Made by a program: the position numbers and the translations under genes
Shown here: one piece after another, positions 1 through 48,041 of the stretch
Layout: the number at the start of each line of letters is the position of its first letter
How positions within the stretch are numbered: the stretch's first letter is position 1
Virus record (IMG/VR): IMGVR_UViG_2721755720_000004
Source: a virus
Taxonomy: Duplodnaviria > Heunggongvirae > Uroviricota > Caudoviricetes
Direction: 5' to 3' (one strand)
DNA length: 48,041 nt
Notes under the pieces: model-generated
Told to the model about the DNA's origin: nothing
The model's database searches: none
Seen by the model: the letters and a program-made list of their open reading frames with translations, nothing else

Positions 1-675
1 TTATTCCTGTGCCCAGCCAACCTTATATGCCAGTATCTCATCCGCACTGGTCAGCTTTTCCAGCTCTTTCTTCATCATGCGCTGGCGAACGTGGATTTCC
101 ATCCCTTTCTGAAACATCGCCTTTTCTGCCGCAGCACTGAGCGCGATCAAAGCCTCCGCTGTCATCGGCACGTCATTATTTTCTGCATCTGTCCAGAAAA
201 ATCCCTCCGGCAGTATTCCCGCTTTTGCTGCTGCCACCGACGGCTCAAGACGAACCTGAGTCACCTTGCCGTAGTCCCACTTCCGTCCATTGTACTCAAA
301 CACATACTCCGCATTTTCCATGGCACTTCGCCAGGCATTTATTTCTGCCCCCTTCTGTTCACGTGCTCTGTCAGCCGTCAGCAGGTCGGTGATTTTTTCC
401 CCGTCAAATCCCCAGCGTCCGCTCAGGTCAATTTTCAGGCTTTCCGGTGCGTCCGGCACTTCAGCCACACTCTGGTTCACCGGCCACAACAACTTAATGT
501 CCTTACCATATCCCGTAATCACACCACGGCTGTCATACACCACCTTCAGCGTGTCTTCCGCAAACCTGGAATGGCATTCATACCAGTCCTGACCATCCTC
601 AGATTTCAGGTATATCGCACCCGCCACATCCGGCTCTGCCGGTGTGTAATACGAAAAATTTCTGACATGCATCAT
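1..675 (-). CDS. tfa: tail fibre assembly protein (Tfa-like chaperone)
   Basis: 224-aa ORF at the 3' end of the tail module, directly after the side tail fibre gene; N-terminus MMHVRNF...YLKSEDGQDWYE resembles enterobacterial prophage tail-fibre assembly proteins; stop TAA is at positions 1-3, so the gene is complete. Confidence 0.7.
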   Translation of the reverse strand: MMHVRNFSYYTPAEPDVAGAIYLKSEDGQDWYECHSRFAEDTLKVVYDSRGVITGYGKDIKLLWPVNQSVAEVPDAPESLKIDLSGRWGFDGEKITDLLTADRAREQKGAEINAWRSAMENAEYVFEYNGRKWDYGKVTQVRLEPSVAAAKAGILPEGFFWTDAENNDVPMTAEALIALSAAAEKAMFQKGMEIHVRQRMMKKELEKLTSADEILAYKVGWAQE

Positions 676-896
676 TTTCCCGTGCCCTCTTCCGATACCG
701 GCACCCAGACCGGCATTTTTTCCGTACCGACTCCCCGCTTCATGCCCGCCGGTGCAGCATCCGCTGCAAAAACTTTATACACGGCATAGTCCACCTCTAT
801 ACCATCCACAGGCCAGTTTCCGGTAGTCTCGTAAACGGCACGCAGGGAGGCCGGATAAAACATATTCGCGGACGGTGAAAAAATATAACGCTCCAT
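672..896 (-). CDS. hypothetical small protein between side tail fibre and tfa
   Basis: 74-aa ORF; its stop overlaps the tfa start (ATGA-type coupling). No recognisable motif; could be a separate gene or the N-terminal part of a two-part assembly factor. Confidence 0.35.
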   Translation of the reverse strand: MERYIFSPSANMFYPASLRAVYETTGNWPVDGIEVDYAVYKVFAADAAPAGMKRGVGTEKMPVWVPVSEEGTGK

Positions 897-905
897 AATC
901 CCTCC

Positions 906-2312
906 TCAGTATCCGGTCGCTTCCCAGAAAAACTTACCGGAGGTTCCTCTGACAGTCCTCAGTGTCACCGACTGCAATGACGGTGAGGACAGAGTGTATC
1001 CAGGAATTTTCCCGGGCTCCCCCACCGGAGAAACCTGAACATTCAGCACTGCTGAAGGAAAAACCACCGGAAAACGGATGGAGTGCAGTGATAACGCCTG
1101 ACCATCGGATTCACTTATCACAAGCGTACCCCATTGTCGCATCCGTCCGGTAGCCTCATCACGTTCCCAGCCATTGACAGCCAGACTCGCCGTCGTGGGT
1201 TTATTCCTGGTACCGTAATCCACCCGCCAGTGGTATTTCCGGGTATCGCCATAAACCGTACAGGTACAGACCGTGCCATTAATAAACCCCGTTGCACCGT
1301 ATTCACCAATGGTGACCCGTACAATGGCGGCGTCATATGTTCCCATCACTTCAATGGTACAGCCGCCCAGATTGAGTTTCCCCGGTCCGACATCAGTGAT
1401 GGCCTTATTCATCGCCGCTGGCAGTGATGCCTTCATTATCCAGCAGGTATGGTCAAATGCCCCCTGCTCTTTCAGCCAGGCAACAAACTCTTCTGTCGTC
1501 CACTCACCTGCTCCGGTTGAAATGTCACGCCCGTATGCTCTGGGCACACCAAGCTCACGGATGAAAGCTTCCCTGTCTGTAATATCTTCAAGGCTGCCTG
1601 ATTTTCCCTGAGGCCCGGCAGGCCCCTGTGGTCCCGGATCTCCCTTTGGCCCTGGAGGGCTACCCGGATCTCCTTTCTCTCCCTTTTCACCCCGTTCACC
1701 TCTGGGCCCTGTGTCCCCCCTGTCACCTTTTGGTCCCACAGGACCGGCTTTACCCTCAGGTCCTGTGGCTCCGGTATCCCCTTTGGGGCCCGGAACACCC
1801 TGTGCCCCTGTTGCACCACGCTCACCCTGTGGCCCGGTTGCACCTGTCTCACCTTTCGGTCCCTGTACCCCCTGCGGTCCCGGGTCACCTTTATCACCCT
1901 TCGGCCCCCTGGCATTCTCTGCCCGTTTTTTGGCCTCCTCTGCACTGGCTGCGGAGGCTTCAGCACGCTTCAGTATTTCCGCAGCCACCGCTTCCAGCTC
2001 AGCGAGGGCTTTCGGATAATATGGCGCATCCTCAAAGTCCATCAGGAATTTATTCAGTGTTCCCGGTGCAGAGTCCGCCTTCACCAGAATGTCACCGACG
2101 TATGACGGCATACGCCCTTCTGTGTTCAGGGTCACACGGTACAGCCCCGGTTCAACATCCATACTGTAGCTGCCTGTCTCCCCCGGCTGCCCGTATGCCA
2201 CCGTAGTGACAATCACCGTTTCTGTGGTGCGTCGCGCTTTCAGTTCTATTGTGCATCCCGGTACCGGCTTCCCCGCGCCGTCCTTCAGCACACCCGATAT
2301 TCTGACTGCCAT
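906..2312 (-). CDS. stf: side tail fibre protein with collagen-like Gly-X-Y repeat region
   Basis: 468 aa; N-terminus MAVRISGVLKDGAGKPV resembles lambda Stf; long GPKGDKGDPGPQG...-type collagen triplet run; position after J as in lambda. Confidence 0.85.
   Translation of the reverse strand: MAVRISGVLKDGAGKPVPGCTIELKARRTTETVIVTTVAYGQPGETGSYSMDVEPGLYRVTLNTEGRMPSYVGDILVKADSAPGTLNKFLMDFEDAPYYPKALAELEAVAAEILKRAEASAASAEEAKKRAENARGPKGDKGDPGPQGVQGPKGETGATGPQGERGATGAQGVPGPKGDTGATGPEGKAGPVGPKGDRGDTGPRGERGEKGEKGDPGSPPGPKGDPGPQGPAGPQGKSGSLEDITDREAFIRELGVPRAYGRDISTGAGEWTTEEFVAWLKEQGAFDHTCWIMKASLPAAMNKAITDVGPGKLNLGGCTIEVMGTYDAAIVRVTIGEYGATGFINGTVCTCTVYGDTRKYHWRVDYGTRNKPTTASLAVNGWERDEATGRMRQWGTLVISESDGQALSLHSIRFPVVFPSAVLNVQVSPVGEPGKIPGYTLSSPSLQSVTLRTVRGTSGKFFWEATGY
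1617..1910 (-). repeat. collagen-like Gly-X-Y triplet repeat tract inside stf
   Basis: About 30 consecutive G-X-Y triplets (GPKGDKGDPGPQGVQGPKGETGATGPQGERG...) readable from the translation; the coding DNA is a degenerate 9-bp periodic repeat. Confidence 0.85.
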
Positions 2313-2324
2313 AGATTTTCCCCA

Positions 2325-2360
2325 TAAAAAAACCGCAGTGCCGGTTTCCCGGTCTGCGGT
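2325..2360 (-). terminator. putative intrinsic terminator just upstream of the stf ribosome-binding site
   Basis: On the minus strand a GC-rich hairpin (ACCGCAGACCGGG...CCGGCACTGCGGT) is followed by TTTTTTT; on the plus strand this reads aaaaaaaccgcagtgccggtttcccggtctgcggt. Confidence 0.4.
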
Positions 2361-2688
2361 AAAAATCGTGGTTTACAGGATTAAAAAGGTGCTATCCGGA
2401 ACCGGAATTCACACAGTGAACTGTGGGTGATCCAGATAATGAGCACTACCGTGATACAAATCACGGTGGTTTTTAACGGTTTTTGCGACACAGAACTTGC
2501 TCCTTATTACGGAGAGGCGCTAACCTGCCACTTGCTTAAGGTAGACGGTTCAGGGCCTCGGGTTAACATTGAAGTTGACTCGGGGCCTTTTCACATCAGG
2601 CCTTCAGGTGTTCCCTCCGGCCATCAGCCAAAGGCACCCGCGCATACTGTACGGTTTTATATCCTTCCGGCAATTCCGGTCATCATGT

Positions 2689-5600
2689 TCACGAAATACT
2701 GATACCCGCCGTGGATTTTTTCATGACCACAACCAGTAAATCACTGATGTATGTTGTCGGCGTCCAGTGGTTCACCCCGTTCGACCACACATTAAACGTC
2801 AGGGTCACATGACCCCGTCCTGCCGGCATATCAATGACGGACGAAAACACCCGGGTGACATCCGTTGCCGGCTCATGAAAAATTACCCTTCCGTTCATCT
2901 GCACCTGTAACTGACACGTGGAATACCATGTTGAAGTGTGATCTTTGCTGGACTGGTGCTCATGTCTCGCCCCCCGGAACAGTACCGGTGGAATGATGAT
3001 CTGCCTGTCGAAGCCCTGGTCATCATAAACGGTGACCGTTATCGTACCACTGGCATAACTGTTATTCCGTGGGAAAGCTTTCCCCACTGTTTTGACCAGG
3101 TCACCTTCAATCTGGTTTGCAGACAGTTTTCCCAGAATCCGGCAGTTCTGGTTAATGGTCACATTATTGAGCGTGCCAGAGTTCGCATTAATATTTCCGC
3201 TGATATCCGCATTACGGGCCGTCAGCCTGCCTTCCGGCGTCAGGGAGAACACAGGGGGATTGCCGGACGAGGTGATGCTCACCGCAAACAACCGCTTCAG
3301 GAATACGTCGTTCATGAACAACTGATTCCCCTGCGCCACAAACAGCGGCGTGGTGTTGCCGTTCTCCGGGTTAATCATCGCGATACGGTCAGCCTGCAGC
3401 AGAATATTGCTCAGGGTCTGGCCATCAACATCCTCAATCCCCGCACCAATACCAGCAACATACGGAATACCGTTTTTCGTTTTCTGCACCTTCAGCATGT
3501 ACAGTGCGCTCAGGCTGTCATCCGTCTCCTTCTGCACACGCTGTATCTGCTGTATGGTGACACTCTGGTCTTCCAGGATTTTATTGACCGTCTGTGTGAT
3601 TTCATTGCGGGTTTCTGTGATGGTGGTCTTCATCTCCGCCATCTCATCATCAAGCTGACTGTTATCAATCAGCTCCCACATCCCCTGTGCCAGATGTGTC
3701 TTCCCGATTTCTCCTTTGAAAAAGTCCAGATAACCTTCCGCATCATTGCTCGCCCGTCCGGTTGCTTCAACAAAAACGGATTTACCCACCAGGTTGACGC
3801 TGCGCACATAAAACCAGAAATCTGTCCCTGGCTTAATGTGCGAGCCGGAGACGCTCCACTGGCTGCCGGTCCCCAGATAACGGGCGGACGTTTCCACCTG
3901 TGCCGTGTTCGTGATGCGTTTTTCTGAGAACCAGAATTCAAACTGTACCGTCGGATCATACAACGCAAGACGCGGCACTGCTGTTATCTGGAAATAGCCG
4001 GGGGTCAGTTCAATGGTGGCAGGTGCTGCCGGTGCGTTAATCCGGAACGTGGTGGTGGCAGGCTCCCCCAGCTGGCCATAGCTGTTTATCGCCCTGACCG
4101 TCAGGGTGTATTCCCCCAGCGGCAGGCCACTGAAACGGTGCTCCGTGTCGGCGGTGATGGCGCTGGTCACCAGACGGCTGTTTTCACCGGTTCCGCTGGT
4201 CAGGCGCAGACTGAAGCGCACGCCCTTCACCACCCTCGGCGTGTCCCATTTCGCCGCCGCCAGATACTGACCGTCAGACGCGCTTACCTCCACCGTGAGA
4301 TGCTGTACTGCCGGAGGTGTGACACTGTTCAGCGAACCGGACAACGGCTCAAAGGTGGCACCATTATCCACGATGGCCTCCTTCTCCGGCACATGCTGCA
4401 CCGCCGTGATGGCGAAGGTACCGTCCGCATTTTCGCGGATCGCCACACACCGAAACAGACGGCGGCGCAGTCCCGGCAATGCCAGCCCCCAGATACTGTG
4501 TTCCACCACCCCGTCAGGCAGTGTACTGATCTGTATCCTGTCAGGTGATGGCTGCCCGGTAACATCCACACTCACCGGTTTACCGCTGCCGTTTATCAGA
4601 TTCACCGTGGATGTGCCCTTTTCCGGGAGGGTGACTTCACGGTCAAGCGTCAGGGTCCGGCTGGCGTTGTCGACGGACAGGATCCGCCCGCCGATCACGG
4701 TACCGGCATACGCATTATCACTGATTTCAATGATATCGCCCGGCGTGTGACGCAGTCCCTCCGCCCCCACACTGAAATCCACTGTCTGTGTTTCCAGCAG
4801 TTCGGTCTTTATCACCCACAGGCCTGCCCGGTGAGCCTGACCACGGCTGGTACAGCCGAACGCATCCATCTTCAGAAGATTGCGTCCGTAGCGCAGTATG
4901 GCATCCGGATCCTCCACCAGTTCAGTCGATGTCTGCCAGCCATTCTGCGGATCGGTGTAATTCACCTCAACTGCCGTGTGTCTGTCCTTGAGGGCACTGA
5001 AGCTGTAATGAAAACTTACCCCATCCTCCCCTGTCACCACATTACCGGCGGTATAAGTCCAGACAACATCCGATGGTCTGTCCTGAACAAACGTCAGCGT
5101 CTGTCCGTTCCATACCGGCATACAGCGCATTGCAGAGCAGAAATCCCCCAGCACGTCCCACGCCTTACGCTGTTGTGACAGGTACGCATTAAAGGTCATA
5201 CGGGGTTCTGTACCACCAAAGCCATCCGGAACCGGCTGGTCACAGTACTGTCCGAGGGCATAGAGCGCCCACTTGTCCACATCCGCGGCCCCGAGGCGCT
5301 TTCCCATACCATAACGTGGATGCGTCAGCATATCCCACAGACACCAGGCCGGGTTGTTGCTGTATGCCGGTTTCAGAGTCCCGTCCCAGATACCGCTGTA
5401 TGTACGTTTTTCCGGGTCATAGTTTGACGGCACCTGGATGATGCGCCCGCGGATATGGTAGTTCACCGCCATCTGCTGCCCACCGAACTGCTCCGCATCC
5501 ACCTGCAGCCCCACTATGGCTGTGTTCGGGTAGCTCTGTTTCACATCGATGATTTCGGTGTATGACGACCAGAGCGTTCTGTTCTGCAGCTGGTCCGTGG

Positions 5601-6165
5601 TACTGTCCGCCGTCTCCCTGACTATCCGGATATTAAAGGGACGCTCAGGGAGGTTACCGATTATCACCGACGTCAGGTACTGCGAGGTGGTCTTACCGTT
5701 AATGGTGATATCCTTCTCTGTCACCCAGTGCCCGCTACGCTCAAGCTGAATCAGCAACCGGACAGAAGAGGGATTACGGTCACCCTTTGAGGTCGTCTCC
5801 ACCAGTGACTGAACCCCGAAGGTGACCCGCAGACGGTCAATGTTCGCTGACGTGATGGTGCGCGTCACTGGCTTCGCCTTCGTCACCTCCACGCCCAGTG
5901 CGGTTTCCGCACCAGAAGACTCAAAGCCTTCCGGCGGCGTCTGCTCCTGCTCCCCTGCACGCCAGACGGCTGTCACGCCATGTATCACGGGATTACCGTC
6001 CATATCCGTCAGCGGGGTTTTGTTCACCAGAATACTCTGCAGTCCCTTCACCGGACCTTCAACCGGCCCTTCACCAATGGCATCAATCACGCTCATCATC
6101 TGCGTGGACTTCAGGTTATCCTTCGCCTCACGCGGTGTGTGCCCCTTGCCGCCCCCCTTACCCAT
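2689..6165 (-). CDS. J: tail tip attachment / host specificity protein J
   Basis: 1158 aa; N-terminus [22 protein letters not shown] and overall length match lambda J; located after I as in lambda. Confidence 0.95.
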
Positions 6166-6406
6166 TGCGTCACCCTTTAGTGTCTGATATCAGTATCTGT
6201 TTATGTACAAAAACAACAGGCACCCCAGAGGGTGCCTGTCTGCTGAGTGAATAAAATTCCTGAATTTCTTCACACTTCCGGCAATTACCTGTAGCCACCA
6301 TAATTACGCTGCGTTACTGTTTTCCTGCCTGAAAAATAACTCCATAACGTTAATCTTCATCGTTTATTTCCCGCAGCTCCGCTAACTCTGCGGGATTTTT
6401 TTATTT

Positions 6407-7045
6407 TCATCCCCGCCCGATAACCACCACCTTACCGTCTCCGCCTTCATCACGGGTGCTGATGTCCTGGGATATCCGTCGCGACCCCACAAGCATCTCA
6501 CCATAAGGCACCGGCATCGGGTTACCCTGGGCAATCATGTTGTCCAGTGAGGAGAAATACGTGTTCCGTTTACCATTATCTGTTGTCGTGGCAGACGGTG
6601 TTTTCGCCCTGGGGGTGAGCATCTGCGTGATACCCCCCACCATCATGGCCACCCCAAGATTACCGATGACAGCACCAATACCGGTCCAGCTGAATACATA
6701 TCCCACAACAGCCAGAACAGCACCGGCCACCACCTGAAGAACACCGCCGTTTTTTGCCCCCTCCGTCCGGGGCACCAGATGGATAACATTCCCGTCATTC
6801 AACGGCTCACATACTCTGGAATGAAGCTCCTGTTCAGATACATCCCTGCCCGCAATGCGTAACTGATACCATCCCTCATACAGTTTCTGCCGGAATCCCG
6901 GCACCTGCAGCGACAGGGCACGGATGGCCTCCGCAGCCGTGTTCACATACAGGCTGATGCGGCGACCAAATCGTTGTAAATCCCCGTGAAGGCAGATACG
7001 GACCAGTGGCGGTGACGCCAGACAGAATGCGTTCGTCGTTGCCAT
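6407..7045 (-). CDS. I: tail assembly protein I
   Basis: 212 aa; motifs RICLHGDLQRFGRRI and TTDNGKRNTYFSSLDNM are typical of lambda I; overlaps the 3' end of K as in lambda. Confidence 0.9.
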   Translation of the reverse strand: MATTNAFCLASPPLVRICLHGDLQRFGRRISLYVNTAAEAIRALSLQVPGFRQKLYEGWYQLRIAGRDVSEQELHSRVCEPLNDGNVIHLVPRTEGAKNGGVLQVVAGAVLAVVGYVFSWTGIGAVIGNLGVAMMVGGITQMLTPRAKTPSATTTDNGKRNTYFSSLDNMIAQGNPMPVPYGEMLVGSRRISQDISTRDEGGDGKVVVIGRG

Positions 7046-7695
7046 TTTTCAGAATACCTCTCCCGTTTACTCAGTTGTTCAGGTATATGGTGAAGCAGTT
7101 CACCATTGCCACAGTAAATGGCAGCATGATTGGGTACCGATGAACCAAAACAGCACAGCAGAATGTCTCCCGCCTGTGCACCGGACAGGGATACCCGGTA
7201 AAAGCCGTTTTCCGCCAGATTGTCCAGGTACAGGTTCTGACCGTTGCGCCACCAGTCATCCTCACGCGCAAAATCCGGCAGCGTTATCCCCGCCAGATGG
7301 TATGCATCCCGGAACAGGGTGTAACAGTCCGTCACACCGTGTTCAAAACGCCGTCCGGTGAGGTGCGGAACGCAGCGGAAATGATGAATTTCGCCCCGGC
7401 AGACCAGCCACCAGGGAATTGCACTTTTTACCTGCAGCCGTCGGTCCGCCTCGCTCAGCCAGGGCAGACCGCCGGGATGACTGTGGACCAGCGCCACAAT
7501 CTCCCCCTGCATATCCGCCCGCAACCAGTCTTCCGGCGCAATACGAAAATACGCCTCCGGCTCTGCAGAAATATTCACGCACGGCTGATACTGCTCCCCC
7601 TCCGGCGTTCTCACCACGAAGCCGCACGACTCCGCTGGCGCACACCGCCGTGCATGCGCCAGAATGGCTGATTCAGTCTGTTCCATGATAATCAC
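6943..7695 (-). CDS. K: tail assembly protein K (NlpC/P60 and JAB-type domains)
   Basis: Motifs ESCGFVV and HSHPGG...LSEADR match lambda K; the true start may be the internal ATG at 7686 (MEQTES...). Confidence 0.9.
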   Translation of the reverse strand: MIIMEQTESAILAHARRCAPAESCGFVVRTPEGEQYQPCVNISAEPEAYFRIAPEDWLRADMQGEIVALVHSHPGGLPWLSEADRRLQVKSAIPWWLVCRGEIHHFRCVPHLTGRRFEHGVTDCYTLFRDAYHLAGITLPDFAREDDWWRNGQNLYLDNLAENGFYRVSLSGAQAGDILLCCFGSSVPNHAAIYCGNGELLHHIPEQLSKRERYSEKWQRRTHSVWRHRHWSVSAFTGIYNDLVAASACM

Positions 7696-8390
7696 TGTGA
7701 AAGTTTATTAATGGAAAGGAAAAAACCGCCGTTTGCCACATTCCCGCGCATTTCACAACCGCGCAGGCACTTGCTGCATTTGTCTTTCCTGATATCCGTG
7801 GTGGGTTTGTCGAACTCGTCAGCCACTGCCGGGCCGTTATACCCACATTCCTCTCCACGGTAATCCCACGGACAGGTATTGGCCAGCATGATACGACCGG
7901 GAAACAGCGCCCCGTCCGTCTCTGCCGGTGTCGCCAGGATAAAGGTCGCCTTTTCGCAGGTCAGCGCTGACAACTGCTCCACCACCCAGCGATCTGTCAA
8001 CTCCTGCTCAGGGTCTGCCTCCGGGTTTCCCGCAACAAAATTCACGGCATCGAGAAAACGGGCGTACACCCGGCGGCGAACCACCGTGCCCCCGACCAGA
8101 CTCTGCAAATCCTCCGCCATGCCGGTGACCAGTCCGAACAGATTCGAGACAATCAGCGACGGTCGCGCACTGCTGCCCTTGCCGTTCATCTCAAAGCCGC
8201 TGCCCTCTATCGGGTATGCCTGATACTGACGCCCCTGCCAGGTGACAGGCTCGCCCTTTTCATTGATTTCACCGCAGAAAAAATAGCGTTCGCCTCCCTG
8301 CGCCTTCAGGTCGATTTCCCACAGCACCACGCGGGCGGACTGCGCTGATTTTACTGCCTCGTTCAGACTCTCCTCATGAATATCCTGCAT
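7692..8390 (-). CDS. L: minor tail protein L
   Basis: Start set at the internal MQDIHEESL to match lambda L length; conserved RYFFC, KGEPVTWQGRQYQ and C-terminal Cys cluster. Confidence 0.9.
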   Translation of the reverse strand: MQDIHEESLNEAVKSAQSARVVLWEIDLKAQGGERYFFCGEINEKGEPVTWQGRQYQAYPIEGSGFEMNGKGSSARPSLIVSNLFGLVTGMAEDLQSLVGGTVVRRRVYARFLDAVNFVAGNPEADPEQELTDRWVVEQLSALTCEKATFILATPAETDGALFPGRIMLANTCPWDYRGEECGYNGPAVADEFDKPTTDIRKDKCSKCLRGCEMRGNVANGGFFLSINKLSQ

Positions 8391-8595
8391 ATGTATCCGC
8401 CCATAAAAAAGGGGCGCAGACGCGCCCCGAACAATACGTTCAGTTTTAAATAAAACCAATAAAGGTAATAACAGAAAATTAAATCAGCATATGCATGGCA
8501 ATTGCTGATGCAGTGACCAATGAAAACTATGTTTTCATTGATACAGACCGCCTGTAAGGGCAGACGGTCTGTATTTATTAACTTATCAGCAATAA

Positions 8596-9759
8596 TCAGA
8601 ACTGATAAGTCATCCCAACAGCAACGATATTATCTGTCGCAATACCGGCTTTCTGGGTAAATTCGCTTTCATCAATCAGGTTAATTTTATAATCAACATA
8701 AGTGGACATATTTTTGTTAAAGTAATAAGTCGCACCGACATCAATATATTTAACCAGATCCTGGTCGCCATGGTTCACACCACCAACCATAACATCCTGT
8801 CCGCGGGACTGCAGATAAGCCAGAGATGGACGCAGGCCAAAATCGAACTGATACTGAGCAACCATTTCAAGGTTTTGTGCTTTATCCGCAACCCCGGTAT
8901 CACCAAAAGTGGTCATATTCTGGGTTTCGGAATAAATTGCAGCCAGATACAGATTGTTTGCATCATATTTAAGGCCAGTCCCCCACATCTCAGCATACTT
9001 ACCTTTTGCAACGCTGCCGGAATCAACGGACACTTCTTTTTCCGTCACATCCCCCGTTAAAGGATCTTTGACTTCAATAGTTTTGCTACCATTCAGGCCA
9101 TTAACCTGCTTACCTGTACGATCTGACTTAGTATACGCTGCCACAAAACCAAAACCATCAAACTCATAGCTGGCAGAGAAACCATATCCATCACCATTAG
9201 ACTTCTGGAGGTCATCTCGCTCATTTTTTCCCTGATACTGGGCTGCAAAGTTAAGACCATCCACCAGTCCGAAGAAATCTGTATTGCGGTAAGTCAGCAC
9301 TCCGGAAGTACGAGCAGTCATGAAGTTATCAGTCTGCGTCCAGCCATCGCCACCAAATTCTGGCAGAACGTCTGTATACGAACCGACATCATAAGCGATA
9401 CCATAATTACGCCCGTAATCAATGCTACCTAAATCAGCGAATTTCAAACCGGCAAATGCCAGACGGGTTTTATTGCCTGCCGTCCCTTCAGACTCGGCCT
9501 TATTACCTGAAAACTGATATTCCCAGTGACCAAAACCTGTCAGTTGATCATTGATCTGAGTCTCACCTTTAAAACCAAGACGTGCATAGGTCTTATCGCC
9601 ATCATCACCTTTATCGTCTGAGAAGTAATGGAGAGCAGTTACACGACCATAAAGATCCAGCTTATTACCATCTTTATTATAAACTTCTGCTGCCTGAGCC
9701 CCCGCAGCAAACATCACTGCCACTGCAACAGCAGAAAGTGCCACTGTCATTTTTTTCAT
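8596..9759 (-). CDS. general-diffusion porin (OmpC/NmpC/Lc-like) carried as cargo inside the tail gene cluster
   Basis: 387 aa with Sec signal peptide [23 protein letters not shown]; then [17 protein letters not shown]...HYFSD and C-terminal ...YVDYKINL...GMTYQF ending in Phe, hallmarks of enterobacterial 16-strand porins; AT-rich flanks. Confidence 0.9.
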
Positions 9760-9992
9760 TTATTTAGTCCTTTTTAATCTTTTAACCGAACTGTTCACAA
9801 CAGAAACTGTCATAAACATTATTTAAAATATTTAAAATAGCTGCCCATTCAATATTCAAAATGTAAGAGAATGTAAAAAAAAGATCCAGGCAACACTTTA
9901 TAATAAGAAATGAGACAAATAAATATATAAAATAGCAATTTATTATTTTAATTATTTTCACTACTTTTATTTATTTTATTATTTTATCCACT

Positions 9993-10322
9993 TCAGCTTA
10001 CTACCTGTTTAAACTCAGCACTAAATTCCACACGCAGCATATTTATCCTGGAGGTCCATTTAGCACACGTCACCTTTATCTGCCTGTACGTATAAGGCGG
10101 CGTCCACAGAAACGCCTTCCAACCCCCGTGCTCTGCCAGAAAATCTTCCAGCCGTCTGGCATCATCACGGGACACAGACAGCGAAACGTTGTAGATTTTC
10201 AGATCCGCATTCAGCCCGGCAGGCGCACGCTGGGAATACCCGTCCCCAAAACGCACTTCCATAACCGACGGCTCAGAGGTCACTTCCATTCCCGGCTTCA
10301 CTTTCCAGCGAAATGTTTTCAA
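9993..10322 (-). CDS. M: minor tail protein M
   Basis: 109 aa, MKTFRWKVKPGM...WTPPYTYRQIKVTCAKW resembles lambda M; immediately follows H. Confidence 0.9.
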   Translation of the reverse strand: MKTFRWKVKPGMEVTSEPSVMEVRFGDGYSQRAPAGLNADLKIYNVSLSVSRDDARRLEDFLAEHGGWKAFLWTPPYTYRQIKVTCAKWTSRINMLRVEFSAEFKQVVS

Positions 10323-12901
10323 CGCCCACCTCCGGAGAACATACCGCCATCACGCATCTGTGCCTGGATCTCATCACGGGCTCCCTTACGGGCCATGTCA
10401 TAAACCAGCACCAGTGCCTGCGGACCGATACTGCCATTCGTGGCATCATTCTGAATCACCACATTGTTGTTCTGATTAAAACTGATACCATCTGCCCGCC
10501 GCATCTGAGCCTGACTTCCGGAACCACCCACATAACCGCCATCCGCATACCCCCGCATCAGGCGGTACAGGTTGCCGACACCAATCCGGCTGGTTGCCTC
10601 CTTCGTGAACACAAACTCACCACGGTGAACAATCCCCGCAGGCTCATATTTTCCGCCAGTGCCGGTGAATCCACCGGTCGCAAAATGAAAGTTTGCTGCC
10701 GCAGCCTGAATGGCTGTCCCCGTGGAAGCTGACGCGCCAGCACCACCAATGGCTCCCCCGATGGCGCTGCCGATACTCCCGACAATCCCCACCATGGCCT
10801 GTTTAATCAGGATTTCCGTCATCATGGACAGCACCGAACGGGTGAAACTGCGCCAGTTCTGTTCACTGCCGGTCAGCATTGCCGCCATATTCTGTGCAAT
10901 ACCATCAAAGGTCTGCGTTGCAGCACTTTTAACCTGCGAAAAACTGTCCGTCGCACTTTCAACCCACTCACCCCAGCCAGACTTAAACCCGGCCAGCCAG
11001 TCACTGCGCAGCATATCTTCATCCGCCCATGTCTGCTTCAGTGCCCCGGTGACCTGTGCCAGCGCCTGCGGATTATCGCGGTACACGTCACGAAGACGCT
11101 GCTCTTCAGACTCACGCTGCGCCTGACGATCGGTGAGACCGCGGGCTTTTGCGCTGATGGCCGCCTGCTTCGCGCTCTGCTGCTCTTCAAACCGCGCTGC
11201 CTGCTGTGCCAGCTCATTCAGCCGTTTCTGGTATTCAACCTTGTCGCCCAGGTCAGCCAGCTGGCGTTTGTACTCCAGCGTCTCTTTCTCATGGGCCAGC
11301 AGGGATTTTTCCTGCTCAGATAACTGCCGTTTCGTGGCGGCCTCTTTCAGGACCGCATACTGATTTTCCGCTTTCCATAAATCCCGGCGCTGCTGGCTGA
11401 TTTTCTCATTCGTACCACTGTGTTTTTCCAGCGTCCGGAGCTCGGTATCAAGCGCCAGCAGGGCAGCATGCGCCTGGTCTTCCTGACGCTCACCGGCTGA
11501 CACTTTTACACCTGACGACTTCGGCTTTTTCAGCGTCGCTTCATAATCCTTTTTCGCAGCCGCCATCAGCGTGTTGTAATCTGCCTGCAGGATTTTCCCA
11601 TCTTTCAGTGCCTTCTTCAGTTCCTTCTGGCGGGCGGTATATTTATCCAGCGGCGTCTGCAGGCGTTCATATGCCTTCTGCACCTCTTCGGTGTACTTCA
11701 GCCGTGAGGCCTCTGATTCAGCCCGATCCCGTGCCGCCATTTCGCTGGCTTTTTCCAGGTCTGCCTGCAGTGTCGCCGCTGAAAGACCGAGGCGGGCGTT
11801 TTCGCGGTCGTCCCATGCGCCGCGCAGATTAGAAAGATACGCTGACGTTTTTCCGCGCCGGTTACTGCGACTCTGATACCATTGCCATTTTTTATCCGCC
11901 TCATCGAATGCCTGCTGTGCCTTATTCAGCATTTCTGCAGATGACTCAGGACGCCCGATATCCAGCACTGCATCCCACATGGATTTAAACGCACTGCCGA
12001 CTTTATCCGCCCAGGTCTCCAGCGTTCCCATATTCGCTTTCAGGCGGCGGGTCTGCTCATCAAACCCTTTTGTGGCGGCCTCGTTTGCGGCCTGCAATGC
12101 CCCGGCCTCATCACCGGAACGCTGCAGTTGCGCAACATACGCAATCTGCTCTGCCGTCACGTTACGGAACTGGCGCGCCATCGCCATCAGCCCCGACGTC
12201 GGGTCGGTGGTCAGTTTTCCGAAAGCCTCTGCAATCTTGTCCACTTCCACACCGGATGCAGAAGCAAAACGCGCCACACTCTGATTAATGGCATCAAACT
12301 GTTCACCACCACGCACACCGGCATTCACCAGTGCTGCCAGTGACTCACTCGCCTGATTAAACGTCAGCCCTGCTGCCTGTCCTGCTCTGGAGAGAGTCAG
12401 CATGCGATCTGCGGTCAGCCCGGACTGATTACCGGAAAGAACCAGGGTTTTATTAAACGCTGAAAGCGTGGAGTCCCCCTGGTACCAGGCATACGCCAGC
12501 GCCCCGGTTGCTGCAACGAGTGATGTGATCCCGACAGCAGGCAGCGTGACGGCACCAGCAAGGCTCCGGAACATGGGGATCAGCCCACCGAAGGAGTCCT
12601 TCACCTGTCCGCCCTGCTGCAGCAGGATCAACCACGGACTCTGACCACCGGCAAGCTGCGTGGCGATATCCGTGAACTGTGCGGGCAGGGTACGCATGGC
12701 TGCTTTATACTGCCCGACGGAAATCCCGGCTTTTTGTGCGGCCAGCGCCTGACGGTTCAGACTCTGCTCAACGGCACCGGCGGTTTTTCTGGCGTCGGTA
12801 TCCAGTCCTGAAAAATGACGCCTTACCCGGCTCATCTGCTCATCGAAACGGGCCGCATCCAGACTCAGGTCAATAACAAGATCACCAACCGGCTGGGACA
12901 T
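10319..12901 (-). CDS. H: tail tape measure protein H
   Basis: 860 aa; coiled-coil-rich centre and Gly-rich C-terminal region; N-terminus MSQPVGDLVIDLSLDAARFDEQ as in lambda H; position after G/GT. Confidence 0.95.
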   Translation of the reverse strand: MSQPVGDLVIDLSLDAARFDEQMSRVRRHFSGLDTDARKTAGAVEQSLNRQALAAQKAGISVGQYKAAMRTLPAQFTDIATQLAGGQSPWLILLQQGGQVKDSFGGLIPMFRSLAGAVTLPAVGITSLVAATGALAYAWYQGDSTLSAFNKTLVLSGNQSGLTADRMLTLSRAGQAAGLTFNQASESLAALVNAGVRGGEQFDAINQSVARFASASGVEVDKIAEAFGKLTTDPTSGLMAMARQFRNVTAEQIAYVAQLQRSGDEAGALQAANEAATKGFDEQTRRLKANMGTLETWADKVGSAFKSMWDAVLDIGRPESSAEMLNKAQQAFDEADKKWQWYQSRSNRRGKTSAYLSNLRGAWDDRENARLGLSAATLQADLEKASEMAARDRAESEASRLKYTEEVQKAYERLQTPLDKYTARQKELKKALKDGKILQADYNTLMAAAKKDYEATLKKPKSSGVKVSAGERQEDQAHAALLALDTELRTLEKHSGTNEKISQQRRDLWKAENQYAVLKEAATKRQLSEQEKSLLAHEKETLEYKRQLADLGDKVEYQKRLNELAQQAARFEEQQSAKQAAISAKARGLTDRQAQRESEEQRLRDVYRDNPQALAQVTGALKQTWADEDMLRSDWLAGFKSGWGEWVESATDSFSQVKSAATQTFDGIAQNMAAMLTGSEQNWRSFTRSVLSMMTEILIKQAMVGIVGSIGSAIGGAIGGAGASASTGTAIQAAAANFHFATGGFTGTGGKYEPAGIVHRGEFVFTKEATSRIGVGNLYRLMRGYADGGYVGGSGSQAQMRRADGISFNQNNNVVIQNDATNGSIGPQALVLVYDMARKGARDEIQAQMRDGGMFSGGGR

Positions 12902-13753
12902 ATCTCACACCTCCTGAAATCCCCGCTGAAGCCATCATTAATGCAACATCATCCTCGCTGACATCCACCACATCTGCAGAAGGTGAAATATCGCCCCCTC
13001 CCTCCCCACCGAACCGGACGCCTCCGGCAAGTCCTGCCGCTTTCTGCATCAGCATGTCTTCCTCATCCGGCATCTCCGTCTGCTCTTCCTCTCGCCGGGG
13101 AGCCAGCAGACTGAAATCCGAGGGATGCATATCCGGATCGCAAAAAAACAGGCTGAGTACGGCGTACATCAGCCCGGAAAAATGCATATCCAGTTGGGTA
13201 TCCTGAAAATAATGCGTGCGGTAAAAATGTCGCCAGTCGGCATATTCGGTGGATGTCATCCCGGCAAGCATGGCGCGCCAGTCAGGCCTCCCCATCTCAC
13301 GCGCCAGTCTGAGGGCAAAATTCAGCTCGCCGTCGAAAACTTTCCCGCAGAAAAATCATCATCAGTAAGCACGTTATTTTTCGCCACTTCGGTGATATCA
13401 GTATCCGTATGAACAGGCTCGCTCATCCCGGACAGATGCAACACCACATCTTCCGCCCGGGCAATGGCATCGGCAGGCCAGGTGGTGAGCACTTCCTGCT
13501 CGATCTGCATCACGGCCTCATTCATGGACGGCATCTGCGTTTTCTGTGGATGGTTATGCCACAGGGACATCGCCACCAGAAACGCGCCGGTTCTGACGAG
13601 ATCTTCCACGCTCACCTGCAGGTTACCGCTGGCTTCAGCCTGTTCTGCACGCCGTTTCAGCAGGGCAAGATGCTCAATACGCTGCAGCGCAGACAGCTCA
13701 GAAAGCGTGACGGACACACCGTTATATTCAAATTGTTCTGTTTTCAGAAACAT
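12882..13753 (-). CDS. GT: tail assembly chaperone G-T fusion made by programmed -1 ribosomal frameshift
   Basis: The -1 frame downstream of G is open to 12882 (T segment); the slippery site GGGAAAG sits at the G/T junction exactly as in lambda. Fusion coordinates are approximate. Confidence 0.7.
13322..13753 (-). CDS. G: tail assembly chaperone G
   Basis: 143 aa, MFLKTEQFEYNGVSVTLSELSALQRIEH resembles lambda G; the slippery heptamer lies at its 3' end. Confidence 0.9.
   Translation of the reverse strand: MFLKTEQFEYNGVSVTLSELSALQRIEHLALLKRRAEQAEASGNLQVSVEDLVRTGAFLVAMSLWHNHPQKTQMPSMNEAVMQIEQEVLTTWPADAIARAEDVVLHLSGMSEPVHTDTDITEVAKNNVLTDDDFSAGKFSTAS
13340..13346 (-). promoter_or_regulatory. 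-1 frameshift slippery heptamer G GGA AAG
   Basis: Minus-strand sequence CTGCGGGAAAGTTTTCG; G reads ...GCG GGA AAG TTT... (AGKF) and a -1 slip enters the T frame. Confidence 0.75.
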
Positions 13754-13772
13754 GCTTTATCACTCCCTCAGC

Positions 13773-14522
13773 TTAACCCGCTGCGCCATCCGTGACGGTA
13801 ATTTCCGCCACTGCCGCAAACTCACCATTGCCGGTGACAACAGGGATCTGCGCTTTACCCGCCGCAACACCTTTCACCGTGATTGTGTTCCCCTTCACGG
13901 TAATGGTGGCGAAATTCTGATTTGCCGACGTGGCACGGAAGGTTTTATCCGTCACCCCTTCCGGCTGAACGGCCACGGTCAGGGTGATACTCTGACCTTT
14001 TGCCACATTGCCCGTTGGTGGCGTCACAGTAATCCCCGTGACCGGTGTGATGTCACCCCGATCCTCCGCCAGCGAAGGACGACCGATATTGGTGATCTTC
14101 ACGGTACGGGTGATCACCTCTTTGGCGGTCACCGCTTTACCAATGGCACTCACCCAGCCACGGAACACATCCACCGTGCCATTCGGGAAGCGGATTTTGT
14201 AAGCCCGGGTCTCGCTGCTGTCAAACCAGGCTATCAAATCACGCTGTCCTTGCTCACCCGGTTTCCAGGCCAGCGTAAAACTGGTGTCACCCGCGGATTT
14301 CTGTCCCTGCCCGGTGGATACCCAGTCGGCATCCTCATCATCCAGATAGTTATCGTCGTAGGATTCCGCCGTCATCTCGCCGGGGGTCAGATCCTTTATT
14401 TTTGCCAGACGCGTCCACTCATCATCTGACAACGGGTTTGCATAAGCATCACCCTTGCCGGTGTAAACCCAGAGCGTGGTGCCGGAACCTTTTACCGGCG
14501 CCAGGGGATTTGGTGTTGCCAT
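13773..14522 (-). CDS. V: major tail protein V (with C-terminal Ig-like domain)
   Basis: 249 aa; GTTLWVY...[24 protein letters not shown] and [16 protein letters not shown] match lambda V. Confidence 0.95.
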
Positions 14523-14529
14523 ATCGTCC

Positions 14530-14925
14530 TCACATTTCGTAGGTAATGGAATAAGTCAGATCAGCAGAACTCCACAATGCCATATCGTCATCACGACGAT
14601 ACTCATAGCCCTGCGTAACCATCGTGGTAATCATGCCTGCCAGTGCAGGGATCGCCGCCATCGCCGGGTAAATCCGGCTTTCCATCCACTGATCAAGCTC
14701 TGAATCCGGTACCTGTGCCGGTAAAAACACCTCAATATGCAGTGTGGCCCGCCAGGTATCTGCATCCAGCTCTTCACCGGTATACTCTGCATCCGTCAGA
14801 TAAACCGCGACCGCCGGAAAATCCTCTTCGTCAAAAACAACGGGGCGACCATCAAACAGCGTCGCCCCGTGTTCATGCTGCTCGAGTGCATCCAGCACTG
14901 CGGCACGAATATCAGTATGTTTCAT
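14530..14925 (-). CDS. U: tail terminator protein U
   Basis: 131 aa, [15 protein letters not shown]...LTYSITYEM resembles lambda U. Confidence 0.9.
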
Positions 14926-15500
14926 CGTTTTATCGCAATCCTCAGTTGTTGTTTCAGCGCGTATGACAGTTCTTCTGGCAGGCGTTCACGCCGGATACGT
15001 TCAATATTCTGTTTAAATGCTGTGGTCAGCGGCACCGCCATCGGGATTTTTACCACATCAATGGGGTAACGGTTTTTCCCGGCCACACGCTGCATGACAT
15101 GCCACCGGCCATTTTTCAGTTGCTGAATAAACGCGCCGGGAATGCGACGGTTACCCACCACAAGCACACTGCCGCCACCTTTCAGGGATGAACGCTGCCC
15201 CTTTTTACGTCGCCTGCGTCGGGACAGGACAACCCGCGCATTACCCAGCCTGATTACGGGCAAATCCCCCCGGTTAACTTTGATTCTGACCTGAGGATTT
15301 TTAACCGTGGCCCTTTTCAGCCTGGCCCTTCCCTTTACCAGTTTCCGGCGTACCTTTGTCTCACGGGCAACCTGTGACGCCGACTGATTTATTGCCGTTG
15401 TGGCCACACTGTTAATGGCCATTGCTGAAGCAGCAGGAATGGCGTTTTTACGAAACCGGCTCAGATTGTCAATAGCCTGATCAAGCCCTTTTATCACCAT
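14922..15500 (-). CDS. Z: tail completion protein Z
   Basis: 192 aa with the basic RRRRRKKGQRSSLKGGG segment typical of lambda Z. Confidence 0.9.
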   Translation of the reverse strand: MVIKGLDQAIDNLSRFRKNAIPAASAMAINSVATTAINQSASQVARETKVRRKLVKGRARLKRATVKNPQVRIKVNRGDLPVIRLGNARVVLSRRRRRKKGQRSSLKGGGSVLVVGNRRIPGAFIQQLKNGRWHVMQRVAGKNRYPIDVVKIPMAVPLTTAFKQNIERIRRERLPEELSYALKQQLRIAIKR

Positions 15501-15514
15501 AATTCACCCTGCGT

Positions 15515-15868
15515 TTATCGTCGCCGGTTAACAGCCGGTGGTTCCCCACGGTTGAGCCAGAGATAACAACTGCCCCCGTCATCCGGAGATACACGATCCA
15601 CCCAGAACATCTCGCCGTTAATGGTCAGCGTGTCACCACGCCGCACAGCACGAACCGTATCCGTCCGCACAAATAATGACGGGCTGCTTCCTTCAATACG
15701 GACCCCGCCACCTGCAAACCCCAGCGACTCCGGATCGTCAAAAACCCCCTGAACTTCGCCGCCACGTTGTGCACCGGATGTGAACTGCGCACGGATCCCC
15801 ATCACTTCAACGATCGTACTGTCCACCCCGGCGAGGGCAGCATCAAAGGCATTCTGAAAATCACGCAT
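15515..15868 (-). CDS. FII: head-tail connector protein FII
   Basis: 117 aa ending ...VDRVSPDDGGSCYLWLNRGEPPAVNRRR as in lambda FII. Confidence 0.9.
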   Translation of the reverse strand: MRDFQNAFDAALAGVDSTIVEVMGIRAQFTSGAQRGGEVQGVFDDPESLGFAGGGVRIEGSSPSLFVRTDTVRAVRRGDTLTINGEMFWVDRVSPDDGGSCYLWLNRGEPPAVNRRR

Positions 15869-16244
15869 ACTCAGCCGTTCCGTGCTGTATCATGGCCGTT
15901 GCCAGTGATGATGGCACCAGAACACGCATACCCCGTAACGCCAGCTCAACGGGACGACCTGTCTCCGGGCAATACCCCATCACTTGCAGGCACTTCCGTA
16001 CCCGGACGGCTTTAACATCATCCGGAGCATCAGTGTTGTTCAACTGCTCACCATCGTCTGTGTAATTTTGATCAGACCCGCTCTCATCAGAGTGCATAAT
16101 GCCTTCCGGTGAAACAGCAAGCTCCTCTTCCCACTCAGACACACGTTGAGCAATATCCGCTGCACTCCCCGACATATCCACCTCGCGCCCCAGCAGGCCA
16201 GCCAGTTCACGAAGACGTTTCTGATTTTCTTCTTTTGTTGCCAT
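15861..16244 (-). CDS. FI: DNA-packaging / head-assembly protein FI-like
   Basis: Called by position between E and FII; start set at MATKEENQKRL, which is preceded by a GGGGG ribosome-binding site; acidic centre. Confidence 0.6.
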   Translation of the reverse strand: MATKEENQKRLRELAGLLGREVDMSGSAADIAQRVSEWEEELAVSPEGIMHSDESGSDQNYTDDGEQLNNTDAPDDVKAVRVRKCLQVMGYCPETGRPVELALRGMRVLVPSSLATAMIQHGTAEYA

Positions 16245-16295
16245 CTCAGCCCCCTGTGAAAAAAGACACGGGGGCATATCGCCCCCACTCACGGA

Positions 16296-17324
16296 TTATT
16301 TCACCTGTACCACCACAAACTCATCCGGATCCGGCAGCACCATCAGCGGAGCGGACTGCGTCATGGTGAATTCACGGGCCGGATCGCCAACGGTCAGCCA
16401 GTGTTTCGGATAACGGGAAGAGGCCACCACACCTTCGGACAACGCCTGCGCATCCTGAATGGCACCATAGCAACGGATGCCATCAGCAACCGTATTTCCC
16501 AGGACCAGCGTGCCCTCCGGCAGATAACGTTTTTCGGTACCGTCCTCTGCCACATAAGACGTTTTCGCCACCACAATGGCCAGATCACCGTAATACCCTT
16601 TGAAAGACACCACCGACCCCAAGTCTTTCACTGCCGTTTCGAGTTGTGAATTTGAGCCGCGACGGGTATCCAGTTTTTCGCGGAACAGCTTAAAGCCATT
16701 CAGCAGACGCCAGATCGTACCGTCCATAATGGCGATATTCACAAGGCCGCTGGCCTGATCGCAGTAGAGGTCAATATCATGCGTCGGATCAAACGTATCA
16801 CGGTCCTGCTCAGACCATTTTTTACCGTCAGCCTGCTCAATGTTATTTCCTTCAGAGCGCCCGAAATCCACCTCGACAGTATCAAACAGCTCCCCTTCCA
16901 TGGTGTATTTGCCATACAGCACGGCATTCACCGCCTGCATTTCTTCCACCTGGACAATGGCGTGCTCTTCCTGTTTGAGGTTATCGGTGATGATACGCAG
17001 ACGACGGTAGGTCGGGTCGTTCAGCTGCGCCGGATCTTCACCGGGAAGGCGCTCCACCGCCTGCTGGTAATTAAATTCGTGTTTCGGCTTGACGTAGCCC
17101 GGACGCAACACGCGGGTTTCACCACCACGATGACGCAGCACTTTTCCTTCAACAACCGGGGAGACATAGGCTGCCACCGGCGTTTTTCCGGTAATTTTGT
17201 CCAGCATCACCTCTTCGGTGTGGAAATTCACCGTACGGCGGAAAAACAGTTCCAGAAACAGCGCACGAAATTTAACTTTTTGTTCGGTATAACCGAGTAA
17301 CTGGCGGGTCGTAAACAATCCCAT
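16296..17324 (-). CDS. E: major capsid protein E
   Basis: 342 aa; KLDTRRGSNSQLETAVKDLG and GDPAREFTMTQSAPLM motifs typical of lambda E. Confidence 0.95.
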   Translation of the reverse strand: MGLFTTRQLLGYTEQKVKFRALFLELFFRRTVNFHTEEVMLDKITGKTPVAAYVSPVVEGKVLRHRGGETRVLRPGYVKPKHEFNYQQAVERLPGEDPAQLNDPTYRRLRIITDNLKQEEHAIVQVEEMQAVNAVLYGKYTMEGELFDTVEVDFGRSEGNNIEQADGKKWSEQDRDTFDPTHDIDLYCDQASGLVNIAIMDGTIWRLLNGFKLFREKLDTRRGSNSQLETAVKDLGSVVSFKGYYGDLAIVVAKTSYVAEDGTEKRYLPEGTLVLGNTVADGIRCYGAIQDAQALSEGVVASSRYPKHWLTVGDPAREFTMTQSAPLMVLPDPDEFVVVQVK

Positions 17325-17381
17325 AAATCAGTTCCTTTCATTCAGAAATCAGTCAGGCCAACGCAGTGGCCTGATAACGTG

Positions 17382-17729
17382 TTACGGCAGCGCCGCGTGA
17401 CTCAGGGCTGTGCCGACAAAGGCATTGGCCTTTTTGTGTTCATCCACACTTTCAGGCCAGCGGATTGCCTCCGTCGCAAAGGTCCCCGACTTGTAATACG
17501 TCAGCGCCGTCTCTGTGCCTTCAAGCGGCAGTACCAGTATGCCAACCGCACTACCGGCTTTCTGTCCGTCCCAGACCACCAGTTTCCCGCTGGCTTCATC
17601 CAGCATCAGGGGTGTCAGTGCCGGTGTTGCCTGAGAAATCCCGCTGCTGCCTGTGACGGTATGAGCCGGATCATTACCGGCAAAAATACGTACTTCCGCA
17701 CGTTGTTCAGTGATGGTTTTCGTCACCAT
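17382..17729 (-). CDS. D: head decoration protein D
   Basis: 115 aa; NDPAHTVTG...TPLMLD...KLVVWDG...AVGILV resembles lambda D. Confidence 0.9.
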   Translation of the reverse strand: MVTKTITEQRAEVRIFAGNDPAHTVTGSSGISQATPALTPLMLDEASGKLVVWDGQKAGSAVGILVLPLEGTETALTYYKSGTFATEAIRWPESVDEHKKANAFVGTALSHAALP

Positions 17730-17765
17730 ATTGTAAAAACCTCATATTGATGGTCAGCACTGACT

Positions 17766-19271
17766 TCATGGCATGGCCATGAGCATTTTCACGTCCGCAT
17801 CACCGTCTGCCGACGTCTGTGACACGCCCCCCTGTACCGCTGCCGGTGAATGGTTCGCCATGAAATGTTCAAACAGGGCGGTTGTTGATGCAGAAACCGG
17901 CTCTGCCTTACCTGATCCCGCAGCCAGCACAGCCCGGGCGCTCTCCACAGTCATTCCCGGGCAGGCCGCCAGTTTTTCAGCCTGCACCTCAGCCCCTTTT
18001 GCCTCATCCAGAGCCATGATCTGATCACGGAGTGAGAGGCCGGCATCCGCCTGCGGTGAAGCAGCCAGGATCGGGCGGGCTTTTTCCACCGTCATCTCCG
18101 GCATCGCCGCCAGCGTTGCCGCCAGTTGTTCACGACCTTTCGCCTCTTCACACGCCATAATGCGATCGGCTTCACTCTGCTCGGATGCCACCGGCTGCTG
18201 TGGTGCTGCCGCGGCCAGAATCGCCCGGGCCTGTTCAACGCTCATGCCCTGTTGTCCTGCCAGCACCGTGGCAAGCTGTTCACGTCCTTTCGCTTCCTGA
18301 CTCGTCAGGATCCCCATCACTCGCTGGTTCTCCTGCGCGGCAGCTTCCGTTGCGGTTAATTGCGGCATAGTGCCTCCTGTATCATGTGTGTTCAGCGCCG
18401 CAGCCATCACACTGATGGCATCCGACGCATTGATTAATTCATCCGCCAGCCCGGCCTCAATACCGGACTGACCTTCAAAAACGGCAGCCTCTGTCCCCGT
18501 GACCGCATCCACAGACAGCCCGGTATACATCGCCACTTTTTCGGCAAACATACGGTGTGCCGCATCAATGCGCTGCTGCATGTCCTGACGCACCTCTGCC
18601 GGTAAGGCTTCAAACTGATTGCCATCCACCTTGTGCGCCCCGGCATAAATCAGCGTGATATCCACTCCGGCCTGCGCCAGATGACCGGCATAGCTGACAT
18701 GGCTCATCATCACGCCAATAGAGCCGATACGGGATGTCTGGGTAACCAGCCGTCGGGAACAGGCCGACGCCAGCAGCATGGCCGCAGAACAGGCCGTGTC
18801 ATTACACAGTGCCCAGACCGGCTTCTGCTGCCGGAGGCGGTAAATCATGTCAGCGCAGTCAAACGCGCCGGCGGCCTGCCCGCCCGGACTGTCAATGTCC
18901 AGCAGTACGCCCCGCACCTGGCTATCCGCCATTGCCTGCTGAAGACAGGCGACAATACCGTCATAGCCTGTCATTCCGGAAAATGGCCGCATACCACCCA
19001 GCCGGTGCACCAGCGTGCCGGTCACCGGCAGTACAGCAATACCGTTCACCACCCTGTAAACACGGGCCGGTCGTTTACCTCCGGCCATGTACTCGTCCGT
19101 TTCAGCCAGCATTCCGGGAGCATCAAACTGTACCTGCTGTTGTGGTACCGAAAGACTTGCTGCCCCCATCTCGCGCCCGAGCGCGCAAAAGAAAACCCGC
19201 GCATAGGCGGGCTCCAGAAGCAGCGGTTCATTGAATGCTGCGGCAATAATGTGTGAAAGATTACGTCTCAC
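17766..19271 (-). CDS. C: head maturation protease / scaffold C (S49 ClpP-like fold) with in-frame Nu3-like C-terminal region
   Basis: 501 aa; N-terminus NEPLLLEPAYARVFFCAL and SIGVMMSH serine-peptidase region as in lambda C; C-terminal third holds three tandem ~34-aa repeats. Confidence 0.9.
   Translation of the reverse strand: MRRNLSHIIAAAFNEPLLLEPAYARVFFCALGREMGAASLSVPQQQVQFDAPGMLAETDEYMAGGKRPARVYRVVNGIAVLPVTGTLVHRLGGMRPFSGMTGYDGIVACLQQAMADSQVRGVLLDIDSPGGQAAGAFDCADMIYRLRQQKPVWALCNDTACSAAMLLASACSRRLVTQTSRIGSIGVMMSHVSYAGHLAQAGVDITLIYAGAHKVDGNQFEALPAEVRQDMQQRIDAAHRMFAEKVAMYTGLSVDAVTGTEAAVFEGQSGIEAGLADELINASDAISVMAAALNTHDTGGTMPQLTATEAAAQENQRVMGILTSQEAKGREQLATVLAGQQGMSVEQARAILAAAAPQQPVASEQSEADRIMACEEAKGREQLAATLAAMPEMTVEKARPILAASPQADAGLSLRDQIMALDEAKGAEVQAEKLAACPGMTVESARAVLAAGSGKAEPVSASTTALFEHFMANHSPAAVQGGVSQTSADGDADVKMLMAMP
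17980..18350 (-). repeat. three tandem ~100-bp in-frame repeats in the scaffold (Nu3-like) part of C
   Basis: Protein repeats QEAKGREQLATVLAGQQGMSVEQARAILAAAAP / EEAKGREQLAATLAAMPEMTVEKARPILAASPQ / DEAKGAEVQAEKLAACPGMTVESARAVLAAGSG; boundaries approximate. Confidence 0.7.
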
Positions 19272-20853
19272 GTGGTGTTGTCTCCTCTTCCGGCCTGCGA
19301 CTCTCCGCTATCTGCTGCTGATACGCCTGCGCTATCCACACCGGACGTGAGAGTCCGGCTTTTTGCCGCTCTGCAGATTCCCTGACCTGCTGGCGGAAAA
19401 TGTCCTGATAATCCTCGCCCATTAGCGCCAGCTCTTTCTCATACGTGCTCAGTCCGGCCTCAATGCGCATCACTGATTCCTGGACTTCCTTGAGCCCGTC
19501 AATGGCCATTCTTCCTGCACCAATCCACTCTGCCCGTGACCAGGCTGATCGCGCCTGATAAAAATCAAAACGTGCCCGTGGCGGATGAATAATCCCCCGA
19601 AGAAGTGCCTCTTCCAGCCAGCAGGAAAACATCTGCGTGGCCAGCCGGGCCGCAATAAATTTTCGCCGCCCCATAAAATAGCGCCACGACTCATTGGCGG
19701 AGGCGCGGGCACTTGAGTAACTGACCTTCGAGTAATCACGGGACAACTGTTCGTAGGAAACCCCAAGACCGGCGGCGATATACCGCAGCAGCGCCTGTTC
19801 AAGCGCAGAAAATCCATTGTCTGAATCCTGCGCTGTCTGTAGTTTCAGATCATCCCCGGGGAAAAGGTGCGGAATTTTGACACCGCCCAGCGTCACGCTA
19901 TTCGTGTCATACCAGGTGGAGAACTTCTCCAGAATATTCATAAGCGGATTATCCTTCTGCCCCTGCGGCGCACCAGCGATATATTCAAAGGCCTTTTCGG
20001 TATCAAGGTCACTTTCAATCGTCGCTGCATACATGGCTTTGACAATGGCCGACTGAAGCTGTGTTGCCTGCAGGGAATCGAGCATCTTCAGCCGTTCCAT
20101 GACGCTGTAAAACTGATTGGCCCCACGGGTCTGCCCGTCCTCCACCGGCTCGAAAATATGCAGCATGGCCGGACGCCCGGTGGGAAGTTCACGCGGGATC
20201 CGTTCCCATCGTCCACTACCAGAGAACGGAAAATCATCCTCACAGATATGGTACGCGACGGCACGGCCATATCGATCGACCTCCACACCGGCCCGCAGAA
20301 AACGGTTCCCCATACCGTGTCCAGGCGTGTCCACCCGTTTCGGACTCACGGCTTTAAAACGCGTACGGAATAACTGCGTGGTTTCCGTATCCCAGACCGG
20401 CTGCACAAAGATTTCGCCGTTAAACGCATGAACGCCCACACCTTCACGGATAAATTCCGTGAACGTGCGTTTTCCTTCCACGTCGATCTCGCCAAACATC
20501 CCTTCGGCGTATTCCGACCAGGCCGCCTCCACCTCATCGACAAAGCTTTTTGCTGCGGTCTCCCGCATCCCCAGCCAGCGCCAGTTCGGACGGTAGCTGA
20601 TCAGAAACATATGCCCGACAATGTGATCCTTATGCAGAGCCACCGCATTAGCCGCTATTCCGTTATTGCGCACCAGATCATCTGCCCGGGCATTCCCCAG
20701 ACGCAACGCGGGCAGCAGGGCCGCATCGGCACTCTGCGCCGGTGGCAACCACTCAGCCATTTGCCCGCCAAATCCTGCACCGCCCCCGTTGTAGCTGAGA
20801 CTCTCACGAAGCGGAACGCCGTTCACATCAATCAGGACAGGCGTTCGTTTCAT
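19261..20853 (-). CDS. B: portal protein B
   Basis: Start set at MKRTPVLIDVNGVPL; length and sequence typical of lambda-family portal; lies between W and C. Confidence 0.95.
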   Translation of the reverse strand: MKRTPVLIDVNGVPLRESLSYNGGGAGFGGQMAEWLPPAQSADAALLPALRLGNARADDLVRNNGIAANAVALHKDHIVGHMFLISYRPNWRWLGMRETAAKSFVDEVEAAWSEYAEGMFGEIDVEGKRTFTEFIREGVGVHAFNGEIFVQPVWDTETTQLFRTRFKAVSPKRVDTPGHGMGNRFLRAGVEVDRYGRAVAYHICEDDFPFSGSGRWERIPRELPTGRPAMLHIFEPVEDGQTRGANQFYSVMERLKMLDSLQATQLQSAIVKAMYAATIESDLDTEKAFEYIAGAPQGQKDNPLMNILEKFSTWYDTNSVTLGGVKIPHLFPGDDLKLQTAQDSDNGFSALEQALLRYIAAGLGVSYEQLSRDYSKVSYSSARASANESWRYFMGRRKFIAARLATQMFSCWLEEALLRGIIHPPRARFDFYQARSAWSRAEWIGAGRMAIDGLKEVQESVMRIEAGLSTYEKELALMGEDYQDIFRQQVRESAERQKAGLSRPVWIAQAYQQQIAESRRPEEETTPRET

Positions 20854-21056
20854 AACCTCACTCCCAGCGGACGACGGCGACACCGGGTTGTCCCCAGTAC
20901 CGACTCCGCATCATTAATCGCCCGGTTAAGCTCATCCAGAGAAGCCGCCGTATATTCAATTCTGCGACCATCTTTCTGGACAGACACCACCCGTTTACCG
21001 GTTAATAAATCAAGGCGCGCCTGACGCAGCGCCTGCAGTTCAGCGACTGTAACCAT
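20850..21056 (-). CDS. W: head completion protein W
   Basis: 68 aa, ...LLTGKRVVSVQKDGRRIEYTAASL... resembles lambda W; lies between A and B. Confidence 0.85.
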   Translation of the reverse strand: MVTVAELQALRQARLDLLTGKRVVSVQKDGRRIEYTAASLDELNRAINDAESVLGTTRCRRRPLGVRL

Positions 21057-22968
21057 TCACTCCTCCGGACAGCTTCGCTGCCAGTTCTTTAAGGGTTGGC
21101 CGGGTCGTCTCTTCTTCCCGGGATTTTGCCAGTACAGCCAGATCAAGCTGCCAGCGTTGCACGGACACACGTAATGCCGCGTAGGCATACACCAGGCAGT
21201 CCAGCGCTTCGTTACGCCGCTTTTTGTTATCCCACAGCAGACGCATCTTTCCTTTTTCCCACTTCTCCACAAGCTCCTCCGCGACCAGTTGCTGCGCCTC
21301 TGTCTGCGAAAAAATCTCCGGATCATCAGGAAAACGGATGGCATATGACGTGGCTTCATCCGCAGGCATGGGATCGGCTTTCATACGGGCATAGAGAATT
21401 TCTTTTGCGGTGTCCGTCCCCACTTCACACAGATACACGCCCCGCTGATTGCGGGTTTTTGGCATGGTGATCACCGGCTTGCCATAGACAGATGCGCCTT
21501 TTACCGGCAGCACCCGGAAAACACCGTGTTTTTTTGACCTCTGATAAACGATTTCGCCATCGATCCCCCCGGTGTCCCAGCAGACACGGGAAATGGTTAT
21601 TTCGGTACCGTCTGCATGGCGGTATTTTTTGTTGATCGCCGCATCCACACGTAACAGCGTCTCTTCCTCATCAGGACGCCCCATAATGATGATTTTATCC
21701 ACCAGAAAGGCTTCCTCTCCCGGAGCCCATCCCCAGACATACATCTCAAAACGGTTTCGCTGCGAGTCAATACCCGCCGTCAGATAAACCACCCGGGCAG
21801 GCACCGCCGCCGTGTAATGAACAACCTTATCCATCAGTACCTGGTGATCGAGTTTTTCGCCCACGGCCTCTTCCCAGGTCTCGCCCAGCGTGGTGTTCAC
21901 AAAGGTTTTCAGGCCGTTGGGATCTTTCAGTGCATCCAGCCAGTCATAGACAATCTGTACCCAGGTGGTGAACGGACTGTACGCCGTCCAGATATGGAAC
22001 GTGATGGAGCGCGGCGGCGGAATTTCATTACCCGCAGCGCTGAAAAACGTCAGACCGTCACGGGTCCACATGCCCGTGTTTTCACAGATCCACCGCCCGT
22101 TGCTCTGGTCAAGTTCAGACTGACGGATCACGCAACCATTATGTTCACAGAGGTAGAAAACACTTTCGGGTCTGTCCTTCTCCCATTTAAGGCCAAAAGG
22201 CGTGGACTCATCGCCAAATTTCAGATACTGCTCCTCCCCACAGTGCGGGCAGGGCACATAAAAACGCATGAAATGTGCCGACTCGTTAGCGGCTTTTTCG
22301 ATCTGGCAGGTGCCTTTGATTTTAGGCGTCGAGCCGCGAATGGATTTTGGCCATACAGAGCCCTCAATACGTTTATCCCCCAGCAGGGTTGGCGAACCCT
22401 CTTTTTCGACATCCGGCTCGAACGAGGAAAGCTCGTCATAACAGACCACATCCACGGATTTTTCACGGTAGTTTTTGGCGGCAGCACCACCCAGGCACCA
22501 GAAGCCCACACCCGATGAAAAGCGTTTCAGCGTGAGAGTATTATCACGATGTTTACGACCCAGCCATGGGGAAAGGTCTTTCAGGCATGGCACGTCCCGA
22601 ATCGTCGCCTCCACATGAGACTTCATAAAATCTTCAGCGGCAGAATCCGTAGGCTGAAAAAGCAGACTGTTTCGGGATTTATGCTCAATAAAATACCCGA
22701 TCACCCCCAGCAACATCTTTGTATAGCCAACACGGGCAGATTTAATCAGATTAACAGTGCGGCTCTGATCATTCCCCATACTGTTCATGATGGCGATCTG
22801 GAATGGCAGCGTTTTCCATTCGCCGTCACCGTATGAGGATTCTTTAGGCAGATAATAATTTTGATCAGCCCATTCAACTGCCGTCATCGGTACAACCCTG
22901 ACCAGAGGCTGCAGCGCAACCGAAACGGCAGCCATCATATTATTCAGTTGTTGCTCTGATATATTCAT
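21040..22968 (-). CDS. A: terminase large subunit A
   Basis: Start set at MNISEQQ; TAVEWAD, GGAAAKNYREKSVDV and TGGIDGEIVYQRSKKHG regions match lambda gpA. Confidence 0.95.
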   Translation of the reverse strand: MNISEQQLNNMMAAVSVALQPLVRVVPMTAVEWADQNYYLPKESSYGDGEWKTLPFQIAIMNSMGNDQSRTVNLIKSARVGYTKMLLGVIGYFIEHKSRNSLLFQPTDSAAEDFMKSHVEATIRDVPCLKDLSPWLGRKHRDNTLTLKRFSSGVGFWCLGGAAAKNYREKSVDVVCYDELSSFEPDVEKEGSPTLLGDKRIEGSVWPKSIRGSTPKIKGTCQIEKAANESAHFMRFYVPCPHCGEEQYLKFGDESTPFGLKWEKDRPESVFYLCEHNGCVIRQSELDQSNGRWICENTGMWTRDGLTFFSAAGNEIPPPRSITFHIWTAYSPFTTWVQIVYDWLDALKDPNGLKTFVNTTLGETWEEAVGEKLDHQVLMDKVVHYTAAVPARVVYLTAGIDSQRNRFEMYVWGWAPGEEAFLVDKIIIMGRPDEEETLLRVDAAINKKYRHADGTEITISRVCWDTGGIDGEIVYQRSKKHGVFRVLPVKGASVYGKPVITMPKTRNQRGVYLCEVGTDTAKEILYARMKADPMPADEATSYAIRFPDDPEIFSQTEAQQLVAEELVEKWEKGKMRLLWDNKKRRNEALDCLVYAYAALRVSVQRWQLDLAVLAKSREEETTRPTLKELAAKLSGGVNGYSR

Positions 22969-23449
22969 CAAGTAAATCCGGTAATTTATCCCCTGCCCGC
23001 GCACACTGATTTGCGCCCTTTGCAATAAGGGTTTTCAGATGTTCAATATGACGTGGCGTTAAATCCGGGAACTGTCGCTGCATGGATAAAGGGATGGAAT
23101 CAAGCGTACTGGATAACGCCATTGCCAGCTTACTGAGGGCAAAAATACAGAATCCGGTGTCGATCAGTTTTCCTTTTGACACCTCATTTTTTAGCTGTTG
23201 TGTAACGGCCTGTTCTGCTGTCAGTTCCCATCTGGCAATAAGCAATTTCTCTTCATAATCTTCTTCCGGCTCACCATCAGACACATCGTTTTTACTTCTC
23301 CTCAGATACGATATGTAAAAATCACGCCAGGCATCCAGATCCAGTTGCCCTCGCTTATTCGAGACCGGAGCACCCGGTAATTTCTGCAATCTGCGAAGCT
23401 GGCGATCGGTCAGACTTAAATGCCTGGCAACTTCAGTCTGCGTAGCCAC
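22940..23449 (-). CDS. Nu1: terminase small subunit Nu1-like
   Basis: 169 aa with N-terminal helix-turn-helix (TQTEVARHLSLTDRQLRRL); first gene downstream of cosN; overlaps the start of A. Confidence 0.8.
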   Translation of the reverse strand: MATQTEVARHLSLTDRQLRRLQKLPGAPVSNKRGQLDLDAWRDFYISYLRRSKNDVSDGEPEEDYEEKLLIARWELTAEQAVTQQLKNEVSKGKLIDTGFCIFALSKLAMALSSTLDSIPLSMQRQFPDLTPRHIEHLKTLIAKGANQCARAGDKLPDLLDEYIRATTE

Positions 23450-23632
23450 TCCTCACCTCGCAAAAACTCTCACCTCACAATCACGACAAAACCGGTCATG
23501 TCCGGTTCACATGCTCATTTTTTGCGCATGTCCGGTTCACAGAAGACCTGTTTTTATATTTTTCATATAGTTAACTTGCAGAGAAACCGGACATGGATCC
23601 CGGAAAATTTTCATAAATAGTGAAAACGCGCG

Positions 23633-23644
23633 AGGTCGCCGCCC
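23633..23644 (-). other. cosN cohesive-end site (lambda type)
   Basis: Plus strand AGGTCGCCGCCC is the reverse complement of GGGCGGCGACCT, the lambda 12-nt cohesive end; sits about 185 bp upstream of Nu1. Confidence 0.8.
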
Positions 23645-23843
23645 CGTAGCCTGCCGGATCGCCGGAAAGGACCCACAAAATGATAATAATTATCATCTAC
23701 ATGTCACAACGTGCATCTACGCCATCAAACCACGTCAAATAATCAATTATGACGCAGGTATCGTATTAATTGATCTGCATCAACTTAACGTAAAAACAAC
23801 TTCAGACAATACAAATCAACGACACTGAATACGGGGCAACCTC

Positions 23844-24038
23844 ATGTCAACTAAGAATAGAACCCGCAGAACAACAACCCGCAACATCCGCTTTCCTAAC
23901 CAAATGATTGAACAAATCAACATCGCTCTTGATCAAAAAGGGTCCGGGAATTTCTCAGCCTGGGTCATTGAAGCCTGCCGTCGGAGACTAACGTCAGAAA
24001 AGAGAGCATATACATCAATCCAAAGTGATGATGAATGA
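23844..24038 (+). CDS. small basic protein, possible ribbon-helix-helix DNA-binding protein
   Basis: 64 aa, Arg/Thr-rich N-terminus then NIRFPNQMIEQINIALDQKGSGNFSAWVIEACRRRL; first ORF of the AT-rich cassette between cos and Rz. Confidence 0.35.
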   Translation: MSTKNRTRRTTTRNIRFPNQMIEQINIALDQKGSGNFSAWVIEACRRRLTSEKRAYTSIQSDDE

Positions 24039-24403
24039 ACATCCCGGTTTCTTCCACCATCGCACCGGAAAAGCGACTATGAGGGTAACCCTGCGTCTGT
24101 CAGCACAGTAAAACCCGGTATGCATCGCTTTTGATTATCTCCGCACACTCGTGCAGAGGAGTATCCCGTAATGGCTGCGGTCTCTGTTAATGCGGGAACA
24201 CGGCGACAATACAGCGCCAGTTATGGGTATGAAAATCCTCACCAGCGCAAAGCTATATCAACCTGTAGTGATGCAAAATTACCCGTAGCAAAAGGTATCT
24301 CCGCACATATGCAAGAACACAGCCTTAAAAACTCAGATGAAATAATGATTTGTTAAGATTTATATTATATGTTCGACATGGTACAACACTTAAGGGATGA
24401 AAT

Positions 24404-24946
24404 ATGAACAGATACTCTAAACTTCAAATTCAATTACATTGGCTGACTCTCGTATTAATAGCTATAGCCTGTGCTGCAATGGAACTTCGAGGTTTGTTTC
24501 CTAAAGGGTCTTCCTCCTATTTGCTTATGAGAGAAACACATTACAATGCTGGTATATTTATTCTTCTACTGATGATAATAAGAGTAATTATCAATAATAA
24601 ATATATAACACCAGCTATTACGCCGCCCCCACCTGCATGGCAAATGATATCAGCCAAATTCATGCAAACCCTGTTATACATATCTTTTTTGGTGTTACCA
24701 GTATCAGGACTTGCAATCATGGTTTTTGGAGGTAAAGCATGGAGCCTTCTGGGGATTGATATTCCCACTTTCGCTAACACCGACGGAGAAGTAAAATCCG
24801 TAGCCAAAACTATTCATGAATCACTTGCAAATATTGGTTATTTATTAATCACACTCCATGCTGGCGCTGCATTAATTCATCATTATATTCAGAAGGACAA
24901 TACACTTGTCAGAATGCTCCCTGAGCACCAGCATGATAAAAAGTGA
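24404..24946 (+). CDS. cytochrome b561 family protein (CybB-like di-haem membrane protein)
   Basis: 180 aa; MNRYSKLQIQLHWLTLVLIA...MELRG and C-terminal HAGAALIHHYIQKDNTLVRMLP closely resemble E. coli CybB; four predicted transmembrane helices with conserved His; AT-rich. Confidence 0.85.
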   Translation: MNRYSKLQIQLHWLTLVLIAIACAAMELRGLFPKGSSSYLLMRETHYNAGIFILLLMIIRVIINNKYITPAITPPPPAWQMISAKFMQTLLYISFLVLPVSGLAIMVFGGKAWSLLGIDIPTFANTDGEVKSVAKTIHESLANIGYLLITLHAGAALIHHYIQKDNTLVRMLPEHQHDKK

Positions 24947-25020
24947 GGAAGAGAAGAATCATCACTCTGACAGGTATTTTATAATACCTGTCACACTCTG
25001 TACCTCAGTTTCAGTGACTA

Positions 25021-25527
25021 TTAATACGTCTCTGTCAGATAACTTGAATCTCTGACTGAATTATAAATGCGTTCACATGTCAATCCAGCGCGGTAATTTT
25101 CGTCAGCGCGTTTAGCATAATATCCAGCTTCTTCTGCAAGGCTTCCGAGCATGTCGGCGAGCATTGCGACGTTGCTTTCGATTGTTTTGCTTCTGACGGT
25201 AGCGGCAATATTTGCGGTATGCTCTGCCGCTTCCAGTCTGACGGTAAGCTTTGTTGCTTTTTCCCGCAACTGACTAACAGTGGCAGATAAACCAGCAGCA
25301 GTAGCATTGGCTTTGACAGCTTTCTCTTGTGCATCTTTGACAGCCTCATCACGGGCAACAATACGCCCCTGTTCAATCATCCTGACAGCAATCTGCGTAT
25401 TAACAATCTGCGACGACTCTTCACTGTCCCGCTCAGCCCATTTCGTTTGCCATTCTCTTTCACACCAGACATTTCCAGCAATAAATGAGCCAATTGACAG
25501 CAATACAATGGCCACAAGCTTAATCAA
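25021..25527 (-). CDS. Rz: i-spanin (Rz-like)
   Basis: 168 aa; N-terminal transmembrane helix then coiled-coil periplasmic domain; start overlaps the lysozyme stop. Confidence 0.7.
   Translation of the reverse strand: MIKLVAIVLLSIGSFIAGNVWCEREWQTKWAERDSEESSQIVNTQIAVRMIEQGRIVARDEAVKDAQEKAVKANATAAGLSATVSQLREKATKLTVRLEAAEHTANIAATVRSKTIESNVAMLADMLGSLAEEAGYYAKRADENYRAGLTCERIYNSVRDSSYLTETY
25080..25334 (-). CDS. Rz1: o-spanin (Rz1-like lipoprotein) embedded in the +1 frame of Rz
   Basis: Embedded ORF with signal peptide MHKRKLSKPMLLLLVYLPLLVSC (lipobox LVSC); start choice is tentative. Confidence 0.55.
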   Translation of the reverse strand: MHKRKLSKPMLLLLVYLPLLVSCGKKQQSLPSDWKRQSIPQILPLPSEAKQSKATSQCSPTCSEALQKKLDIMLNALTKITALD

Positions 25528-26057
25528 TTATCTATCCCCCAGCACGTCAGCATGCTTTCCTGGTCACGCCGTGATACCTGACCAGAGCAGTTGTTTGAGC
25601 GAATACGGCAGTCTTTGCCACCATCCTTAATCCACCAGCGAATCGCCTCGCAGGCACCTTTACGATCACCGGCATTAAGCCGCTTATAAAACGTCGACGG
25701 GAAACACTTACCTGGGCCAATGTTGTACGGACAGAACGACGCGATACCTGCTTTCTGCGGTTCAGTCAGCGGTACCTGGATATTTTCCTCCACCCACGCC
25801 AGCGCCTTATTGCGCTCGATGGCGTTCACCTGCTCGCATTTTGTCTTCGTCAGTTTCATGCCAGGAACGACAGGCTTACCGTCCACCATTGTGGCACCAC
25901 GGCAGATGGTCCAGATACCCGTACCATCACGGTATGCTGTTATGTGGTTGCCTTCCTTTTCATCCAGAAACTGGTCGAGAATTTCAGGCGCAGAAGCCCC
26001 TGCGGCAATCAGCGCCAGAACGGCAGCCGACAGGCCGTATCTGATTTTTGTGTTCAT
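25524..26057 (-). CDS. R: endolysin, T4/R21-type lysozyme with N-terminal signal-arrest-release (SAR) segment
   Basis: 177 aa; weakly hydrophobic Gly/Ala-rich N-terminus (GLSAAVLALIAAGASA) then E-8aa-D-5aa-T catalytic spacing (EGNHITAYRDGTGIWT); resembles DLP12 RrrD / phage 21 R. Confidence 0.9.
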   Translation of the reverse strand: MNTKIRYGLSAAVLALIAAGASAPEILDQFLDEKEGNHITAYRDGTGIWTICRGATMVDGKPVVPGMKLTKTKCEQVNAIERNKALAWVEENIQVPLTEPQKAGIASFCPYNIGPGKCFPSTFYKRLNAGDRKGACEAIRWWIKDGGKDCRIRSNNCSGQVSRRDQESMLTCWGIDN

Positions 26058-26174
26058 GGGGATTTATCGTTTTTTAATCTCTTGATATGTTAAGTATATA
26101 ATCCAACACTCATGGCAGGTCTCATAAACATATCCCTTGAGACACAACAGATAACAACAAATGAGGCCTTATAA

Positions 26175-26489
26175 ATGAACAGTAAAGAAAGTTTGCGCAG
26201 AAGATTTTTACAACTAATGACAGAAAACGTTAAATCAGAGTTACTTCTTCAGATGGCGGACAATAACGAAGTAACGAGCAGCATTCTTGCAGACCCTTAC
26301 GGTAAACTCTCACATAAAACGCTTGATATTATTACCACAACATTAACACCACTGATGCTTCAACGGCTGAAACATAATATCAACGCATGGGTTAATGAAG
26401 AATTAAGTCCTCCCTGCTTATGGGATTCTCGTTACGCATGTCAGCAAAAAATGCGAATTTTCAACTTACTATCACCAAAGCTCAGGTAG
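26175..26489 (+). CDS. hypothetical protein on the opposite strand, inserted between holin and endolysin
   Basis: 104 aa, AT-rich; own TATAAT-like -10 (tatataat) and GAGG ribosome-binding site upstream; no recognisable motif. Confidence 0.4.
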   Translation: MNSKESLRRRFLQLMTENVKSELLLQMADNNEVTSSILADPYGKLSHKTLDIITTTLTPLMLQRLKHNINAWVNEELSPPCLWDSRYACQQKMRIFNLLSPKLR

Positions 26490-26744
26490 CCATAAAATCC
26501 TGCCCTTCATGGCATACAGGATATCAATGGAATCACAATGACCGCCTCTTGCACAGCTGTGTCCCTGACACCCCGACAACTCAAATTTTCAGTATCTTCT
26601 GCTATCTAAAGAGAAAGCATACAAAGTCAAGGACCTTTCATCACATCCTGTTATTGATTGCCTGTTACCTTTGCATACCTCAGGGAACGTTTTTTCAGTT
26701 AGAAATATTCATTTTACAACCAGTTCGTATTTTTTATTCATCGA

Positions 26745-26960
26745 CTACTCTCCCCGCGCCGCCTTACGACGGTCCTCTTTAATCTTGAAGTACAGGTTCG
26801 TCAGGTACGTTAACAGACCAAACAGCAGACTCCCCAGCACGCCTATTGCCGCCCACTGAGACGGGGATACCCTGTCCAGCAACTGCAGGAACCAGTATCC
26901 CGTCCCCACCGCAGACGTGGTGTATGACACACCTGTTGTGATTTTTTCCATCTGGTACAT
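26745..26960 (-). CDS. S: holin, S21-type pinholin
   Basis: 71 aa; ...[51 protein letters not shown] closely resembles the phage 21 / DLP12 pinholin. Confidence 0.85.
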
Positions 26961-27037
26961 ATCCCCGCCTCCCGTTCACCGGAAGCGCACGATAATAAAA
27001 GACCACCGCAATATGCTGGTGGCCTGTGCGTCATGTA

Positions 27038-27343
27038 TCACAGCATGGTTGCTGGCTCCGGCTGCAGAACATCATTTGGTTGTTCCTCACCACCGGTTTG
27101 TGCCTCAGGTCGTTCGCTGCTGTTTTCCACCGGAGAATCTGCTGTATTCTCACCATCCCCTGCCTGTGGCGCAGATGCCCCCTCAGCAGGTCCGATAAGC
27201 TCATCCAGAATCGCTTCCACATCCGCATCAATCTGAGCCTCAAACGTTTTACGGATAGACGCTTTCAGCGTCCCGCGGACTTCTTCAGTGCGCAGCGCTG
27301 ACTTCACTGCATCAGCAGTGACCAGTTTTTTCATTTCTGTCAT
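27038..27343 (-). CDS. hypothetical acidic protein upstream of holin
   Basis: Start set at MTEMKKL; basic N-terminal half, acidic Pro/Glu-rich C-terminus; no motif recognised. Confidence 0.4.
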   Translation of the reverse strand: MTEMKKLVTADAVKSALRTEEVRGTLKASIRKTFEAQIDADVEAILDELIGPAEGASAPQAGDGENTADSPVENSSERPEAQTGGEEQPNDVLQPEPATML

Positions 27344-27368
27344 GGTTTTTTCTCGCTGTAAGATGTGA

Positions 27369-27545
27369 TTACGGGAGGGACGTGGACTTTGGCTCTGCTG
27401 ACTGACCGGCACTGATTTTTTCAGCCGCCATGGCATCAATCTTTTTACAGATGTAGTTTCGGATGATTTTATAACCGCCACTAACCAGATACAGTGCACA
27501 CACAGCCGTACAGAAATACAGCTGTATTTGCTGAATAAATGACAT
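27369..27545 (-). CDS. small hydrophobic protein (58 aa), below the ORF-track cut-off
   Basis: Hand-translated MSFIQQIQLYFCTAVCALYLVSGGYKIIRNYICKKIDAMAAEKISAGQSAEPKSTSLP; one predicted transmembrane helix. Confidence 0.3.
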   Translation of the reverse strand: MSFIQQIQLYFCTAVCALYLVSGGYKIIRNYICKKIDAMAAEKISAGQSAEPKSTSLP

Positions 27546-27707
27546 ATACCCTTACCTTTAATATTGACTGGAGAAACAGTTTTAAGGTAAAAAATTACTG
27601 AGTTAATGGTTATCTCTTATTGCAAGCATTGTATCCCTTTATGGGTTGTGAATATCACCCGCCAGTCAACAAATGGCTCTTTGACCGGCGGGATTTTTTT
27701 ATCCTGC

Positions 27708-29642
27708 TTACGCGTTATTCACTTCCACCACAATGCTGTCAATCAGCACCGGGTATGTTGCACCATTAGTGATATCGGTCACACGCAACTTGTCTGCCGT
27801 AAAAATTCCGACAGTGGACTGCGACAGCATGAACGGCGTCCCGTCCTTACCATCAATGACCGGCGTCACCTCAATACTGTTGTTACCGGCGAAACGGAAG
27901 CCCAACGTATGCCATTCGTTATTAAATGCACCGAATGACCCCAGTTTCATGTTTTGCGCCGTATCGCCCTTGTGGTACATCACGTTAAGGTCTGTCGCAT
28001 CGCTCTGAACGTAAAAAGATGCCAGCAGGTTATGACCAGCATTACCTTCCAGGGTAACCCCTTGTGGCAGGGCAGAAACCGGCCAGTACAGCGCCAGTGC
28101 GTACTGATTAGCCGTAAGCGCGCCATCAAGTTTAAAACGACAACTGACAAGGCCGCCTTTGCCCAGCAGGTCGGCACCATTACCGGCATCATGTTCCAGG
28201 TACCAGGAGGATTTTCCCGTCGCTTTGGTAAGCTTCATCGCCTTACCTCCACTGGCTCCGGCATCATCCACAACAGCGGCACTACCTCCGCCAGCCCCCC
28301 AGCCCTGTGGAGTCAGTTGTCCTTCCGAATCGCTGGCCCTGTATGCAAACAGTGTTGTCATCCCGGTAGTTTCACCCGGTGATGTTGATGGAGTGTCAGG
28401 TGATGGCTTCTCATCCGGTGGTGTCACGGCCTGCCCGCCCAGCAGTTCAGCCGTGCGCCCTGCATGGAGCAGAATAGAGGAGGCCAGACGGTCAGAAATG
28501 ATGCCCCTGCGTGCCCATGAACTGAAATGGCTGTCACGCTGTGTCGAGACAAAACTGCCCTGGGTACGGGATGCCGCACCGTAATACCCGACAGCCACAA
28601 TATCCGGATCTTCCGTCGGAGCATTCGTTGGCGTGTTCTGTCCATTCTCATCCGTCAGGAACGGTACAAAGAAAATATTCTGAGTTTCCTTGCCTTTGTA
28701 GCCACCGTATACCGCCTCATATTTATCGGTGCCAGCGTTTTTCCAGTAATATGTCGTATCACCACAAATCCACGGCACCGTGCCAGCATTTCCACTCACA
28801 CACTGCACAGCAAGCGGAGACAGGTCAGTTCTGAACTGCTGAACCATGGTCGTGAATAAACCATTATGCTGCTGACTTCCCGATGCAAGGTCTGCTTCTC
28901 CCTGCATCCAGACCACTGCCAGAAGTTTGTTTTTCGGGTTCTTCGCCAGCGCCGCTCTGGTACGGCTTACCAGGTCCTGATACAGAGGTTTACCGACTCC
29001 CCAGCGTGAAGAATCAGCGGAAGCACCGCTGGCCTCACTGAATGAACCGTCCGGCCCGGTGGTGAATGCTGACCCGCCACGGCAACAGGGCACCAGAAGT
29101 ATCCCGGCATTCTGCGGGATATAAGGCAGCAGTTTTTTGGCAATATGCAGCCCCTGACTCACACAACCATACTGCCCCTTGTTCAGGTCAGCTTTTGGGT
29201 GGTTTATCCCGCTCATGTCCTGCACATCATGCAGGCAGTGGTCTGCCGGAATGATGTCATTGTATTTACACGGCGTACCACCTGGCGTGACCGTGCTGCG
29301 GCGTGCCAGTTGCTTAATCCGTGGGTCCGGGCGGTCAAATGAATCCGGTAACGGAAGCCCTTCACCATAGGCCATGCCATTTGACTGCCCCGCCAGAACA
29401 ACAACAAAGTAATATTCTGGCTCACTGACTGTGCTCATTACCGTACCGCTGTCACCCGACGGCTTCACCACAACAGGCGTGGTGACATCACCCTCCGCTG
29501 CAATCGCCTGCATCAGGGTATAAGGCGTAATAGCAACCGGACTGCCAAACGGCTGCCAGCCTTCCTTCAGTTTTTGTGACAGTCGCTCCGCAAGCTCTGA
29601 CGGTGAAGCCGCCCTGACCACACCATAATGCTTAAATGTCAT
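27708..29642 (-). CDS. nanS: sialate O-acetylesterase, prophage NanS-p type (N-terminal DUF1737-like domain, SGNH/SASA esterase core, C-terminal lectin-like domain)
   Basis: Start set at MTFKHYGVV, preceded by GGGAGGAG; LAGQSNGMAYGEG (GQSN esterase motif); size and position downstream of the late tRNAs as in Stx-phage nanS-p genes. Confidence 0.85.
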   Translation of the reverse strand: MTFKHYGVVRAASPSELAERLSQKLKEGWQPFGSPVAITPYTLMQAIAAEGDVTTPVVVKPSGDSGTVMSTVSEPEYYFVVVLAGQSNGMAYGEGLPLPDSFDRPDPRIKQLARRSTVTPGGTPCKYNDIIPADHCLHDVQDMSGINHPKADLNKGQYGCVSQGLHIAKKLLPYIPQNAGILLVPCCRGGSAFTTGPDGSFSEASGASADSSRWGVGKPLYQDLVSRTRAALAKNPKNKLLAVVWMQGEADLASGSQQHNGLFTTMVQQFRTDLSPLAVQCVSGNAGTVPWICGDTTYYWKNAGTDKYEAVYGGYKGKETQNIFFVPFLTDENGQNTPTNAPTEDPDIVAVGYYGAASRTQGSFVSTQRDSHFSSWARRGIISDRLASSILLHAGRTAELLGGQAVTPPDEKPSPDTPSTSPGETTGMTTLFAYRASDSEGQLTPQGWGAGGGSAAVVDDAGASGGKAMKLTKATGKSSWYLEHDAGNGADLLGKGGLVSCRFKLDGALTANQYALALYWPVSALPQGVTLEGNAGHNLLASFYVQSDATDLNVMYHKGDTAQNMKLGSFGAFNNEWHTLGFRFAGNNSIEVTPVIDGKDGTPFMLSQSTVGIFTADKLRVTDITNGATYPVLIDSIVVEVNNA

Positions 29643-29814
29643 TGCTCCTCCCGGACGGGATAATGTGTTAACTAAGATGAGAGAGCAGGTGACAGCCCCG
29701 GCCGCATGAAAGTTCTGAGAGGGAAGTGCTGCCTGCTGCTCCATTGCACAGATTAATTACTGTCTGGTAGTATTCAGTGGCTGATTAGAATACTTCACAT
29801 TTTGTTATTTTGTG

Positions 29815-29846
29815 CAGCCCGTTACCATTCGTAGCGGGCTTTTTTT
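29815..29846 (+). terminator. intrinsic terminator (plus strand)
   Basis: Hairpin GCCCG...CGGGC followed by TTTTTTT (gcccgttaccattcgtagcgggcttttttt). Confidence 0.5.
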
Positions 29847-29849
29847 GTC

Positions 29850-29876
29850 CATAAAAAAGCCCCTCCGGAGAGGGGC
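29850..29876 (-). terminator. intrinsic terminator (minus strand) about 30 nt downstream of repeat unit 1
   Basis: Minus strand GCCCCTCTCCGGAGGGGC then TTTTTT; 7-bp GC-rich stem with 4-nt loop. Confidence 0.6.
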
Positions 29877-29907
29877 ATACTAGCTATATATCCATTTATC
29901 ATTGGCT

Positions 29908-30037
29908 GCGTGGTGCCGGGTGCCTCCCGGTGAGCTCAGTCTGGTGTCACTGAGCCCGCACATTCTCGATCCAAGTTATCGTCGGAGATAATACCTGATA
30001 CACCAGACGCCCCTCCGCACAGGGGGATTCACCACGC
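29908..30037 (-). ncRNA. candidate structured small RNA, repeat unit 1 of 4
   Basis: 130 nt; terminal 8 bp GCGTGGTG/CACCACGC pair; conserved GCCGGGTGCCTCCCGGTG and AGGGGGATTC motifs; variable centre with its own 9-bp stem (GTCTGGTGT/ACACCAGAC). Strand inferred from flanking terminator and one G-U wobble in unit 3. Confidence 0.45.
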
Positions 30038-30264
30038 GCAGAGAAGGATACTGAACACTATTTTCTCCAGGCAATATGCAATAACATGAAGTGTGAGATG
30101 ACTTACAATTATAAAAAACAGCCTACAGAATACTCCTAAATAAAGCCATATCAAAATGAGTAACACAAAAAGGAACCAGGCAAAAATTTACGAGCAGGTA
30201 TTATCCAGCAACAGTTCAGACGCCATAACTTATTGCCGATAGCTACCATCAATAATTTCTTTCA

Positions 30265-30289
30265 TAAAAAAGCCCCTCTGAAGAGGGGC
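30265..30289 (-). terminator. intrinsic terminator (minus strand) about 30 nt downstream of repeat unit 2
   Basis: Minus strand GCCCCTCTTCAGAGGGGC then TTTTTT. Confidence 0.6.
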
Positions 30290-30316
30290 TGACATACGCA
30301 TTTGCTTTCATCATCA

Positions 30317-30439
30317 ATATGGCGCCGGGTGCCTCCCGGTGCTCCATAACTGATTAATATGGAACGCGGTTTCATTCAGTTGCATTCATGAATAACACTC
30401 TAATCAGTCCGCCCCGCCGCTTAGGGGGATTCGCCATAT
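30317..30439 (-). ncRNA. candidate structured small RNA, repeat unit 2 of 4
   Basis: 123 nt; terminal stem ATATGGCG/CGCCATAT, which covaries with the other units; same conserved 5' and 3' motifs. Confidence 0.45.
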
Positions 30440-30574
30440 AAATTGAAAGTACTGAACACATCTGTCACAAACAATATGCAATTGTATGAATTGTGAGATT
30501 ATTATCAATAACACAAAATTACAGCTCTAGTACATAAACAGCAGATTAAACAAGAACAACAAAAGTATTGAATT

Positions 30575-30698
30575 GCACGGTGCCGGGTGCCTCCCGGTGA
30601 ATTCTGCAATGACCAGACAGAATCCGCAACTTGCTACTAACGCTAATGCGACCAAGCCTCAGTCATTATGCCCCTCCGCACAGGGGGATTCACCATGC
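30575..30698 (-). ncRNA. candidate structured small RNA, repeat unit 3 of 4
   Basis: 124 nt; terminal stem GCACGGTG/CACCATGC (one C-A on the plus strand, G-U on the minus strand); conserved motifs present; no canonical terminator nearby. Confidence 0.35.
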
Positions 30699-30826
30699 GC
30701 TAAAAAAATACAAAACGTCACGTCACTCTGACAATACGAAGCACCATAAAATGTGAGTTATTTATCAATTCTTAATTCTGGTTACAGGAATATTCCGAAT
30801 CAAATCTTTAAAAAAAGAAATTCAAA

Positions 30827-30931
30827 TGCATGGTGCCGGGTGCCTCCCGGTGAACAGACCGTCCGTGATACCAGTCGGCAACACAGGAAATTAATGGTAT
30901 CACCCCACCGCACAGGGGGATTCACCATGCA
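30827..30931 (-). ncRNA. candidate structured small RNA, repeat unit 4 of 4
   Basis: 105 nt; 9-bp terminal stem TGCATGGTG/CACCATGCA; internal 9-bp stem GTGATACCA/TGGTATCAC; conserved motifs present. Confidence 0.35.
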
Positions 30932-31319
30932 GGCGTTTTCTTAGCAAACTAACTGCGCGCCCGGCAACTCCCAACCACATAAAACGTGGAGTTTGTAGCA
31001 TTTATGCACATAACTCACAGGGGTTATCTTAAAAAAAGCTGACCATGCTTCCCCGGCAACGCAATAACTTTATTCCCTGAAGTGGCATCCCCCGTATTGT
31101 CGGCAGGCTCAAAAAGGAGCCAGTCATCTGAGGATGACTGGAAAAAGGAAAGATAAAAAATTATTCATCATACAACCTTCGTTGCAGGGGAGAATCCTGC
31201 GGTGCAGCAACATACAAAAACATAAGCCAACTAACAATATGCAGGCATAGCATTTTCGGATTTTGTTATATGGCACGGTAACTGAATGCTTACCTGATAT
31301 ACAGTCCGGTATAAAGTTG

Positions 31320-31342
31320 CAAAAAACCGCCAGTTAAGGCGG
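31320..31342 (-). terminator. putative intrinsic terminator (minus strand) downstream of the tRNA pair
   Basis: Minus strand GCCGCCTTAACTGGCGG then TTTTTTG. Confidence 0.45.
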
Positions 31343-31585
31343 CATTCAAACAGACAACAGGATTTTTTCGTAATTTTAACAACTTCGGGGTGGCGCATCG
31401 TCAGCCCCTGTCAGGAAGTACCAGAACTCCCTCCAACAATATCCCCCCATTCAGCGTTATCAAACACAGCACAGAAACTATCAATGTTTGCTGTTACAGT
31501 TAGGGAAAAAACGATAAATACGCCACAGGCTCTTTTTGCTGTGAAGTAAAAACTGATCTGAAAGACTGCTCATCATTTATTTTGC

Positions 31586-31663
31586 TGGACCGTCACCGGG
31601 GACTCGAACCCCGCATTTTCAACATAAAAAGGTTGATGCTCTTTCCTGATGAGCTAGTGACGG
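31586..31663 (-). tRNA. tRNA-like gene with an 8-nt anticodon loop (identity undetermined)
   Basis: Hand fold: acceptor CCGTCAC/GTGACGG (7 bp), U8-A9, D-stem GCTC/GAGC, anticodon stem TCAAC/GTTGA closing loop CTTTTTAT (8 nt), T-arm CGGGG-TTCGAGT-CCCCG, encoded CCA. Needs tRNAscan-SE / ARAGORN. Confidence 0.5.
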
Positions 31664-31665
31664 CA

Positions 31666-31740
31666 TGGTTGCCTTGCTGGATTTGAACCAGCGACCTGGC
31701 GATTATGAGTCTCTCGCTCTCACCACTGAGCTAAAGGGCC
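31666..31740 (-). tRNA. tRNA-like gene with CAU anticodon (Ile2/Met type), acceptor and anticodon stems imperfect
   Basis: GGCCCTT-TA-GCTC-AGTGGTGA-GAGC...CTCATAA...GCTGG-TTCAAAT-CCAGC-AAGGCAACCA; resembles E. coli ileX in D and T arms, but the acceptor stem has 3 mismatches and the anticodon stem 2. Confidence 0.5.
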
Positions 31741-31780
31741 GGGAACAGAATAATAATGGTGCGTAATTAATTCTGCAATC

Positions 31781-32839
31781 TCATCCCTTCTGGCTGACTA
31801 AATCCTGAACTTCCCTGACCGTCTGCTCAAAACGCTCAGTCTCCAGCTCAACGCCAATCGCACGACGCCCCAGTGCCAGCGCCGCTTTGACTGTCGAACC
31901 CGACCCCATGAAGAAATCCGCAACCAGGTCACCCGGACGACTACTCGCTCTGATTATCTGCTGCAGCATTTCTGCCGGTTTTTCGCACGGATGTTTCCCG
32001 GGATAGAACTGCACCGGTTTATGCGTCCACACATCGGTATATGGCACCTGCGCCGTCACGCCAAAATACCGCCGCAGATGCTTATATTCACACTGCAGTT
32101 CCGCATACTGCCGGTTCAGTGAGGTATACGCGGCAACCAGCTGGTGGTGTGGCTTTTCCAGTTCACCGCACTGATGTTTCTCTTCTGCCACCCTGGCAAA
32201 CAGCGCCTGCAATTTCAGATAATCGCGTTCATTCGGTAACTGCCACTGACTGGTACTGAACCAGTGCGACACCATATTTTTCTTGCCCGTGGCCTCTGCA
32301 ATCTGTTTTGCCGTTATCCCCAGGGCTGCACGCGCATCACGAAAGTAAGAAATCAGCGGGGCCATCACATGCTGTTTCAGTTCCCTGCCCTTCGCACCAT
32401 AGCCATCATCTTTCGGAAGGTACGGCCCCTGATAATGTTCCGCAAACAGAATGCGCTCTGTGGCCGGGAAATACGCACGCAGGCTTTCCTTGTTGCACCC
32501 GTTCCAGCGTCCGGATGGCTTCGCCCAGATGATATGGTTCAGCACATTAAAGCGTTCACGCATCATGATTTCGATGTCGGATGCCAGGCGATGCCCACAG
32601 AACAGGTAAATGCTTCCCTCGGGCTTTAATACCCGCCAGAAGTGCGCCAGACACTGGTCCAGCCACTTCAGGTAATCATCATCGCCATTCCACTGGTTAT
32701 CCCAGCCATTGGGTTTTACTTTAAAGTACGGCGGGTCCGTGACTATCAGATCGACAGAGTTTTCAGGTAAGGTCTGGATAAATTCCAGGCAGTCAGCGTT
32801 GATTAACTCACAACTGGATATTTTTACAGTGTTAAGCAT
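31781..32839 (-). CDS. orphan DNA methyltransferase (amino-methyltransferase, N6-adenine or N4-cytosine class)
   Basis: 352 aa; motif IV LIVTDPPY near the N-terminus and AdoMet motif DFFMGSGST near the C-terminus (beta-type order); no adjacent restriction endonuclease. Confidence 0.85.
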   Translation of the reverse strand: MLNTVKISSCELINADCLEFIQTLPENSVDLIVTDPPYFKVKPNGWDNQWNGDDDYLKWLDQCLAHFWRVLKPEGSIYLFCGHRLASDIEIMMRERFNVLNHIIWAKPSGRWNGCNKESLRAYFPATERILFAEHYQGPYLPKDDGYGAKGRELKQHVMAPLISYFRDARAALGITAKQIAEATGKKNMVSHWFSTSQWQLPNERDYLKLQALFARVAEEKHQCGELEKPHHQLVAAYTSLNRQYAELQCEYKHLRRYFGVTAQVPYTDVWTHKPVQFYPGKHPCEKPAEMLQQIIRASSRPGDLVADFFMGSGSTVKAALALGRRAIGVELETERFEQTVREVQDLVSQKG

Positions 32840-32988
32840 GGATCATTAAGCCTGTCTCTGATAGGCTCATTCTGCTTTTGCGCAAAGCAGTGGGCCTGAG
32901 GTTTGCTTGTGATCCCGATGCATGAGCAGATGGCTGGTGAGTGCCTCTAACACCACCAGCCGCCCATTTACCACAAATAAAAAAGCCT

Positions 32989-33186
32989 TCAGGACTGAAG
33001 GCGTCTGTAACAACCGAACTGATAGTCTGCCAGACCCGCCATAACAAGCTGGGTCAGTATTAACTGGCAGCGCTCGCGTGAAAGGTAAGTATTCTGCGCA
33101 ATCTCCCCGACTGTCGCCGGTTCGGTGACACTTAATTCATTAAACACCACTCTGGCGGTTTCGGTCATATCCTGCTGTTTTAGCAT
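32989..33186 (-). CDS. hypothetical small protein (66 aa), possible winged-helix
   Basis: Start at MLKQQDMTE, preceded by AAGGGAAAAAGAC; no motif recognised. Confidence 0.4.
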   Translation of the reverse strand: MLKQQDMTETARVVFNELSVTEPATVGEIAQNTYLSRERCQLILTQLVMAGLADYQFGCYRRLQS

Positions 33187-33304
33187 GTCTTTTTCCCTTT
33201 TCCGGTTAACGTGACACACCAATAACTCTTGTCGAAAAAGCCAGCAAGCTGAAAGACCGGTATTCACCACCACCAGCGCGTTTAACGTACTGGACCGATT
33301 TCAG

Positions 33305-33335
33305 TCATAAAAAACCCGCCAGGCGGCGGGGTGTA
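33305..33335 (-). terminator. tR'-like intrinsic terminator downstream of the late promoter
   Basis: Minus strand CCCGCCGCCTGGCGGG then TTTTTTAT, about 45-70 nt downstream of the promoter-like element, as for the lambda pR'-tR' short transcript. Confidence 0.55.
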
Positions 33336-33379
33336 AAAACTCTTCTAACGTCAGGCATAAAACGCCCATTGTTAGAGCA

Positions 33380-33407
33380 AAATTACCACAGATTCCGGAA
33401 AAATCAA
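33380..33407 (-). promoter_or_regulatory. candidate late promoter (pR'-like)
   Basis: Minus strand TTGATT, 16 nt, TAATTT, located 6 bp downstream of the Q-like gene stop. Confidence 0.4.
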
Positions 33408-33412
33408 CAACC

Positions 33413-34234
33413 CTATCGCGTTACCCTCTTCAACTGCCACTCTGCCCATGCCTCTGCAATATCAAACCGGACCACCAGCGTGTCATAGAATTGCTTAACT
33501 GTTTTTTCCCATGAAGCGCGTGTTATCTGATTTGTCACCTCACATATGGCATCAAATGCCTCCGTTGAAGGTAATCTTTCATAGCCACGCCCACCACAAC
33601 GCTGACAGTTTCTGAAAACCGGCATACCTCGTTTTTCAGACTCTTCACGATGAATGGCAACACCGCGCCCACGGCAATCTTTACAGGCAGTGGAGACCTC
33701 CCCCTTTCCACCACACTCCGGACAGGCAACTTTTACCACCTCCCTGACTTTTTTCCATTCCTCCCAGTAAGACGGATACACGCCTTTTGTACACTTTGCC
33801 CATACTGGCGGCTTACCATCCGGATACTGAATCTTGTTTGTAAAAATCTCGCTTTCAATAAATTTTTTTCCGTGACAGCATGGGCACTGTTTTTTGCTCG
33901 CCGCGCTCCGGGCATAATCCTCAAACGCATACGAAGCCATAATGCGCATCACTACCGGTTTTATTTCTGCCGGAAGTTTTCTTAACGCTGCCACGCGATC
34001 ACACCGACTGAGAGCGTATTCTGCCAGCAGTTCTGTTGCCCGCTCCCTGTCATTCATACTGATGCCCATTTTCCCAAGGAACGCAGAAAACCCCATCTCA
34101 GCCCGATTCTGTGTCATGCCCTGCGCTGCCATCACATCAGTGATACTCAGCGCATCTTTTGACGTTGAGGCCGATGCATCCGTCAGACCCGGTGATTTTG
34201 GGGAATAGTATTTTGGTAAATCTTCCAGTTTCAT
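33413..34234 (-). CDS. putative late-gene antiterminator (Q-like), DnaJ-type zinc-finger protein
   Basis: 273 aa with four CxxCxGxG-like motifs (CPCCHGKK, CPECGGKG, CKDCRGRG, CQRCGGRG); called Q-like by position (after the nin/rusA region, directly upstream of a pR'/tR'-like pair), not by confident sequence match. Confidence 0.5.
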   Translation of the reverse strand: MKLEDLPKYYSPKSPGLTDASASTSKDALSITDVMAAQGMTQNRAEMGFSAFLGKMGISMNDRERATELLAEYALSRCDRVAALRKLPAEIKPVVMRIMASYAFEDYARSAASKKQCPCCHGKKFIESEIFTNKIQYPDGKPPVWAKCTKGVYPSYWEEWKKVREVVKVACPECGGKGEVSTACKDCRGRGVAIHREESEKRGMPVFRNCQRCGGRGYERLPSTEAFDAICEVTNQITRASWEKTVKQFYDTLVVRFDIAEAWAEWQLKRVTR

Positions 34235-34467
34235 TCTTTTGCCTGCCCGCCATGCGTTATTTCGTAAATTTTCACACCAAGCCGTCCGCCAGGAACAGGC
34301 AGACCGCGCACAATATTAATTTCATCAAACTGCTCGTCGTCGATAAGTAGTCCTGCATGCGTCAGCGCATCCAGTGGCGCTTTCAGAATGTTGTCCAGGT
34401 CACGACGTCGCCAGTAAGTGTTCACCGTTGGCGGGTAAGGCAAAACAAATTCTATGCGTTCGGTCAT
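34231..34467 (-). CDS. rusA: RusA-like Holliday-junction resolvase, internally shortened (78 aa)
   Basis: LPYPPTVNTYWR (N-terminal RusA motif) is joined almost directly to RRDLDNILKAPLDALTHAGLLIDDEQ (C-terminal catalytic region); about 40 residues of a normal ~120-aa RusA are missing. Confidence 0.6.
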   Translation of the reverse strand: MTERIEFVLPYPPTVNTYWRRRDLDNILKAPLDALTHAGLLIDDEQFDEINIVRGLPVPGGRLGVKIYEITHGGQAKE

Positions 34468-35526
34468 TTATGCTTTCCACTTCAGAACACCCGAATTTCT
34501 CGCGTGCATTAAAAAACGAATCAGCAACAACAGCTGACTGCCGTGTTTCTCTTCAAAATCTTTTACTCCGGCATGCAGTTCGTTATGGCATTTACGGCAC
34601 AACGGAATAACAAACAAATCGTCAGCCTTTGTTCCCATCCCTCCCAGTCCATGACCAATGATGTGATGCGGATCATCTGCCTGATTGCCACACGTCATGC
34701 ATTTCTGCGTTTTTACCCAGCGCGTGTATACGGGCATCTCTTCCCGTTGTGGTTTCTGGCGCTGGAGGTACTGAGCCGGAGACTCCGGATCAACGGCGAT
34801 GCTTACTAACGTCTTTTCCTGTGGTAGGGTCTGTTGCTGGTGGGTATGAGGCGGTAGCGTAATATTTTTTGTGCGCTGTTTCAGTATGCTGGTGGAGGTC
34901 TGCGCTCCCGGAATGATGTCACTCTCACGGTATACGGAGCGGATTTTTTCCACCGGTAATCCCAGCGAACGACGCAATACAGACTCCGGAAGCGCATCAG
35001 CCACCTGATTGCAGACCGCCCACCAGGATAATTCGGCCAGCGACAGTTCCCGCTCCTGTGTGCCATTCATTGCGTGACGTATGACATCAATCATCCAGGC
35101 TGCCAGATTCTGCTGAGCAAGTTGCTCCAGTGAATCAGATGTCTGCTCCCGCAACTGGTTGTCGCAGTGCCAGCACAACACCATCGCGCCGGTACCGTAA
35201 CGGTGAATGACGGTTTCGCTGTGATGATAATCACCATGAGGCCACTGACAGGATTTCACGTGACGTAATAACCAGTCAGGCAGTGCACCAGCACCGCCAG
35301 CAGCACGGATCACCCGCTCATCGCTGAAAAATGGCAGTAATGATTTATCCTCAGCCAGCGGCTGGCGAACGACAGGAACGATCCCGGATGGCTGGCCACT
35401 CATGCTTTTCGGTTCAGGCTCCACCAGCACACGGGGATTGTGAAATACCGGCATGGATTCACGGCCCGGCTTAAGGACCACCAGCCCGAGTTCCGGTACC
35501 AGAACAGGTCGAAGTAATACCCGCAC
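34468..35526 (-). CDS. phage protein with C-terminal HNH-type Cys/His nuclease motif
   Basis: 352 aa; C-terminal CMTCGNQADDPHHIIGHGLGGMGTKADDLFVIPLCRKCHNELH; start codon uncertain. Confidence 0.55.
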   Translation of the reverse strand: MRVLLRPVLVPELGLVVLKPGRESMPVFHNPRVLVEPEPKSMSGQPSGIVPVVRQPLAEDKSLLPFFSDERVIRAAGGAGALPDWLLRHVKSCQWPHGDYHHSETVIHRYGTGAMVLCWHCDNQLREQTSDSLEQLAQQNLAAWMIDVIRHAMNGTQERELSLAELSWWAVCNQVADALPESVLRRSLGLPVEKIRSVYRESDIIPGAQTSTSILKQRTKNITLPPHTHQQQTLPQEKTLVSIAVDPESPAQYLQRQKPQREEMPVYTRWVKTQKCMTCGNQADDPHHIIGHGLGGMGTKADDLFVIPLCRKCHNELHAGVKDFEEKHGSQLLLLIRFLMHARNSGVLKWKA

Positions 35527-35527
35527 G

Positions 35528-35797
35528 TTACCTCCAGATACGTTGCTGGTATGTGCGGGATGAACGCGGTGGGCGTTCGGAATAAGGGAGCCTGACGGAG
35601 ATTATCCAGTGACGACGATCGAAGCTGAGATCTTTCTGAAACTCGTAACCACGTCTGCGGTAGCACTGAATCAGCCATTCGGCCTGTTCTTCAGTGCACG
35701 GGTCATGCTGGAACCAGTCAGATTTGAATGTGTGAGAACGCCGCCCATGCCTGCTGGCAAGGTCGGCAGAATTGTGCAATCTGGTATCGTGCGCCAT
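35528..35797 (-). CDS. hypothetical protein
   Basis: 89-aa ORF between hok and the HNH-motif gene; Arg-rich, no motif recognised; could be non-coding. Confidence 0.3.
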   Translation of the reverse strand: MAHDTRLHNSADLASRHGRRSHTFKSDWFQHDPCTEEQAEWLIQCYRRRGYEFQKDLSFDRRHWIISVRLPYSERPPRSSRTYQQRIWR

Positions 35798-35971
35798 CGG
35801 GATCTCCGGTGACGCAGCAGGTGCCAGTTGTTCAGGCTGACGTGCGAATTGTAAACCAGAATGCCAGGAAAAAACAAACCCCGCCGAAGCGGGTTAAGTG
35901 CGGGTGCATTGAGGATGCCTGACACATCAGAGGTGGGCGGGGATGGGATCAGTACCCCGCCCAGGTCACTC

Positions 35972-36127
35972 TTACTCCTCAGGTTCGTAGACTGTGAAAA
36001 CAGCGACCTCCGTCTGGCCGGTTCGGATTCGTACCTCGCAGAGGTCTTTCCTCGTTACCAGTGCCGTCACTATGACGGTTAAACAGATGACGATCAGGGC
36101 GATTAACGTCGCCTTTTGCTGCTTCAT
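35972..36127 (-). CDS. hok: Hok/Gef-family type I toxin
   Basis: 51 aa MKQQKATLIALIVICLTVIVTALVTRKDLCEVRIRTGQTEVAVFTVYEPEE, near-identical to the Hok/Gef/RelF family consensus; the in-frame upstream extension in the ORF track is not used. Confidence 0.85.
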   Translation of the reverse strand: MKQQKATLIALIVICLTVIVTALVTRKDLCEVRIRTGQTEVAVFTVYEPEE

Positions 36128-36372
36128 AGCCTGCTTCTCCTTGCCTTTCGGCACGTAAGAGGCTAACCTACATTTGTGAGACATAGATTGGGCCTCAGAT
36201 TAATGTTAAGCGTCTTGCAGGACGCGTTATGTTAACTGGGGCTTTTCTCTGTCTGCCTTACGGCGGCATGCCCGAGGCAGACAGCCTCAAGCACCCGCAG
36301 CAATTCTACTTAACTCTCGCTTTACAGCAAACCGTTTTTGCCCAATATGGGAATTCCCATATCGCAATGAAT

Positions 36373-36477
36373 TCAGTTCCCCAGCCGATCCATCAAAAAC
36401 ACAACCAGGCAGTAAACAATAACAACAGCAATAACAGCCAGAGCGCCTTCCATTGCCAGTGAAATATCATCCGACAT
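36373..36477 (-). CDS. small hydrophobic peptide (34 aa)
   Basis: Hand-translated MSDDISLAMEGALAVIAVVIVYCLVVFLMDRLGN, preceded by AAGGAGGG; one transmembrane helix. Confidence 0.3.
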   Translation of the reverse strand: MSDDISLAMEGALAVIAVVIVYCLVVFLMDRLGN

Positions 36478-36511
36478 ATTCCCTCCTTTGGTGTGAATCC
36501 CGGCGAACGTT

Positions 36512-36595
36512 TTACCCCCACCGACAAATAACATATACTAAAAAAGCGATAGCCATAGCAACGCCTACAATTGCAAATGCTTCAGGCCAGGTCAT
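36512..36595 (-). CDS. small hydrophobic peptide (27 aa)
   Basis: Hand-translated MTWPEAFAIVGVAMAIAFLVYVICRWG, preceded by GGAGGA; its ATG overlaps the stop of the upstream gene. Confidence 0.3.
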   Translation of the reverse strand: MTWPEAFAIVGVAMAIAFLVYVICRWG

Positions 36596-37092
36596 CGTAA
36601 AATATCCTCCACACCAACCAGTCCGTTCTGCTTCAGATATTCCATCGCTTTATCAGGTAGCTTGCTTGATTTATTGACGCTTTTTAGCGAACTGGCTAAT
36701 CGCTTAACCAACATGGTTAATTCGTTAATCTGGTTACCAGGTGTTGGCGGCGTGACTGTCTGTTCCCGTTCTTCATCAGGTACTACCGGTTCCACTACCA
36801 ACTGACTGGCATATTTGTTAATGGTAACGATAAGCTCTTGCTCAGACTCATCCAGACAATCACCGATACCTCGCCTGTCACCGTCAAAATCGGCAAAGTC
36901 GGTACGAATCCTGACTACCTTCATAATTGCTGACAGCACCTCATCTGGAATTACCTGAGAGTTACCAGTCTTACACATGGCAATCTCCACGATTTCAACC
37001 ATATCTCCTGCTGGAATTTTACAATGCTGACCAATATGCCTCTGCTGCCTGGCATATTCGAGGATGTGCTCCAGTTTAGTACGATTAATCAT
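36592..37092 (-). CDS. hypothetical protein (nin-region)
   Basis: 166-aa ORF with consistent operon context; no motif recognised. Confidence 0.5.
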   Translation of the reverse strand: MINRTKLEHILEYARQQRHIGQHCKIPAGDMVEIVEIAMCKTGNSQVIPDEVLSAIMKVVRIRTDFADFDGDRRGIGDCLDESEQELIVTINKYASQLVVEPVVPDEEREQTVTPPTPGNQINELTMLVKRLASSLKSVNKSSKLPDKAMEYLKQNGLVGVEDILR

Positions 37093-37095
37093 GAT

Positions 37096-37443
37096 TTATC
37101 TCCCTGACTCCTGGCTGTTAAACCATGTTTCAAATTCCGGCACTACCGGCACTGGCGGTGTGGCGTATAGCTTACGGGTCTGAACAGCTGCCCCCTGGAG
37201 TTTCTCTTCCTCAACAAATCCTTCGTAAGCGCATTCTCCGCAATCTTCCCATTCCCCCCATTCATCATATTCCGCATCCCACAGGCGATACTGATATGCC
37301 ACCGGTTCTGCTTCCAGCGATGCCAGTGCAATTTTGAATAGCTCGCCCTCTACCCTAGCCATCTCTGAATTGGGGTGACATTTCGCAACCGCTATTTTTA
37401 ATTTGGCTTCTTTGATTAATTGCTCTCTGGTTAATTCAGCCAT
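37096..37443 (-). CDS. hypothetical protein (nin-region)
   Basis: 115-aa ORF, acidic Trp-rich centre; no motif recognised. Confidence 0.5.
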   Translation of the reverse strand: MAELTREQLIKEAKLKIAVAKCHPNSEMARVEGELFKIALASLEAEPVAYQYRLWDAEYDEWGEWEDCGECAYEGFVEEEKLQGAAVQTRKLYATPPVPVVPEFETWFNSQESGR

Positions 37444-37535
37444 TTTTCATTACCGCCATTTCTGGTGGCCTCCTGATGTTCTGAGGGTGCAGAAATCCCT
37501 CCGGTTAAGGATTTTATTTCCGATAATAATGTTAA

Positions 37536-37892
37536 TTATTCGGGGCTAAATTTTGTCGCCCTGCGTATCCGCGCTTTCGCGTTACGCTCAATCTGAATTA
37601 GCTTTTCTATATTTTTTCGCCTTTCCTGTTCCTCCTGGCGCAATAGCCTTACATCATCTGCCAGTCTGGTTTCTCTTTTCGCCACTGAGAGCATCCAGTC
37701 AAATGGCTCCACAACCGCACCGCAAATTTTGCATCGGACCTGGCGCTCTTTTTCGTCAACCCGGACAGAGGCGTGATGGCAGTATGGTCTTTCCGATGGC
37801 TCATAAAGAAAATTAACCTGATTACGTGGGTCATCCTCTTTTACCGGAAATAAAACAATATTGCTTAACTCATCTTCTGGTTTTATTTCCAT
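37536..37892 (-). CDS. hypothetical protein with Cys/His cluster
   Basis: Start set at MEIKPEDE, preceded by AAAGGAGAGGAG; CHH...CKIC motif. Confidence 0.45.
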   Translation of the reverse strand: MEIKPEDELSNIVLFPVKEDDPRNQVNFLYEPSERPYCHHASVRVDEKERQVRCKICGAVVEPFDWMLSVAKRETRLADDVRLLRQEEQERRKNIEKLIQIERNAKARIRRATKFSPE

Positions 37893-37949
37893 GCTCCTCT
37901 CCTTTGATGCGAATGCCAGCGACAATTGAAGCCTGATAGCTAATTTCAC

Positions 37950-38387
37950 TCACAGTACCGCCTCCTGAAAATTACCCTGATAGAAAGCCAGTACACGCTG
38001 CATAACTTCACTCTTCCGGCACTCACAGCAAATTATGTTTTGGTGCCTGTCATAACGACGTATTTCTCCGTCAGGTAATGACCAGATAAGGTCCGGATCA
38101 ACTGCAACCGATTTCTTCATCTTTGCCCTCGATAGTTTTTTGCGGGCGTTTTGCCAGTCCTTACGAGCCTGTTCAGAGGGAAATAACCCGTAGCCAGAGT
38201 TGTATACATCACCACTGGCAACCAGCTCTCTTGCGAGAACGCTCATCAGATATCTTGTCGCACCTGTCTTGGCTTCCAGTTGCCGTAACGTCTCGCGCCC
38301 ACTCTGGCGTACTAGCTCAACAACCTGCCCTTTAATTTTTTCCCGCTCTTCCTGTGTAAATACTTTTGCCATAAGCGCCTCCGGCAA
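37950..38387 (-). CDS. hypothetical protein
   Basis: 145-aa ORF tightly packed with neighbours; no motif recognised. Confidence 0.5.
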   Translation of the reverse strand: MPEALMAKVFTQEEREKIKGQVVELVRQSGRETLRQLEAKTGATRYLMSVLARELVASGDVYNSGYGLFPSEQARKDWQNARKKLSRAKMKKSVAVDPDLIWSLPDGEIRRYDRHQNIICCECRKSEVMQRVLAFYQGNFQEAVL

Positions 38388-39176
38388 TCACTTTTCCGAC
38401 ACAATACGACTGGAGGAATCGACAATCTGTCGAACAATATCCCGGTGCTTGTTCAGCTCCCGCAACGCGGCGCAGACACGCTCCCACTTCTGGACATGAC
38501 TTTTCGCCCGACGCAGTTCGCGGTTTGCCATATGCAGCGATGGTAAAACCAGGTCATCCGTTTGCGTTTCGGTGAACGATGGCAACGACTGCACAATGTC
38601 CGCCACAGTTTCTGTTTTAATTTCTTCCTGTGTTGCAGCTTCCCGGACTGGTAACGCAACACCTGCTGACTGAGGAAATGCCTTACCATCATTTTCCGTT
38701 ACCGGCGCGGCTTTCGGCTCTACTGGTAAATTATCGCCCGGCATGCAGTAACGAAATTTACCGTTCTGATTAACGCGTGCCAACCGCCCCGTTGCGGTTA
38801 CTACCGCCAGCGTGGAAGCAACCTTGCGAGTGCTAACACCGAACTTACCCGCCAGTTCCTCACACGTTTTAGCCCCCTCCTGACCGATAAACTCAATCAT
38901 CATGTCTGCGGTAACTTTTTGTTCGACCTCCCCGGTCAGCACATCCGGTGCTTCAGATTTTGCTGGCTGCTCTTCGGTTACCCGGGATTCACCTTCGCCA
39001 GCCAGAAACCAGGTGTGACCAGTTTTATCAACGACGCCATTTCTTTTGAGTTCCCACAGCTCGTTGAGAACCTCTTCACGACTGATATCAAGTCGCGCAG
39101 CCAGTTCTACCGATGTGGCTTTTCCCATTGCTTTCAGTGCGTCAAAAACGGTTTCCATTAAAATTTCCTCCGACAA
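38388..39176 (-). CDS. hypothetical protein with two winged-helix-like segments
   Basis: 262 aa; repeated ...ELA.KLG/KFGVS... helix-turn-helix-like segments; lies downstream of the DnaC-like gene. Confidence 0.5.
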
Positions 39177-39186
39177 AAATTACATC

Positions 39187-39924
39187 TCAGTTCCTGTGCT
39201 GGCTGACGTTCGGACGCCAGCTCTCCCAGTCAAAAGTCACCCAGCGACCACCGTTCATGGACATGCGGTCCATTGCCCTTTCGCCTACAAGCGTATTCAT
39301 TGCGACATGATTCAGGTTCGTCAGCATCCCTACACTGCGTAATGATGACGTTCTGCGGTCAACAATCTGATTAAGCGTGACTTGCTCATTGCGCGTATCC
39401 CGCTGCATGCCAATTTCATCCAGGACCAGCAAATCCACCTCGCAAAGCTCCTGTAAAAATTTTTCACCTGATTTGCCGTTGTCGTAACTGTCGTGCGACA
39501 CACTCATGACATCAGACACAGTGATGATAATTACGCTGCGCCCCTTCTCCATCAGCCGATTGCCTATCGCCGCCGGGTGGTTTTTCCCTGTGCCAGGTCG
39601 GCCACTGAAAACAAAATTCGTACAGCCGCCTTCCAGCTCTGCCGCAATGGATTTCGCCTGACTCAGGGCATGGCGCTGACCATCGTTCTGCACCCGGTAG
39701 TTACCGAACGTACACTTCCAGTGAAGCGGCTGGATACCGGAGCGGTTAATGATTTTTTCAACCCGCGTCTGATGATTCAGGCGATTAACCTCCTCGCTGC
39801 GCTTACGCCCTTCAGCAAGCTGCCATTCCCGCCACTCCTCCACCGTACGGTACGGTGGAACCTCCCCCTGTGGTGCAATTCTGCGAATACGTTCAAGAAC
39901 CCCAACTGCCGCAATGTTTTTCAT
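39187..39924 (-). CDS. DnaC-like replication helicase loader (IstB-type AAA+ ATPase)
   Basis: 245 aa; Walker A GRPGTGKNH, Walker B LLVLDEIG; overall resembles E. coli DnaC. Confidence 0.85.
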   Translation of the reverse strand: MKNIAAVGVLERIRRIAPQGEVPPYRTVEEWREWQLAEGRKRSEEVNRLNHQTRVEKIINRSGIQPLHWKCTFGNYRVQNDGQRHALSQAKSIAAELEGGCTNFVFSGRPGTGKNHPAAIGNRLMEKGRSVIIITVSDVMSVSHDSYDNGKSGEKFLQELCEVDLLVLDEIGMQRDTRNEQVTLNQIVDRRTSSLRSVGMLTNLNHVAMNTLVGERAMDRMSMNGGRWVTFDWESWRPNVSQHRN

Positions 39925-39930
39925 GACACG

Positions 39931-40893
39931 TCACCCCCTGAATCCCGGCGGTATTTCAGTGTCCGGTTCAGAAATGTGATTCACGCAACGCTGCGCGGGC
40001 GAACGCCCCAGGCGGATAACCAGTTCATCCCATTTTTCCCGGAGTTTTGCCGGACTCATGATGTTTTTTACCCAGAACGAATCCCGCTGGACACGCCCAA
40101 ACATTTCACAAATTTGTCTGTGAGTTCTGCCATCCAGCATCCGCATTGTGCGCACATCATTGGCCCATGCTGTCCAGTTGGGTTCTTTCGGTCTCGTGAT
40201 CTCGCCATCATCGCTGGCCGCCTGCTCGTAAAGACTCACGATTCGTCCCCAGATCCACTGTGCGCACGCCAAATCTTCCTGACTTCCCCACTGGCGTTTT
40301 TTCGCACTGAACACAACCGCGTCAGGGTGTCGGGTTAAAAAATCCTGTTCAGCCGTCTGCGGGTCCGGTTGCGAAACGTCCGGACAAGAAGATCTTTTAT
40401 CTGACGGATCAGGTTTTAATACTGACGGATCGGGGTCAATCATCGCCCCCCTAATCGGCAGTTTTTTATCAACAGTTGATCCATCAAAATTTGACGGGTC
40501 AACAGTTGAGGGGTCAATATTTGACGGGTCAACTGTTAACGGGTCATTTTTTGCCGGGCTAATTTTTCTTTTCGGTTTATATGCCTCACGGGCCGCAGCT
40601 GCAGCTGCTTCGAGTTTTTCCACATTAAGCCGATAGATATTGCTTACGTTACGCCCACCGACCTTACGCTCTTCCTTCGTCAGCCAGCCCTCTTTCGCCA
40701 GTTCTGCAATAGCAGATTTCACGGTAGATTCACTTCTTGCACCGATCTGACGCCGGATAGTTTCAATGGCAGGCCATGACACGCCCTCGTCATTGCTGTA
40801 GTCTGCAAGACGGGCCATAACTGCCACCCTGGATAAGATCATGCCGGTGAAGGCGCACCCTTCCCAGACAAGACCATGAAGCTTGCTGCTCAT
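39931..40893 (-). CDS. replication initiator (lambda O-like N-terminal DNA-binding domain), origin iterons embedded
   Basis: N-terminal winged-helix region; the central coding region holds the iteron repeats; start set at MSSKLHGL after a GGGGG ribosome-binding site. Confidence 0.65.
   Translation of the reverse strand: MSSKLHGLVWEGCAFTGMILSRVAVMARLADYSNDEGVSWPAIETIRRQIGARSESTVKSAIAELAKEGWLTKEERKVGGRNVSNIYRLNVEKLEAAAAAAREAYKPKRKISPAKNDPLTVDPSNIDPSTVDPSNFDGSTVDKKLPIRGAMIDPDPSVLKPDPSDKRSSCPDVSQPDPQTAEQDFLTRHPDAVVFSAKKRQWGSQEDLACAQWIWGRIVSLYEQAASDDGEITRPKEPNWTAWANDVRTMRMLDGRTHRQICEMFGRVQRDSFWVKNIMSPAKLREKWDELVIRLGRSPAQRCVNHISEPDTEIPPGFRG
40465..40550. repeat. origin iterons (about four direct repeats of TTGACGGGTCAAC-like units) with adjacent A/T tract
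   Basis: atcaacagttgatccatcaaaatttgacgggtcaacagttgaggggtcaatatttgacgggtcaactgttaacgggtca, followed by ttttttgccggg; lies inside the O-like gene. Confidence 0.6.
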
Positions 40894-40915
40894 AAAACCC
40901 CCGAACACCGTGCTT

Positions 40916-41341
40916 TTAGTGCATCACCACAGCATTCCCTGCCGGGCCGCCGCGATTCATCTGGTCATACAAAACAACCGCTGACGCAACAAAATCATCG
41001 ACATCCTTCACCAGTCGATCCCTCCGTTCGACGATCTCACGGTAATATTCAGAGCTGTGACTGCGCATACGGGCCACCAGCAAAGGCGGCATCGCCTTTT
41101 CGATCGCCGGTAACAACGCCTGAATTTTTTCAACAGCATCAGGGGTGTCCTTCTCTACCCAGCGGAAAATTTTCTGGGTATTGCGAGCCAGGGCTTCCGG
41201 ATGGCTGTCGTCATACAGTTCAGGAAACGTCATACCCAACTCAAAATAAGCCTGGGTTATTGCAGCTACTGGAACTTTTTCGCCATCAGGACGCGCCCAG
41301 GCATTCATCGCCATACAGATGTGTTCATGCTTGATTTTCAT
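40916..41341 (-). CDS. hypothetical protein in the cII position (YdaT-like)
   Basis: 141-aa ORF directly downstream of the Cro-like gene and upstream of the replication genes; family call is positional. Confidence 0.45.
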   Translation of the reverse strand: MKIKHEHICMAMNAWARPDGEKVPVAAITQAYFELGMTFPELYDDSHPEALARNTQKIFRWVEKDTPDAVEKIQALLPAIEKAMPPLLVARMRSHSSEYYREIVERRDRLVKDVDDFVASAVVLYDQMNRGGPAGNAVVMH

Positions 41342-41606
41342 GAATCAAGCTCCTAGAAAGTGGTTGTGTTAACGTTTTGGTATCTTCCAGCTCGGGCCAA
41401 ATATTCATCCAATCAAAAGGCCTTAGTTGCTGACGTGTAACTTCACCATTACTGGCTCGCTCAATAAGGACACATAACGATGCCCCTAACACTTGACCTT
41501 TACTCAATGCCTTTCTTAGATAACCGATGCTGGTACCGCACTCGCATGCAAACATACGCTGTTCATCTGACGAAAGAGAATTGAGAAATATTCTTAATTC
41601 TTCCAT
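41325..41606 (-). CDS. Cro-like helix-turn-helix regulator (YdaS-like)
   Basis: 93 aa; helix-turn-helix (CGTSIGYLRKALSKGQV) then GEVTRQQLRPFDW...WPEL; divergent from the repressor gene across the operator region. Confidence 0.6.
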   Translation of the reverse strand: MEELRIFLNSLSSDEQRMFACECGTSIGYLRKALSKGQVLGASLCVLIERASNGEVTRQQLRPFDWMNIWPELEDTKTLTQPLSRSLIHENQA

Positions 41607-41609
41607 AGC

Positions 41610-41706
41610 TACTCCTTAGTAAACACAGCAAAGAATACCCGTAGGTAAACAAAAGTCAATACCCACAGGTTGTTTACCTTGCAGTAATCGCATCTATTAT
41701 TTACCT
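41610..41706. promoter_or_regulatory. rightward operator/promoter region between Cro-like and repressor genes
   Basis: Related half-palindromes TACCCGTAGGTA, TACCCACAGGTT, TACCTATGG, plus the inverted pair GGTAAACA...TGTTTACC. Confidence 0.5.
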
Positions 41707-42126
41707 ATGGACAAATATGAATTTAGACGACAGCAACTCATCAAAATTCGTGATGAGAAATGCGATGGTAAAGCGGTTAACGTGGCCAGAAAGATCGGGC
41801 GCGAGCCTTCTTATGTATCAAGAATGTTGTACCCAGAGGGGAAAAAGGGAAAAAAACGGATCGCTGATGATATGGTGGAGATTATCGAAGAGTCCTTTGG
41901 GTTACCCCGGGGATGGATGGATGGTATCGTTTCATCATCAACGAACACAGCCTCCAGTTATGAAACAAGGGTTCTAACGCCACGACAACGTATTTTTTTA
42001 GATCTCTTAGACGAACTGCCAGAAAGTGAAGCGGATAACTTATTAAAAACTCTTGAAGAGAAAAAACAGTATTACAATATGATCTACGAAGAAATCCGTA
42101 AAAAGAAAGCGCAAAACGCATCATAG
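41707..42126 (+). CDS. prophage repressor-like helix-turn-helix protein
   Basis: 139 aa; helix-turn-helix near the N-terminus (AVNVARKIGREPSYVSRM); divergently transcribed from the Cro-like gene. Confidence 0.6.
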   Translation: MDKYEFRRQQLIKIRDEKCDGKAVNVARKIGREPSYVSRMLYPEGKKGKKRIADDMVEIIEESFGLPRGWMDGIVSSSTNTASSYETRVLTPRQRIFLDLLDELPESEADNLLKTLEEKKQYYNMIYEEIRKKKAQNAS

Positions 42127-42167
42127 CTCACCAAACAACCAGTCACCAGTTAAGACACCGCAAAAAA

Positions 42168-42212
42168 AAGTTACCCATGGGTATTTACTTTTTAAATACC
42201 TATGGGTATCCT
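42168..42212. promoter_or_regulatory. leftward operator-like palindromes downstream of the repressor gene
   Basis: TACCCATGGGTA (perfect 12-bp palindrome) and TACCTATGGGTA, same consensus as the 41610-41706 sites; lie just upstream of the plus-strand early-left genes. Confidence 0.45.
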
Positions 42213-42394
42213 TCTTTTCATACCAACCCACCCCGCCCCACAGAACGCAGGGCAATACTTCGAGTTACCCGGCAGTGGTCAGGGGTTAAGTAGCCAGCCT
42301 GAGGCGTAAGAACATGACGGCAGGGTTCAACATTAATAACTATGCAGCAGGTTTTTGTTCCGCTCCCCCGGCGTTAAGGGGAAATGAGGTCAAC

Positions 42395-42547
42395 ATGGAT
42401 ACGCTCAATCTTGGTAACAACGAATCTCTGGTATGCGGTGTGTTCCCTAACCAGGACGGCACCTTCACCGCGATGACGTATACCAAAAGTAAAACGTTTA
42501 AAACCGCAGCTGGCGCGCATCGCTGGTTAGCAAGAAACTCTAACTAA
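42395..42547 (+). CDS. small protein, YdaF/DUF1391-like
   Basis: Start set at MDTLNLGNNESLVCGVFPNQDGTFTAMTYTKSKTFK..., preceded by GAGG; resembles a small Rac-prophage protein family. Confidence 0.45.
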   Translation: MDTLNLGNNESLVCGVFPNQDGTFTAMTYTKSKTFKTAAGAHRWLARNSN

Positions 42548-42660
42548 TGAAGTCTGGTAGTTAAGGAATCCTCCACGGGGAGAACTGGTGCACACGCGCC
42601 GGACACAAGCAAGCATCCGGCATGCTCTTTAACAATCTGGATATCCATAACAGTAACAAT

Positions 42661-42876
42661 CTACAGATTGCCGTTCAGTTTTCTGGCCAACTTCTCAATA
42701 GATGGAGGCGATACATAATCCGGATTTTTATTCATAATAAACTGATTTTCACAGTATAGGCACCTGCTTTTATGAAAAAACTCATATTCTCTAACCGGGA
42801 ATGGTTGAAGTATCGATACTATATTTTGTCCAAAACATTTTGGACAAAGATGCATGATTATGCTGCCGCCGTTCAC
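42661..42876 (-). CDS. small zinc-ribbon protein (hypothetical)
   Basis: Two CxxC pairs (CPKC...CLYC); AAGGAGGT upstream of a GTG start; AT-rich; competes with an overlapping plus-strand ORF. Confidence 0.35.
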   Translation of the reverse strand: MNGGSIIMHLCPKCFGQNIVSILQPFPVREYEFFHKSRCLYCENQFIMNKNPDYVSPPSIEKLARKLNGNL

Positions 42877-43699
42877 GGTTACCTCCTTCGAGTACACAAA
42901 AGTTCCCGACTCAAGTTGGTTAAGGATATAACCTTCCGTCTGAGCCTCAAAGTTTTCAAATTCTGCAATTTTAGCTTTGAGAGAAGCATTTATTTCTTAA
43001 TAAGTGCCCACCAGCTCAACGAGAGACACGCATTCGCGCTGAATAGATGCAAGCTTTGAGTTCAGTTCACCAATAGCCGCATTTACTTCAGCTTGAGTTT
43101 TTGCCTCGTTCATTAGTTTTGCAATCTGAGCGGTTTCACGAATAGCCGTCATTGCTGCCGTTAATTCAGCGATCACATTCAATACTCTTATTGTTGTTGT
43201 GGATATCCAGATTAACAAGATCCTTGTTGTTGGGGAATAACAGGTCCACCTCGCCTGACGTGGTTAAAAGCAGGCACACAACACGAAAGCGCTCGGCGAA
43301 GTTCGTCTCTCTGTACTTTGTCGTTAAATTTAATTCGACCGTGCGCTTCCGGTTGTGGCAATCCGCGAAATGGCGCGGCGGTAAGTATGGCGGGGTTATT
43401 CCTTCCCCCATTGAGGACACCGGGTTGTCAGGTTGACCATACGCTTAAGTGACACCCCAGCCACAACAACCTCTGTTATCACTTTTCTGGTGATTCGGCG
43501 GAAATGGATATCCGCCCTTTTTAAAGTGAATTTTGTGATGCGGTGAATGCGGCTATGCGCACGCGGAACAGTTAAAACAAGCGGTCTTTTACTTCCGTAA
43601 CAGACATCAACTAACAATCCGGCGTTAATTGTTAACTGGTTAACGTCATCTGGAGGCACCAGGCACCGCATCACAAAATTCATTGTTGAGGACGCGATA

Positions 43700-43888
43700 A
43701 TGGAAACGTTATTACCAAACGTTAATACGTCTGAAGGTTGTTTTGAAATTGGTGTCAGTATCAGTAACCCTGCATTTACTGAAGATGCCATTAATAAGAG
43801 AAAACACGAACGGGAGTTATTAAATCAAATATGCATTGTTTCAATGCTGGCCCGTTTACGTCTGATGCAAAAAGGATACTGGCAATGA
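43700..43888 (+). CDS. hypothetical small protein (early-left operon)
   Basis: 62 aa, GAGG ribosome-binding site 8 nt upstream; stop overlaps the start of the next ORF. Confidence 0.35.
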   Translation: METLLPNVNTSEGCFEIGVSISNPAFTEDAINKRKHERELLNQICIVSMLARLRLMQKGYWQ

Positions 43889-44076
43889 ATACAGCATTCG
43901 CACTCGTTCTGACAGTTTTTCTTAATACCGGCGAACCACTTGATCTTATTGTTGATATACGTGACTCAATGGAAGAATGCATGGCTGCCGCAGATGAACA
44001 GAAAATTCCCGGTAACTGTTATCCGGTAGATAAAGTTATTCGCATGGATAATAACGAAGTCCCGGCAGGGCTTTAA
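43885..44076 (+). CDS. hypothetical small protein with hydrophobic N-terminus
   Basis: Start set at MNTAFALVLTVFLNTG (signal-like), preceded by AAAGGA. Confidence 0.35.
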   Translation: MNTAFALVLTVFLNTGEPLDLIVDIRDSMEECMAAADEQKIPGNCYPVDKVIRMDNNEVPAGL

Positions 44077-44166
44077 ACCAGCACCGTAATAAATATCCGG
44101 TTTCATTTTTATATGCCAGCAATGGCAGGGACTTGTTCACCCTAAAAATGGTTATGAGGTTTATCA

Positions 44167-46623
44167 ATGAGCGCTGATAAAGAAGAAATTGCACTATATT
44201 ACGAAGCCAAAAATGACAAAGTCAGAAAACGTCTTGGGATTAAAGGCGGTTTTTACTGGCGCACAGCAAAAAAATTATCGGTTGCAATATCACGCGGTGT
44301 TGTCGCAATGGACGATGCTGGATTTGACGAAGAGGATTTTAAAAAACCTGTTCGCGTCCATTTACCCGTTGTGAATGACCTTCCTCCGGAAGGCGTGTTT
44401 GATACCGAATTCTGCAACCGATACGAAAAAGGCGGGGAAGATGGTATCACAATGGTACTTATCGCGCCCTCACCTATCGCGCCCTCATCCTCTGTTCAGG
44501 ACAAACCAGCCAGCACTGACAATACCAACGTCAACAGCGAAGACATGACTGAGATTGAGGAGAATATGCTCCTGCCGGTTTCAGGTCAGATTCTGCCTGT
44601 TCAATGGCTGGCACAGCACGGCAGCGAAAAACCGATCACACACGTTTCGCGGGGCGAACTGCGTGCATTACATAACGCACAGGATGAAAAACTTCCCGCC
44701 GTTACCGCGCTGGCCATCTCAAATAAAGCTGCGCAACTCGAACCGCTGGAAATTCGCGATCTCCACAAACTGGTTCGTGACACTGACAAGGTTTTCCCTA
44801 ATCCTGGTAATTCAGACCTGGGGCTGATGACTGCTTTTTTCGAAGCATACCTGGGCGCTGACTACACCGATCGCGGTCTGCTGACAAAAGAGTGGATGAA
44901 AGGAAATCGTGTTTCACGCATCACCCGCACGACTTCCGGTGCTAATGCCGGTGGAGGGAACAAAACCGATCGCAATCCGAATTTAGTACACACCCTCGAC
45001 ACACTGGATGTGGAGATTGCAGCAGCCACACTTCCGATGGATTTTAATATTTATGAAATTCCGGGCAGCATTTATCGTCGCGCAAAAGAAGTCGTCCTGA
45101 AAAAAGAAAGTCCGTTCAAAGAATGGTCCGCAGAACTTCGTGCAACCCCGGGTATTCTGGACTATTCCCGCGCCGCTATTTTTGCACTTATCCGAAGCGC
45201 ACACCCTGAATTTTATCACTACCCGGGACGCCTTCAGGGGTATATCAACGCCTATTTGACGGAAACTGATCACGAGAACCCCAGCAAGGAAACTCTCACA
45301 GCTGCCCGGCATACGCCGGAAAAAGATATCCTGGAAGAAATTAACCGCGAGGTGGTTACTGAGCGTGAAACAGAAAAAGAAAAACCACAACCATCTGACG
45401 CAATGGCAGGTGAACAGGCAACAACTGAAAGAATGGAACCGGATACAACTGAACATTGCCAGGACGCGCAGTCGCTGGATGCTCAGTCGCAGGTGAGTTC
45501 CGCTAACCAATTAAAAGTCACCGCTGACGAAGTAAACAAAACTATGCAGGCAGCCAGTATCAGCCAGCCTGATGCCGATAAGTTGCTTGCTGTATCGCGT
45601 GGTGAATTTGTTGAAGGGATTAGCGATCCGAATGATCCTAAATGGGTGAAGGGGATTGAAACCCGCGATTCTGTGAACCAGAACCAGCAAGAAACGGAAC
45701 AGAACGACCAGAAAGCGGAACAAAACAGCCCAAATACGCAACAAAACGAGCCAGAAACGAAACAACCTGAACCAGTAGTGCAACAAGAACCGGAAAAGAT
45801 CTGCACCGCCTGCGGTCAGAGCGGTGGCGGCAACTGCCCTGATTGTGGTGCGGTGATGGGCGACGCAACATACCAGGAAACATTCGATGACAAGAACCAG
45901 GTTGAAGTTCAGGAAGACGATTCGGAGAAAATGGAAGGCGCTGAACATCCACGCAAGGAGAATGCTGGCAGCGCTCAGGACCACGCCAGCGATAGTGAAA
46001 CTGACGAGACGGCAGATCCCTTAATTACGGTGAACGGTCATCACGTTATCACATCCACCAGCAGGACGTGTGACCATCTAATGATCGACCTTGAAACCAT
46101 GGGAAAAAATCCTGATGCCCCGATTATCTCAATAGGTGCAATATTTTTCGATCCGCAAACCGGAGATATGGGACCGGAATTTAGTAAGACTGTCGATCTG
46201 GAAACTGCTGGCGGAGTCATTGATCGGGACACCATTAAATGGTGGCTTAAGCAATCACGCGAAGCGCAATCTGCCATTATGACCGATGAAATCCCGTTAG
46301 ATGATGCACTGTTACAATTGCGGGAATTTATCGACGAAAACTCCGGTGAATTTTTTGTTCAGGTCTGGGGTAACGGTGCAACTTTCGACAACGTGATTTT
46401 ACGCCGTTCATATGAACGGCAGGGGATCCCCTGCCCGTGGCGTTATACCAATGATCGCGATGTAAGAACGATGGTTGCTCTGGGACTGGTGATGGATTTC
46501 GACGCAAGAACGACTATTCCATTCGAAGGTGAACGCCATAACGCCCTGCACGATGCGCGTTACCAGGCAAAATACGTTTCAGCCATCTGGCAAAAACTGA
46601 TCCCGAGTCAGGCTGATTTTTAA
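44167..46623 (+). CDS. large recombination exonuclease, RecE-like N-terminal region fused to a C-terminal DEDDh (DnaQ-like) 3'-5' exonuclease domain
   Basis: 818 aa; C-terminal Exo I IDLETMG, Exo II GNGATFD, Exo III HNALHDARY; central acidic linker and CxxC...CxxC zinc ribbon; N-terminal two-thirds resemble prophage exodeoxyribonuclease VIII-type proteins (from memory). Confidence 0.75.
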   Translation: MSADKEEIALYYEAKNDKVRKRLGIKGGFYWRTAKKLSVAISRGVVAMDDAGFDEEDFKKPVRVHLPVVNDLPPEGVFDTEFCNRYEKGGEDGITMVLIAPSPIAPSSSVQDKPASTDNTNVNSEDMTEIEENMLLPVSGQILPVQWLAQHGSEKPITHVSRGELRALHNAQDEKLPAVTALAISNKAAQLEPLEIRDLHKLVRDTDKVFPNPGNSDLGLMTAFFEAYLGADYTDRGLLTKEWMKGNRVSRITRTTSGANAGGGNKTDRNPNLVHTLDTLDVEIAAATLPMDFNIYEIPGSIYRRAKEVVLKKESPFKEWSAELRATPGILDYSRAAIFALIRSAHPEFYHYPGRLQGYINAYLTETDHENPSKETLTAARHTPEKDILEEINREVVTERETEKEKPQPSDAMAGEQATTERMEPDTTEHCQDAQSLDAQSQVSSANQLKVTADEVNKTMQAASISQPDADKLLAVSRGEFVEGISDPNDPKWVKGIETRDSVNQNQQETEQNDQKAEQNSPNTQQNEPETKQPEPVVQQEPEKICTACGQSGGGNCPDCGAVMGDATYQETFDDKNQVEVQEDDSEKMEGAEHPRKENAGSAQDHASDSETDETADPLITVNGHHVITSTSRTCDHLMIDLETMGKNPDAPIISIGAIFFDPQTGDMGPEFSKTVDLETAGGVIDRDTIKWWLKQSREAQSAIMTDEIPLDDALLQLREFIDENSGEFFVQVWGNGATFDNVILRRSYERQGIPCPWRYTNDRDVRTMVALGLVMDFDARTTIPFEGERHNALHDARYQAKYVSAIWQKLIPSQADF

Positions 46624-46684
46624 TGTTCAACCGTCGCCAGTTGTAGTTGCTATTCTGCAACTGGCGCATTCCGGAGTGATGGCC

Positions 46685-46954
46685 ATGAGCGAACAGTACC
46701 TGATAACGCTCGACGAGTGGAAGCCTAAACGGTTCAGTCTCCCAATAACAAACTCTACCCTGGTGAAATACGGAAAACTGGGATACATCGTTCCAAGGCC
46801 ACAAAAAATCCGTGGGCGTTGGCTGATAGATCGCCGAGCAGTATTTGTGGGTCCTGGTGAAACAGGAATTGCGCCGGAAATTCATACTGACGATGATGAC
46901 GCACTGAAGGAGATTTTAACTCATGTCACCGAGGCCACGAAAAAACAGCACTGA
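46685..46954 (+). CDS. xis: excisionase-like DNA-binding protein
   Basis: Small basic protein directly upstream of and overlapping the integrase gene; GGAG ribosome-binding site 8 nt before ATG at 46685. Confidence 0.55.
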   Translation: MSEQYLITLDEWKPKRFSLPITNSTLVKYGKLGYIVPRPQKIRGRWLIDRRAVFVGPGETGIAPEIHTDDDDALKEILTHVTEATKKQH

Positions 46955-48041
46955 CATAGCATGTCTTTACGAAAAGTTTGATCGCAGAACTGGCAAGGTT
47001 TACTACCAGTATAAAAATCCAGTGACTGGTAAATTTCACGGACTCGGAACAGACAAAGGCAAGGCAGAAAAAATCGCTTCCACGGCTAATCAACGAATAG
47101 CTGCAGCAGAAGCAGAATATTTCATGCGCAAAATTGATGAAAGTCCATCAGCAACAAAACGTCGGGGTATCAGATTAAAAGCATGGGTTGATCGATATCT
47201 GAAAATACAGGACTCACGACTGAAAAATGGAGATATTGCAGCTACAACCCACAAAGAAAAGGCGCGAATGGCTGCATACCTAGTTTCCCGCCTGGGAAAT
47301 CACCCATTGAAAGACCTGGAAGTAAGAGACTTTGCATTAATACTGGATGAATGGCTGGATAAAGACATGGTCAGCACAGCGAGAGTAAATCGCGGATTAT
47401 GGGTTGATATTTATAAAGAAGCACAACATGCAGGGGAAGTTCCTCCTGGATGGAATCCTCCGGAGGCTACCCGTAAACCGATCCCTAAAGTAACCAGAGC
47501 CAGGCTCGCCCTGGAAGACTGGCAAAAAATTTACAACGCAACACCGGAAAAACACTTTATCCGTAACGCAATGCTTCTTGCGATTGTCACTGGTCAGCGC
47601 CGTGATGACATTTGCCACATGCGTTTTTCAGATGTGTGGAACGAACACTTGCATATCACCCAGGGAAAAACCGGAATGCGTCTGGCGTTACCGCTTACAC
47701 TACGCTGTGATGCCATTGGGATAACGTTAAAAGACGTTATTGATGGATGCCGAGACAGAATATTAAGTCCATATCTAATCCATAGTCGGCACCAGAAACA
47801 ACCAAAGCCGATGAGTAAAGACAACCTGAGCGACTACTTTGCCAAAGCGCGGGATCTGGCTGGAATAATTCCACCAGCAGGAAAAACACCGCCCACATTT
47901 CATGAACAACGCTCTCTATCTGAACGGCTGTACCGTGCACAGGGTATCGATACAAAAACCTTACTAGGACATAAAGTCCAGGCAACCACCGATCGCTATA
48001 ACGATACCCGAGGTCAGGAATGGGTTAAGTTGGTTATTTGA
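46923..48041 (+). CDS. int: tyrosine integrase (lambda Int family)
   Basis: 372 aa; catalytic region with R...HxxR...Y context (LAIVTGQRRDDICHMRFSDV...HEQRSLSERLY...LLGHK...TTDRYNDTRGQEW) as in lambda Int; stop at the last base of the window. Confidence 0.9.
   Translation: MSPRPRKNSTDIACLYEKFDRRTGKVYYQYKNPVTGKFHGLGTDKGKAEKIASTANQRIAAAEAEYFMRKIDESPSATKRRGIRLKAWVDRYLKIQDSRLKNGDIAATTHKEKARMAAYLVSRLGNHPLKDLEVRDFALILDEWLDKDMVSTARVNRGLWVDIYKEAQHAGEVPPGWNPPEATRKPIPKVTRARLALEDWQKIYNATPEKHFIRNAMLLAIVTGQRRDDICHMRFSDVWNEHLHITQGKTGMRLALPLTLRCDAIGITLKDVIDGCRDRILSPYLIHSRHQKQPKPMSKDNLSDYFAKARDLAGIIPPAGKTPPTFHEQRSLSERLYRAQGIDTKTLLGHKVQATTDRYNDTRGQEWVKLVI

Follow-up and report, generated by a model that had tools for sequence, protein, structure and literature searches.

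A porin cassette with a conserved, structured 3' untranslated region between tail genes M and L of lambdoid prophages

In the prophage DNA analyzed here (hereafter the window, the whole stretch of 48,041 nucleotides), a segment of 1602 bp (positions 8391-9992, minus strand) carrying a porin gene and a structured 3' untranslated region (3'UTR) is inserted exactly between the tail genes M and L. Morons are units of promoter, gene and terminator located between two conserved phage genes, and the segment is very probably a moron of this kind, a porin cassette: M and L are adjacent in related phages, the base composition of the segment is deviant and the sequence contains a terminator of its own. 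The whole module is likely to be a relocated and diverged relative of the Lc/NmpC porin and IpeX module that lies next to the lysis genes. The conserved structured 3'UTR, the detection of the IpeX region by a covariance model of this 3'UTR (R1), an invariant seed and a hypervariable porin loop L5 are new here. As the overall explanation, we moderately favor a lysogenic-conversion porin cassette operating through the mechanism proposed below.

Limits, flanking genes and distribution of the cassette

The insertion was delimited with the help of another prophage in the strain (L017), which harbors the empty site; there the stop codon of M overlaps the start codon of L (TGATG). Window positions 12788-9993 align to L017 6338-9134, and positions 8390-2391 to L017 9134-15117; since the 1602 bp of 8391-9992 are unmatched in this alignment, the insert is delimited to the base. 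M and L abut in lambda and 434 as well. The M, porin and L genes (Table 1) are all annotated likewise in RefSeq NZ_CP010180.1 (E. coli strain M1). The first-pass annotation of this DNA had described a complete porin gene with a signal peptide and a C-terminal Phe between M and L, and its gene coordinates hold against Pfam, NCBIfam and RefSeq. The boundary that it had set at 8460, however, falls inside the cassette 3'UTR, and the true limits are 8391-9992.

Table 1. Features of the cassette and its flanking tail genes (window coordinates)
Feature	Position	Strand	Basis or remark
Tail gene M, minor tail protein, 109 aa	9993..10322	minus	PF05939, E=1e-37; RefSeq annotation
M stop TGA, upstream edge of insertion	9993-9995	minus	Empty-site alignment ends at 9993
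AT-rich spacer, lineage-specific	9878..9992	minus	No alignment with other lineages; GC 0.21 over 9760-9992
Tandem TTTACA / CTTACA box, TTTACATTCTCTTACATTTTGAATA	9853..9877	minus	Resembles OmpR-binding site; putative
Promoter-like hexamer TTGAAT	9847-9852	minus	Suggested by conservation
Promoter-like hexamer TATTTT, 16-nt spacer after TTGAAT	9825-9830	minus	Suggested by conservation
Probable 5'UTR with conserved blocks TGACA, AACAGTTC/AATAGTTCA	9760..9824	minus	Alignments A1, A6
Porin ribosome-binding site AAGGA	within 9767-9773	minus	Alignments A1, A6
Porin gene, 387 aa	8596..9759	minus	Pfam Porin_1, NCBIfam; solved OmpC 3UPG
Signal peptide codons	9691-9759	minus	Solved OmpC chains align from residue 24
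Surface loop L5 codons (aa 216-250)	9010..9114	minus	Hypervariable in length and sequence in the clade
Stem-loop SL1, 14 bp	8541..8574	minus	5 pairs with compensatory changes
Stem-loop SL2, 10 bp	8518..8540	minus	4 pairs with compensatory changes
Stem-loop SL3, 7 bp and variable apical insert	8483..8509	minus	2 pairs with compensatory changes
Candidate seed UUCUGUUAUUACCUUUAUUGG, single-stranded, conserved	8456..8476	minus	Core 8462-8471
Intrinsic terminator GGGGCGC-GUCU-GCGCCCC-UUUUUU	8405..8428	minus	Terminator scan; conserved in all lineages
Shine-Dalgarno-like GGGCGGA for L, new	8396..8402	minus	GGGYGGA in most lineages; putative function
L ATG, downstream edge of insertion	8388-8390	minus	Empty-site alignment
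Tail gene L	7692..8390	minus	PF05100 and TIGR01600; empty-site alignment

Whereas L, K and H have a G + C content of 0.57, the values within the cassette are 0.44 for the porin gene, 0.39 for 8391-8595 and 0.21 for 9760-9992. No target-site duplication or terminal repeat was found at the cassette ends beyond a 5-nt GGATA in common, which was judged to be chance. Taken together, the empty site, the foreign composition, the conserved promoter-like region and the terminator all agree with the earlier proposal of an independently acquired cargo gene. A large, terminator-bearing cargo is thus tolerated between two tail-tip genes that are normally translationally coupled. The GGGCGGA element before L may stand in for the M-L translational coupling of empty sites, and the tolerance of the terminator at this position presumably depends on Q antitermination.

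Over L to J, the cassette-free sister prophage shows 97.9% nucleotide identity, and its J is annotated as frameshifted. The C-terminus of J in the cassette phage is 43-45% identical both to lambda J, whose receptor is LamB, and to J of 434, which uses OmpC; the J proteins of other cassette-bearing lineages are closer, at 84-88% identity. This comparison pointed to no particular receptor; the idea that the phage replaces its own receptor was dropped, and self-exclusion would be speculative.

A survey of 5426 complete E. coli genomes found the cassette in 84 (~1.5%), many STEC and rodent-gut isolates among them. In addition, 31 IMG/VR contigs carry porins 84-100% identical, with L after the porin in all 31 of these loci and M before it in 30. 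The M-porin-L order was found in five different lineages, including Citrobacter farmeri, and in lambda-like and HK97-like backgrounds with several head and tape-measure types. The first-pass annotation had pointed to comparison of the M-L junction in related prophages and had held that a porin there as the common state of this phage lineage would speak against its reading. Our comparison comes close to that state, as the cassette is not peculiar to one prophage; however, lambdoid tail operons in general do not contain it. The identities in IMG/VR are bimodal (at least 84%, or 68% and below), and porins at 73% identity or less sit elsewhere than at M-L. Likewise, M or L lies within 3 kb of the porin in none of 49 NmpC-type viral loci, which bears out the first-pass statement that Lc and NmpC are not part of the tail cluster; their neighbors are Q and the lysis genes. 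A literature search, with most subscription papers outside its scope, found no prior account of a porin between tail genes.

The porin and its upstream region

The deduced protein matches Pfam Porin_1 (PF00267) over profile positions 1-337 of 337 (E=3.8e-144; 480.7 bits against a cutoff of 23.7) and the solved OmpC 3UPG (E=1.8e-131), and it passes the cutoff of the NCBIfam 'porin OmpC' subfamily marginally (508.1 bits against 484). Solved OmpC chains start aligning at residue 24 (AEVYNK), and residues 1-23 are thus the signal peptide. The L3 constriction motif PEFGGD is identical to that of OmpC, the C-terminus reads ...TYQF with the terminal F conserved, and R60, R99 and R150, which align with the OmpC pore arginines, are invariant in 49 homologues. 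The family matches, the signal-peptide boundary and these residues predict a functional porin, with, by sequence homology, a probable 16-strand beta-barrel trimer fold; an AlphaFold2 model from a 49-sequence alignment was of poor quality, with a mean pLDDT of 58.7 and the N-terminal 105 residues below 50.

The identity of the porin is 64% to K-12 OmpC and 73% to Lc (68-73% to Lc/NmpC). In the NJ tree it belongs to a monophyletic clade of its own inside the OmpD/NmpC/Lc supergroup, separate from the Lc/NmpC clade and outside the K-12 OmpC branch, and the gene is prophage-borne, not at ompC-micF-rcsD. The label 'OmpC-like' given at first is therefore apt as far as the NCBIfam cutoff goes, but not for the position of the protein among its relatives. 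A search for a donor found no porin relative above 69% identity in species-representative genomes.

In this clade L4 is short, whereas L5 is long and hypervariable and has no counterpart in solved OmpC chains. Among 15 distinct clade proteins, the mean pairwise identity is 0.34 in L5 versus 0.87 in the rest of the mature protein. The ORF is intact in all 29 clade loci translated, from which the 15 distinct proteins derive. An intact porin is kept even in a degraded prophage remnant in which the L and tape-measure genes have been destroyed, and this suggests that the host cell benefits from it.

In alignment A1, conservation ceases upstream of the TTTACA box. A 59-aa ORF (9782-9961) in a non-conserved segment, with no Pfam or other family match, was treated as spurious. 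The box itself (consensus TTTACATTTTGTTACAT) is conserved in all lineages, and its pattern occurs once in the 48-kb window. It has 12 nt (TTACATTTTGAA) in common with the stretch TTTACATTTTGAAACATCTA upstream of K-12 ompC, which we take to be OmpR site C1. By this resemblance the box is OmpR-box-like; according to older PA-2 literature, however, Lc was reportedly made in ompB (ompR) mutants, and OmpR dependence may thus not hold.

Next to the box, the pair TTGAAY-N16-18-TATTTT is conserved across lineages, and TTGAA and AAATATTTT form invariant blocks in alignments A1 and A6 (whole element 9825..9852). A neighboring pair obtained by consensus scan, TGGGCA/AATAAT, was rejected, as it is not conserved across lineages, and promoter-like sites in the consensus scan were no more frequent than in shuffles. 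Judged from conservation only, the cassette probably has its own promoter. In addition, GTGACA, AATAGTTCA and AAAGG at the ribosome-binding site are common to the cassette 5'UTR and the DNA upstream of PA-2 lc.

These upstream elements bear on the proposal that the porin serves the lytic cycle, being made mainly from the Q-dependent late transcript and, for instance, altering late envelope permeability or stopping progeny from adsorbing to lysing cells. The porin shares the orientation of the tail genes inside the late operon and is therefore transcribed late in any case, but a late-only gene would need neither a conserved promoter-like region nor a strong terminator immediately before L. The intact porin in the prophage remnant speaks against the proposal as well, as does the expression of the related NmpC in uninduced lysogens, that of prophage Perceval reaching 10-fold above background (PMC9928086). 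A lytic-cycle role is thus improbable, and production of the porin in lysogens is the reading pursued below.

The 3'UTR and its predicted pairing with host porin mRNAs

The 3'UTR (8391-8595, ~200 nt) directly follows the porin stop on the same strand and ends in the intrinsic terminator, recognized from sequence as a GC-rich 7-bp stem and T6, 14 nt upstream of the L ATG. The first-pass annotation overlooked this IpeX-like region. Its fold has an MFE z-score of -7.3, and in the 3'UTR alignment 97.8% of cells are paired, with 11 pairs showing compensatory changes; none of 500 shuffles reached the observed pairing, and slid controls gave 37-46%. Covariation of this kind in the non-coding parts is indicative of purifying selection on RNA structure. 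Such selection is difficult to reconcile with a silent or decaying passenger without current function, for example foreign DNA silenced by H-NS. The upstream G + C content is typical of H-NS targets, and K-12 nmpC is quiescent and disrupted by IS5, but the intact ORFs of the clade, and a barrel and pore residues that are conserved while variation gathers in the surface loops, argue against decay in the same direction as the RNA. We consider this possibility very improbable.

The relationship of the 3'UTR to known regulators was revealed only by motif comparison and the covariance model, as blastn of the whole cassette at word size 7, with PA-2 lc and the ompC locus of K-12 as subjects, returned only coding similarity and one 12-mer in the ompC promoter. 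R1, built solely from M-L cassettes, matched the DLP12 and PA-2 regions directly after nmpC and lc, i.e., the IpeX region, at 34.9 bits each (E ~1e-5, with E-values only roughly calibrated), and it matched all 13 NmpC-type IMG/VR loci searched (L058-L070). Over IpeX-type regions the scores range from 28 to 38 bits with modest E-values (~1e-6 to 3e-4), and the R1 alignment covers SL1, SL2 and the terminator, while the IpeX seed falls at other model positions. In other enterobacterial species, R1 found no match after any of the more than 20 chromosomal porin loci of OmpC/OmpD type that were searched, and it found no significant match at ompC/micF, ompN/micC or ompF. A Rfam scan of 8200-10200 at E<=10 gave chance-level matches only, with no MicC, MicF or any other sRNA family, and no Rfam model covers the IpeX region of DLP12. 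The cassette thus appears to be a diverged homologue of the Lc/NmpC-IpeX module, a conclusion in which we have good confidence.

Between the stem-loops and the terminator lies the candidate seed. All 13 distinct 3'UTRs share the 10-nt core, UUAUUACCUU, without variation, while unpaired positions near the core vary and the seed flanks differ between lineages. In the MFE fold the seed is mostly unpaired, save one weak 3-bp stem, and its sequence is similar to the 5' end of MicC, the core of MicF and a motif of the IpeX region. Its complementarity to host porin mRNAs was noticed before being tested. The predicted duplexes reach -20.7 kcal/mol with ompC (-37..-8) and -19.6 kcal/mol with ompF (-23..-3); among 1000 composition-matched shuffles, 4 did as well for ompC and 5 for ompF, but no shuffle did so for both. 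The background comprised 87 translation-initiation regions (TIRs) and about 110 kb of sequence: among 5546 genomic windows, only 0.23% paired as well as the ompC value and 0.38% as well as the ompF value, and among the 87 real TIRs ompC ranked first, ompF third and the phage porin's own region 26th. The unrelated TIR L001_9510 (pepT) ties with ompF in this ranking. Lineage variants of the seed are still predicted to pair with the Shine-Dalgarno and start regions of ompC and ompF (-13.5 to -21.1 kcal/mol), and 5360 of 5426 E. coli genomes preserve the ompC target region at 99% identity or more. Being AU-rich and resembling an anti-Shine-Dalgarno sequence, the seed has a composition prone to pair with many ribosome-binding sites.

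An alternative hypothesis is that the porin is made in lysogens but the 3'UTR has no role in trans, its hairpins only protecting the mRNA from 3' exonucleases and ending transcription ahead of L, and the seed complementarity reflecting composition or shared ancestry. Hairpins and a terminator would suffice for the covariation, and the composition of the seed, the tie with pepT, the variable flanks and the failure of the Rfam MicC and MicF models to match all fit this hypothesis. It does not readily account for an invariant core in a largely unpaired stretch whose unpaired neighbors vary, for ompC and ompF both falling in the top 0.4% of background windows or for the lineage variants that keep the pairing. 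In addition, the homologous region after nmpC is, in the part of the literature consulted, the experimentally described regulator IpeX. We regard a role restricted to the mRNA itself as unlikely, though it deserves serious consideration; repression of host porins in trans by the 3'UTR is itself a finely balanced conclusion, leaning slightly to the doubtful side.

The mechanism that we propose for the lysogenic-conversion cassette is as follows. In the lysogen, a transcript starting at the cassette's own promoter would end before L, yielding porin without tail proteins. The 3'UTR, probably processed in the way reported for IpeX, would pair via its MicC/MicF-like seed with the ompC and ompF TIRs and lower their expression, and the host porins would be partly replaced by a phage porin with other surface loops. 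This replacement may change the receptor profile of the lysogen, with porin-dependent phages and colicins being excluded, and its permeability. During lytic growth, Q-antiterminated RNA polymerase would pass the terminator, and L-K-I-J would still be expressed.

A broader hypothesis, which we put forward more tentatively, is that a two-part 'porin-swap' module occupies two independent positions (Q-lysis and M-L) and combines a porin with a fast-diversifying L5 and a 3'UTR sRNA whose hybrid MicC/MicF-like seed silences both major host porins. IpeX would then be one member of a wider family of 3'UTR regulators, and lysogens would actively trade the porins that serve as their main phage receptors and antibiotic entry points for one chosen by the phage. 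Small hydrophilic antibiotics enter mainly through porins, which are also receptors of many phages and colicins and major surface antigens. A mobile cassette that supplies a porin with a variable loop and may also turn down OmpC and OmpF could thus change antibiotic entry, receptor and antigen traits on lysogenization. In addition, IpeX, a little-studied regulator known from one locus, gains a family of 13 distinct, diverged 3'UTRs with a covariation-supported structure and an invariant candidate seed, and the disputed IpeX mechanism thereby becomes directly testable.

Comparison with known porin modules and phage cargo genes

The host osmoporin OmpC, after which RefSeq names the cassette gene, is of the same Pfam family, and its mature N-terminus, L3 motif and C-terminus are identical or nearly identical to those of the cassette porin, which passes the OmpC cutoff of NCBIfam. 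It differs in overall identity and in its branch of the NJ tree, as described above.

Closer relatives are Lc of PA-2 and NmpC of DLP12, likewise phage-borne general porins of the same supergroup. The promoter-region blocks TTACAT.TTG, GTGACA and AATAGTTCA are common to them and the cassette, and the lc/nmpC 3' region resembles that of the cassette in its three hairpins, a single-stranded CUGUUAU..UACC.UUUAUU motif and a GGGGCG/CGCCCC terminator. The layout of the DLP12 and PA-2 regions is also that of the cassette, 3' of the porin stop, on the same strand and with a terminator at the end. In contrast, the interval from Q to the lysis genes houses lc and nmpC, with Rz, quuD/essD or Q as the neighbor of these two genes and of a relative, whereas the cassette lies between M and L; the two kinds of porin form separate clades, the short L4 and long hypervariable L5 being those of the cassette clade; and the seed and terminator are ~35 nt apart in the cassette but abut in IpeX. 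The similarity of the non-coding parts is undetectable by blastn at the nucleotide level. The portion of the literature consulted describes IpeX as an RNA made from the porin transcript's 3' end and as lowering OmpC and OmpF.

The linkage of a porin gene to an RNA directed against the mRNAs of other porins also has chromosomal parallels in ompC-micF and ompN-micC, where the genes for MicF and MicC each neighbor a porin gene and the two RNAs repress other porins (PMC5745476). The cassette seed has GUUAU..CCUUUAUUG in common with the MicC 5' end and UUAUUACC in common with MicF, and it is predicted to pair at the same targets, the ompC 5'UTR and the Shine-Dalgarno and start region of ompF. However, MicF and MicC are separate, divergently transcribed genes, whereas the cassette RNA belongs to the porin mRNA itself as its 3'UTR; their Rfam models do not match the cassette, where the resemblance is confined to the seed, and the cassette duplexes (-20.7 and -19.6 kcal/mol) are weaker than the cognate MicC/MicF ones (-26.5 and -27.4 kcal/mol).

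As cargo, the cassette is comparable to lom of lambda, an outer-membrane protein gene that likewise lies in or next to the tail genes and is co-oriented with the late operon. The lom gene follows J near the end of the tail-tip genes, before the side-tail-fibre genes, whereas the cassette separates M and L, two translationally coupled tail-tip genes, and places a strong terminator inside the operon. The cargo differs as well, lom encoding a small 8-strand barrel and the cassette a porin, by homology a 16-strand trimer, together with a structured RNA.

The porin cassette and its insertion site

The window corresponds, at 100% identity, to a prophage adjoining potB in Escherichia coli strain M1 (NZ_CP010180.1), with a porin ORF situated between two of its tail genes. 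The ORF aligned with solved OmpC, OmpF and PhoE chains at E=1e-131 to 1e-110 and narrowly passed the NCBIfam 'porin OmpC' subfamily cutoff (508 vs 484 bits). As the mature N-termini of the solved chains begin to match it at residue 24 (AEVYNK), its signal peptide comprises 23 residues; the protein retains the L3 motif PEFGGD, the arginines that align with those of the OmpC pore, and the ...YQF terminus. The GC fraction drops from 0.57 (L, K and H) to 0.44 within the porin gene, and is 0.39 in the DNA downstream and 0.21 in that upstream. The ORF, Pfam, signal peptide and GC data agree in all elements with the first-pass annotation of the porin gene.

Features of the porin cassette and adjoining tail genes (window positions)
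Feature	Position	Strand	Remarks
Tail gene H	10319-12901	minus	
Tail gene M	9993-10322	minus	Pfam PF05939
Tandem box, consensus TTTACATTTTGTTACAT	9853-9877	minus	invariant in six-lineage alignment
Promoter-like TTGAAT, 16 nt, TATTTT	9847-9852, 9825-9830	minus	invariant TTGAA and AAATATTTT
Further invariant upstream blocks		minus	TGACA, AATAGTTCA
Porin ribosome-binding site AAGGA	9767-9773	minus	invariant block
Porin ORF, 387 aa	8596-9759	minus	Pfam Porin_1, E=3.8e-144, full profile
SL1	8541-8574	minus	conserved helix
SL2	8518-8540	minus	conserved helix
SL3	8483-8509	minus	conserved helix
Terminator GGGGCGC/GCGCCCC-U6	8405-8428	minus	conserved helix
Tail gene L	7692-8390	minus	Pfam PF05100; followed by K, I, J

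When an artificial junction of the M end and L start was searched against complete E. coli genomes, a contiguous M-L junction (94.7% identity, single piece) was found in a second prophage of strain M1 itself (L017), where the M end and L start overlap as TGATG. Window 12788-9993 aligns with L017 up to this junction (91.4%), window 8390-2391 aligns from it onward (97.9%), and window 8391-9992 has no counterpart. Because the alignments end there, the cargo is a 1602-bp block exactly between the M stop and the L ATG. M and L also abut in lambda and 434. The empty site, the foreign composition and the M-L position bear out the earlier view of the porin gene as cargo at an unusual location, and the cassette is very probably a moron, with a predicted promoter, a gene and a terminator of foreign composition between two phage genes.

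In a comparison with window 12-8390, L017 (NZ_CP010180.1 810361-828643, reverse complement), which lacks the porin cassette, showed 97.9-98.7% DNA identity over the L-K-I-J, side-fibre and DUF4376 region; the K proteins have the same accession, the head module is another one, and J is annotated as frameshifted. With two near-identical 8-kb tail-tip blocks, the M1 chromosome offers recombination or inversion a ready substrate. In a Logan contig (ERR12716494; L011, 5663-5800), the M stop and the cassette are separated by a pseudo-copy of about 100 nt of the L 5' end; it reads TGATGCAGGATATTCAT and then an in-frame TAA, with the real L located 3' of the cassette, and resembles a scar left by the original insertion or by unequal recombination. 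Elsewhere in the window, the annotation has a Hok/Gef-family toxin gene (2381-2464, minus strand) between J and the side tail fibre gene, where lambda and 434 have lom or an Ail-like gene. A cytochrome b-like gene (24404-24946, plus strand) with small adjoining ORFs, annotated in the opposite orientation between the terminase genes and the lysis genes, probably represents a further cargo island.

Distribution and diversity of the M-L porins

The cassette (at least 80% of its length) was detected in 84 of 5426 complete E. coli genomes, at a maximum of two places per genome. Sixteen of these match at 97% or higher and carry the same prophage, and 68 match at 85-88%, many of them STEC of bovine and human origin. 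The genomes with near-identical cassettes (H1-H16) are mostly from mice or other rodents, including M1, M3, 3-72, 8178, DEF2, DEF10, FEA3, PG20180057 and A39 (Zyzomys). In every lineage inspected, the porin is flanked by M (PF05939) on one side and L (PF05100) on the other, and the heads and tape-measure proteins vary among these lineages (ST130, whose head and tape measure are HK97-like; P0008, whose tail is lambda-like; P0011 from Citrobacter farmeri; P0013 and P0016). Porin identities in IMG/VR are bimodal, with 31 loci at 84-100%, a gap, and then loci at 68% or below. L follows the porin in all of the 31 and M precedes it in 30, the exception being a contig end; neither gene occurs within 3 kb of any of 49 porins at 68% or below. 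Since the M-L porin is shared by these 84 genomes and 31 IMG/VR loci, the insertion cannot be read as a private event; it is a recurrent, old and widely shared state. Three contigs from one source genome (IMG/VR UViG 643348545, contigs 9, 13 and 8) carry one M-porin-L cassette each, so several copies are possible in a single strain.

Porins at 73%, 70% and 61% identity adjoin a CdiI gene, IS66 and a Q antiterminator, respectively. The isolated-phage collection held no porin closer than 68.5%, those matches being NmpC/Lc/OmpD-type genes, and the species-representative genomes held no relative above 69%. P1/P7-like phage-plasmids (plasmid matches H79-H90) carry an nmpC-type porin with 76% nucleotide identity over part of the gene, the phage P7 porin having 66.7% amino acid identity to the window porin; this makes them a third type of mobile element to carry a porin from the OmpD/NmpC/Lc supergroup.

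In a neighbor-joining tree, the M-L porins form one clade, separate from the Lc/NmpC clade; both fall, together with OmpD-like porins, in one supergroup apart from K-12 OmpC, OmpN and OmpF. With 64% identity to K-12 OmpC and 73% to Lc, the porin is thus not specifically 'OmpC-like', as initially annotated, and belongs to its own Lc/NmpC-related clade. Compared with solved OmpC, its loop L4 is short and residues ~220-250 (L5) have no counterpart. Among 15 distinct clade proteins, L5 ranges from nothing to a 26-residue insert, and its mean pairwise identity is 0.34, as against 0.87 in the rest of the mature protein, with lesser dips at positions 281-290, 321-330 and 361-370. The exposed surface is therefore variable, while the barrel and pore are conserved. 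An AlphaFold2 model of the window porin was of too poor quality for use.

Upstream region, 3'UTR and predicted pairing

In an alignment of six lineages, the ~110 nt nearest to M are AT-rich and specific to each lineage, and the porin-proximal ~130 nt hold the invariant blocks. The tandem-box pattern, which occurs once in the window, has 12 nt in common with TTTACATTTTGAAACATCTA upstream of K-12 ompC, which we take to be the OmpR C1 site; the blocks TTACAT.TTG, GTGACA and AATAGTTCA are shared with the DNA upstream of PA-2 lc. We infer from these motifs a putative promoter that may be OmpR-dependent, with caution on the dependence because Lc is reportedly made in ompB mutants.

The first-pass account of the cassette did not consider the 205 nt between the porin stop and L. 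This region has a predicted fold of -75.2 kcal/mol (z=-7.3 vs shuffles), and its four helices are kept in 13 distinct versions from different lineages, with 97.8% of cells paired and compensatory changes at 11 pairs; none of 500 shuffles reached the observed values, and slid partners were 37-46% paired. A conserved GGGYGGA 3' of the terminator, ~6 nt before the L ATG, is a candidate new ribosome-binding site for L, replacing M-L coupling.

Outside the helices, no invariant block is longer than UUAUUACCUU (8462-8471), which belongs to a stretch, for the most part predicted to be unpaired, that separates SL3 from the terminator; in the window lineage the block is embedded in UUCUGUUAUUACCUUUAUUGG. 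This seed resembles the 5' start of MicC (GUUAUAUGCCUUUAUUGUCAC) and a stretch of MicF (UUUAUUUAUUACCGUCAUU). For the 27-nt seed, duplexes were predicted with ompC at -37 to -8 (-20.7 kcal/mol), the region that MicC uses, and with ompF at -23 to -3 (-19.6 kcal/mol), over the Shine-Dalgarno (SD) sequence as for MicF. Among 1000 composition-matched shuffles, the ompC value was reached by 4 and the ompF value by 5, with no shuffle reaching both, for a seed that is anti-SD-like in composition and whose complementarity was noticed before its test. In a background of 5546 80-nt genomic windows, less than the whole genome, 0.23% (ompC) and 0.38% (ompF) paired as well. Among 87 true initiation regions, ompC ranked 1st, ompF 3rd, the phage porin's own 26th and ompA 29th. 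For the variant seeds of other lineages, pairing around the SD and start of both ompC and ompF was predicted as well, and 5360 of the 5426 genomes have the ompC target region at 99% identity or more.

Proposed function and relation to the Lc/NmpC-IpeX module

As to the function of the cassette, we infer two states. In a lysogen, the cassette promoter would yield a porin mRNA ending at the terminator, and because it stops there the tail genes would stay silent. The lambda Q-modified late transcription complex ignores terminators; during lytic growth it would pass that of the cassette, which would make a strong terminator tolerable in front of L-K-I-J.

Downstream of PA-2 lc and of DLP12 nmpC lie regions of identical sequence, which represent the IpeX RNA known from the literature. 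They have three hairpins, then CCUUCUGUUAUAUAUUACCCUUUAUUUUU, which resembles the cassette seed, and directly after it a GGGGCG/CGCCCC terminator. A covariance model (R1) built from the 13 M-L 3'UTRs only matched these regions (34.9 bits, E ~1e-5) and 13 of 13 NmpC-type IMG/VR loci searched (28-38 bits), in each case at full length from the porin stop codon. R1 also matched, likewise over its full length from the stop codon, the sequences 3' of the 73%, 70% and 61% porins (95, 32 and 35 bits). At E<=1, R1 had no match after more than 20 chromosomal OmpC/OmpD-like porin loci searched (Citrobacter, Enterobacter, Salmonella, Klebsiella, Serratia and others) or at ompF, and no significant match at ompC/micF or ompN/micC; Rfam contains no family for the cassette 3'UTR RNA or the DLP12 IpeX region. 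The R1 and upstream-block matches indicate that the porin, its promoter-proximal region and its 3'UTR are probably one module homologous to the Lc/NmpC-IpeX module, now at a second site in lambdoid genomes.

The 73%-identical porin (GCA_050583865.1; L014, 3805-5121) lies in a non-phage context downstream of the CdiI immunity gene, and its 3'UTR is clearly homologous (E=1e-19 with R1); a porin and 3'UTR unit therefore exists beyond the M-L and Q-lysis positions. A degraded prophage remnant (L020, NZ_CP116169.1 4213374-4219958), with a frameshifted L, only fragments of the tape measure and IS66 elements, still has an intact porin of 373 aa together with a complete 3'UTR (217 bits with R1). This retention despite destroyed L and tape-measure genes fits a benefit to the host and suggests that the cassette is selected for independently of the phage.

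Expression of NmpC has been shown for an uninduced prophage (PMC9928086), and IpeX, which arises as part of the transcript of the porin gene (PMC12197685), reduces OmpC and OmpF (PMC8065619, PMC12197685). On the strength of this analogy and the seed analysis, we propose a 'porin swap', in which the cassette would add a phage porin and lower the host porins. Trans-acting repression by the cassette 3'UTR is a tentative element, to which we give slightly less than even chances; if the swap is true, exclusion of porin-dependent phages, as proposed in the first-pass account, would be one consequence. No prior description of a porin between tail genes was found in the literature searched, the coverage of which is incomplete. 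Phage porin morons such as Lc and NmpC are already known; this cassette adds to them a second position in the genome, a hypervariable loop with defined limits, and an IpeX-like RNA that is supported by covariation and whose MicC/MicF-like seed is invariant.

Follow-up and report, generated by a model that had tools for sequence, protein, structure and literature searches.

Positions 24308-24992 of the window (the whole 48,041-nucleotide stretch analysed, IMG/VR record IMGVR_UViG_2721755720_000004) probably represent a moron in the bor slot of a lambda-like prophage, in which a YodB-type cytochrome b561 gene would have been captured with a promoter under PmrA/BasR control and would provide a redox benefit to the lysogen; we assign this reading a probability of roughly 0.6. 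The b561 gene itself derives from a host and occupies the bor slot as cargo of an intact lambda-like (lambdoid) prophage, whose integration site in Escherichia coli CI5 is between potB and potC. The protein family was already known, as was phage cargo of this kind.

A unique exact match to cosN, AGGTCGCCGCCC, at 23633-23644 fixes where the cargo slot lies with respect to cos. This sequence, the reverse complement of the lambda cohesive end, occurs only once in the window, with 0 occurrences expected by chance. In the alignment, window position ~23645 corresponds to the end of the phage 434 record, and the segment 23600-24217 shows ~95% identity to many lambdoid phages, among them lambda and 434. 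The backbone homology ends at 24217, and a junction (24218-24307) lies between it and the upstream block of the b561 family, which begins at ~24308. The right edge of the slot is formed by an Rz-type spanin gene (DUF2514; 25021-25527, minus strand; Pfam PF10721, 2e-44), with which the late lysis cassette ends and within which homology to other phages resumes, from ~25043-25071. The b561 gene (24404-24946, plus strand) converges on the Rz-R-S lysis genes and is antisense to the late operon. The preliminary description had placed this gene between cosN and the lysis genes, where lambda carries bor, and phage 434 indeed contains bor in the same slot and in the same orientation. The likeness is one of genomic slot, between cos/YlcI and Rz, and of orientation: the bor gene of lambda and 434 is an Iss-like moron encoding an outer-membrane lipoprotein for serum resistance, whereas the window gene encodes an unrelated inner-membrane redox protein. 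By analogy with bor, the b561 gene should be expressed in lysogens from its own promoter. Insertion between conserved modules, with bor at the same place in the sister phage 434, is a feature expected of a moron, as is a base composition differing from that of the phage. The GC content of the b561 gene is 37.8% (GC3, 31.7%), compared with 51.1% for the window.

The 64- and 180-amino acid (aa) open reading frames (ORFs) described earlier, at 23844-24038 and 24404-24946, are both present on the plus strand, but they do not form the AT-rich two-gene cassette that had been proposed, in which the small protein would act as a regulator. AT-richness holds for ~24200-25000 (GC content of 0.33-0.39 versus 0.51 for the whole window) and not for the 64-aa gene (0.46-0.47). 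The latter encodes a YlcI/YnfO (DUF3950) protein (Pfam PF13132, 5.4e-20; NCBIfam NF041551; phrog_949) that is 97% identical to the homologue of phage 434, which is likewise placed beside bor. In 434 and lambda-like phages, YlcI lies beside bor; the gene keeps its place at cos whatever the cargo, and b561 genes are found without YlcI both in Citrobacter prophages (e.g. L026, with the order Nu1-cos-b561) and in Escherichia prophage remnants, in which homology to the window starts only at 24110. The two genes therefore do not travel together, and by homology YlcI is a lambdoid backbone neighbour of the cargo rather than part of it. A search of the YlcI protein, previously called DNA-binding-like, against solved structures yielded no meaningful match. 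Another ORF of 61 aa between the two genes (24171-24356, plus strand), which is annotated as 'hypothetical' in RefSeq, is probably spurious. It has no Pfam or PHROG family match and spans the backbone/cargo junction: the lambda/434 homology stops inside it (at 24217), and at its 3' end it runs into the conserved upstream block of yodB type and thus into the b561 promoter region.

The 180-aa product was assigned to the cytochrome b561 family by profile, alignment and model. It matches Pfam PF01292 (Ni_hydr_CYTB) with 88.5 bits (cutoff, 30.1), with residues 3-173 aligned to positions 1-178 of the 179-position profile, and it matches the CybB structure 5OC0 over its full length (E, 8.6e-42). The preliminary description had named loss of the haem-ligating histidines as an outcome that would count against it. 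All four are retained: H12, H46, H138 and H152 correspond to CybB H13, H45, H137 and H151 and are invariant in alignments of 13 and 61 sequences, and H159/D165 (CybB H158/D164) are also invariant. The AF2 model (pLDDT, 92.7) consists of four long helices and has 5OC0 as its best PDB match (TM, 0.89-0.92; rmsd, 1.6 A over 173 columns). The alignments and the model together identify the predicted product as an inner-membrane cytochrome b that has four helices and two bis-His haems and belongs to the YodB/STM1253 paralogue group. At the amino acid level, YodB is 61% identical to it, P0028 (STM1253, as judged by synteny) 55%, CybB 43% and YceJ 29%, and in a neighbour-joining tree the window protein falls within the YodB group on a long branch. 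YodB (E. coli, b1974) and STM1253 (STY1868) share with it the same length, the four haem histidines and an AT-rich gene, apart from the C-terminus (EHQHDKK), which is 4 residues longer in the window protein than in YodB and STM1253. The genes differ in location, because the window gene lies in a phage slot, whereas yodB is beside serU in E. coli and STM1253 is beside the STM1254 lipoprotein gene in Salmonella. The window copy further differs from both in its degenerate upstream half-site (see below), the replacement of a near-invariant His by Gln at residue 88 and its long branch.

The regulatory part of our reading is based on a block of ~95 nucleotides (nt) immediately upstream of the gene (24308-24403, plus strand), a promoter/5' region that is conserved with the prophage copies, Citrobacter chromosomal copies, K-12 yodB and Salmonella STM1253. 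In an alignment of 14 loci including K-12 yodB, the invariant columns cluster in this block. The alignment shows that the gene was captured together with what is, judged by homology, the native upstream region of its own family. Within the block lies a PmrA/BasR-like direct repeat, AATAAT-GATTT-GTTAAG (6-5-6; 24341-24357, plus strand), whose position and core, TAA.G..TT.TTAAG, are invariant in the 14 aligned loci and preserved in 40+ loci. A putative -10 hexamer (TATGTT, 24368-24373, plus strand) is separated from the repeat by 10 nt and from the ATG by 30 nt, and its TAnnnT pattern is invariant across the family. A Shine-Dalgarno sequence (AAGGGA, 24392-24397, plus strand) is found 6 nt before the ATG, with a GAGG/AAGG column conserved in the same alignment. 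The complete layout (nnTAAG-N5-nTTAAG, 10 nt, TAnnnT, 30 nt, ATG) is preserved in 40+ loci, and its register does not change between the window, 37 prophage loci, the chromosomal copies of Citrobacter, K-12 yodB (TATAAG-GAATT-TTTAAG) and STM1253 (TTTAAG-GTTCT-GTTAAG); the architecture common to the window and YodB/STM1253 is thus a direct repeat, 10 nt, TAnnnT, ~30 nt and ATG. In addition, the repeat, 10-nt spacer and -10 hexamer of K-12 arnB and pmrR have the same geometry as in the window, and K-12 eptA has the same spacing with the hexamer GAGCAT.

The repeat in the window has three mismatches to YTTAAK-N5-YTTAAK. Considered in the window alone, the PmrA-like site is not above chance, with ~11 comparable matches with TAnnnT expected per shuffled window, and the proposal of a PmrA box rests on cross-locus conservation and geometry for this reason. 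K-12 and Salmonella have a better upstream half-site than any phage or Citrobacter copy, in which it reads AATAAT or AATAAG, and the upstream sequence of the nearest relative (P0002) is different. A generic sigma-70 scan detected only a weak 9/12 site that overlaps the putative -10 hexamer and is no better than those in shuffled sequences. STM1252/53 are listed as known PmrA-regulated genes and as strongly PreA-induced (PMC2653508; PMC3344905, citing Tamayo 2005), and an STM1253 mutant is reported to have had no mouse virulence defect (PMC3344905, citing Tamayo 2005). In iron-adapted E. coli B, yodB co-varies with eptA, arnABC, pmrR, ais, ugd and basR (PMC13405929). YodB/STM1253 cytochromes are also reportedly among the hits of an S. 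Typhi macrophage screen. From these comparisons, we infer that control by a PmrA/BasR-type promoter is a better-supported lead than the oxidative-stress idea. A host-style promoter of its own would therefore make the b561 gene a plausible lysogen fitness gene.

The hairpin that had been noticed after the b561 gene is present at 24969-24992, between the convergent b561 and Rz genes, and consists of a 10-bp stem and a 4-nt loop (gacaggtatt-ttat-aatacctgtc); its 86-nt context has a fold z of -3.2. The hairpin lacks a U tract and was not picked up by a terminator scan, and it is therefore not a canonical intrinsic terminator. One related locus (L130) shows a compensatory change in the stem (GACAGG..CCTGTC to GGCAGG..CCTGCC), and Citrobacter prophages have a different stem at the same place. 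Judging from these relatives, in which a stem-loop is kept at this position, the hairpin is part of the cargo. An Rfam search around cos, b561 and the hairpin detected no RNA family at E <= 1 except for one chance miRNA match.

Homologues of the b561 gene are located after R-Rz in 37 IMG/VR prophage loci, mostly of Citrobacter, on differing packaging backbones. The Citrobacter cluster comprises 495 sequence variants on >1,200 contigs, and the window allele is found in 3 of the 5,426 complete E. coli genomes. The spread across genera seen in a scan of species-representative genomes refers to the matches listed. A tblastn search of 50,697 deposited phage records identified no phage-borne b561; the sole match was host yodB DNA flanking SerU-LTIIb. 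A literature search on prophage-borne cytochrome b561 found nothing relevant. Capture by aberrant excision beside serU, the site of E. coli yodB, was considered as the source of the gene but is not supported, because the bor slot is far from att and the nearest relatives are those of Citrobacter and not yodB. In related Escherichia prophage remnants, the b561 gene was observed with an LpxR lipid A deacylase gene and a PmrD-like gene in the Q-S cargo slot.

According to the reading that we favour, the moron at 24308-24992 would be autonomous cargo that is dispensable for phage growth. The antisense orientation to the late operon, the conserved host-type block upstream and the conserved hairpin without a U tract downstream may reflect transcription independent of the phage operons. 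In the lysogen, a promoter belonging to the gene would drive transcription antisense to the late operon, and this promoter may be wired to the host PmrA/BasR (possibly QseB/PreA) response to envelope and Fe3+/acid stress, as reported for STM1253. The hairpin may delimit or stabilise the 3' end of the transcript. By homology with CybB, the product would carry electrons through the membrane, connecting a haem exposed to the periplasm with a quinone site on the cytoplasmic side. The benefit to the lysogen is a matter of speculation: it would most likely be redox protection of the envelope under PmrA-inducing conditions, through periplasmic superoxide scavenging or through other periplasmic electron transfer linked to the quinone pool. 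In its most specific form, the proposal is that Escherichia/Citrobacter phage cargo has been plugged into the host PmrA/BasR (QseB) regulon, with b561 having moved together with its PmrA-box promoter and the lysogen gaining a periplasmic electron sink (for superoxide or Fe3+) that is inducible by Fe3+, acid or antimicrobial peptides. We regard this version as tentative and rather doubtful in its full detail.

The preliminary description had instead viewed the protein as a di-haem b561 closely resembling CybB, i.e. a superoxide:quinone oxidoreductase that guards the lysogen from exogenous superoxide in the manner of SodC, with the small upstream protein as its regulator. Prophage-encoded periplasmic Cu,Zn SodC proteins (sodCI of Gifsy-2 and sodC of an E. 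coli O157 prophage) have a demonstrated role in superoxide defence. The b561 resembles them in being prophage cargo that could handle periplasmic reactive oxygen; it differs from them as a protein, in its chemistry and in where it lies on the phage genome, and the superoxide role is conjectural for b561. The family assignment and the presence of all the haem ligands were borne out, and the fold is common to CybB, but the close resemblance was not: the 43% identity to CybB compares with 61% to YodB, and the score against the NCBIfam CybB equivalog NF008566 is 163.7 bits, below the cutoff of 170 and similar to that of YodB (164), whereas CybB scores 379. We therefore corrected the assignment from CybB type to YodB/STM1253 type. 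In CybB, the cationic antenna consists of R30, R35, R38, R108 and K134, and the quinone-site proton donors are H87 and H158, the latter with D164 (PMC11869295). The window protein retains three of the five antenna charges as R29, K34 and K135; Ser37 and Gly109 replace R38 and R108, although K111 is only two residues away from where R108 has been lost, and R43 is also nearby. The equivalent of H87, otherwise a near-invariant His, is Gln88 in all 14 Escherichia alleles, so that the set of proton donors is incomplete even though H159 and D165 are conserved. This Gln does not exclude activity, because the H87A variant of CybB keeps ~50-80% of its activity; the H158-D164 pair matters most for quinone binding in CybB (PMC11869295). 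The periplasmic loop is also 2 residues longer than in CybB, and the promoter is different. Superoxide oxidase activity of the window b561 is possible, but only by extrapolation from CybB. However, YodB, the closest paralogue, has no assigned activity, and YlcI, the presumed regulator, is a backbone gene that is absent beside most phage b561 copies; taken as a whole, a CybB-type, SodC-like system is an unlikely explanation of this locus.

It might also be supposed that the gene is a passive passenger, i.e. host DNA that was acquired by illegitimate recombination, serves neither phage nor host and is either decaying or silenced, for instance by H-NS. The AT-rich composition, the long branch, the loss of the near-invariant His, the degenerate upstream half-site of the repeat and the rarity of the allele in E. 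coli are in line with this idea, and a relaxation of constraint would fit the dN/dS of 0.43 with the nearest relative. However, dN/dS, which is 0.13-0.43 for the window allele and 0.09-0.23 within the Citrobacter prophage clade, is well below 1 against all relatives other than the nearest, the haem ligands are invariant, and hundreds of Citrobacter variants as well as all 14 Escherichia variants (at 180 aa) have an intact ORF. The gene also appears repeatedly in this slot beside packaging modules that are unrelated to one another, and it is undamaged in remnant prophages of E. ruysiae and other Escherichia that have lost their terminase and structural genes and carry a frameshift in Rz. A roleless passenger consequently appears improbable. 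The same remnants, which are no longer able to lyse, count against a function for the phage itself, either in lysis timing or proton-motive force together with the holin, endolysin and spanin, or in superinfection exclusion. An inner-membrane protein that always adjoins the lysis cassette would suit such a function, but the gene is on the strand opposite to the late operon, its promoter region is that of the chromosomal yodB/STM1253 genes and its slot holds the unrelated bor in sister phages, and we consider a phage-serving membrane protein highly improbable.

Overall, the locus is an ordinary moron with an interesting regulatory lead. If the promoter inference is false, the b561 gene would simply join the accessory genes already familiar from the bor slot. 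If it is true, this would be a clear case of a moron retaining the two-component-system wiring of its chromosomal ancestor, and the prophage gene would therefore respond to the cues for lipid A remodelling (Fe3+, mild acid and antimicrobial peptides). It would also offer a practical entry to the function of the YodB/STM1253 cytochromes, for which the phage copies would be a natural gain-of-function handle and for which strains with and without the prophage copy, together with the natural His-to-Gln variant, provide ready-made comparisons.

The window carries a lambdoid prophage in the reverse orientation of the lambda map. Its counterpart in Escherichia coli CI5 is a ~48.6-kb prophage inserted between potB and potC that contains integrase, excisionase, replication, Q, lysis, head and tail genes; therefore, the window represents essentially one intact prophage. 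The genes for the large terminase (21040-23025, minus strand) and Nu1 (22940-23449, minus strand) are followed by cosN (23633-23644), three plus-strand ORFs of 64 aa (YlcI/YnfO, DUF3950; 23844-24038; PF13132, phrog_949), 61 aa (24171-24356) and 180 aa (cytochrome b561; 24404-24946; PF01292), a perfect 10-bp hairpin (24969-24992) and the minus-strand genes for an Rz-type spanin (DUF2514; 25021-25527), a lysozyme (25524-26057) and a P21-type holin (26745-26960). The GC content is 0.33-0.39 across ~24200-25000 versus 0.51 for the whole window.

Several other features of this prophage were observed. An OmpC-like porin gene (387 aa; 8596-9759, minus strand; phrog_410, E = 1.6e-193) within the tail-gene cluster is a second cargo gene in an unusual slot; in CI5, it is annotated as ompC and flanked by the genes for minor tail protein L and a 'phage tail protein'. 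There are two Hok/Gef-type toxin genes (12798-12908 in L148, corresponding to 1286797-1286907 of the CI5 record, and 31773-31928 in locus L001), one between gpJ and the tail-fibre gene and the other, hokD, in the early region. At 31586-31663 (minus strand), adjoining a CAT-anticodon tRNA, ARAGORN predicted a tRNA of 78 nt that has a four-base anticodon (tttt) in an enlarged anticodon loop and no assigned amino acid; RefSeq labels the pair tRNA-Lys and tRNA-Ile in CI5. A region of ~1.8 kb (29745-31585) separates these tRNAs from the DUF6645/esterase-like gene; it corresponds to the stx-bearing slot of Stx phages, contains no ORF >63 aa and is unannotated in CI5.

Homology to lambda, 434 and many other lambdoid phages (~95% identity) covers 23600-24217 and ends there. 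In the annotated 434 genome, cosQ and a DUF3950 gene occupy the matching stretch; the next gene on that strand is the lipoprotein gene bor, which converges on Rz, as the b561 gene does in the window. The b561 gene therefore lies in the bor slot, as the preliminary description had suggested from lambda; it is oriented like bor, runs antisense to the late operon and is a moron, a category already known. That description had also proposed a two-gene cassette with the small upstream protein as its regulator. The 64-aa protein is 97% identical to its 434 homologue and its gene has an ordinary GC content; the YlcI gene is lambdoid backbone. Because, in addition, b561 occurs without YlcI, both in Citrobacter prophages such as L026 (order Nu1-cos-b561) and in Escherichia remnants in which homology to the window begins only at 24110, neither the cassette nor the regulatory role is supported. 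The 61-aa ORF, which matched no protein family, spans the backbone/cargo junction and overlaps the promoter block, is for these reasons likely spurious and probably not a gene.

The 180-aa product, already named 'cytochrome b' by automated annotation, matches PF01292 (88.5 bits) as a full-length prokaryotic cytochrome b561 and the CybB structure 5OC0 with an E-value of 8.6e-42. An AlphaFold2 model built with 61 homologues (pLDDT 92.7) superimposes on 5OC0 with a TM score of 0.89-0.92 and an rmsd of 1.6 A. The four haem ligands (H12, H46, H138 and H152) are invariant in alignments of homologues, so that the loss of haem histidines, named earlier as what would refute the proposal, is not seen. 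The close resemblance to CybB claimed earlier is overstated: the protein is 61% identical to E. coli YodB, 55% to the Salmonella homologue P0028, 43% to CybB and 29% to YceJ, and scores 163.7 bits against the NCBIfam CybB equivalog model (cutoff, 170 bits; YodB, 164; CybB, 379). On sequence grounds, it is not a CybB orthologue but a member of the YodB/STM1253 group of the already known prokaryotic b561 family. We mapped onto it the residues found to be important in CybB by mutagenesis (PMC11869295). The CybB antenna residues R30, R35 and K134 are retained as R29, K34 and K135, whereas Ser and Gly take the place of R38 and R108. The quinone-site pair H158-D164 is retained, and CybB H87 corresponds to Gln88. 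His at this position is at least 90% conserved in the 61 homologues. The nearest relatives, P0002 and P0004, keep His, while the 14 Escherichia variants of the allele are all fixed for Gln88. This substitution is compatible with activity, because H87A CybB retains roughly 50-80% activity (PMC11869295). It seems rather doubtful that the protein would act as a superoxide oxidase.

The ~95 nt preceding the ATG are conserved in all aligned prophage and Citrobacter chromosomal loci and in K-12 yodB, with an invariant layout (TAA.G..TT.TTAAG, 10 nt, TA...T, ~30 nt and ATG) whose register is kept in >40 loci. In the window (all on the plus strand), a direct repeat (AATAAT-GATTT-GTTAAG; 24341-24357) is followed after 10 nt by a putative -10 sequence (TATGTT; 24368-24373) and then by a Shine-Dalgarno sequence (24392-24397). 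The arnB, pmrR and eptA promoters are BasR/PmrA-dependent, and the PmrA/BasR box has the consensus YTTAAK-N5-YTTAAK. In K-12, the arnB (CTTAAG-GTTAA-GTTAAT, 10 nt, TAAAAT), pmrR (CTTAAG-GTTCA-CTTAAT, 10 nt, CATACT) and eptA (CTTAAG-GTTGG-CTTAAT, 10 nt, GAGCAT, the spacer and -10 by our own reading) promoters share the layout of the b561 upstream block. The Salmonella homologue is preceded by TTTAAG-GTTCT-GTTAAG, 10 nt and TACCCT. It can be identified by synteny as STM1253, with a TRL lipoprotein gene 148 bp upstream, an oppositely oriented BNR-repeat gene downstream, and pagC and an HSP20 gene in the vicinity, in agreement with the description of STY1867-1869 (PMC3344905). STM1252/53 are listed among the known PmrA-regulated genes and are induced by PreA overexpression 30-fold in arrays and 372-fold in qRT-PCR (PMC2653508), and PmrA induction of STM1253 was described by Tamayo et al. 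2005 (cited in PMC3344905). An STY1867-68 mutant is reported to be defective in macrophage uptake and survival, and an STM1253 mutant to show no mouse virulence defect (PMC3344905). In iron-adapted E. coli B, yodB co-changes with eptA, arnABC, pmrR, ais, ugd and basR (PMC13405929).

The window repeat has three mismatches to the box and by itself is no better than chance, and every phage and Citrobacter copy has a weak upstream half-site. However, because the conserved layout matches those of the K-12 promoters and STM1253, and in view of the PmrA literature, we infer that the phage b561 gene has kept a putative PmrA/BasR-type promoter, possibly responsive to QseB/PreA as well. The closest protein to the window allele, P0002 (82% identical), is encoded on a metagenomic contig (L130) with a different upstream sequence (330-410), in which the direct repeat gives way to a GC-rich hairpin and the breakpoint lies just upstream of the -10 region; the promoter is not common to all b561 copies.

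The hairpin reported downstream of b561 was confirmed as a stem-loop, although it lacks a U tract. In the nearest relative, it is preserved through a compensatory A-T to G-C change, and Citrobacter prophages have a different stem in the same place; therefore, the hairpin is part of the cargo. It would probably mark or stabilize the 3' transcript end between the convergent genes, and by analogy with lambda, late transcription modified by Q should pass through it.

The window allele was found in 3 of 5,426 complete E. coli genomes (the mouse isolates M1 and M3 and the human isolate CI5) and in none of 50,697 deposited phage records; its 90% protein cluster comprises 18 variants from E. coli, E. 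ruysiae and cryptic Escherichia. IMG/VR contains 37 predicted prophage loci with homologues (59-71% identical). In each of them, the gene lies downstream of R/Rz and converges on it, and the backbones include lambda-like cos as well as unrelated terminase/HNH types. The cluster of these homologues holds 495 variants on >1,200 contigs, almost all named Citrobacter, and PHROGs already has a matching family of unknown function (phrog_31729, E = 6e-39). The dN/dS values are 0.09-0.23 within the Citrobacter prophage clade; those of the window allele, which is on a long, AT-rich branch, are 0.13 versus this clade and 0.43 versus its nearest relative. In remnants from E. ruysiae and other Escherichia (L138-L147, e.g. 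L138 1-4543), b561 is intact directly beside trpBA-yciGFE, a site different from the potB/potC site of the intact CI5 prophage, while the terminase and structural genes are lost and Rz has a 1-nt indel. Together, the distribution, dN/dS and intact remnant copies argue for a functional, host-beneficial gene instead of debris.

Remnants L138, L139, L141 and L146 also bear an LpxR lipid A deacylase gene (PF09982), and L146 additionally bears a PmrD-like gene (PF11183; coordinates of these genes, 6180-6515 and 6933-7958 in L146 and 7964-8543 in L138). They occupy the Q-to-S cargo slot, which in the window holds tRNAs and a methyltransferase gene; this cargo is in keeping with the PmrA-type promoter proposed for b561. 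In Citrobacter, the 'chromosomal' b561 copies (65-68% identical) have a Lambda_Bor homologue at a distance of ~3 kb (L046-L049, 3017-3316 and 6001-6540), and a DinI gene adjoins the locus in L044 (7051-7293) and L049. The locus could itself be what is left of an old prophage.

In the literature searched, we found no description of the recurrence of YodB/STM1253-group b561 as prophage cargo, of the chromosomal family's promoter architecture on prophage copies or of the fixed His-to-Gln change at the quinone-site residue in the Escherichia allele. We assign a probability of roughly 0.6 to the reading that this moron would supply a functional di-haem cytochrome whose expression is wired to the host. 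PmrA-type regulation, as suggested by the upstream block, would be the main new lead on the b561 cargo.

Follow-up and report, generated by a model that had tools for sequence, protein, structure and literature searches.

What is the DNA that separates the holin (S) and endolysin (R) genes of this prophage, and is the open reading frame that it carries on the opposite strand a gene? The window, i.e. the whole stretch of 48,041 nucleotides that was analyzed, is a lambdoid E. coli prophage whose late genes are on the minus strand; antiterminator Q comes first and is followed by a nanS-p-like esterase gene, the lysis genes and terminase. The features that frame the question are the following:

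33413-34234, minus strand: antiterminator Q (PF03589).
26745-26960, minus strand: S21-type class II pinholin, 71 aa, dual start Met1/Met4 (MYQM) (PF04971 'P21 holin S', E=7e-33).
26175-26489, plus strand: ORF104, 104 aa, 12.1 kDa, pI 9.3, family phrog_1853 (phrog_1853 profile, dN/dS, AlphaFold2 model).
25524-26057, minus strand: SAR endolysin, T4-lysozyme-like, 177 aa (PF00959, E=7e-25).
25021-25527, minus strand: i-spanin-like DUF2514 protein (PF10721, E=2e-44).
Within 25080-25376, minus strand: o-spanin-like ORF with a lipobox-like LLVSCG, in another frame of the DUF2514 gene (list of open reading frames).

The translation of the endolysin gene shows an N-terminal Gly/Ala-rich SAR-like segment, GLSAAVLALIAAGASA, and an E-X8-D-X5-T motif. 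The ORF embedded in the DUF2514 spanin gene is probably the o-spanin (Rz1 equivalent). A first-pass annotation, made from the letters alone, had described the S-R interval as about 0.7 kb of AT-rich DNA splitting the holin-endolysin pair, and its boundaries were recovered: the spacer extends from 26058 to 26744 (687 bp), with a GC content of 0.375-0.44 compared to 0.49-0.57 in the flanks. Such a low value is what cargo acquired by horizontal transfer typically shows. In phage 933W the homologous S and R are separated by 4 nt, so the spacer is extra DNA, as the annotation had assumed in taking adjacency for the norm and the interval for an insertion. Some 3,400 E. coli records show the two ends of the query, holin and lysozyme, but lack the spacer. 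A second plus-strand candidate, a 120-aa ORF at 26420-26782, was rejected as a gene: it has no family match, overlaps the end of the holin gene and spans the relic of another gene described below. The only Rfam match in the spacer at E<=5 is a chance snoRNA, and no EHEC prophage sRNA model matched there. The Pas sRNAs are reported to lie between nanS-p and the holin, outside the S-R interval (10.64898/2026.05.13.724894).

Some observations concern the late region upstream of the lysis genes. Four consecutive Rfam matches to STnc100 (RF02076, 77-133 bits, minus strand) are present in 29847-30960, between the phage tRNAs and the nanS-p-like esterase gene:

29847-30067, minus strand: STnc100 copy (RF02076).
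30260-30465, minus strand: STnc100 copy (RF02076).
30530-30727, minus strand: STnc100 copy (RF02076).
30782-30960, minus strand: STnc100 copy (RF02076).

The copy nearest the esterase gene matches the terminal hairpin and T-run of the model, and the copy at 30530-30727 has a deletion there. Tandem Repeats Finder called no array over these copies. In Stx phages this position, from the tRNAs to nanS-p, is occupied by the stx genes. At 31586-31663 (minus strand) ARAGORN reports a tRNA to which it assigns no amino acid and whose anticodon has four bases, 'tttt'; NCBI labels the counterpart in a near-identical prophage (M3) tRNA-Lys. The anticodon loop may be enlarged, or the tRNA may be degenerate.

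ORF104 is a genuine protein-coding gene under purifying selection. This conclusion follows from four observations. Among nine homologues drawn from different contexts, all of which keep the frame, pairwise dN/dS is 0.13-0.33, for protein identities of 52-97% and a dS that reaches saturation. The frame is uninterrupted in each of the 65 loci where a homologue is present. Between the window and the O157-type copy, 2.9% of the sites in ORF104 are different (3 non-synonymous, 6 synonymous), compared to 7.5-12.8% for the upstream DNA, the downstream relic, R and S. Finally, AlphaFold2, run on an alignment of 15 sequences, gives a confident five-helix model (pLDDT 86.6, pTM 0.76). The extent of the gene was also considered. 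The version of ORF104 produced by the NCBI pipeline starts at Met15 and has 90 aa. The first 14 codons are conserved among homologues, a Shine-Dalgarno sequence precedes the upstream ATG, and the homologue of Stx2 phage 86 has Ile at the position of Met15; the start at the upstream ATG, giving 104 aa, is therefore better supported by the sequences than the start at Met15.

The protein resembles little that has been classified. Its sole family match is phrog_1853 (E=4.1e-45, residues 1-102 on profile positions 57-158 of 159), labelled unknown function in PHROGs. Pfam has no family for it at E<=0.1, DUF1327 (PF07041) included; NCBIfam gave no match, BFVD holds no relative, and a PDB profile search returned only a designed protein at E=0.44. 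The earlier remark that the protein carries no recognisable motif is thus borne out. The PADLOC-DB v2 defence models gave no match at E<=1 and lend no support to the defence role that had been put forward. Taken over Pfam, NCBIfam, PADLOC, PDB and BFVD, homology and fold comparisons indicate no activity. Neither a transmembrane segment nor a signal peptide was found (maximum 19-residue Kyte-Doolittle mean 0.52), and since no hydrophobic segment is present the protein is predicted to be soluble and cytoplasmic. ORF104 does not have the characters of a holin or antiholin, as it has no transmembrane segment and is on the opposite strand in 65/65 loci. Identity with YdfR, the gene found between S and R in the Qin prophage of K-12, was excluded by the strand and by the absence of a DUF1327 match.

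To the right of ORF104, 255 bp separate its stop from the end of the holin gene. The first-pass annotation had seen in the whole interval a single insertion with some spacer DNA. The insertion of ORF104 stands, and the right-hand 255 bp are, as read from the sequence, a decayed second gene, of which two pieces can be recognised:

26709-26741, minus strand: YdfR/DUF1327 stub, MNKKYELVVK then a stop, starting 3 nt past the holin stop (tblastn).
26537-26668, minus strand: relic of a phrog_1085-type C-terminal domain with three in-frame stops (profile HMM; tblastn E=4e-4).

The start of ydfR in an E. coli locus that retains this gene (L006) and orf5 of Stx2 phage 86 share 95% and 89% identity, respectively, with the 39 bp at 26706-26744. 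On the relic, a profile HMM made from six neighbour genes that are intact reaches 19.3 bits; the best of 500 shuffles scored 6.2 (0/500 reach 19.3). Because stub and relic are both present, the interval is made up of ORF104 and the wreck of a second gene rather than of an insertion and a spacer. An intact phrog_1085 gene of 189-268 aa is found on the minus strand between the holin gene and the ORF104 homologue in Stx2 phage 86, Stx2_12E129 and several E. coli loci. One C-terminal domain is common to all these proteins. Their N-terminus is YdfR/DUF1327 in orf5 of phage 86 and consists of other regions elsewhere; intact YdfR and orf5 match PF07041 at E=6e-44 and E=4e-45, respectively. The neighbour lost from the window was thus probably a YdfR/DUF1327 N-terminal domain fused to a phrog_1085 C-terminal domain, as in orf5 of Stx2 phage 86.

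The neighbour gene being intact in Stx2 phage 86 and related phages and decayed in the window, the S-R junction is, judging from the sequences compared, a polymorphic cargo slot of lambdoid E. coli prophages. At least five states of occupancy are distinguished:

933W: empty.
Qin-type prophages: YdfR alone.
Stx2_95: phrog_1085 alone.
Stx2 phage 86 and related phages: phrog_1085 and ORF104.
Window and O157 type: ORF104 and relic.

These five states indicate that ORF104 and phrog_1085 are separable. Other accessory genes were observed in the window. Another AT-rich block (GC 0.33-0.43) on the opposite strand is located between the spanin and terminase genes (24404-24946 and 23844-24038, both plus strand) and encodes a cytochrome b561 family protein (PF01292, E=6e-25) and a DUF3950/YlcI-type ORF; O157-type prophages have a PerC/pchA gene at this position. 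An OmpC-like porin gene (Porin_1, E=4e-144) is present among the tail genes at 8596-9759 (minus strand). The early region contains, at 36122-36296 (minus strand), a sok antisense RNA (RF01794, 116 bits) of the hok/sok type I toxin-antitoxin, and the related M3 prophage has a second Hok/Gef gene near the tail fibre.

The distribution of ORF104 was analyzed at several scales. The phrog_1853-type family amounts to 17 clusters among 5.8 billion proteins. When 1.84 billion representatives were searched exhaustively with a profile, only 22 proteins came up; the convincing ones are all family members of about 100 aa, and two long proteins at E~1e-3 are probably spurious. No homologue was found in the GTDB species-representative genomes (185,579 species), which suggests that the family is limited to the accessory DNA of E. 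coli. In E. coli it is widespread, a point that the first-pass annotation had overlooked, together with the existing 'hypothetical' annotation of the element in EHEC genomes. Of 5,426 complete genomes, 674 (~12%) contain the spacer, 625 of them at a coverage of at least 80%. In E. coli M3 and CI5 the locus is 99.9% identical. Most copies have about 94% identity and are found in O157:H7, O145, O26, O103 and O111 strains. Prophage Sp4 of O157 Sakai carries a homologue with 97% identity (ECs_1097 / WP_000138558), and orf6 of Stx2-converting phage 86 (BAF34038) is a homologue with 52% identity, both in the same position and orientation as in the window. The Stx2-86-type allele is present in 90 further genomes, O104:H4 included. 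Megablast of the spacer against the phage collection gave no match, and the allele found next to a porin gene (see below) is absent from the complete E. coli genomes searched.

ORF104 is not new as a feature, because it has been catalogued since the Sakai genome and is included in PHROGs; its homologues are named 'hypothetical protein' in every source. Literature text searches for ECs1097 and ECs1098 found no paper, and the surveys of Stx-phage lysis cassettes do not describe cargo between S and R. An RNA-seq paper on lysogens gives no values for prophage genes. In the searched tables of an Hfq-CLIP supplement, ECs1097, ECs1096 and coordinates within the S-R interval are absent. The Sakai Sp4 intergenic region ECs1100...ECs1101 is row 24 of the supplementary table of Hfq-bound intergenic regions (PMC4104026). 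Its counterpart in the window (~26961-27700) is just upstream of the holin gene and contains ORFs for DUF826 and DUF1378 proteins. The new elements are the proof of coding and constraint, the corrected start, the adjacent pseudogene and the description of the S-R slot with its five states.

Examination of the genomic contexts shows that ORF104 is antiparallel to the neighbouring late or lysis genes in 65/65 loci. In three loci (L014-L016) it lies between Q and an unrelated lysis cassette (holin_8/holin_3_7/GH108), divergent from the holin gene, and a porin gene is found downstream of it on the same strand. In three others (L010-L012) its neighbours are a PerC gene and chromosomal genes; neither a lysozyme nor a holin gene survives intact, and the aligned upstream DNA retains the first bases of the lysozyme gene. 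One locus (L013) has it among IS elements, and in Sakai Sp4 the homologue is in an IS-bracketed lysis segment. ORF104 thus stays intact where the neighbour gene or the entire lysis cassette has decayed. Since it has survived the decay of its prophage and the cargo gene beside it has not, its protein may be useful to the lysogen, and these comparisons make it a reasonable candidate for a lysogen-benefiting factor.

To evaluate how ORF104 may be expressed we considered the sequences on both sides of the gene. The following signals, all on the plus strand, are found upstream:

26074-26079, plus strand: candidate -35 TTAATC, 17-nt spacing, 3/6 consensus (weak) (sequence).
26097-26102, plus strand: candidate -10 TATAAT, within tatataat at 26095-26102 (sequence).
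26119-26143, plus strand: inverted repeat GTCTCA-N13-TGAGAC in the presumed 5' leader (RNAalifold: 6 pairs, one compensatory).
26163-26166, plus strand: GAGG Shine-Dalgarno, 8 nt before the ATG (sequence).

The 104-aa ORF, the tatataat element and the GAGG site are all where the first-pass annotation had placed them. A consensus promoter scan upstream of ORF104 found no full sigma-70 site. TATAAT is rare, with only 9 sites when both strands of the whole window (48 kb) are counted. The hexamer is exact in 7 of 9 aligned contexts, the porin context included; one locus (L007) has a one-base variant (CATAAT->'TACAAT'), and it is absent in the Stx2-86 homologue. The O157 copy has GAAG for GAGG, by a difference at 26165. 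About 115 nt of upstream DNA travel with ORF104, and the block GTATATAATCC is nearly invariant there. In cassettes that do not contain ORF104, the ~55 nt nearest the lysozyme gene make up the intergenic leader between ydfR and R, so that part of the upstream conservation may serve R. Together the conserved TATAAT and the GAGG support an independent expression of ORF104, from a predicted promoter with a weak -35. The inverted repeat, which is conserved, could be an operator or an RNA hairpin. A hairpin of the leader sequestering the Shine-Dalgarno sequence was suggested by the single-sequence minimum free energy structure, which pairs 26117-26125 with 26161-26169 (z=-2.9); it was rejected, the alignment favouring only the 6-bp inverted repeat, with weak covariation. 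Upstream of orf6 in Stx2 phage 86 (~3885-3915 of L003) a GC-rich hairpin followed by a T-run, CGCCAGCGGTAGGACACTGGCGTTTTT, is observed on the orf6 strand; as TATAAT is replaced there by this hairpin and T-run, the regulation of orf6 may differ from that of the window allele.

Downstream, no plus-strand terminator is predicted in 26490-26744, where the fold is no better than that of shuffled sequences (z=+0.29), and a weak terminator-like site is located at 26919-26933 (plus strand), near the 5' end of the holin gene. With no terminator predicted between the ORF104 stop and the holin gene, a read-through antisense to S is plausible. To this extent the earlier proposal of a transcript running antisense into the holin is retained; the geometry on which it depends is not conserved, however, the gene being divergent from the holin gene in L014-L016. 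Likewise ORF104, first described as convergent with the lysis genes, is convergent with the holin gene but divergent from the endolysin gene.

We consider it rather probable that ORF104 is an independently oriented moron-type accessory gene, placed in the polymorphic S-R slot beside a decayed cargo gene; our confidence in any specific activity is much lower. The flanking genes are adjacent in related phages and the base composition is deviant, as in morons. Classical morons carry their own terminator, and ORF104 has no factor-independent terminator of its own; this, the weak -35 and the absence of TATAAT in Stx2-86 count against the moron reading. In a lysogen ORF104 would be transcribed from its own sigma-70 promoter (candidate -10 at 26097-26102), against the Q-dependent late transcript, and, for want of a terminator, its RNA would continue into the relic and the holin gene as antisense. 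In the lytic cycle, late transcription would prevail over that of ORF104. The protein would most likely bind another protein or a nucleic acid in the cytoplasm, and the benefit to the lysogen might be superinfection exclusion, defence or host modulation. In a bolder form, which we regard as unlikely, ORF104 founds an unrecognised, lysogen-expressed family and could act in superinfection exclusion or phage defence, or hold back premature lysis; selection would keep it after decay of the prophage and of the neighbour gene, and its transcript might in addition silence the pinholin by antisense.

The same observations can be read in other ways. The transcript rather than the protein could be what matters, convergent transcription or antisense RNA over S and the S-R junction damping leaky lysis genes while the protein is secondary. 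The unit is indeed convergent with S, and before the holin gene no terminator is predicted, only the weak terminator-like site at 26919-26933 being found; but the protein sequence is under purifying selection and folds confidently, in L014-L016 it is a porin gene and not the holin gene that comes next, and L010-L013 have no intact holin gene to regulate. We therefore hold such a cis-antisense role to be quite improbable. The protein could also modulate the pinholin, the SAR endolysin or the timing of lysis, e.g. as a cytoplasmic inhibitor or chaperone. Its position beside the lysis genes of two cassettes that are unrelated to each other (S21/R21 and holin_8/holin_3_7/GH108) could point to such a role. 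Its strand is nevertheless opposite to the late operon in every locus, so that it is not co-expressed with S and R; a transmembrane segment is lacking, the gene is retained where the lysis genes are lost, and cassettes of the 933W type, without ORF104, are fully functional. ORF104 is unlikely to be part of the lysis machinery, and an accessory role in lysis seems to us very doubtful.

A partnership with the convergent phrog_1085 gene was considered as well, the two forming a module (toxin/immunity or sensor/effector) of which ORF104 in the window would be the orphan survivor. Four of the five phage-collection records with a phrog_1085 C-domain carry an adjacent ORF104 homologue, and the 3' ends of the two genes overlap or are 9 nt apart. 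Each gene is however also found alone, Stx2_95 having phrog_1085 only; about 625 complete genomes have ORF104 with the relic only, ORF104 being still constrained, and the porin, PerC and IS contexts have no intact neighbour. We give such a module a low probability. Least probable of all, in our opinion, is that ORF104 is a functionless ORFan hitch-hiking in young prophages, or plain non-coding spacer. Most copies are near-identical O157-type sequences, which favours this reading, but homologues down to 52% identity keep the frame with a dN/dS well below 1, and within the same time ORF104 was spared the decay that overtook the cargo gene beside it.

If the moron reading is retained, ORF104 is one more uncharacterised moron and is of modest interest as such; the findings contradict nothing in the current understanding of lambdoid phages. 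It is nevertheless present in roughly one in eight complete E. coli genomes, EHEC lineages included, and yet unnamed, and a diverged form is found in the Stx2 prophage type of O104:H4 strains. The description of the S-R slot in five states is useful for annotating lysis cassettes.

Comparison with known systems places the window allele among its relatives. In Stx2 phage 86 the neighbour, orf5, is intact, and a hairpin with a T-run is found upstream where the window has TATAAT; the O157 copy differs from the window in its annotated start, Met15 (90 aa), and in having GAAG where the window has GAGG. YdfR/DUF1327 (PF07041) of Qin-type prophages occupies the same class II holin-lysozyme junction as ORF104, and the window keeps a 10-codon YdfR stub exactly at the YdfR position; YdfR is however on the late strand and starts 3 nt past the holin stop, whereas ORF104 is read from the opposite strand and falls in another PHROG. 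The closest parallels in arrangement are bor (lambda/933W) and the porin genes lc (PA-2) and nmpC (DLP12). Like ORF104, these are small accessory genes located by the lysis genes and antiparallel to the Q-dependent transcript (bor is so in both 933W and Stx2-86), with a low GC content compared to their flanks, and they are absent from otherwise similar phages. In L014-L016 ORF104 is even directly upstream of an lc/nmpC-type porin gene. ORF104 differs from bor and lc in having no recognisable terminator, and in its product: bor and lc encode envelope proteins with known roles, whereas ORF104 encodes a predicted soluble, cytoplasmic helical protein.

Follow-up and report, generated by a model that had tools for sequence, protein, structure and literature searches.

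Four tandem STnc100-family RNA genes in what is probably an RNA-only cargo slot of a lambdoid Escherichia coli prophage

The moron site of lambdoid prophages and the convergent Hfq-binding sRNAs encoded there were described by Tree et al. 2014 (PMC4104026), and at least eight Sakai prophages carry such convergent, Hfq-bound RNAs at this site (PMC4104026; PMC7873438). In the AsxR/EcOnc27 (Sp5, 933W) and AgvB/EcOnc06 pairs (Tree et al. 2014), a late-strand sRNA and a short opposite-strand sRNA lie back to back between the cargo position and a conserved esterase ORF. EcOnc27/sRNA103 overlaps STnc100 (PMC12711010), and Stx2 phages carry a STnc100 copy ~75 nt downstream of stx2B (PMC12370729). PasD1 and PasD2 are abundant RNAs with Hfq-dependent stability and RIL-seq targets (PMC8550237); in EPEC E2348/69, PasD2 sits directly upstream of a sialate esterase (Pearl Mizrahi et al. 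2021). The PasD copies reportedly lie far from one another in the genome, not in tandem, and homology between PasD and STnc100 has been reported (Zhu et al. 2026). The evidence on STnc100-family homologues consists of overexpression effects and interactome data. The published work consulted on these sRNAs describes no tandem STnc100 arrays.

The locus compared here with these systems lies in a window of 48,041 nt, the whole stretch of viral DNA analysed, and is 99.9% identical to a locus of E. coli CI5, the source of the PGAP annotation. Pfam, together with the PGAP annotation of the CI5 locus, places all framework genes on the minus strand, in the order Q, small hypothetical ORF, methylase, two tRNAs, the interval, nanS-p esterase, DUF826, P21-type holin and lysozyme. 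The elements that frame the interval are as follows.

33413-34234, minus strand: antiterminator Q (Pfam PF03589, E 1e-51)
33330-33315, minus strand: tR'-like terminator 3' of Q (terminator scan)
31781-32839, minus strand: N6/N4 DNA methylase, the upstream framework gene (Pfam PF01555, E 2.6e-45)
31667-31741, minus strand: late tRNA with anticodon CAT, counterpart of ileZ (ARAGORN; Rfam tRNA, 47.6 bits; PGAP tRNA-Ile in CI5)
31586-31663, minus strand: second late tRNA, Lys(UUU)-type, kin to the phage arginine tRNAs argN/argO (ARAGORN; Rfam, 47.3 bits; PGAP tRNA-Lys, 78 nt)
29643-29781, minus strand: 5' leader of nanS-p, with a GGAGG RBS just before the ATG at 29642 (sequence reading)
27708-29642, minus strand: nanS-p-type sialate O-acetylesterase, the downstream border of the slot (Pfam SASA, DUF1737 and DUF6645; PGAP)

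The late-tRNA region has ~80% DNA identity to ileZ/argN of an Stx2 phage. The likeliest start of nanS-p is 29642, as indicated by the GGAGG RBS, the PGAP start and the onset of homology to Stx-phage nanS-p, so the non-coding stretch occupies 29643-31585 (1943 nt). A preliminary description had set this gap at 29745-31585 (1.8 kb); the gap is real, and its left edge is most likely 29643. On the late strand, the slot follows Q/pR' and precedes the holin and endolysin, the position that defines a lambdoid moron slot. This site downstream of pR' is already known for moron insertion and for its convergent Hfq-binding sRNAs. The interval is probably the moron or cargo slot in the late region of a lambdoid prophage, here with RNA genes only.

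Inside the interval, four tandem STnc100 (RF02076) genes lie on the late-gene strand. Their Rfam scores range from 76.6 to 132.9 bits, all above the curated gathering score of 47 bits. Two upstream elements precede them, and a short gene converges on the last copy.

31326-31463, minus strand: promoter-like site and terminator hairpin T1 (promoter/terminator scan)
31113-31243, minus strand: conserved non-coding element X (sequence conservation in relatives)
30782-30960, minus strand: STnc100 copy A (Rfam, 76.6 bits, E 1.7e-15)
30530-30727, minus strand: STnc100 copy B (Rfam, 101.5 bits, E 7e-22; fold)
30260-30508 including the promoter, minus strand: STnc100 copy C, predicted RNA 30465-30260 (Rfam, 99.6 bits, E 2e-21)
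29847-30067, minus strand: STnc100 copy D (Rfam, 132.9 bits, E 6.5e-30)
29745-29847, plus strand: short sRNA-like gene converging on copy D (terminator scan; conservation)

A multi-branch core is conserved in all four copies: an 8-bp closing stem encloses a CCCCU/AGGGG hairpin and a CCGGG-AGGCA-CCCGG hairpin. The copies are mutually 51-66% identical, their single-stranded linkers and central arms differ, and the closing stem covaries between them (GCATGGTG/CACCATGC, ATATGGCG/CGCCATAT, GCGTGGTG/CACCACGC), the compensatory changes of copy C being those in ATATGGCG/CGCCATAT. When folded independently (MFE), A, B and C again form the core, copy A with the closing stem and both conserved hairpins. 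The MFE fold of copy D is partly different, keeping the box2 hairpin and the terminator.

The copies fall into two kinds at their ends, with promoter and terminator calls being consensus matches throughout. A 3' Rho-independent terminator (model positions ~173-200) is present in C (30290-30271, terminator scan) and D (29876-29859) and deleted in A and B. Promoter-like sites accompany C and D; that of C (30508-30481, TTGATA-16-TACAAT) is near-consensus sigma-70, matching at 10/12 positions. Copy A has an intact core, a degenerate promoter and no terminator of its own, the terminator columns being deleted in the alignment. The core of copy B is likewise intact. Because neither A nor B has a terminator or a good -10, they may not be independent genes. 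Across the interval, terminator-like sites number 8 against 2.8 +/- 1.8 expected and collapse to five distinct hairpins. The array and these hairpins correspond to the structured repeat array and several terminators that the preliminary description had noticed.

A CsrB-like CsrA sponge, suggested by the presence of GGA in both conserved hairpins, was rejected as the main reading: GGA occurs 18 times against 15.8 +/- 3.5 expected, so it is not enriched, and the hairpin-1 GGA is missing from copies A and C. CsrA ternary complexes reportedly contain more PasD2 than any other RNA.

Upstream of the array, a promoter-like site (31463-31436, TTGATA-16-TATTGT) is followed by T1 (31343-31326, GCCGCCTTAACTGGCGG plus a T-run). 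Strain A8, ~90% identical over the region as a whole, has exactly this T1 hairpin, and the segment could yield a short terminated transcript or serve as an insulator. Element X opens with the TGCATATTG motif, which copies C and D also have where they are predicted to start, and closes with terminator T2 (31141-31120). Over ~90 nt it matches A8 at 100% identity, and Qin/DLP12-like prophages match it at 76-87%; the T2 stem is conserved, with an inverted loop. The -10 of element X is degenerate in the window and good (TAATAT) in M9 and LD39-1. The element is a candidate fifth minus-strand sRNA. Neither the T1 site nor element X matches a Rfam family; Rfam returns only a sub-threshold, chance-level match (frnS, 17 bits) for the upstream 660 nt, and the upstream 625 nt have no phage match even at low stringency.

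The convergent gene consists of a -35 (TTGCAC, 29745-29750), an 18-nt spacer, a -10 (TAGTAT, 29769-29774) and a predicted ~66-nt transcript (~29782-29847) whose terminator, at 29816-29840, is followed by seven T. Promoter, 5' region and terminator are kept in ~10 diverged loci, among which the stem sequence varies and the hairpin still forms. The terminators of the convergent RNA and copy D end back to back, in the geometry seen in 933W. The predicted RNA thus occupies the position of AsxR and AgvB, short genes (51-60 nt) converging at the moron site. These families are recognised by a conserved 3' region of ~42 nt, and only the terminator tail of the convergent RNA aligns to AsxR. The AsxR (RF02703) and AgvB (RF02702) models find no match at E <= 10 in 29600-29900, with 933W as positive control for the AsxR model (88 bits). 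The other Rfam matches, RybB-like (21 bits) and Esr41-like (15 bits), are weak, sub-threshold and at chance level. Identity with AsxR or AgvB is accepted on position only and rejected on sequence and model.

The gene order on which the preliminary description relied does apply to this lineage. Stx2a phage Stx2_14040 reads methylase - ileZ - argN - argO - stx2A - stx2B - STnc100 - nanS-p (yjhS) - holin, and Stx2 phage WGPS6 is homologous to the window at the DNA level in three places: the tRNAs, one STnc100 copy and the start of nanS-p. STnc100 follows stx2B in WGPS6, Stx2_14040 and 933W, with a convergent AsxR alongside it in 933W. The window's units share with STnc100/EcOnc27/sRNA103 of Stx2 phages the family model, core fold, strand and position relative to Q, tRNAs, nanS-p and lysis genes. 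Copy D is the counterpart of the post-stx2B copy (EcOnc27/sRNA103), 75-83% identical: 82.7% over 185 nt against the Stx2a_WGPS6 copy, and 75-76% over the whole unit. Stx2 phages have one STnc100, whereas the window has four diverged copies, two of them terminator-less, and no stx operon upstream. Since Stx2 phages keep STnc100, and 933W also AsxR, the RNA genes are residents of the slot, not substitutes for a toxin. A choice between an ancestral state and toxin genes replaced by RNA genes therefore misframes the question. The slot is empty of protein genes but not of genes, as it holds four STnc100 genes and a convergent sRNA-like gene.

The back-to-back arrangement and its location match the AsxR/EcOnc27 and AgvB/EcOnc06 pairs; the window differs in that its convergent RNA belongs to another sequence group, conserved in ~10 of the loci compared, and no cargo CDS is present. 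With PasD2, the likeness lies in the place directly upstream of the esterase and in a related fold. PasD2 scores 41.4 bits against the STnc100 model, and copy B is ~80% identical to it over 49 and 36 nt of a 172-nt query, a resemblance of the 3' arm. Global identity is 48-52%, and BLAST similarity does not extend over the > 75% of the query by which PasD is recognised (Zhu et al. 2026). The window copies are in tandem, unlike those reported for PasD. As a whole, the locus is an unexceptional variant of the layout that earlier work described in such phages. Modestly new are the four-copy array, the two copies without a terminator of their own, and the homology breakpoints at the end of one RNA core.

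In other prophages the same slot contains stx2AB (Stx2_14040, 933W), a TolA-like gene (LD39-1, LR-51, M9) or a hypothetical gene with LpxR and IraM (A8). These prophages share the methylase, tRNAs, 625-nt leader and copy A on the left, and a STnc100 copy, the convergent RNA and nanS-p on the right; they carry protein-coding cargo in between, whereas the window carries none. Among 164 loci with the core, homologues of Q and the methylase, where detected (31-37 loci), are always upstream on the same strand, and those of NanS, holin and lysozyme (13-42 loci) are downstream on the same strand, except for one upstream lysozyme match. The full four-copy interval is found in 16 of 5426 E. coli genomes and a cargo-free two-copy version in 318 of the 5426. 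An A-type copy at ~90% identity occurs in ~490 genomes; there, TolA-like cargo directly follows the terminator-less copy A, which in A8 precedes the hypothetical gene with LpxR. Many enterobacterial genera have STnc100 at this position. Tandem arrays of 2-5 units appear in ~10-15% of sampled loci (Escherichia, Enterobacter, Superficieibacter and a Pantoea plasmid), and terminator-less units ~253 nt apart recur in the unrelated viral contigs L146, L161 and L198. In three independent architectures, homology to the window breaks off at most a few bases from the 3' end of core A. Of the 16 full-length matches, about half are mouse or other rodent isolates.

On our analysis, the best explanation is probably a moron slot with RNA genes only, which would encode STnc100-family sRNA regulators and whose content is swapped by recombination. 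By analogy with homologues that have been studied, the lysogen would transcribe C, D and the convergent RNA from their own predicted promoters; with Hfq, these RNAs would regulate host and prophage transcripts by base pairing or act as sponges for them. Because linker and central arms differ between the copies, each may have a target set of its own. A and B would be made only as read-through or late Q-antiterminated transcripts, or may be decaying. Before induction, the stacked terminators would keep both nanS-p and the lysis genes silent; afterwards, Q-modified RNA polymerase would pass through them. The slot content would be one of several alternatives exchanged among prophages by recombination.

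Another reading, which we consider unlikely, takes the array as mostly inert recombination debris: repeated illegitimate or homologous exchange among co-resident lambdoid prophages would have stacked partial STnc100 units, leaving at most D, and perhaps C, as a working gene and A, B and element X as decaying relics. The missing terminators and degenerate -10 of A and B agree with this, as do the poor -10 of element X in the window beside the good one in M9 and LD39-1, the rarity of the full interval (16 of 5426 genomes) and the breakpoints at unit boundaries. However, A and B retain intact cores: box2 does not vary, box1 hardly does, and the closing stems still pair. The A-type copy is kept in ~490 genomes, and the recurring terminator-less arrays of L146, L161 and L198 argue for selection on the core. 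A separate reading of similarly low probability treats the STnc100 core as both a reusable module boundary and an sRNA scaffold, so that arrays of units with or without terminator would form a cassette system. Cargo (stx, TolA-like, LpxR/IraM) and seed-bearing linkers would then be swapped by recombination at conserved 20-30-nt boxes, and terminator-less copies such as A might double as leaders for the next insert.

More doubtful is a role of the core in cis, in which it would serve the processing or stability of the late transcript, insulate, or act as a regulatory 5' leader of the gene that follows, and not (only) as a trans-acting sRNA. Its constant position and orientation in the late operon would fit, as would copy A directly upstream of the TolA-like cargo and the A8 hypothetical gene, and copy D ~200 nt upstream of nanS-p. 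Yet uninduced cells contain the homologues as discrete, abundant RNAs (EcOnc27, bound by Hfq, and PasD1/2, stabilised by Hfq), and the strong terminators of C and D would cut off downstream genes unless Q acts.

The preliminary statement that no credible ORF lies between the tRNAs and nanS-p is borne out by ORF shuffles, PGAP, Pfam, PHROGs and frame conservation. The interval is the window's largest ORF-free gap, with 44% GC against 51% for the window, and its longest complete ORF has 63 aa, compared with 88 +/- 20 aa in 1000 shuffles. PGAP annotates no feature within it at the CI5 locus, and a six-frame Pfam search of the interval finds zero families, RIP and SLT_beta included. PHROGs match the interval only at E >= 0.007, to one family of unknown function; this family matches the antisense of the conserved RNA boxes and appears to be built on that antisense. 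It is very improbable that the interval conceals one or more small protein genes (< 65 aa), for instance for a hydrophobic peptide. The best-conserved stretch does contain a 30-aa hydrophobic ORF (31161-31253), a plausible RBS precedes a 55-aa ORF (31231-31398), and E2348/69 has small DUF3927-type genes in the slot. However, the 30-aa ORF is frameshifted by indels and lacks an ATG in M9 and LD39-1; the 55-aa ORF crosses T1, and within its first ~20 codons all four A8 differences are non-synonymous. Both were rejected as genes, their reading frames not being kept in relatives, and the absent Pfam, weak PHROG and below-random ORF results also count against concealed genes.

Of stx no trace was found in the interval by BLASTP, six-frame profile search or tblastn with Stx2A/B, where the best six-frame E values for Stx2A and Stx2B are 47 and 9.6; the check for StxA/StxB remnants put forward with the preliminary description thus came out negative. 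Sensitive blastn of the interval against 50,697 phage records, including hundreds of Stx phages, gives no stx match; it matches only in the STnc100 part and over 32 bases of a single non-Stx phage. No near-identical phage genome is present in the phage collection. The feature that marks a Stx-converting phage, stxA/stxB or their remnants between the late tRNAs and nanS-p, is absent. That stx was once carried and then lost, leaving the slot empty, is scarcely credible: the methylase, ileZ/argN-type tRNAs, a STnc100 copy and nanS-p are common to Stx2a phages, but similarity to stx is lacking at the protein, profile and DNA level, no homology to stx-flanking sequences was found, argO is absent, the post-tRNA 625 nt and copy A are shared with non-Stx prophages bearing other cargo, and STnc100 holds the same position in many genera. 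To our knowledge, stx is rare or absent in those other STnc100-bearing genera. Because there is no scar and STnc100 is in the same position in many enterobacterial genera, sequence comparison makes a slot that never had stx the more likely history.

The 'toxin slot' of Stx-type prophages thus appears as a general cargo site whose constant residents are small RNA genes, not toxins, and regulatory RNAs alone can fill a prophage slot. For annotation, this concerns ~2 kb in which gene callers predict either nothing or spurious ORFs. The four diverged copies are a candidate multi-target regulatory cassette in gut E. coli, and the breakpoints at the RNA core hint at the mode of cargo exchange between lambdoid phages. 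None of these findings overturns current understanding.

The second late tRNA (31586-31663) contains one extra T, which gives an 8-nt anticodon loop that ARAGORN calls as the 4-base anticodon 'tttt'. In the relatives A8 and L136, the loop has the normal 7 nt and the anticodon is UUU.

In this prophage, the slot between the two late tRNAs and the nanS-p-type esterase, where Stx phages carry the stx genes, is without protein cargo, and its sRNA genes are multiplied to four. Every gene around the interval lies on the minus strand. The features of the region are as follows.

33413-34234, minus strand: Q antiterminator (Pfam)
31781-32839, minus strand: DNA methylase (Pfam)
31667-31741, minus strand: late tRNA (ARAGORN and Rfam)
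31586-31663, minus strand: late tRNA (ARAGORN and Rfam)
31343-31326, minus strand: conserved terminator hairpin, upstream of the array
31141-31120, minus strand: conserved terminator hairpin T2, upstream of the array, closing element 31243-31113
30960-30782, minus strand: STnc100 copy A (Rfam RF02076, 76.6 bits)
30727-30530, minus strand: STnc100 copy B (Rfam RF02076, 101.5 bits)
30465-30260, minus strand: STnc100 copy C (Rfam RF02076, 99.6 bits)
30067-29847, minus strand: STnc100 copy D (Rfam RF02076, 132.9 bits)
Downstream of D, terminator at 29816-29840, plus strand: short convergent RNA gene (predicted promoter TTGCAC-18-TAGTAT, predicted transcript of ~66 nt)
Start at 29642, minus strand: nanS-p-type esterase (Pfam SASA/DUF1737/DUF6645)
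Below the esterase, minus strand: DUF826, P21-type holin and lysozyme (Pfam)

A prophage in E. coli CI5 is 99.9% identical to the window; in it PGAP annotates the same genes and no feature between the esterase and the tRNAs. The PGAP start of the esterase is equivalent to position 29642, a GGAGG site precedes the ATG there, and homology to Stx-phage nanS-p starts exactly at this codon; the non-coding stretch therefore spans 29643-31585 (1943 nt). The preliminary description had placed an ORF-free toxin slot at 29745-31585; its lack of ORFs holds, its lower limit does not. The interval is the largest ORF-free gap of the window, with a GC content of 44% versus 51%, and its longest complete ORF (63 aa) is shorter than the average among shuffles, 88 +/- 20 aa. 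Its six-frame translations match no Pfam family, and the PHROG matches to its eight longest ORFs are all weak. The least implausible pair, ORFs of 55 and 30 aa, fails the conservation test: all four changes relative to strain A8 in the first ~20 codons of the former are non-synonymous, and in strains M9 and LD39-1 the latter carries a frameshift and no longer has its ATG. A terminator also lies within the span of the 55-aa ORF. Shuffles, Pfam, PHROG, PGAP and conservation thus bear out the absence of a credible ORF. Plus-strand ORFs 30573-30731 and 30753-30944 weakly match phrog_24488 (unknown function) through residues antisense to copies A and B, and this family may therefore derive from false ORF predictions that overlie an RNA gene. 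Further long stretches without an ORF of at least 100 aa occur at 42127-43395 (1269 nt), 35527-36591 (1065 nt) and 23450-24403 (954 nt). Inside the second, upstream of the Q region, falls a hok/sok locus, in which a sok antitoxin RNA (36122-36296, minus strand; Rfam RF01794, 116 bits) adjoins a toxin gene of the hokD type, as annotated in CI5.

The structured repeat array and several terminators reported earlier correspond to four STnc100 genes (gathering score 47 bits), in tandem on the late strand, and five terminator hairpins. The core is kept in all four copies as an 8-bp closing stem around hairpins CCCCU/AGGGG and CCGGG-AGGCA-CCCGG, with compensatory changes between copies in the closing stem. 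Single-sequence folding recovers it for A, B and C; the fold of D is partly different. Pairwise identity of 51-66% points to old paralogues or copies drawn from different sources, not recent duplicates. Copy C has a predicted near-consensus promoter (TTGATA-16-TACAAT) and terminator, and copy D a predicted terminator with weaker promoter candidates. Copies A and B, without a terminator hairpin and with a degenerate -10, may be read-through products, cis elements or relics.

Upstream of the array, conserved element 31243-31113 opens with the TGCATATTG motif, as do the predicted starts of C and D, and matches no Rfam family. The T2 stem (CCAGTCATC/GATGACTGG) is kept, and its loop reads CTCA in the window (31120-31141) versus TGAG in A8 and M9 (L247 and L004), as if inverted. 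The convergent RNA, which faces copy D, has a strong predicted terminator; its promoter, 5' region and terminator are kept in ~10 diverged loci, across which the terminator stem varies in sequence yet still folds as a hairpin.

The region after pR' is a moron site with convergent sRNA genes, such as EcOnc02 (AsxR) and EcOnc27 located 3' of stx2B in Sp5, and the same organisation is found in Sp3, 4, 9, 10, 11, 15 and 17 (Tree et al. 2014, PMC4104026). [quoted passage not shown] EPEC PasD1 and PasD2 are abundant RNAs whose stability requires Hfq, and they are located immediately upstream of the esterase (PMC8550237). PasD has been tied to STnc100, and copies of PasA and of PasD are reported to be widely separated in the genome, not tandem (Zhu, Shabalina and Storz, 2026 preprint). 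Against the STnc100 model PasD2 reaches 41.4 bits, and it resembles copy B only in part. The slot is a known cargo site and sRNA genes are its known residents; the only new points are how the array is built and where homology breaks off at the RNA core.

Stx2a phage Stx2_14040 has the backbone of the window, in the order methylase-ileZ-argN-argO-stx2A-stx2B-STnc100-convergent small element-yjhS/nanS-p, with STnc100 at 159 bits. In WGPS6 the tRNAs and stx2AB are followed by STnc100 (154 bits) 75 nt past stx2B, and in 933W convergent AsxR (88 bits) comes directly after STnc100 (208 bits). These layouts uphold the assumption that the Stx-phage gene order applies to this lineage. DNA homology between the window and WGPS6 covers only the ileZ/argN tRNAs, copy D and the nanS-p start. 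No StxA or StxB remnant is detected in the interval by tblastn with Stx2A and Stx2B of phage Stx2a_WGPS6 against all six frames (best E 47 and 9.6), and Pfam RIP and SLT_beta are absent from its six-frame translations. By sensitive blastn the interval matches 269 of 50,697 phage records, many of them Stx phages, and none of these alignments matches stx; they are confined to query positions 1-597 (the STnc100 end), bar one 32-base match in a non-Stx phage. The preliminary description had offered an ancestral state or a replacement of the toxin by RNA genes. Replacement fails, since the RNA genes coexist with stx in Stx phages; a prophage that never carried stx is the history most consistent with the data, although these data cannot prove which way the change went.

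Many Enterobacterales species, and also IMG/VR contigs, carry the 18-mer of the second conserved hairpin. Among 164 fetched loci with a recognisable core, Q and methylase homologues, where detected (31-37 loci), are always upstream on the same strand, and NanS, holin and lysozyme homologues (13-42 loci) are downstream on the same strand, apart from one upstream lysozyme match. Most loci hold a single STnc100 copy and ~10-15% hold tandem arrays of 2-5; the 253-nt unit spacing, like that of terminator-less A and B, recurs in other contigs. A cargo-free version (three tRNAs, then two STnc100 copies; at least 80% coverage) is present in 318 of 5426 complete E. coli genomes, and the exact four-copy interval in 16. 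TolA-like cargo follows an A-type copy in the three strains inspected (LD39-1, LR-51 and M9), inserted in M9 between copies A and B, and the left-hand segment shared with TolA-like prophages matches ~490 genomes. A8 carries a hypothetical gene, LpxR and IraM behind a left module, methylase through copy A, 90% identical to the window. Three architectures (L003, TolA-like; L004, TolA-like inside the array; L247, LpxR/IraM) match the window at 87-90% identity as far as the final base pairs of core A, and in all three homology ends within a few bases of its 3' end (~30820-30826). This divergence right after core A suggests a recombination joint at the conserved core. Some STnc100 arrays elsewhere, in enterobacterial prophages and in viral contigs (L198, L036, L159, L181 and L200), have isrI (RF01392), an Hfq-binding sRNA of Salmonella, beside or within them; the window lacks it. 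The 400-kb Pantoea sp. App145 plasmid pAPP145_2 also carries arrays, with four Rfam matches (five core matches by pattern) in ~1.1 kb at L060 and two to three more at L046; its units are tightly spaced, with ~130 nt between some boxes.

By analogy with studied homologues, the slot most likely holds a set of prophage-encoded regulatory RNAs. Copies C and D and the convergent RNA would each be transcribed independently in the lysogen; they would depend on Hfq and work as base-pairing regulators or sponges, roles shown or suggested for EcOnc27, PasD, AsxR and AgvB. The predicted PasD seed lies within the linker between core and terminator; this linker and the central arms vary among copies A-D, a sign that their targets may differ. 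Until Q acts, nanS-p and the lysis genes would be shielded from read-through by the five terminator hairpins. A strong terminator (CCCGCCGCCTGGCGGG plus a T-run; 33315-33330, minus strand), ~80 nt past the Q stop codon, is probably tR', and a second (32985-33002, minus strand) precedes the methylase; given both, the methylase and tRNAs would also need Q read-through or their own promoters.

The tRNA at 31586-31663 (minus strand) has an 8-nt anticodon loop (CTTTTTAT), for which ARAGORN gives the four-base anticodon 'tttt'. In strain A8 and in L136, both close relatives, the loop has the usual 7 nt and the tRNA is read as tRNA-Lys(UUU); alignment places the gene with phage arginine tRNAs, namely argN and the tRNA-Arg UCU of M9. 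The additional T may reflect slippage in a homopolymer or an error of assembly, or may mark a frameshift-suppressor-like tRNA; CI5 has the same 78-nt form.

What the first reader, a model, noticed from the sequence alone, without database searches (positions are those of the whole stretch)
29850..30510. Units 1 and 2 look like stand-alone minus-strand sRNA genes: conserved upstream box, structured body, hairpin plus U-tract
Each of units 1 and 2 is followed on the minus strand, about 30 nt downstream, by a canonical intrinsic terminator (GCCCCTCTCCGGAGGGGC-TTTTTT at 29850-29876; GCCCCTCTTCAGAGGGGC-TTTTTT at 30265-30289). Each is preceded by a conserved AT-rich box; on the minus strand this reads ATCTCACA.TTCAT...ATTGCATATTG...TGTTCAGTA and ends 8-9 nt before the unit (plus-strand coordinates about 30045-30110 and 30445-30510). 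This predicts two transcripts of about 180-190 nt. Units 3 and 4 lack the full box and a clear terminator, so they may be decayed copies or read-through-dependent. A plus-strand terminator at 29815-29846 lies back-to-back with the first minus-strand terminator and separates the array from nanS-p.
Basis: partly seen in the sequence, partly recalled or inferred. Interest (0 to 1): 0.6.

Follow-up and report, generated by a model that had tools for sequence, protein, structure and literature searches.

The report
Prophage STnc100-family small RNA gene array

Summary

All four units pass Rfam's threshold for STnc100 (RF02076; 77-133 bits against a cut-off of 47). Other family members (EcOnc27/sRNA103, EcOnc04/05/06/13, PasD1/2) are Northern-validated sRNAs of 172-247 nt, Hfq-bound or Hfq-dependent. 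They lie between the late promoter and the lysis genes of lambdoid prophages, which is exactly this position: Q, tR', two tRNAs, the array, the nanS-p-like esterase, then lysis genes.

By homology, units 1 and 2 are complete genes with a sigma-70-like promoter at the family position. I predict +1 near 30037 and 30439, and RNAs of about 185 and 174 nt. Each has a structured body, a 27-31 nt variable linker (the PasD seed position) and a terminator with a U-tail.

Units 3 and 4 keep the promoter layout but have no terminator. Their transcripts should end at unit 2's terminator.

Additions:
- A covarying pseudoknot in the body that is absent from the Rfam structure line.
- Arrays and multi-body forms in many Enterobacterales.
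- A probable AsxR/AgvB-like convergent partner.

Verdict: a new member of a known kind, of modest interest.

The parts
29853..30037 (-). Unit 1: predicted sRNA of about 185 nt (STnc100 family)
   Evidence: Rfam RF02076 scores 132.9 bits over 30067-29847. The +1 is placed by homology to the estimated PasD2 5' end. RNAfold gives -75.7 kcal/mol, z = -3.05.
30045..30074 (-). Unit 1 proximal promoter: -35 TTGCCT (30074-30069), 18-nt spacer, -10 TATCCT (30050-30045)
   Evidence: Scores 8/12 at the family-conserved position. It falls below the 9/12 threshold of the generic scan. TTG of the -35 and TA of the -10 are invariant in all four units.
30086..30099 (-). Unit 1 CTCACA box (ATCTCACACTTCAT); function unknown
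   Evidence: A related box lies 65-67 nt upstream of the GAATCCCCC anchor in three window units and 34 of 98 unique IMG/VR units. A perfect TATAAT at 30113-30108 lies 8 nt upstream of the box (read directly from the sequence).
29908..30037 (-). Unit 1 structured body. P1 30037-30030 pairs with 29915-29908. Hairpin A is 30026-30010. Pseudoknot strands are 30008-30000 and 29947-29939. P3 is 29957-29949 with 29940-29932. Hairpin B is 29930-29916.
29877..29907 (-). Unit 1 single-stranded linker (AGCCAAUGAUAAAUGGAUAUAUAGCUAGUAU); putative seed region
   Evidence: It occupies the same position as the UGUGAG seed of PasD. It is mostly unpaired in the predicted fold. Its sequence differs from that of unit 2.
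29853..29876 (-). Unit 1 intrinsic terminator GCCCCTCTCCGGAGGGGC plus U6
30266..30439 (-). Unit 2: predicted sRNA of about 174 nt (STnc100 family)
   Evidence: Rfam scores 99.6 bits over 30465-30260. RNAfold gives -63.2 kcal/mol, z = -3.37. P1 is AUAUGGCG/CGCCAUAU, which carries three compensatory changes relative to the family consensus.
30446..30474 (-). Unit 2 proximal promoter-like site: TTGTTT, 17-nt spacer, TACTTT (weak, 6/12)
30481..30508 (-). Unit 2 distal promoter-like site: TTGATA, 16-nt spacer, TACAAT (10/12). It overlaps the CTCACA box at 30486-30499.
   Evidence: It is the best sigma-70-like hit of the region. It would give an RNA of about 208 nt. The site is specific to unit 2 and not family-wide.
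30266..30289 (-). Unit 2 intrinsic terminator GCCCCTCTTCAGAGGGGC plus U6. It is the first terminator downstream of units 4 and 3.
30290..30316 (-). Unit 2 linker (UGAUGAUGAAAGCAAAUGCGUAUGUCA); putative seed region
30575..30734 (-). Unit 3: promoter TTGTCA-18-TATTTT (30734-30705) and body (30698-30575), with no terminator
   Evidence: Rfam scores 101.5 bits. The promoter scores 9/12. No terminator lies within 130 nt of the body. A transcript starting at about 30698 would end at 30266, giving about 433 nt.
30828..30967 (-). Unit 4: promoter-like TTGCCG-18-TAAGAA (30967-30938) and a reduced body (30930-30828) that lacks the P3 hairpin; no terminator
   Evidence: Rfam scores 76.6 bits, with the P3 region missing. 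The same variant recurs in other loci (L002, L013, L044, L113).
29780..29846 (+). Candidate convergent small RNA ending at the plus-strand terminator (stem 29816-29840 plus U7). Its position matches that of AsxR/AgvB in the known 'sRNA dyads'.
   Evidence: Terminator. Weak alignment to AgvB/AsxR/EcOnc03 with 27 invariant columns. Fold z = -3.63. A -10-like TAGAAT lies at 29786-29791 (read directly from the sequence). There is no Rfam AsxR or AgvB hit at E <= 1.

Best explanation
Units 1 and 2 are two divergent, complete genes of the STnc100 / EcOnc27 / PasD family of prophage small RNAs. They sit in the 'moron' slot of an stx-negative lambdoid prophage, between the late antiterminator Q with its tR' terminator and the nanS-p-like esterase and lysis genes.

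Proposed mechanism:
1. In the lysogen, late transcription stops at tR'.
2. Transcription starts at the first base of an 8-bp closing helix, at about 30037 and 30439.
3. The RNA folds into a compact body: P1, invariant hairpin A, a pseudoknot with the loop of P3, and invariant hairpin B.
4. A 27-31 nt variable single-stranded linker follows. The RNA ends at a GC-rich terminator with a U6 tail, at about 29853 and 30266.
5. By analogy with PasD and EcOnc27, the linker plus terminator is the Hfq-binding and target-pairing part, and the two different linkers give the two RNAs different targets.
6. Units 3 and 4 have the promoter and the body but no terminator. Their transcripts should run on to unit 2's terminator, giving nested co-terminal RNAs of about 433 and 665 nt that carry two or three bodies.
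7. During lytic growth, Q-modified polymerase should read through the whole array.

Shown here: family membership, structure with covariation, terminators, the promoter-like elements and the genomic context. Inferred: actual transcription, the exact 5' ends, Hfq dependence, the seed role of the linker and the targets.
For: - Four RF02076 hits score 76.6-132.9 bits against a cut-off of 47. Nothing else matches the body even at E <= 10.
- Context is Q (PF03589), a tR'-like terminator at 33330-33315, two tRNAs, the array, a SASA/DUF6645 esterase, holin and lysozyme.
- Published relatives occupy the same slot and are Hfq-bound or Hfq-dependent sRNAs on Northern blots. PasD1/2 are 172-173 nt (PMC8550237). 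EcOnc27 is 235/247 nt, EcOnc06 about 177 nt, EcOnc13 about 187 nt and EcOnc04/05 about 222 nt (PMC4104026).
- The EcOnc27 Hfq cross-link peak maps to the stretch from hairpin B to the terminator (my coordinate conversion).
- The estimated PasD2 5' end is the G of GCAUGGUG, 7 nt after a TTGACT-18-TAAAAA promoter.
- The same -35/-10 position is enriched across 53 non-redundant relatives: 28 score at least 8/12, against 3-5 at shifted positions.
- Blastn similarity of unit 1 to Stx2 phages (about 82%) covers only 29847-30038, from just past the terminator up to the predicted +1.
- P1 has compensatory changes in 7 of 8 pairs and is 89.8% paired. The whole structure is 79% paired against 40-47% for slid controls.
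- Predicted folds of the two RNAs have z = -3.05 and -3.37, with the linker largely open.
- A study in Salmonella LT2 shows the RpoD and RpoN binding pattern at STnc100 copies (PMC10794520).
Against: - There are no transcript data for this prophage.
- The proximal -10 elements of units 1 and 2 are weak (TATCCT and TACTTT). The generic scan flags neither of them, and promoter-like hits in the region are not above chance (6 found against 4.9 +/- 2.5).
- EcOnc27 and EcOnc04/05 give RNAs of 222-247 nt, longer than the proximal start predicts. A more upstream start or processing from a longer transcript is therefore possible. Candidate upstream elements are TATAAT at 30113-30108 and the TTGATA-16-TACAAT site at 30508-30481.
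- The first 30 positions of the Rfam model lie upstream of my +1.
- The near-invariance of both hairpins, loops included, is not explained by a simple seed-pairing model.
- Targets are unknown, and the linkers carry no known seed such as the UGUGAG of PasD.
Confidence: 0.75

Rival explanations
1. The units have no promoters of their own. They are structured segments of the Q-dependent late transcript, or of read-through from upstream genes, and any small RNAs arise by processing.
For: - The array lies inside the late operon, downstream of Q.
- EcOnc27 is 235/247 nt and starts close to the stx2B stop codon, so it could be derived from a 3' UTR.
- Units 3 and 4, and 55 of 150 family units, lack terminators.
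- The -10 elements of units 1 and 2 are weak.
Against: - A strong tR'-like terminator follows Q, and two more terminator-like hairpins precede the array. Little transcription should therefore reach the array in a lysogen.
- PasD and the EcOnc RNAs are nevertheless abundant in uninduced lysogens.
- The -35/-10 position is conserved across otherwise unrelated upstream sequences.
- The estimated PasD2 5' end sits 7 nt after a -10 element.
Confidence: 0.1
2. The conserved pseudoknotted body is itself the functional part. It would be a protein-, RNA- or ligand-binding module, that is a decoy, sponge or sensor. The array is then a multivalent version of it, and the variable linker is secondary.
For: - Both hairpins are invariant or nearly invariant, loops included, in 49 diverse sequences, although hairpin B was fixed by the exact 18-mer used to collect them. 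The helices P1, P3 and the pseudoknot covary freely.
- Bodies occur back-to-back at about 130-nt spacing, with no room for promoters and with a single terminator-like hairpin after the group, on a Pantoea plasmid downstream of a DUF1133 (Q-like) gene.
- Arrays of 2-6 units occur in many prophages.
- Here units 4, 3 and 2 share one terminator.
Against: - No partner is known, and no other Rfam family resembles the body.
- PasD RIL-seq chimeras and the predicted seed map to the 3' linker and terminator, not to the body.
- A 5' structured domain may simply protect the RNA from 5'-end-dependent decay.
Confidence: 0.2
3. Each unit is a cis-acting leader, like a riboswitch or attenuator, that controls read-through into the downstream genes (nanS-p and the lysis cassette).
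For: - The layout of promoter, P1-closed pseudoknotted domain with invariant nucleotides, then intrinsic terminator resembles a transcriptional riboswitch.
- Unit 1 lies about 210 nt upstream of nanS-p.
- In E. coli-type units the 3' half of hairpin A (CGGAGGGGC) is identical to the 3' half of the terminator. It could therefore pair with the terminator's 5' half (inverted repeat I1).
Against: - That complementarity is absent from relatives with unrelated terminators such as AAGGCTGCCGATTGGCGGCCTT and GCCTGCTTTTTTAGCAGGC.
- Downstream neighbours are inconsistent. They include another unit, a convergent sRNA terminator, an esterase and a tolA-like gene.
- A convergent terminator separates unit 1 from nanS-p.
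- Relatives have many trans partners on Hfq.
Confidence: 0.05

Closest known systems
STnc100 (Rfam RF02076), that is EcOnc27 / sRNA103 of EHEC Stx2 phage Sp5 / 933W
   Same: - The covariance model matches full length.
- The body is the same: P1, hairpin A (GAAUCCCCCUGUGCGGAGGGGC), P3 and hairpin B (CACCGGGAGGCACCCGGCACC).
- The slot between the late promoter and the lysis genes is the same.
- The CTCACA box is the same.
- A convergent partner with a back-to-back terminator is present in both.
   Different: - Overall identity is only 54-69%, and the linker and variable region differ.
- There is no stx gene upstream.
- Four units stand in tandem here instead of one.
- EcOnc27 is 235/247 nt on Northern blots, against my predicted 185 and 174 nt.
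PasD1 / PasD2 of EPEC E2348/69 (homologues of EcOnc13)
   Same: - The architecture and the size class (172-173 nt) are the same.
- The promoter-to-P1 spacing is the same.
- The pseudoknot is present (AAUGAUC with GAUCAUU).
- PasD2 sits directly upstream of a sialate esterase gene, and the seed lies in the linker.
   Different: - Hairpin B of PasD is shortened, and PasD2 does not reach the Rfam cut-off.
- Identity to the window units is 55-60%.
- The PasD seed UGUGAG is absent from both linkers here.
- PasD lacks the CTCACA box.
- PasD copies are reported as dispersed rather than tandem (bioRxiv 10.64898/2026.05.13.724894).
AsxR / AgvB / EcOnc03 anti-sRNAs (the partner in the 'dyads of Hfq-binding sRNAs')
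   Same: The plus-strand element at about 29780-29846 sits exactly where AsxR sits relative to EcOnc27. It is convergent and its terminator is back-to-back with that of unit 1. It is similarly short and shares the motif GTAT..T..TGC..GCCCG..ACCATTCG..GGCTTTT.
   Different: It gives no hit to RF02702 or RF02703 at E <= 1. Its terminator stem is longer, it carries a 9-nt insertion, its 5' end is unknown and its -35 is weak.
Sibling or multi-copy sRNAs (OmrA/B, PrrF1/2, Qrr1-5) and multi-module sponge RNAs (CsrB/RsmZ)
   Same: Paralogous sRNA genes stand in tandem with shared scaffolds and differing pairing regions. Some transcripts may carry several repeated structured modules.
   Different: There is no sequence relationship. 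The units here are as divergent from one another as from copies in other phages. That points to assembly by recombination rather than recent duplication. No protein partner is known.

Membership tests
STnc100 (RF02076) | Covariance-model score at or above the curated gathering score (47 bits) | tested here: met
   Unit 1 scores 132.9, unit 3 101.5, unit 2 99.6 and unit 4 76.6 bits, all on the minus strand. The body alone scores 98.9 bits.
STnc100 (RF02076) | Closing helix P1 plus hairpins A and B, supported by covariation | tested here: met
   P1 has compensatory changes in 7 of 8 pairs and is 89.8% paired. Hairpins A and B are 99-100% paired. None of 500 shuffles reaches the observed values. 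Units 1 and 2 themselves carry compensatory P1 changes.
STnc100 (RF02076) | Location in a lambdoid prophage between the late antiterminator or late promoter and the lysis genes | tested here: met
   The order is Q (PF03589), tR', tRNAs, the array, SASA esterase, holin and lysozyme. The slot is described in PMC4104026 and PMC7873438.
STnc100 (RF02076) | Own sigma-70-type promoter at a fixed distance from P1 | tested here: inconclusive
   The elements are present at the family position in all four units (8/12, 6/12, 9/12 and 7/12). They are weak in units 1 and 2, and activity cannot be tested with these tools.
STnc100 (RF02076) | Intrinsic terminator with a U-tail about 30 nt after the body | tested here: met
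   Met for units 1 and 2. Not met for units 3 and 4, as for 55 of 150 family units.
STnc100 (RF02076) | Expression as a discrete Hfq-bound RNA | not testable with these tools
   This is known only for relatives.
PasD1/PasD2 alleles | Near-identity to PasD and the UGUGAG seed in the linker | tested here: not met
   Identity to PasD2 is 55-60%, and neither linker contains UGUGAG.
AsxR/AgvB anti-sRNAs (for the plus-strand partner) | Match to RF02702 or RF02703, or the conserved 3' region of about 42 nt | tested here: not met
   There is no hit at E <= 1, whereas Sakai AsxR scores 88.1 bits. Only a weak alignment with 27 invariant columns is found.
AsxR/AgvB anti-sRNAs (for the plus-strand partner) | Convergent with an STnc100-type sRNA, with terminators back-to-back | tested here: met
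   The plus-strand terminator at 29816-29846 abuts the minus-strand terminator at 29853-29876. Sp5 has the same geometry.
Transcriptional riboswitch or attenuator | A conserved alternative (antiterminator) pairing and a consistent class of downstream gene | tested here: not met
   Complementarity between hairpin A and the terminator exists only with the E. coli-type terminator. Downstream neighbours vary.

The most novel reading that the evidence does not exclude
The STnc100 body would be an autonomous, pseudoknotted RNA module with a function of its own. It might bind a host or phage protein, RNA or small molecule, or act as a decoy against a host nuclease or defence system.

Lambdoid prophages would deploy it in one to six copies just downstream of the late antiterminator. 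Some copies are separate sRNA genes and some are multi-body transcripts. On this reading the four-unit array is a multivalent device rather than four ordinary seed-pairing sRNAs.

The pseudoknot, and the invariant loops of hairpin A and probably hairpin B (which the search 18-mer fixed in my sample), would be the functional surface.
Probability: 0.22. Interest if true: 0.6.

Novelty: new member of a known kind. Interest (0 to 1): 0.3.

Why it matters
The finding puts names on an unannotated 1.1-kb stretch. RefSeq annotates nothing between the tRNAs and the esterase gene, and the phage records annotate nothing beyond an occasional hypothetical protein at the homologous spot.

It shows that an stx-negative prophage carries four paralogues of the sRNA that flanks stx2 in EHEC, in the slot where Stx phages carry the toxin. 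SNPs in that EHEC sRNA have been linked statistically to HUS (PMC12711010). The prophage is found mostly in mouse-derived E. coli.

It gives testable predictions of transcript ends for two new alleles with new linkers.

The family-level points may help explain why the scaffold is so conserved while the pairing regions vary. Those points are the fixed promoter, the covarying pseudoknot, the terminator-less units and the multi-body units. They could also improve the Rfam model, whose first 30 positions appear to be promoter DNA.

Tried and rejected
1. Plus-strand terminator as AsxR or AgvB. Rfam gives no hit at E <= 1. Only a weak alignment is found, so I keep it as a candidate and not as a member.
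2. Similarity of the body to any other Rfam family. At E <= 10 on 136 nt, nothing appears except a chance snoRNA hit.
3. tRNA or tmRNA likeness. ARAGORN calls only the two real tRNAs. The resemblance of GGTGAATCC to a T-arm is treated as coincidence.
4. Resemblance of hairpin A to a type I-E CRISPR repeat. I checked this by eye only and dropped it.
5. Coding potential. The short ORFs across the units do not keep a frame between units, so I rejected this.
6. A second upstream promoter P2 just 5' of the CTCACA box. It could explain the 222-247 nt isoforms. Unit 1 has a perfect TATAAT there and unit 2 has GATAAT. In most relatives, however, the best hexamer is TTAAAT or TAAATG with poor -35 elements, so this remains unresolved.
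7. Fixed-register counting of the pseudoknot on the MAFFT alignment. The sequences split between two registers (53% and 58% paired at slides 0 and -1, against 27-39% at other slides). I therefore relied on the alignment-free shuffle test.
8. My first automated promoter scan mis-assigned several groups, for example CGGTGA-17-CATAAT. I corrected this by inspection.
9. The 625 nt between the tRNAs and unit 4. They have no blastn match in the phage collection and no Rfam hit.
10. Megablast of the whole array against phages. It matched only the tRNA part.
Full report
**What is in the sequence.** The window is a lambdoid prophage. It is 99.9% identical over the 2.1-kb query to E. coli CI5 NZ_CP011018. 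On the minus strand the order is as follows:
- antiterminator Q (34234-33413, PF03589);
- a strong tR'-like terminator (33330-33315);
- a small ORF and a DNA methyltransferase (32839-31781);
- tRNA-Ile and tRNA-Lys (31741-31586);
- about 1.95 kb with no annotated gene;
- a SASA/DUF6645 'nanS-p-like' esterase (29642-27708), then holin and lysozyme.

This is the 'moron' slot where Stx phages carry stx.

**Check of the observation.**
- Both minus-strand terminators and the plus-strand terminator are found by the scan at the stated places. The region holds 8 terminator-like sites against 2.7 +/- 1.7 in shuffles.
- The upstream box is a real repeat (family D2; alignment A1).
- The 18-mer CACCGGGAGGCACCCGGC occurs four times on the minus strand, against 0.03 expected.
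- The linker between body and terminator is 31 nt in unit 1 and 27 nt in unit 2.
- One correction is needed. Units 3 and 4 do keep the promoter layout, and unit 3 has the best match of the four. What they lack is a terminator.

**Identity.** All four units pass the Rfam gathering score for STnc100, RF02076. Unit 1 (30067-29847) scores 132.9 bits, unit 2 (30465-30260) 99.6, unit 3 (30727-30530) 101.5 and unit 4 (30960-30782) 76.6, against a cut-off of 47. No other family matches the body, even at E <= 10.

**What the literature says about the family.**
- The copy 3' of stx2B in Sp5 is EcOnc27/sRNA103. It is Hfq-crosslinked, gives Northern bands of about 235/247 nt, and is convergent with the anti-sRNA AsxR (PMC4104026, PMC7873438, PMC12711010).
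- The probe sequences of EcOnc05 and EcOnc06 match STnc100-type bodies that I collected. Northern sizes are about 222 nt for EcOnc04/05, about 177 nt for EcOnc06 and about 187 nt for EcOnc13.
- PasD1/PasD2 of EPEC are 172-173 nt and abundant, and the paper reports Hfq-dependent stability. They have many RIL-seq partners (PMC8550237). A 2026 preprint reports them as structural homologues of STnc100 (10.64898/2026.05.13.724894).
- 'Dyads' of convergent Hfq-binding sRNAs are described in this slot in at least eight Sakai prophages.

**Promoter and 5' end.**
- I retrieved the PasD2 locus. Its estimated 5' end (table S6) is the G of GCAUGGUGAAUCC. That is the first base of the closing helix P1, 7 nt after TTGACT-18-TAAAAA.
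- I collected 150 units by scanning IMG/VR for the exact 18-mer core. I reduced them to 53 upstream representatives that share less than 85% ungapped identity.
- Of these, 28 score at least 8/12 for a -35/-10 pair at that same fixed position. Only 3-5 do so at three shifted control positions. Distant members have clear promoters there, such as TTGACA-18-TAAATT.
- The window equivalents are given below.

| Unit | -35 | Spacer | -10 | Predicted +1 |
|---|---|---|---|---|
| 1 | TTGCCT | 18 | TATCCT | about 30037 |
| 2 | TTGTTT | 17 | TACTTT | about 30439 |
| 3 | TTGTCA | 18 | TATTTT | about 30698 |
| 4 | TTGCCG | 18 | TAAGAA | about 30930 |

- TTG of the -35 and TA of the -10 are invariant in all four units.
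- With 3' ends in the U-tracts, units 1 and 2 give RNAs of about 185 and 174 nt, inside the validated range of 172-187 nt.
- Blastn similarity of unit 1 to Stx2 phages (about 82%) covers only 29847-30038, from just past the terminator up to the predicted +1.

**Caveats on the 5' end.**
- Generic promoter hits in the region are not above chance.
- Units 1 and 2 have the weaker -10 elements.
- Unit 2 has a better distal site, TTGATA-16-TACAAT at 30508-30481.
- Unit 1 has a perfect TATAAT at 30113-30108.
- Isoforms of 222-247 nt exist in relatives.
- The first 30 positions of the Rfam model lie upstream of my +1. The 5' ends therefore remain predictions.

**The upstream box.** The 5' half is a CTCACAATTCA-type box, which sits 65-67 nt upstream of the GAAUCCCCC anchor in three window units and in 34 of the 98 unique IMG/VR units. 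It is absent from the more distant units, where the promoter is nevertheless present, and from PasD2. Its role is unknown. It could be an UP-like or activator site, or the 5' end of the long isoforms.

**Structure.**
- RNAfold on the two predicted RNAs gives P1 from +1, hairpin A, a variable part, hairpin P3, hairpin B, an open linker and the terminator (z = -3.05 and -3.37).
- On 49 diverse bodies (alignment A2), P1 has compensatory changes in 7 of 8 pairs. Hairpins A and B are almost invariant, although the exact-18-mer search itself fixes hairpin B in this sample. The full structure is 79% paired against 40-47% for slid controls.
- In addition, the 6-10 nt just 3' of hairpin A are complementary to the loop of P3 in nearly every sequence. 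Examples are GUCUGGUGU with ACACCAGAC in unit 1, GACUGAUUAG with UUAAUCAGUU in unit 2 (the terminal pairs are G-U wobbles), UAAUGAC with GUCAUUG in unit 3, and AAUGAUC with GAUCAUU in PasD2.
- There are 39 distinct helix sequences among the 49 bodies. Of these, 23 are individually significant at p < 0.05 against loop shuffles, and the combined p is 4e-22. That combined value is not corrected for relatedness.
- On the sequence-only alignment the signal splits over two registers. Covariation scores are 0.34 and 0.37, against 0.08-0.17 at other slides.
- This pseudoknot is not in the Rfam structure line and is not mentioned in the 2026 preprint.
- Unit 4 belongs to a recurrent reduced variant without P3, in which the two strands form an ordinary hairpin.

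**Arrays and terminator-less units.**
- The four units are only 54-69% identical to each other, to PasD2 and to EcOnc27. The array is therefore not a recent duplication.
- The exact four-unit arrangement is rare: 16 of 5426 complete E. coli genomes have it.
- Arrays as such are common. Of the 120 IMG/VR loci, 16 hold two to five exact cores. Rfam confirms 3, 3, 6 and 4 units in L002, L023, L075 and L179.
- The core occurs in many Enterobacterales genera.
- Of 150 units, 95 have a terminator within 130 nt after the core, mostly 20-40 nt after it, and 55 have none.
- On a Pantoea plasmid, downstream of a DUF1133 (Q-like) gene, bodies follow each other at about 130-nt spacing, and a single terminator-like hairpin follows the group.
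- Multi-body transcripts are therefore probably natural. Here units 4, 3 and 2 share unit 2's terminator, which would give RNAs of about 665, 433 and 174 nt.

**Mechanism.**
- Best supported: units 1 and 2 are independent sRNA genes active in the lysogen. The linker plus terminator is the Hfq-binding and pairing part. In PasD the predicted seed lies there, and the EcOnc27 Hfq peak maps from hairpin B to the terminator by my coordinate conversion.
- The two linkers differ, so the targets should differ.
- During induction, Q-modified polymerase would read through the array.
- The extreme conservation of the body is not explained by this model. A function of the body itself, as a binding module or decoy, remains possible and is my 'novel case'.
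- The riboswitch-like and processing-only readings are weaker, for the reasons given under the rival explanations.

**The plus-strand terminator.** It sits exactly where AsxR sits relative to EcOnc27. The 70 nt upstream of it align weakly with AgvB, AsxR and EcOnc03 and fold well (z = -3.63). Rfam does not recognise it. It is a candidate divergent anti-sRNA and not a proven one.

**Verdict.** These are new, uncharacterised members of a known family, in an unusual four-unit arrangement. Interest is modest. The family-level structural points, namely the pseudoknot and the modular arrays, are the part worth following up.

Noticed in passing
window 29780-29846 (+): A short plus-strand element ends at a 10-bp terminator with a U7 tail. 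It is convergent with unit 1, in the position AsxR/AgvB anti-sRNAs occupy in EHEC 'dyads'. It aligns weakly to them, gives no Rfam hit, and has a -10-like TAGAAT at 29786-29791.
   Followed up: partly
window 30086-30099, 30486-30499, 30746-30759 (-): The CTCACA(A)TT box upstream of the units is the same motif as the RIL-seq target motif of PasD (CUCACA). It is complementary over 7 nt to the PasD seed region (UUGUGAG). My rough estimate of the chance probability is about 0.04, so this could be coincidence or cross-talk with long isoforms.
   Followed up: partly
window 29847-30067 versus Rfam model positions 1-30: The first 30 or so positions of the Rfam STnc100 model align to what looks like promoter DNA: the spacer, the -10 and the discriminator upstream of the PasD-type +1. 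The model may be over-extended at its 5' end.
   Followed up: partly
window 31120-31141 and 31326-31343 (-): Two further terminator-like hairpins lie in the 625 nt between tRNA-Lys and unit 4. This stretch has no Rfam hit and no blastn match in the phage collection. It may hold other small transcripts, or the terminator of the tRNA genes.
   Followed up: partly
window 31586-31663 (-): ARAGORN reports this tRNA as 'tRNA-???' with a four-base anticodon, tttt. RefSeq annotates it as tRNA-Lys. The anticodon loop may be unusual.
   Followed up: no
window 36122-36296 (-): There is a sok antitoxin RNA (Rfam 116.4 bits) next to a hokD-type toxin gene, that is a type I toxin-antitoxin locus in the early region of the prophage.
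   Followed up: no
window 33315-33330 (-): A strong intrinsic terminator (CCCGCCGCCTGGCGGG plus T6) lies about 85 nt after the Q stop codon. It is the likely tR' of the late operon, which implies the array is not reached by late transcription in a lysogen.
   Followed up: partly
related loci: Nine of the 16 complete E. coli genomes that carry the full four-unit arrangement are mouse isolates (M1, M3, PG20180057, three records of strain 8178, DEF10, DEF2, FEA3, 3-72). This suggests a lineage or host association for this prophage.
   Followed up: no
L179 894-2010 (Pantoea sp. App145 plasmid pAPP145_2): STnc100 bodies lie back-to-back at about 130-nt spacing, with no room for promoters between them. 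They sit downstream of a DUF1133 (Q-like) gene and two short promoter-plus-terminator units. Such multi-body RNAs do not appear in the papers I read.
   Followed up: partly
L002 4736-5461 (E. coli M19): A unit 4-type, terminator-less unit sits directly upstream of a tolA-like 'moron' gene. Terminator-less units may therefore serve as promoter plus 5' leader for cargo genes.
   Followed up: no
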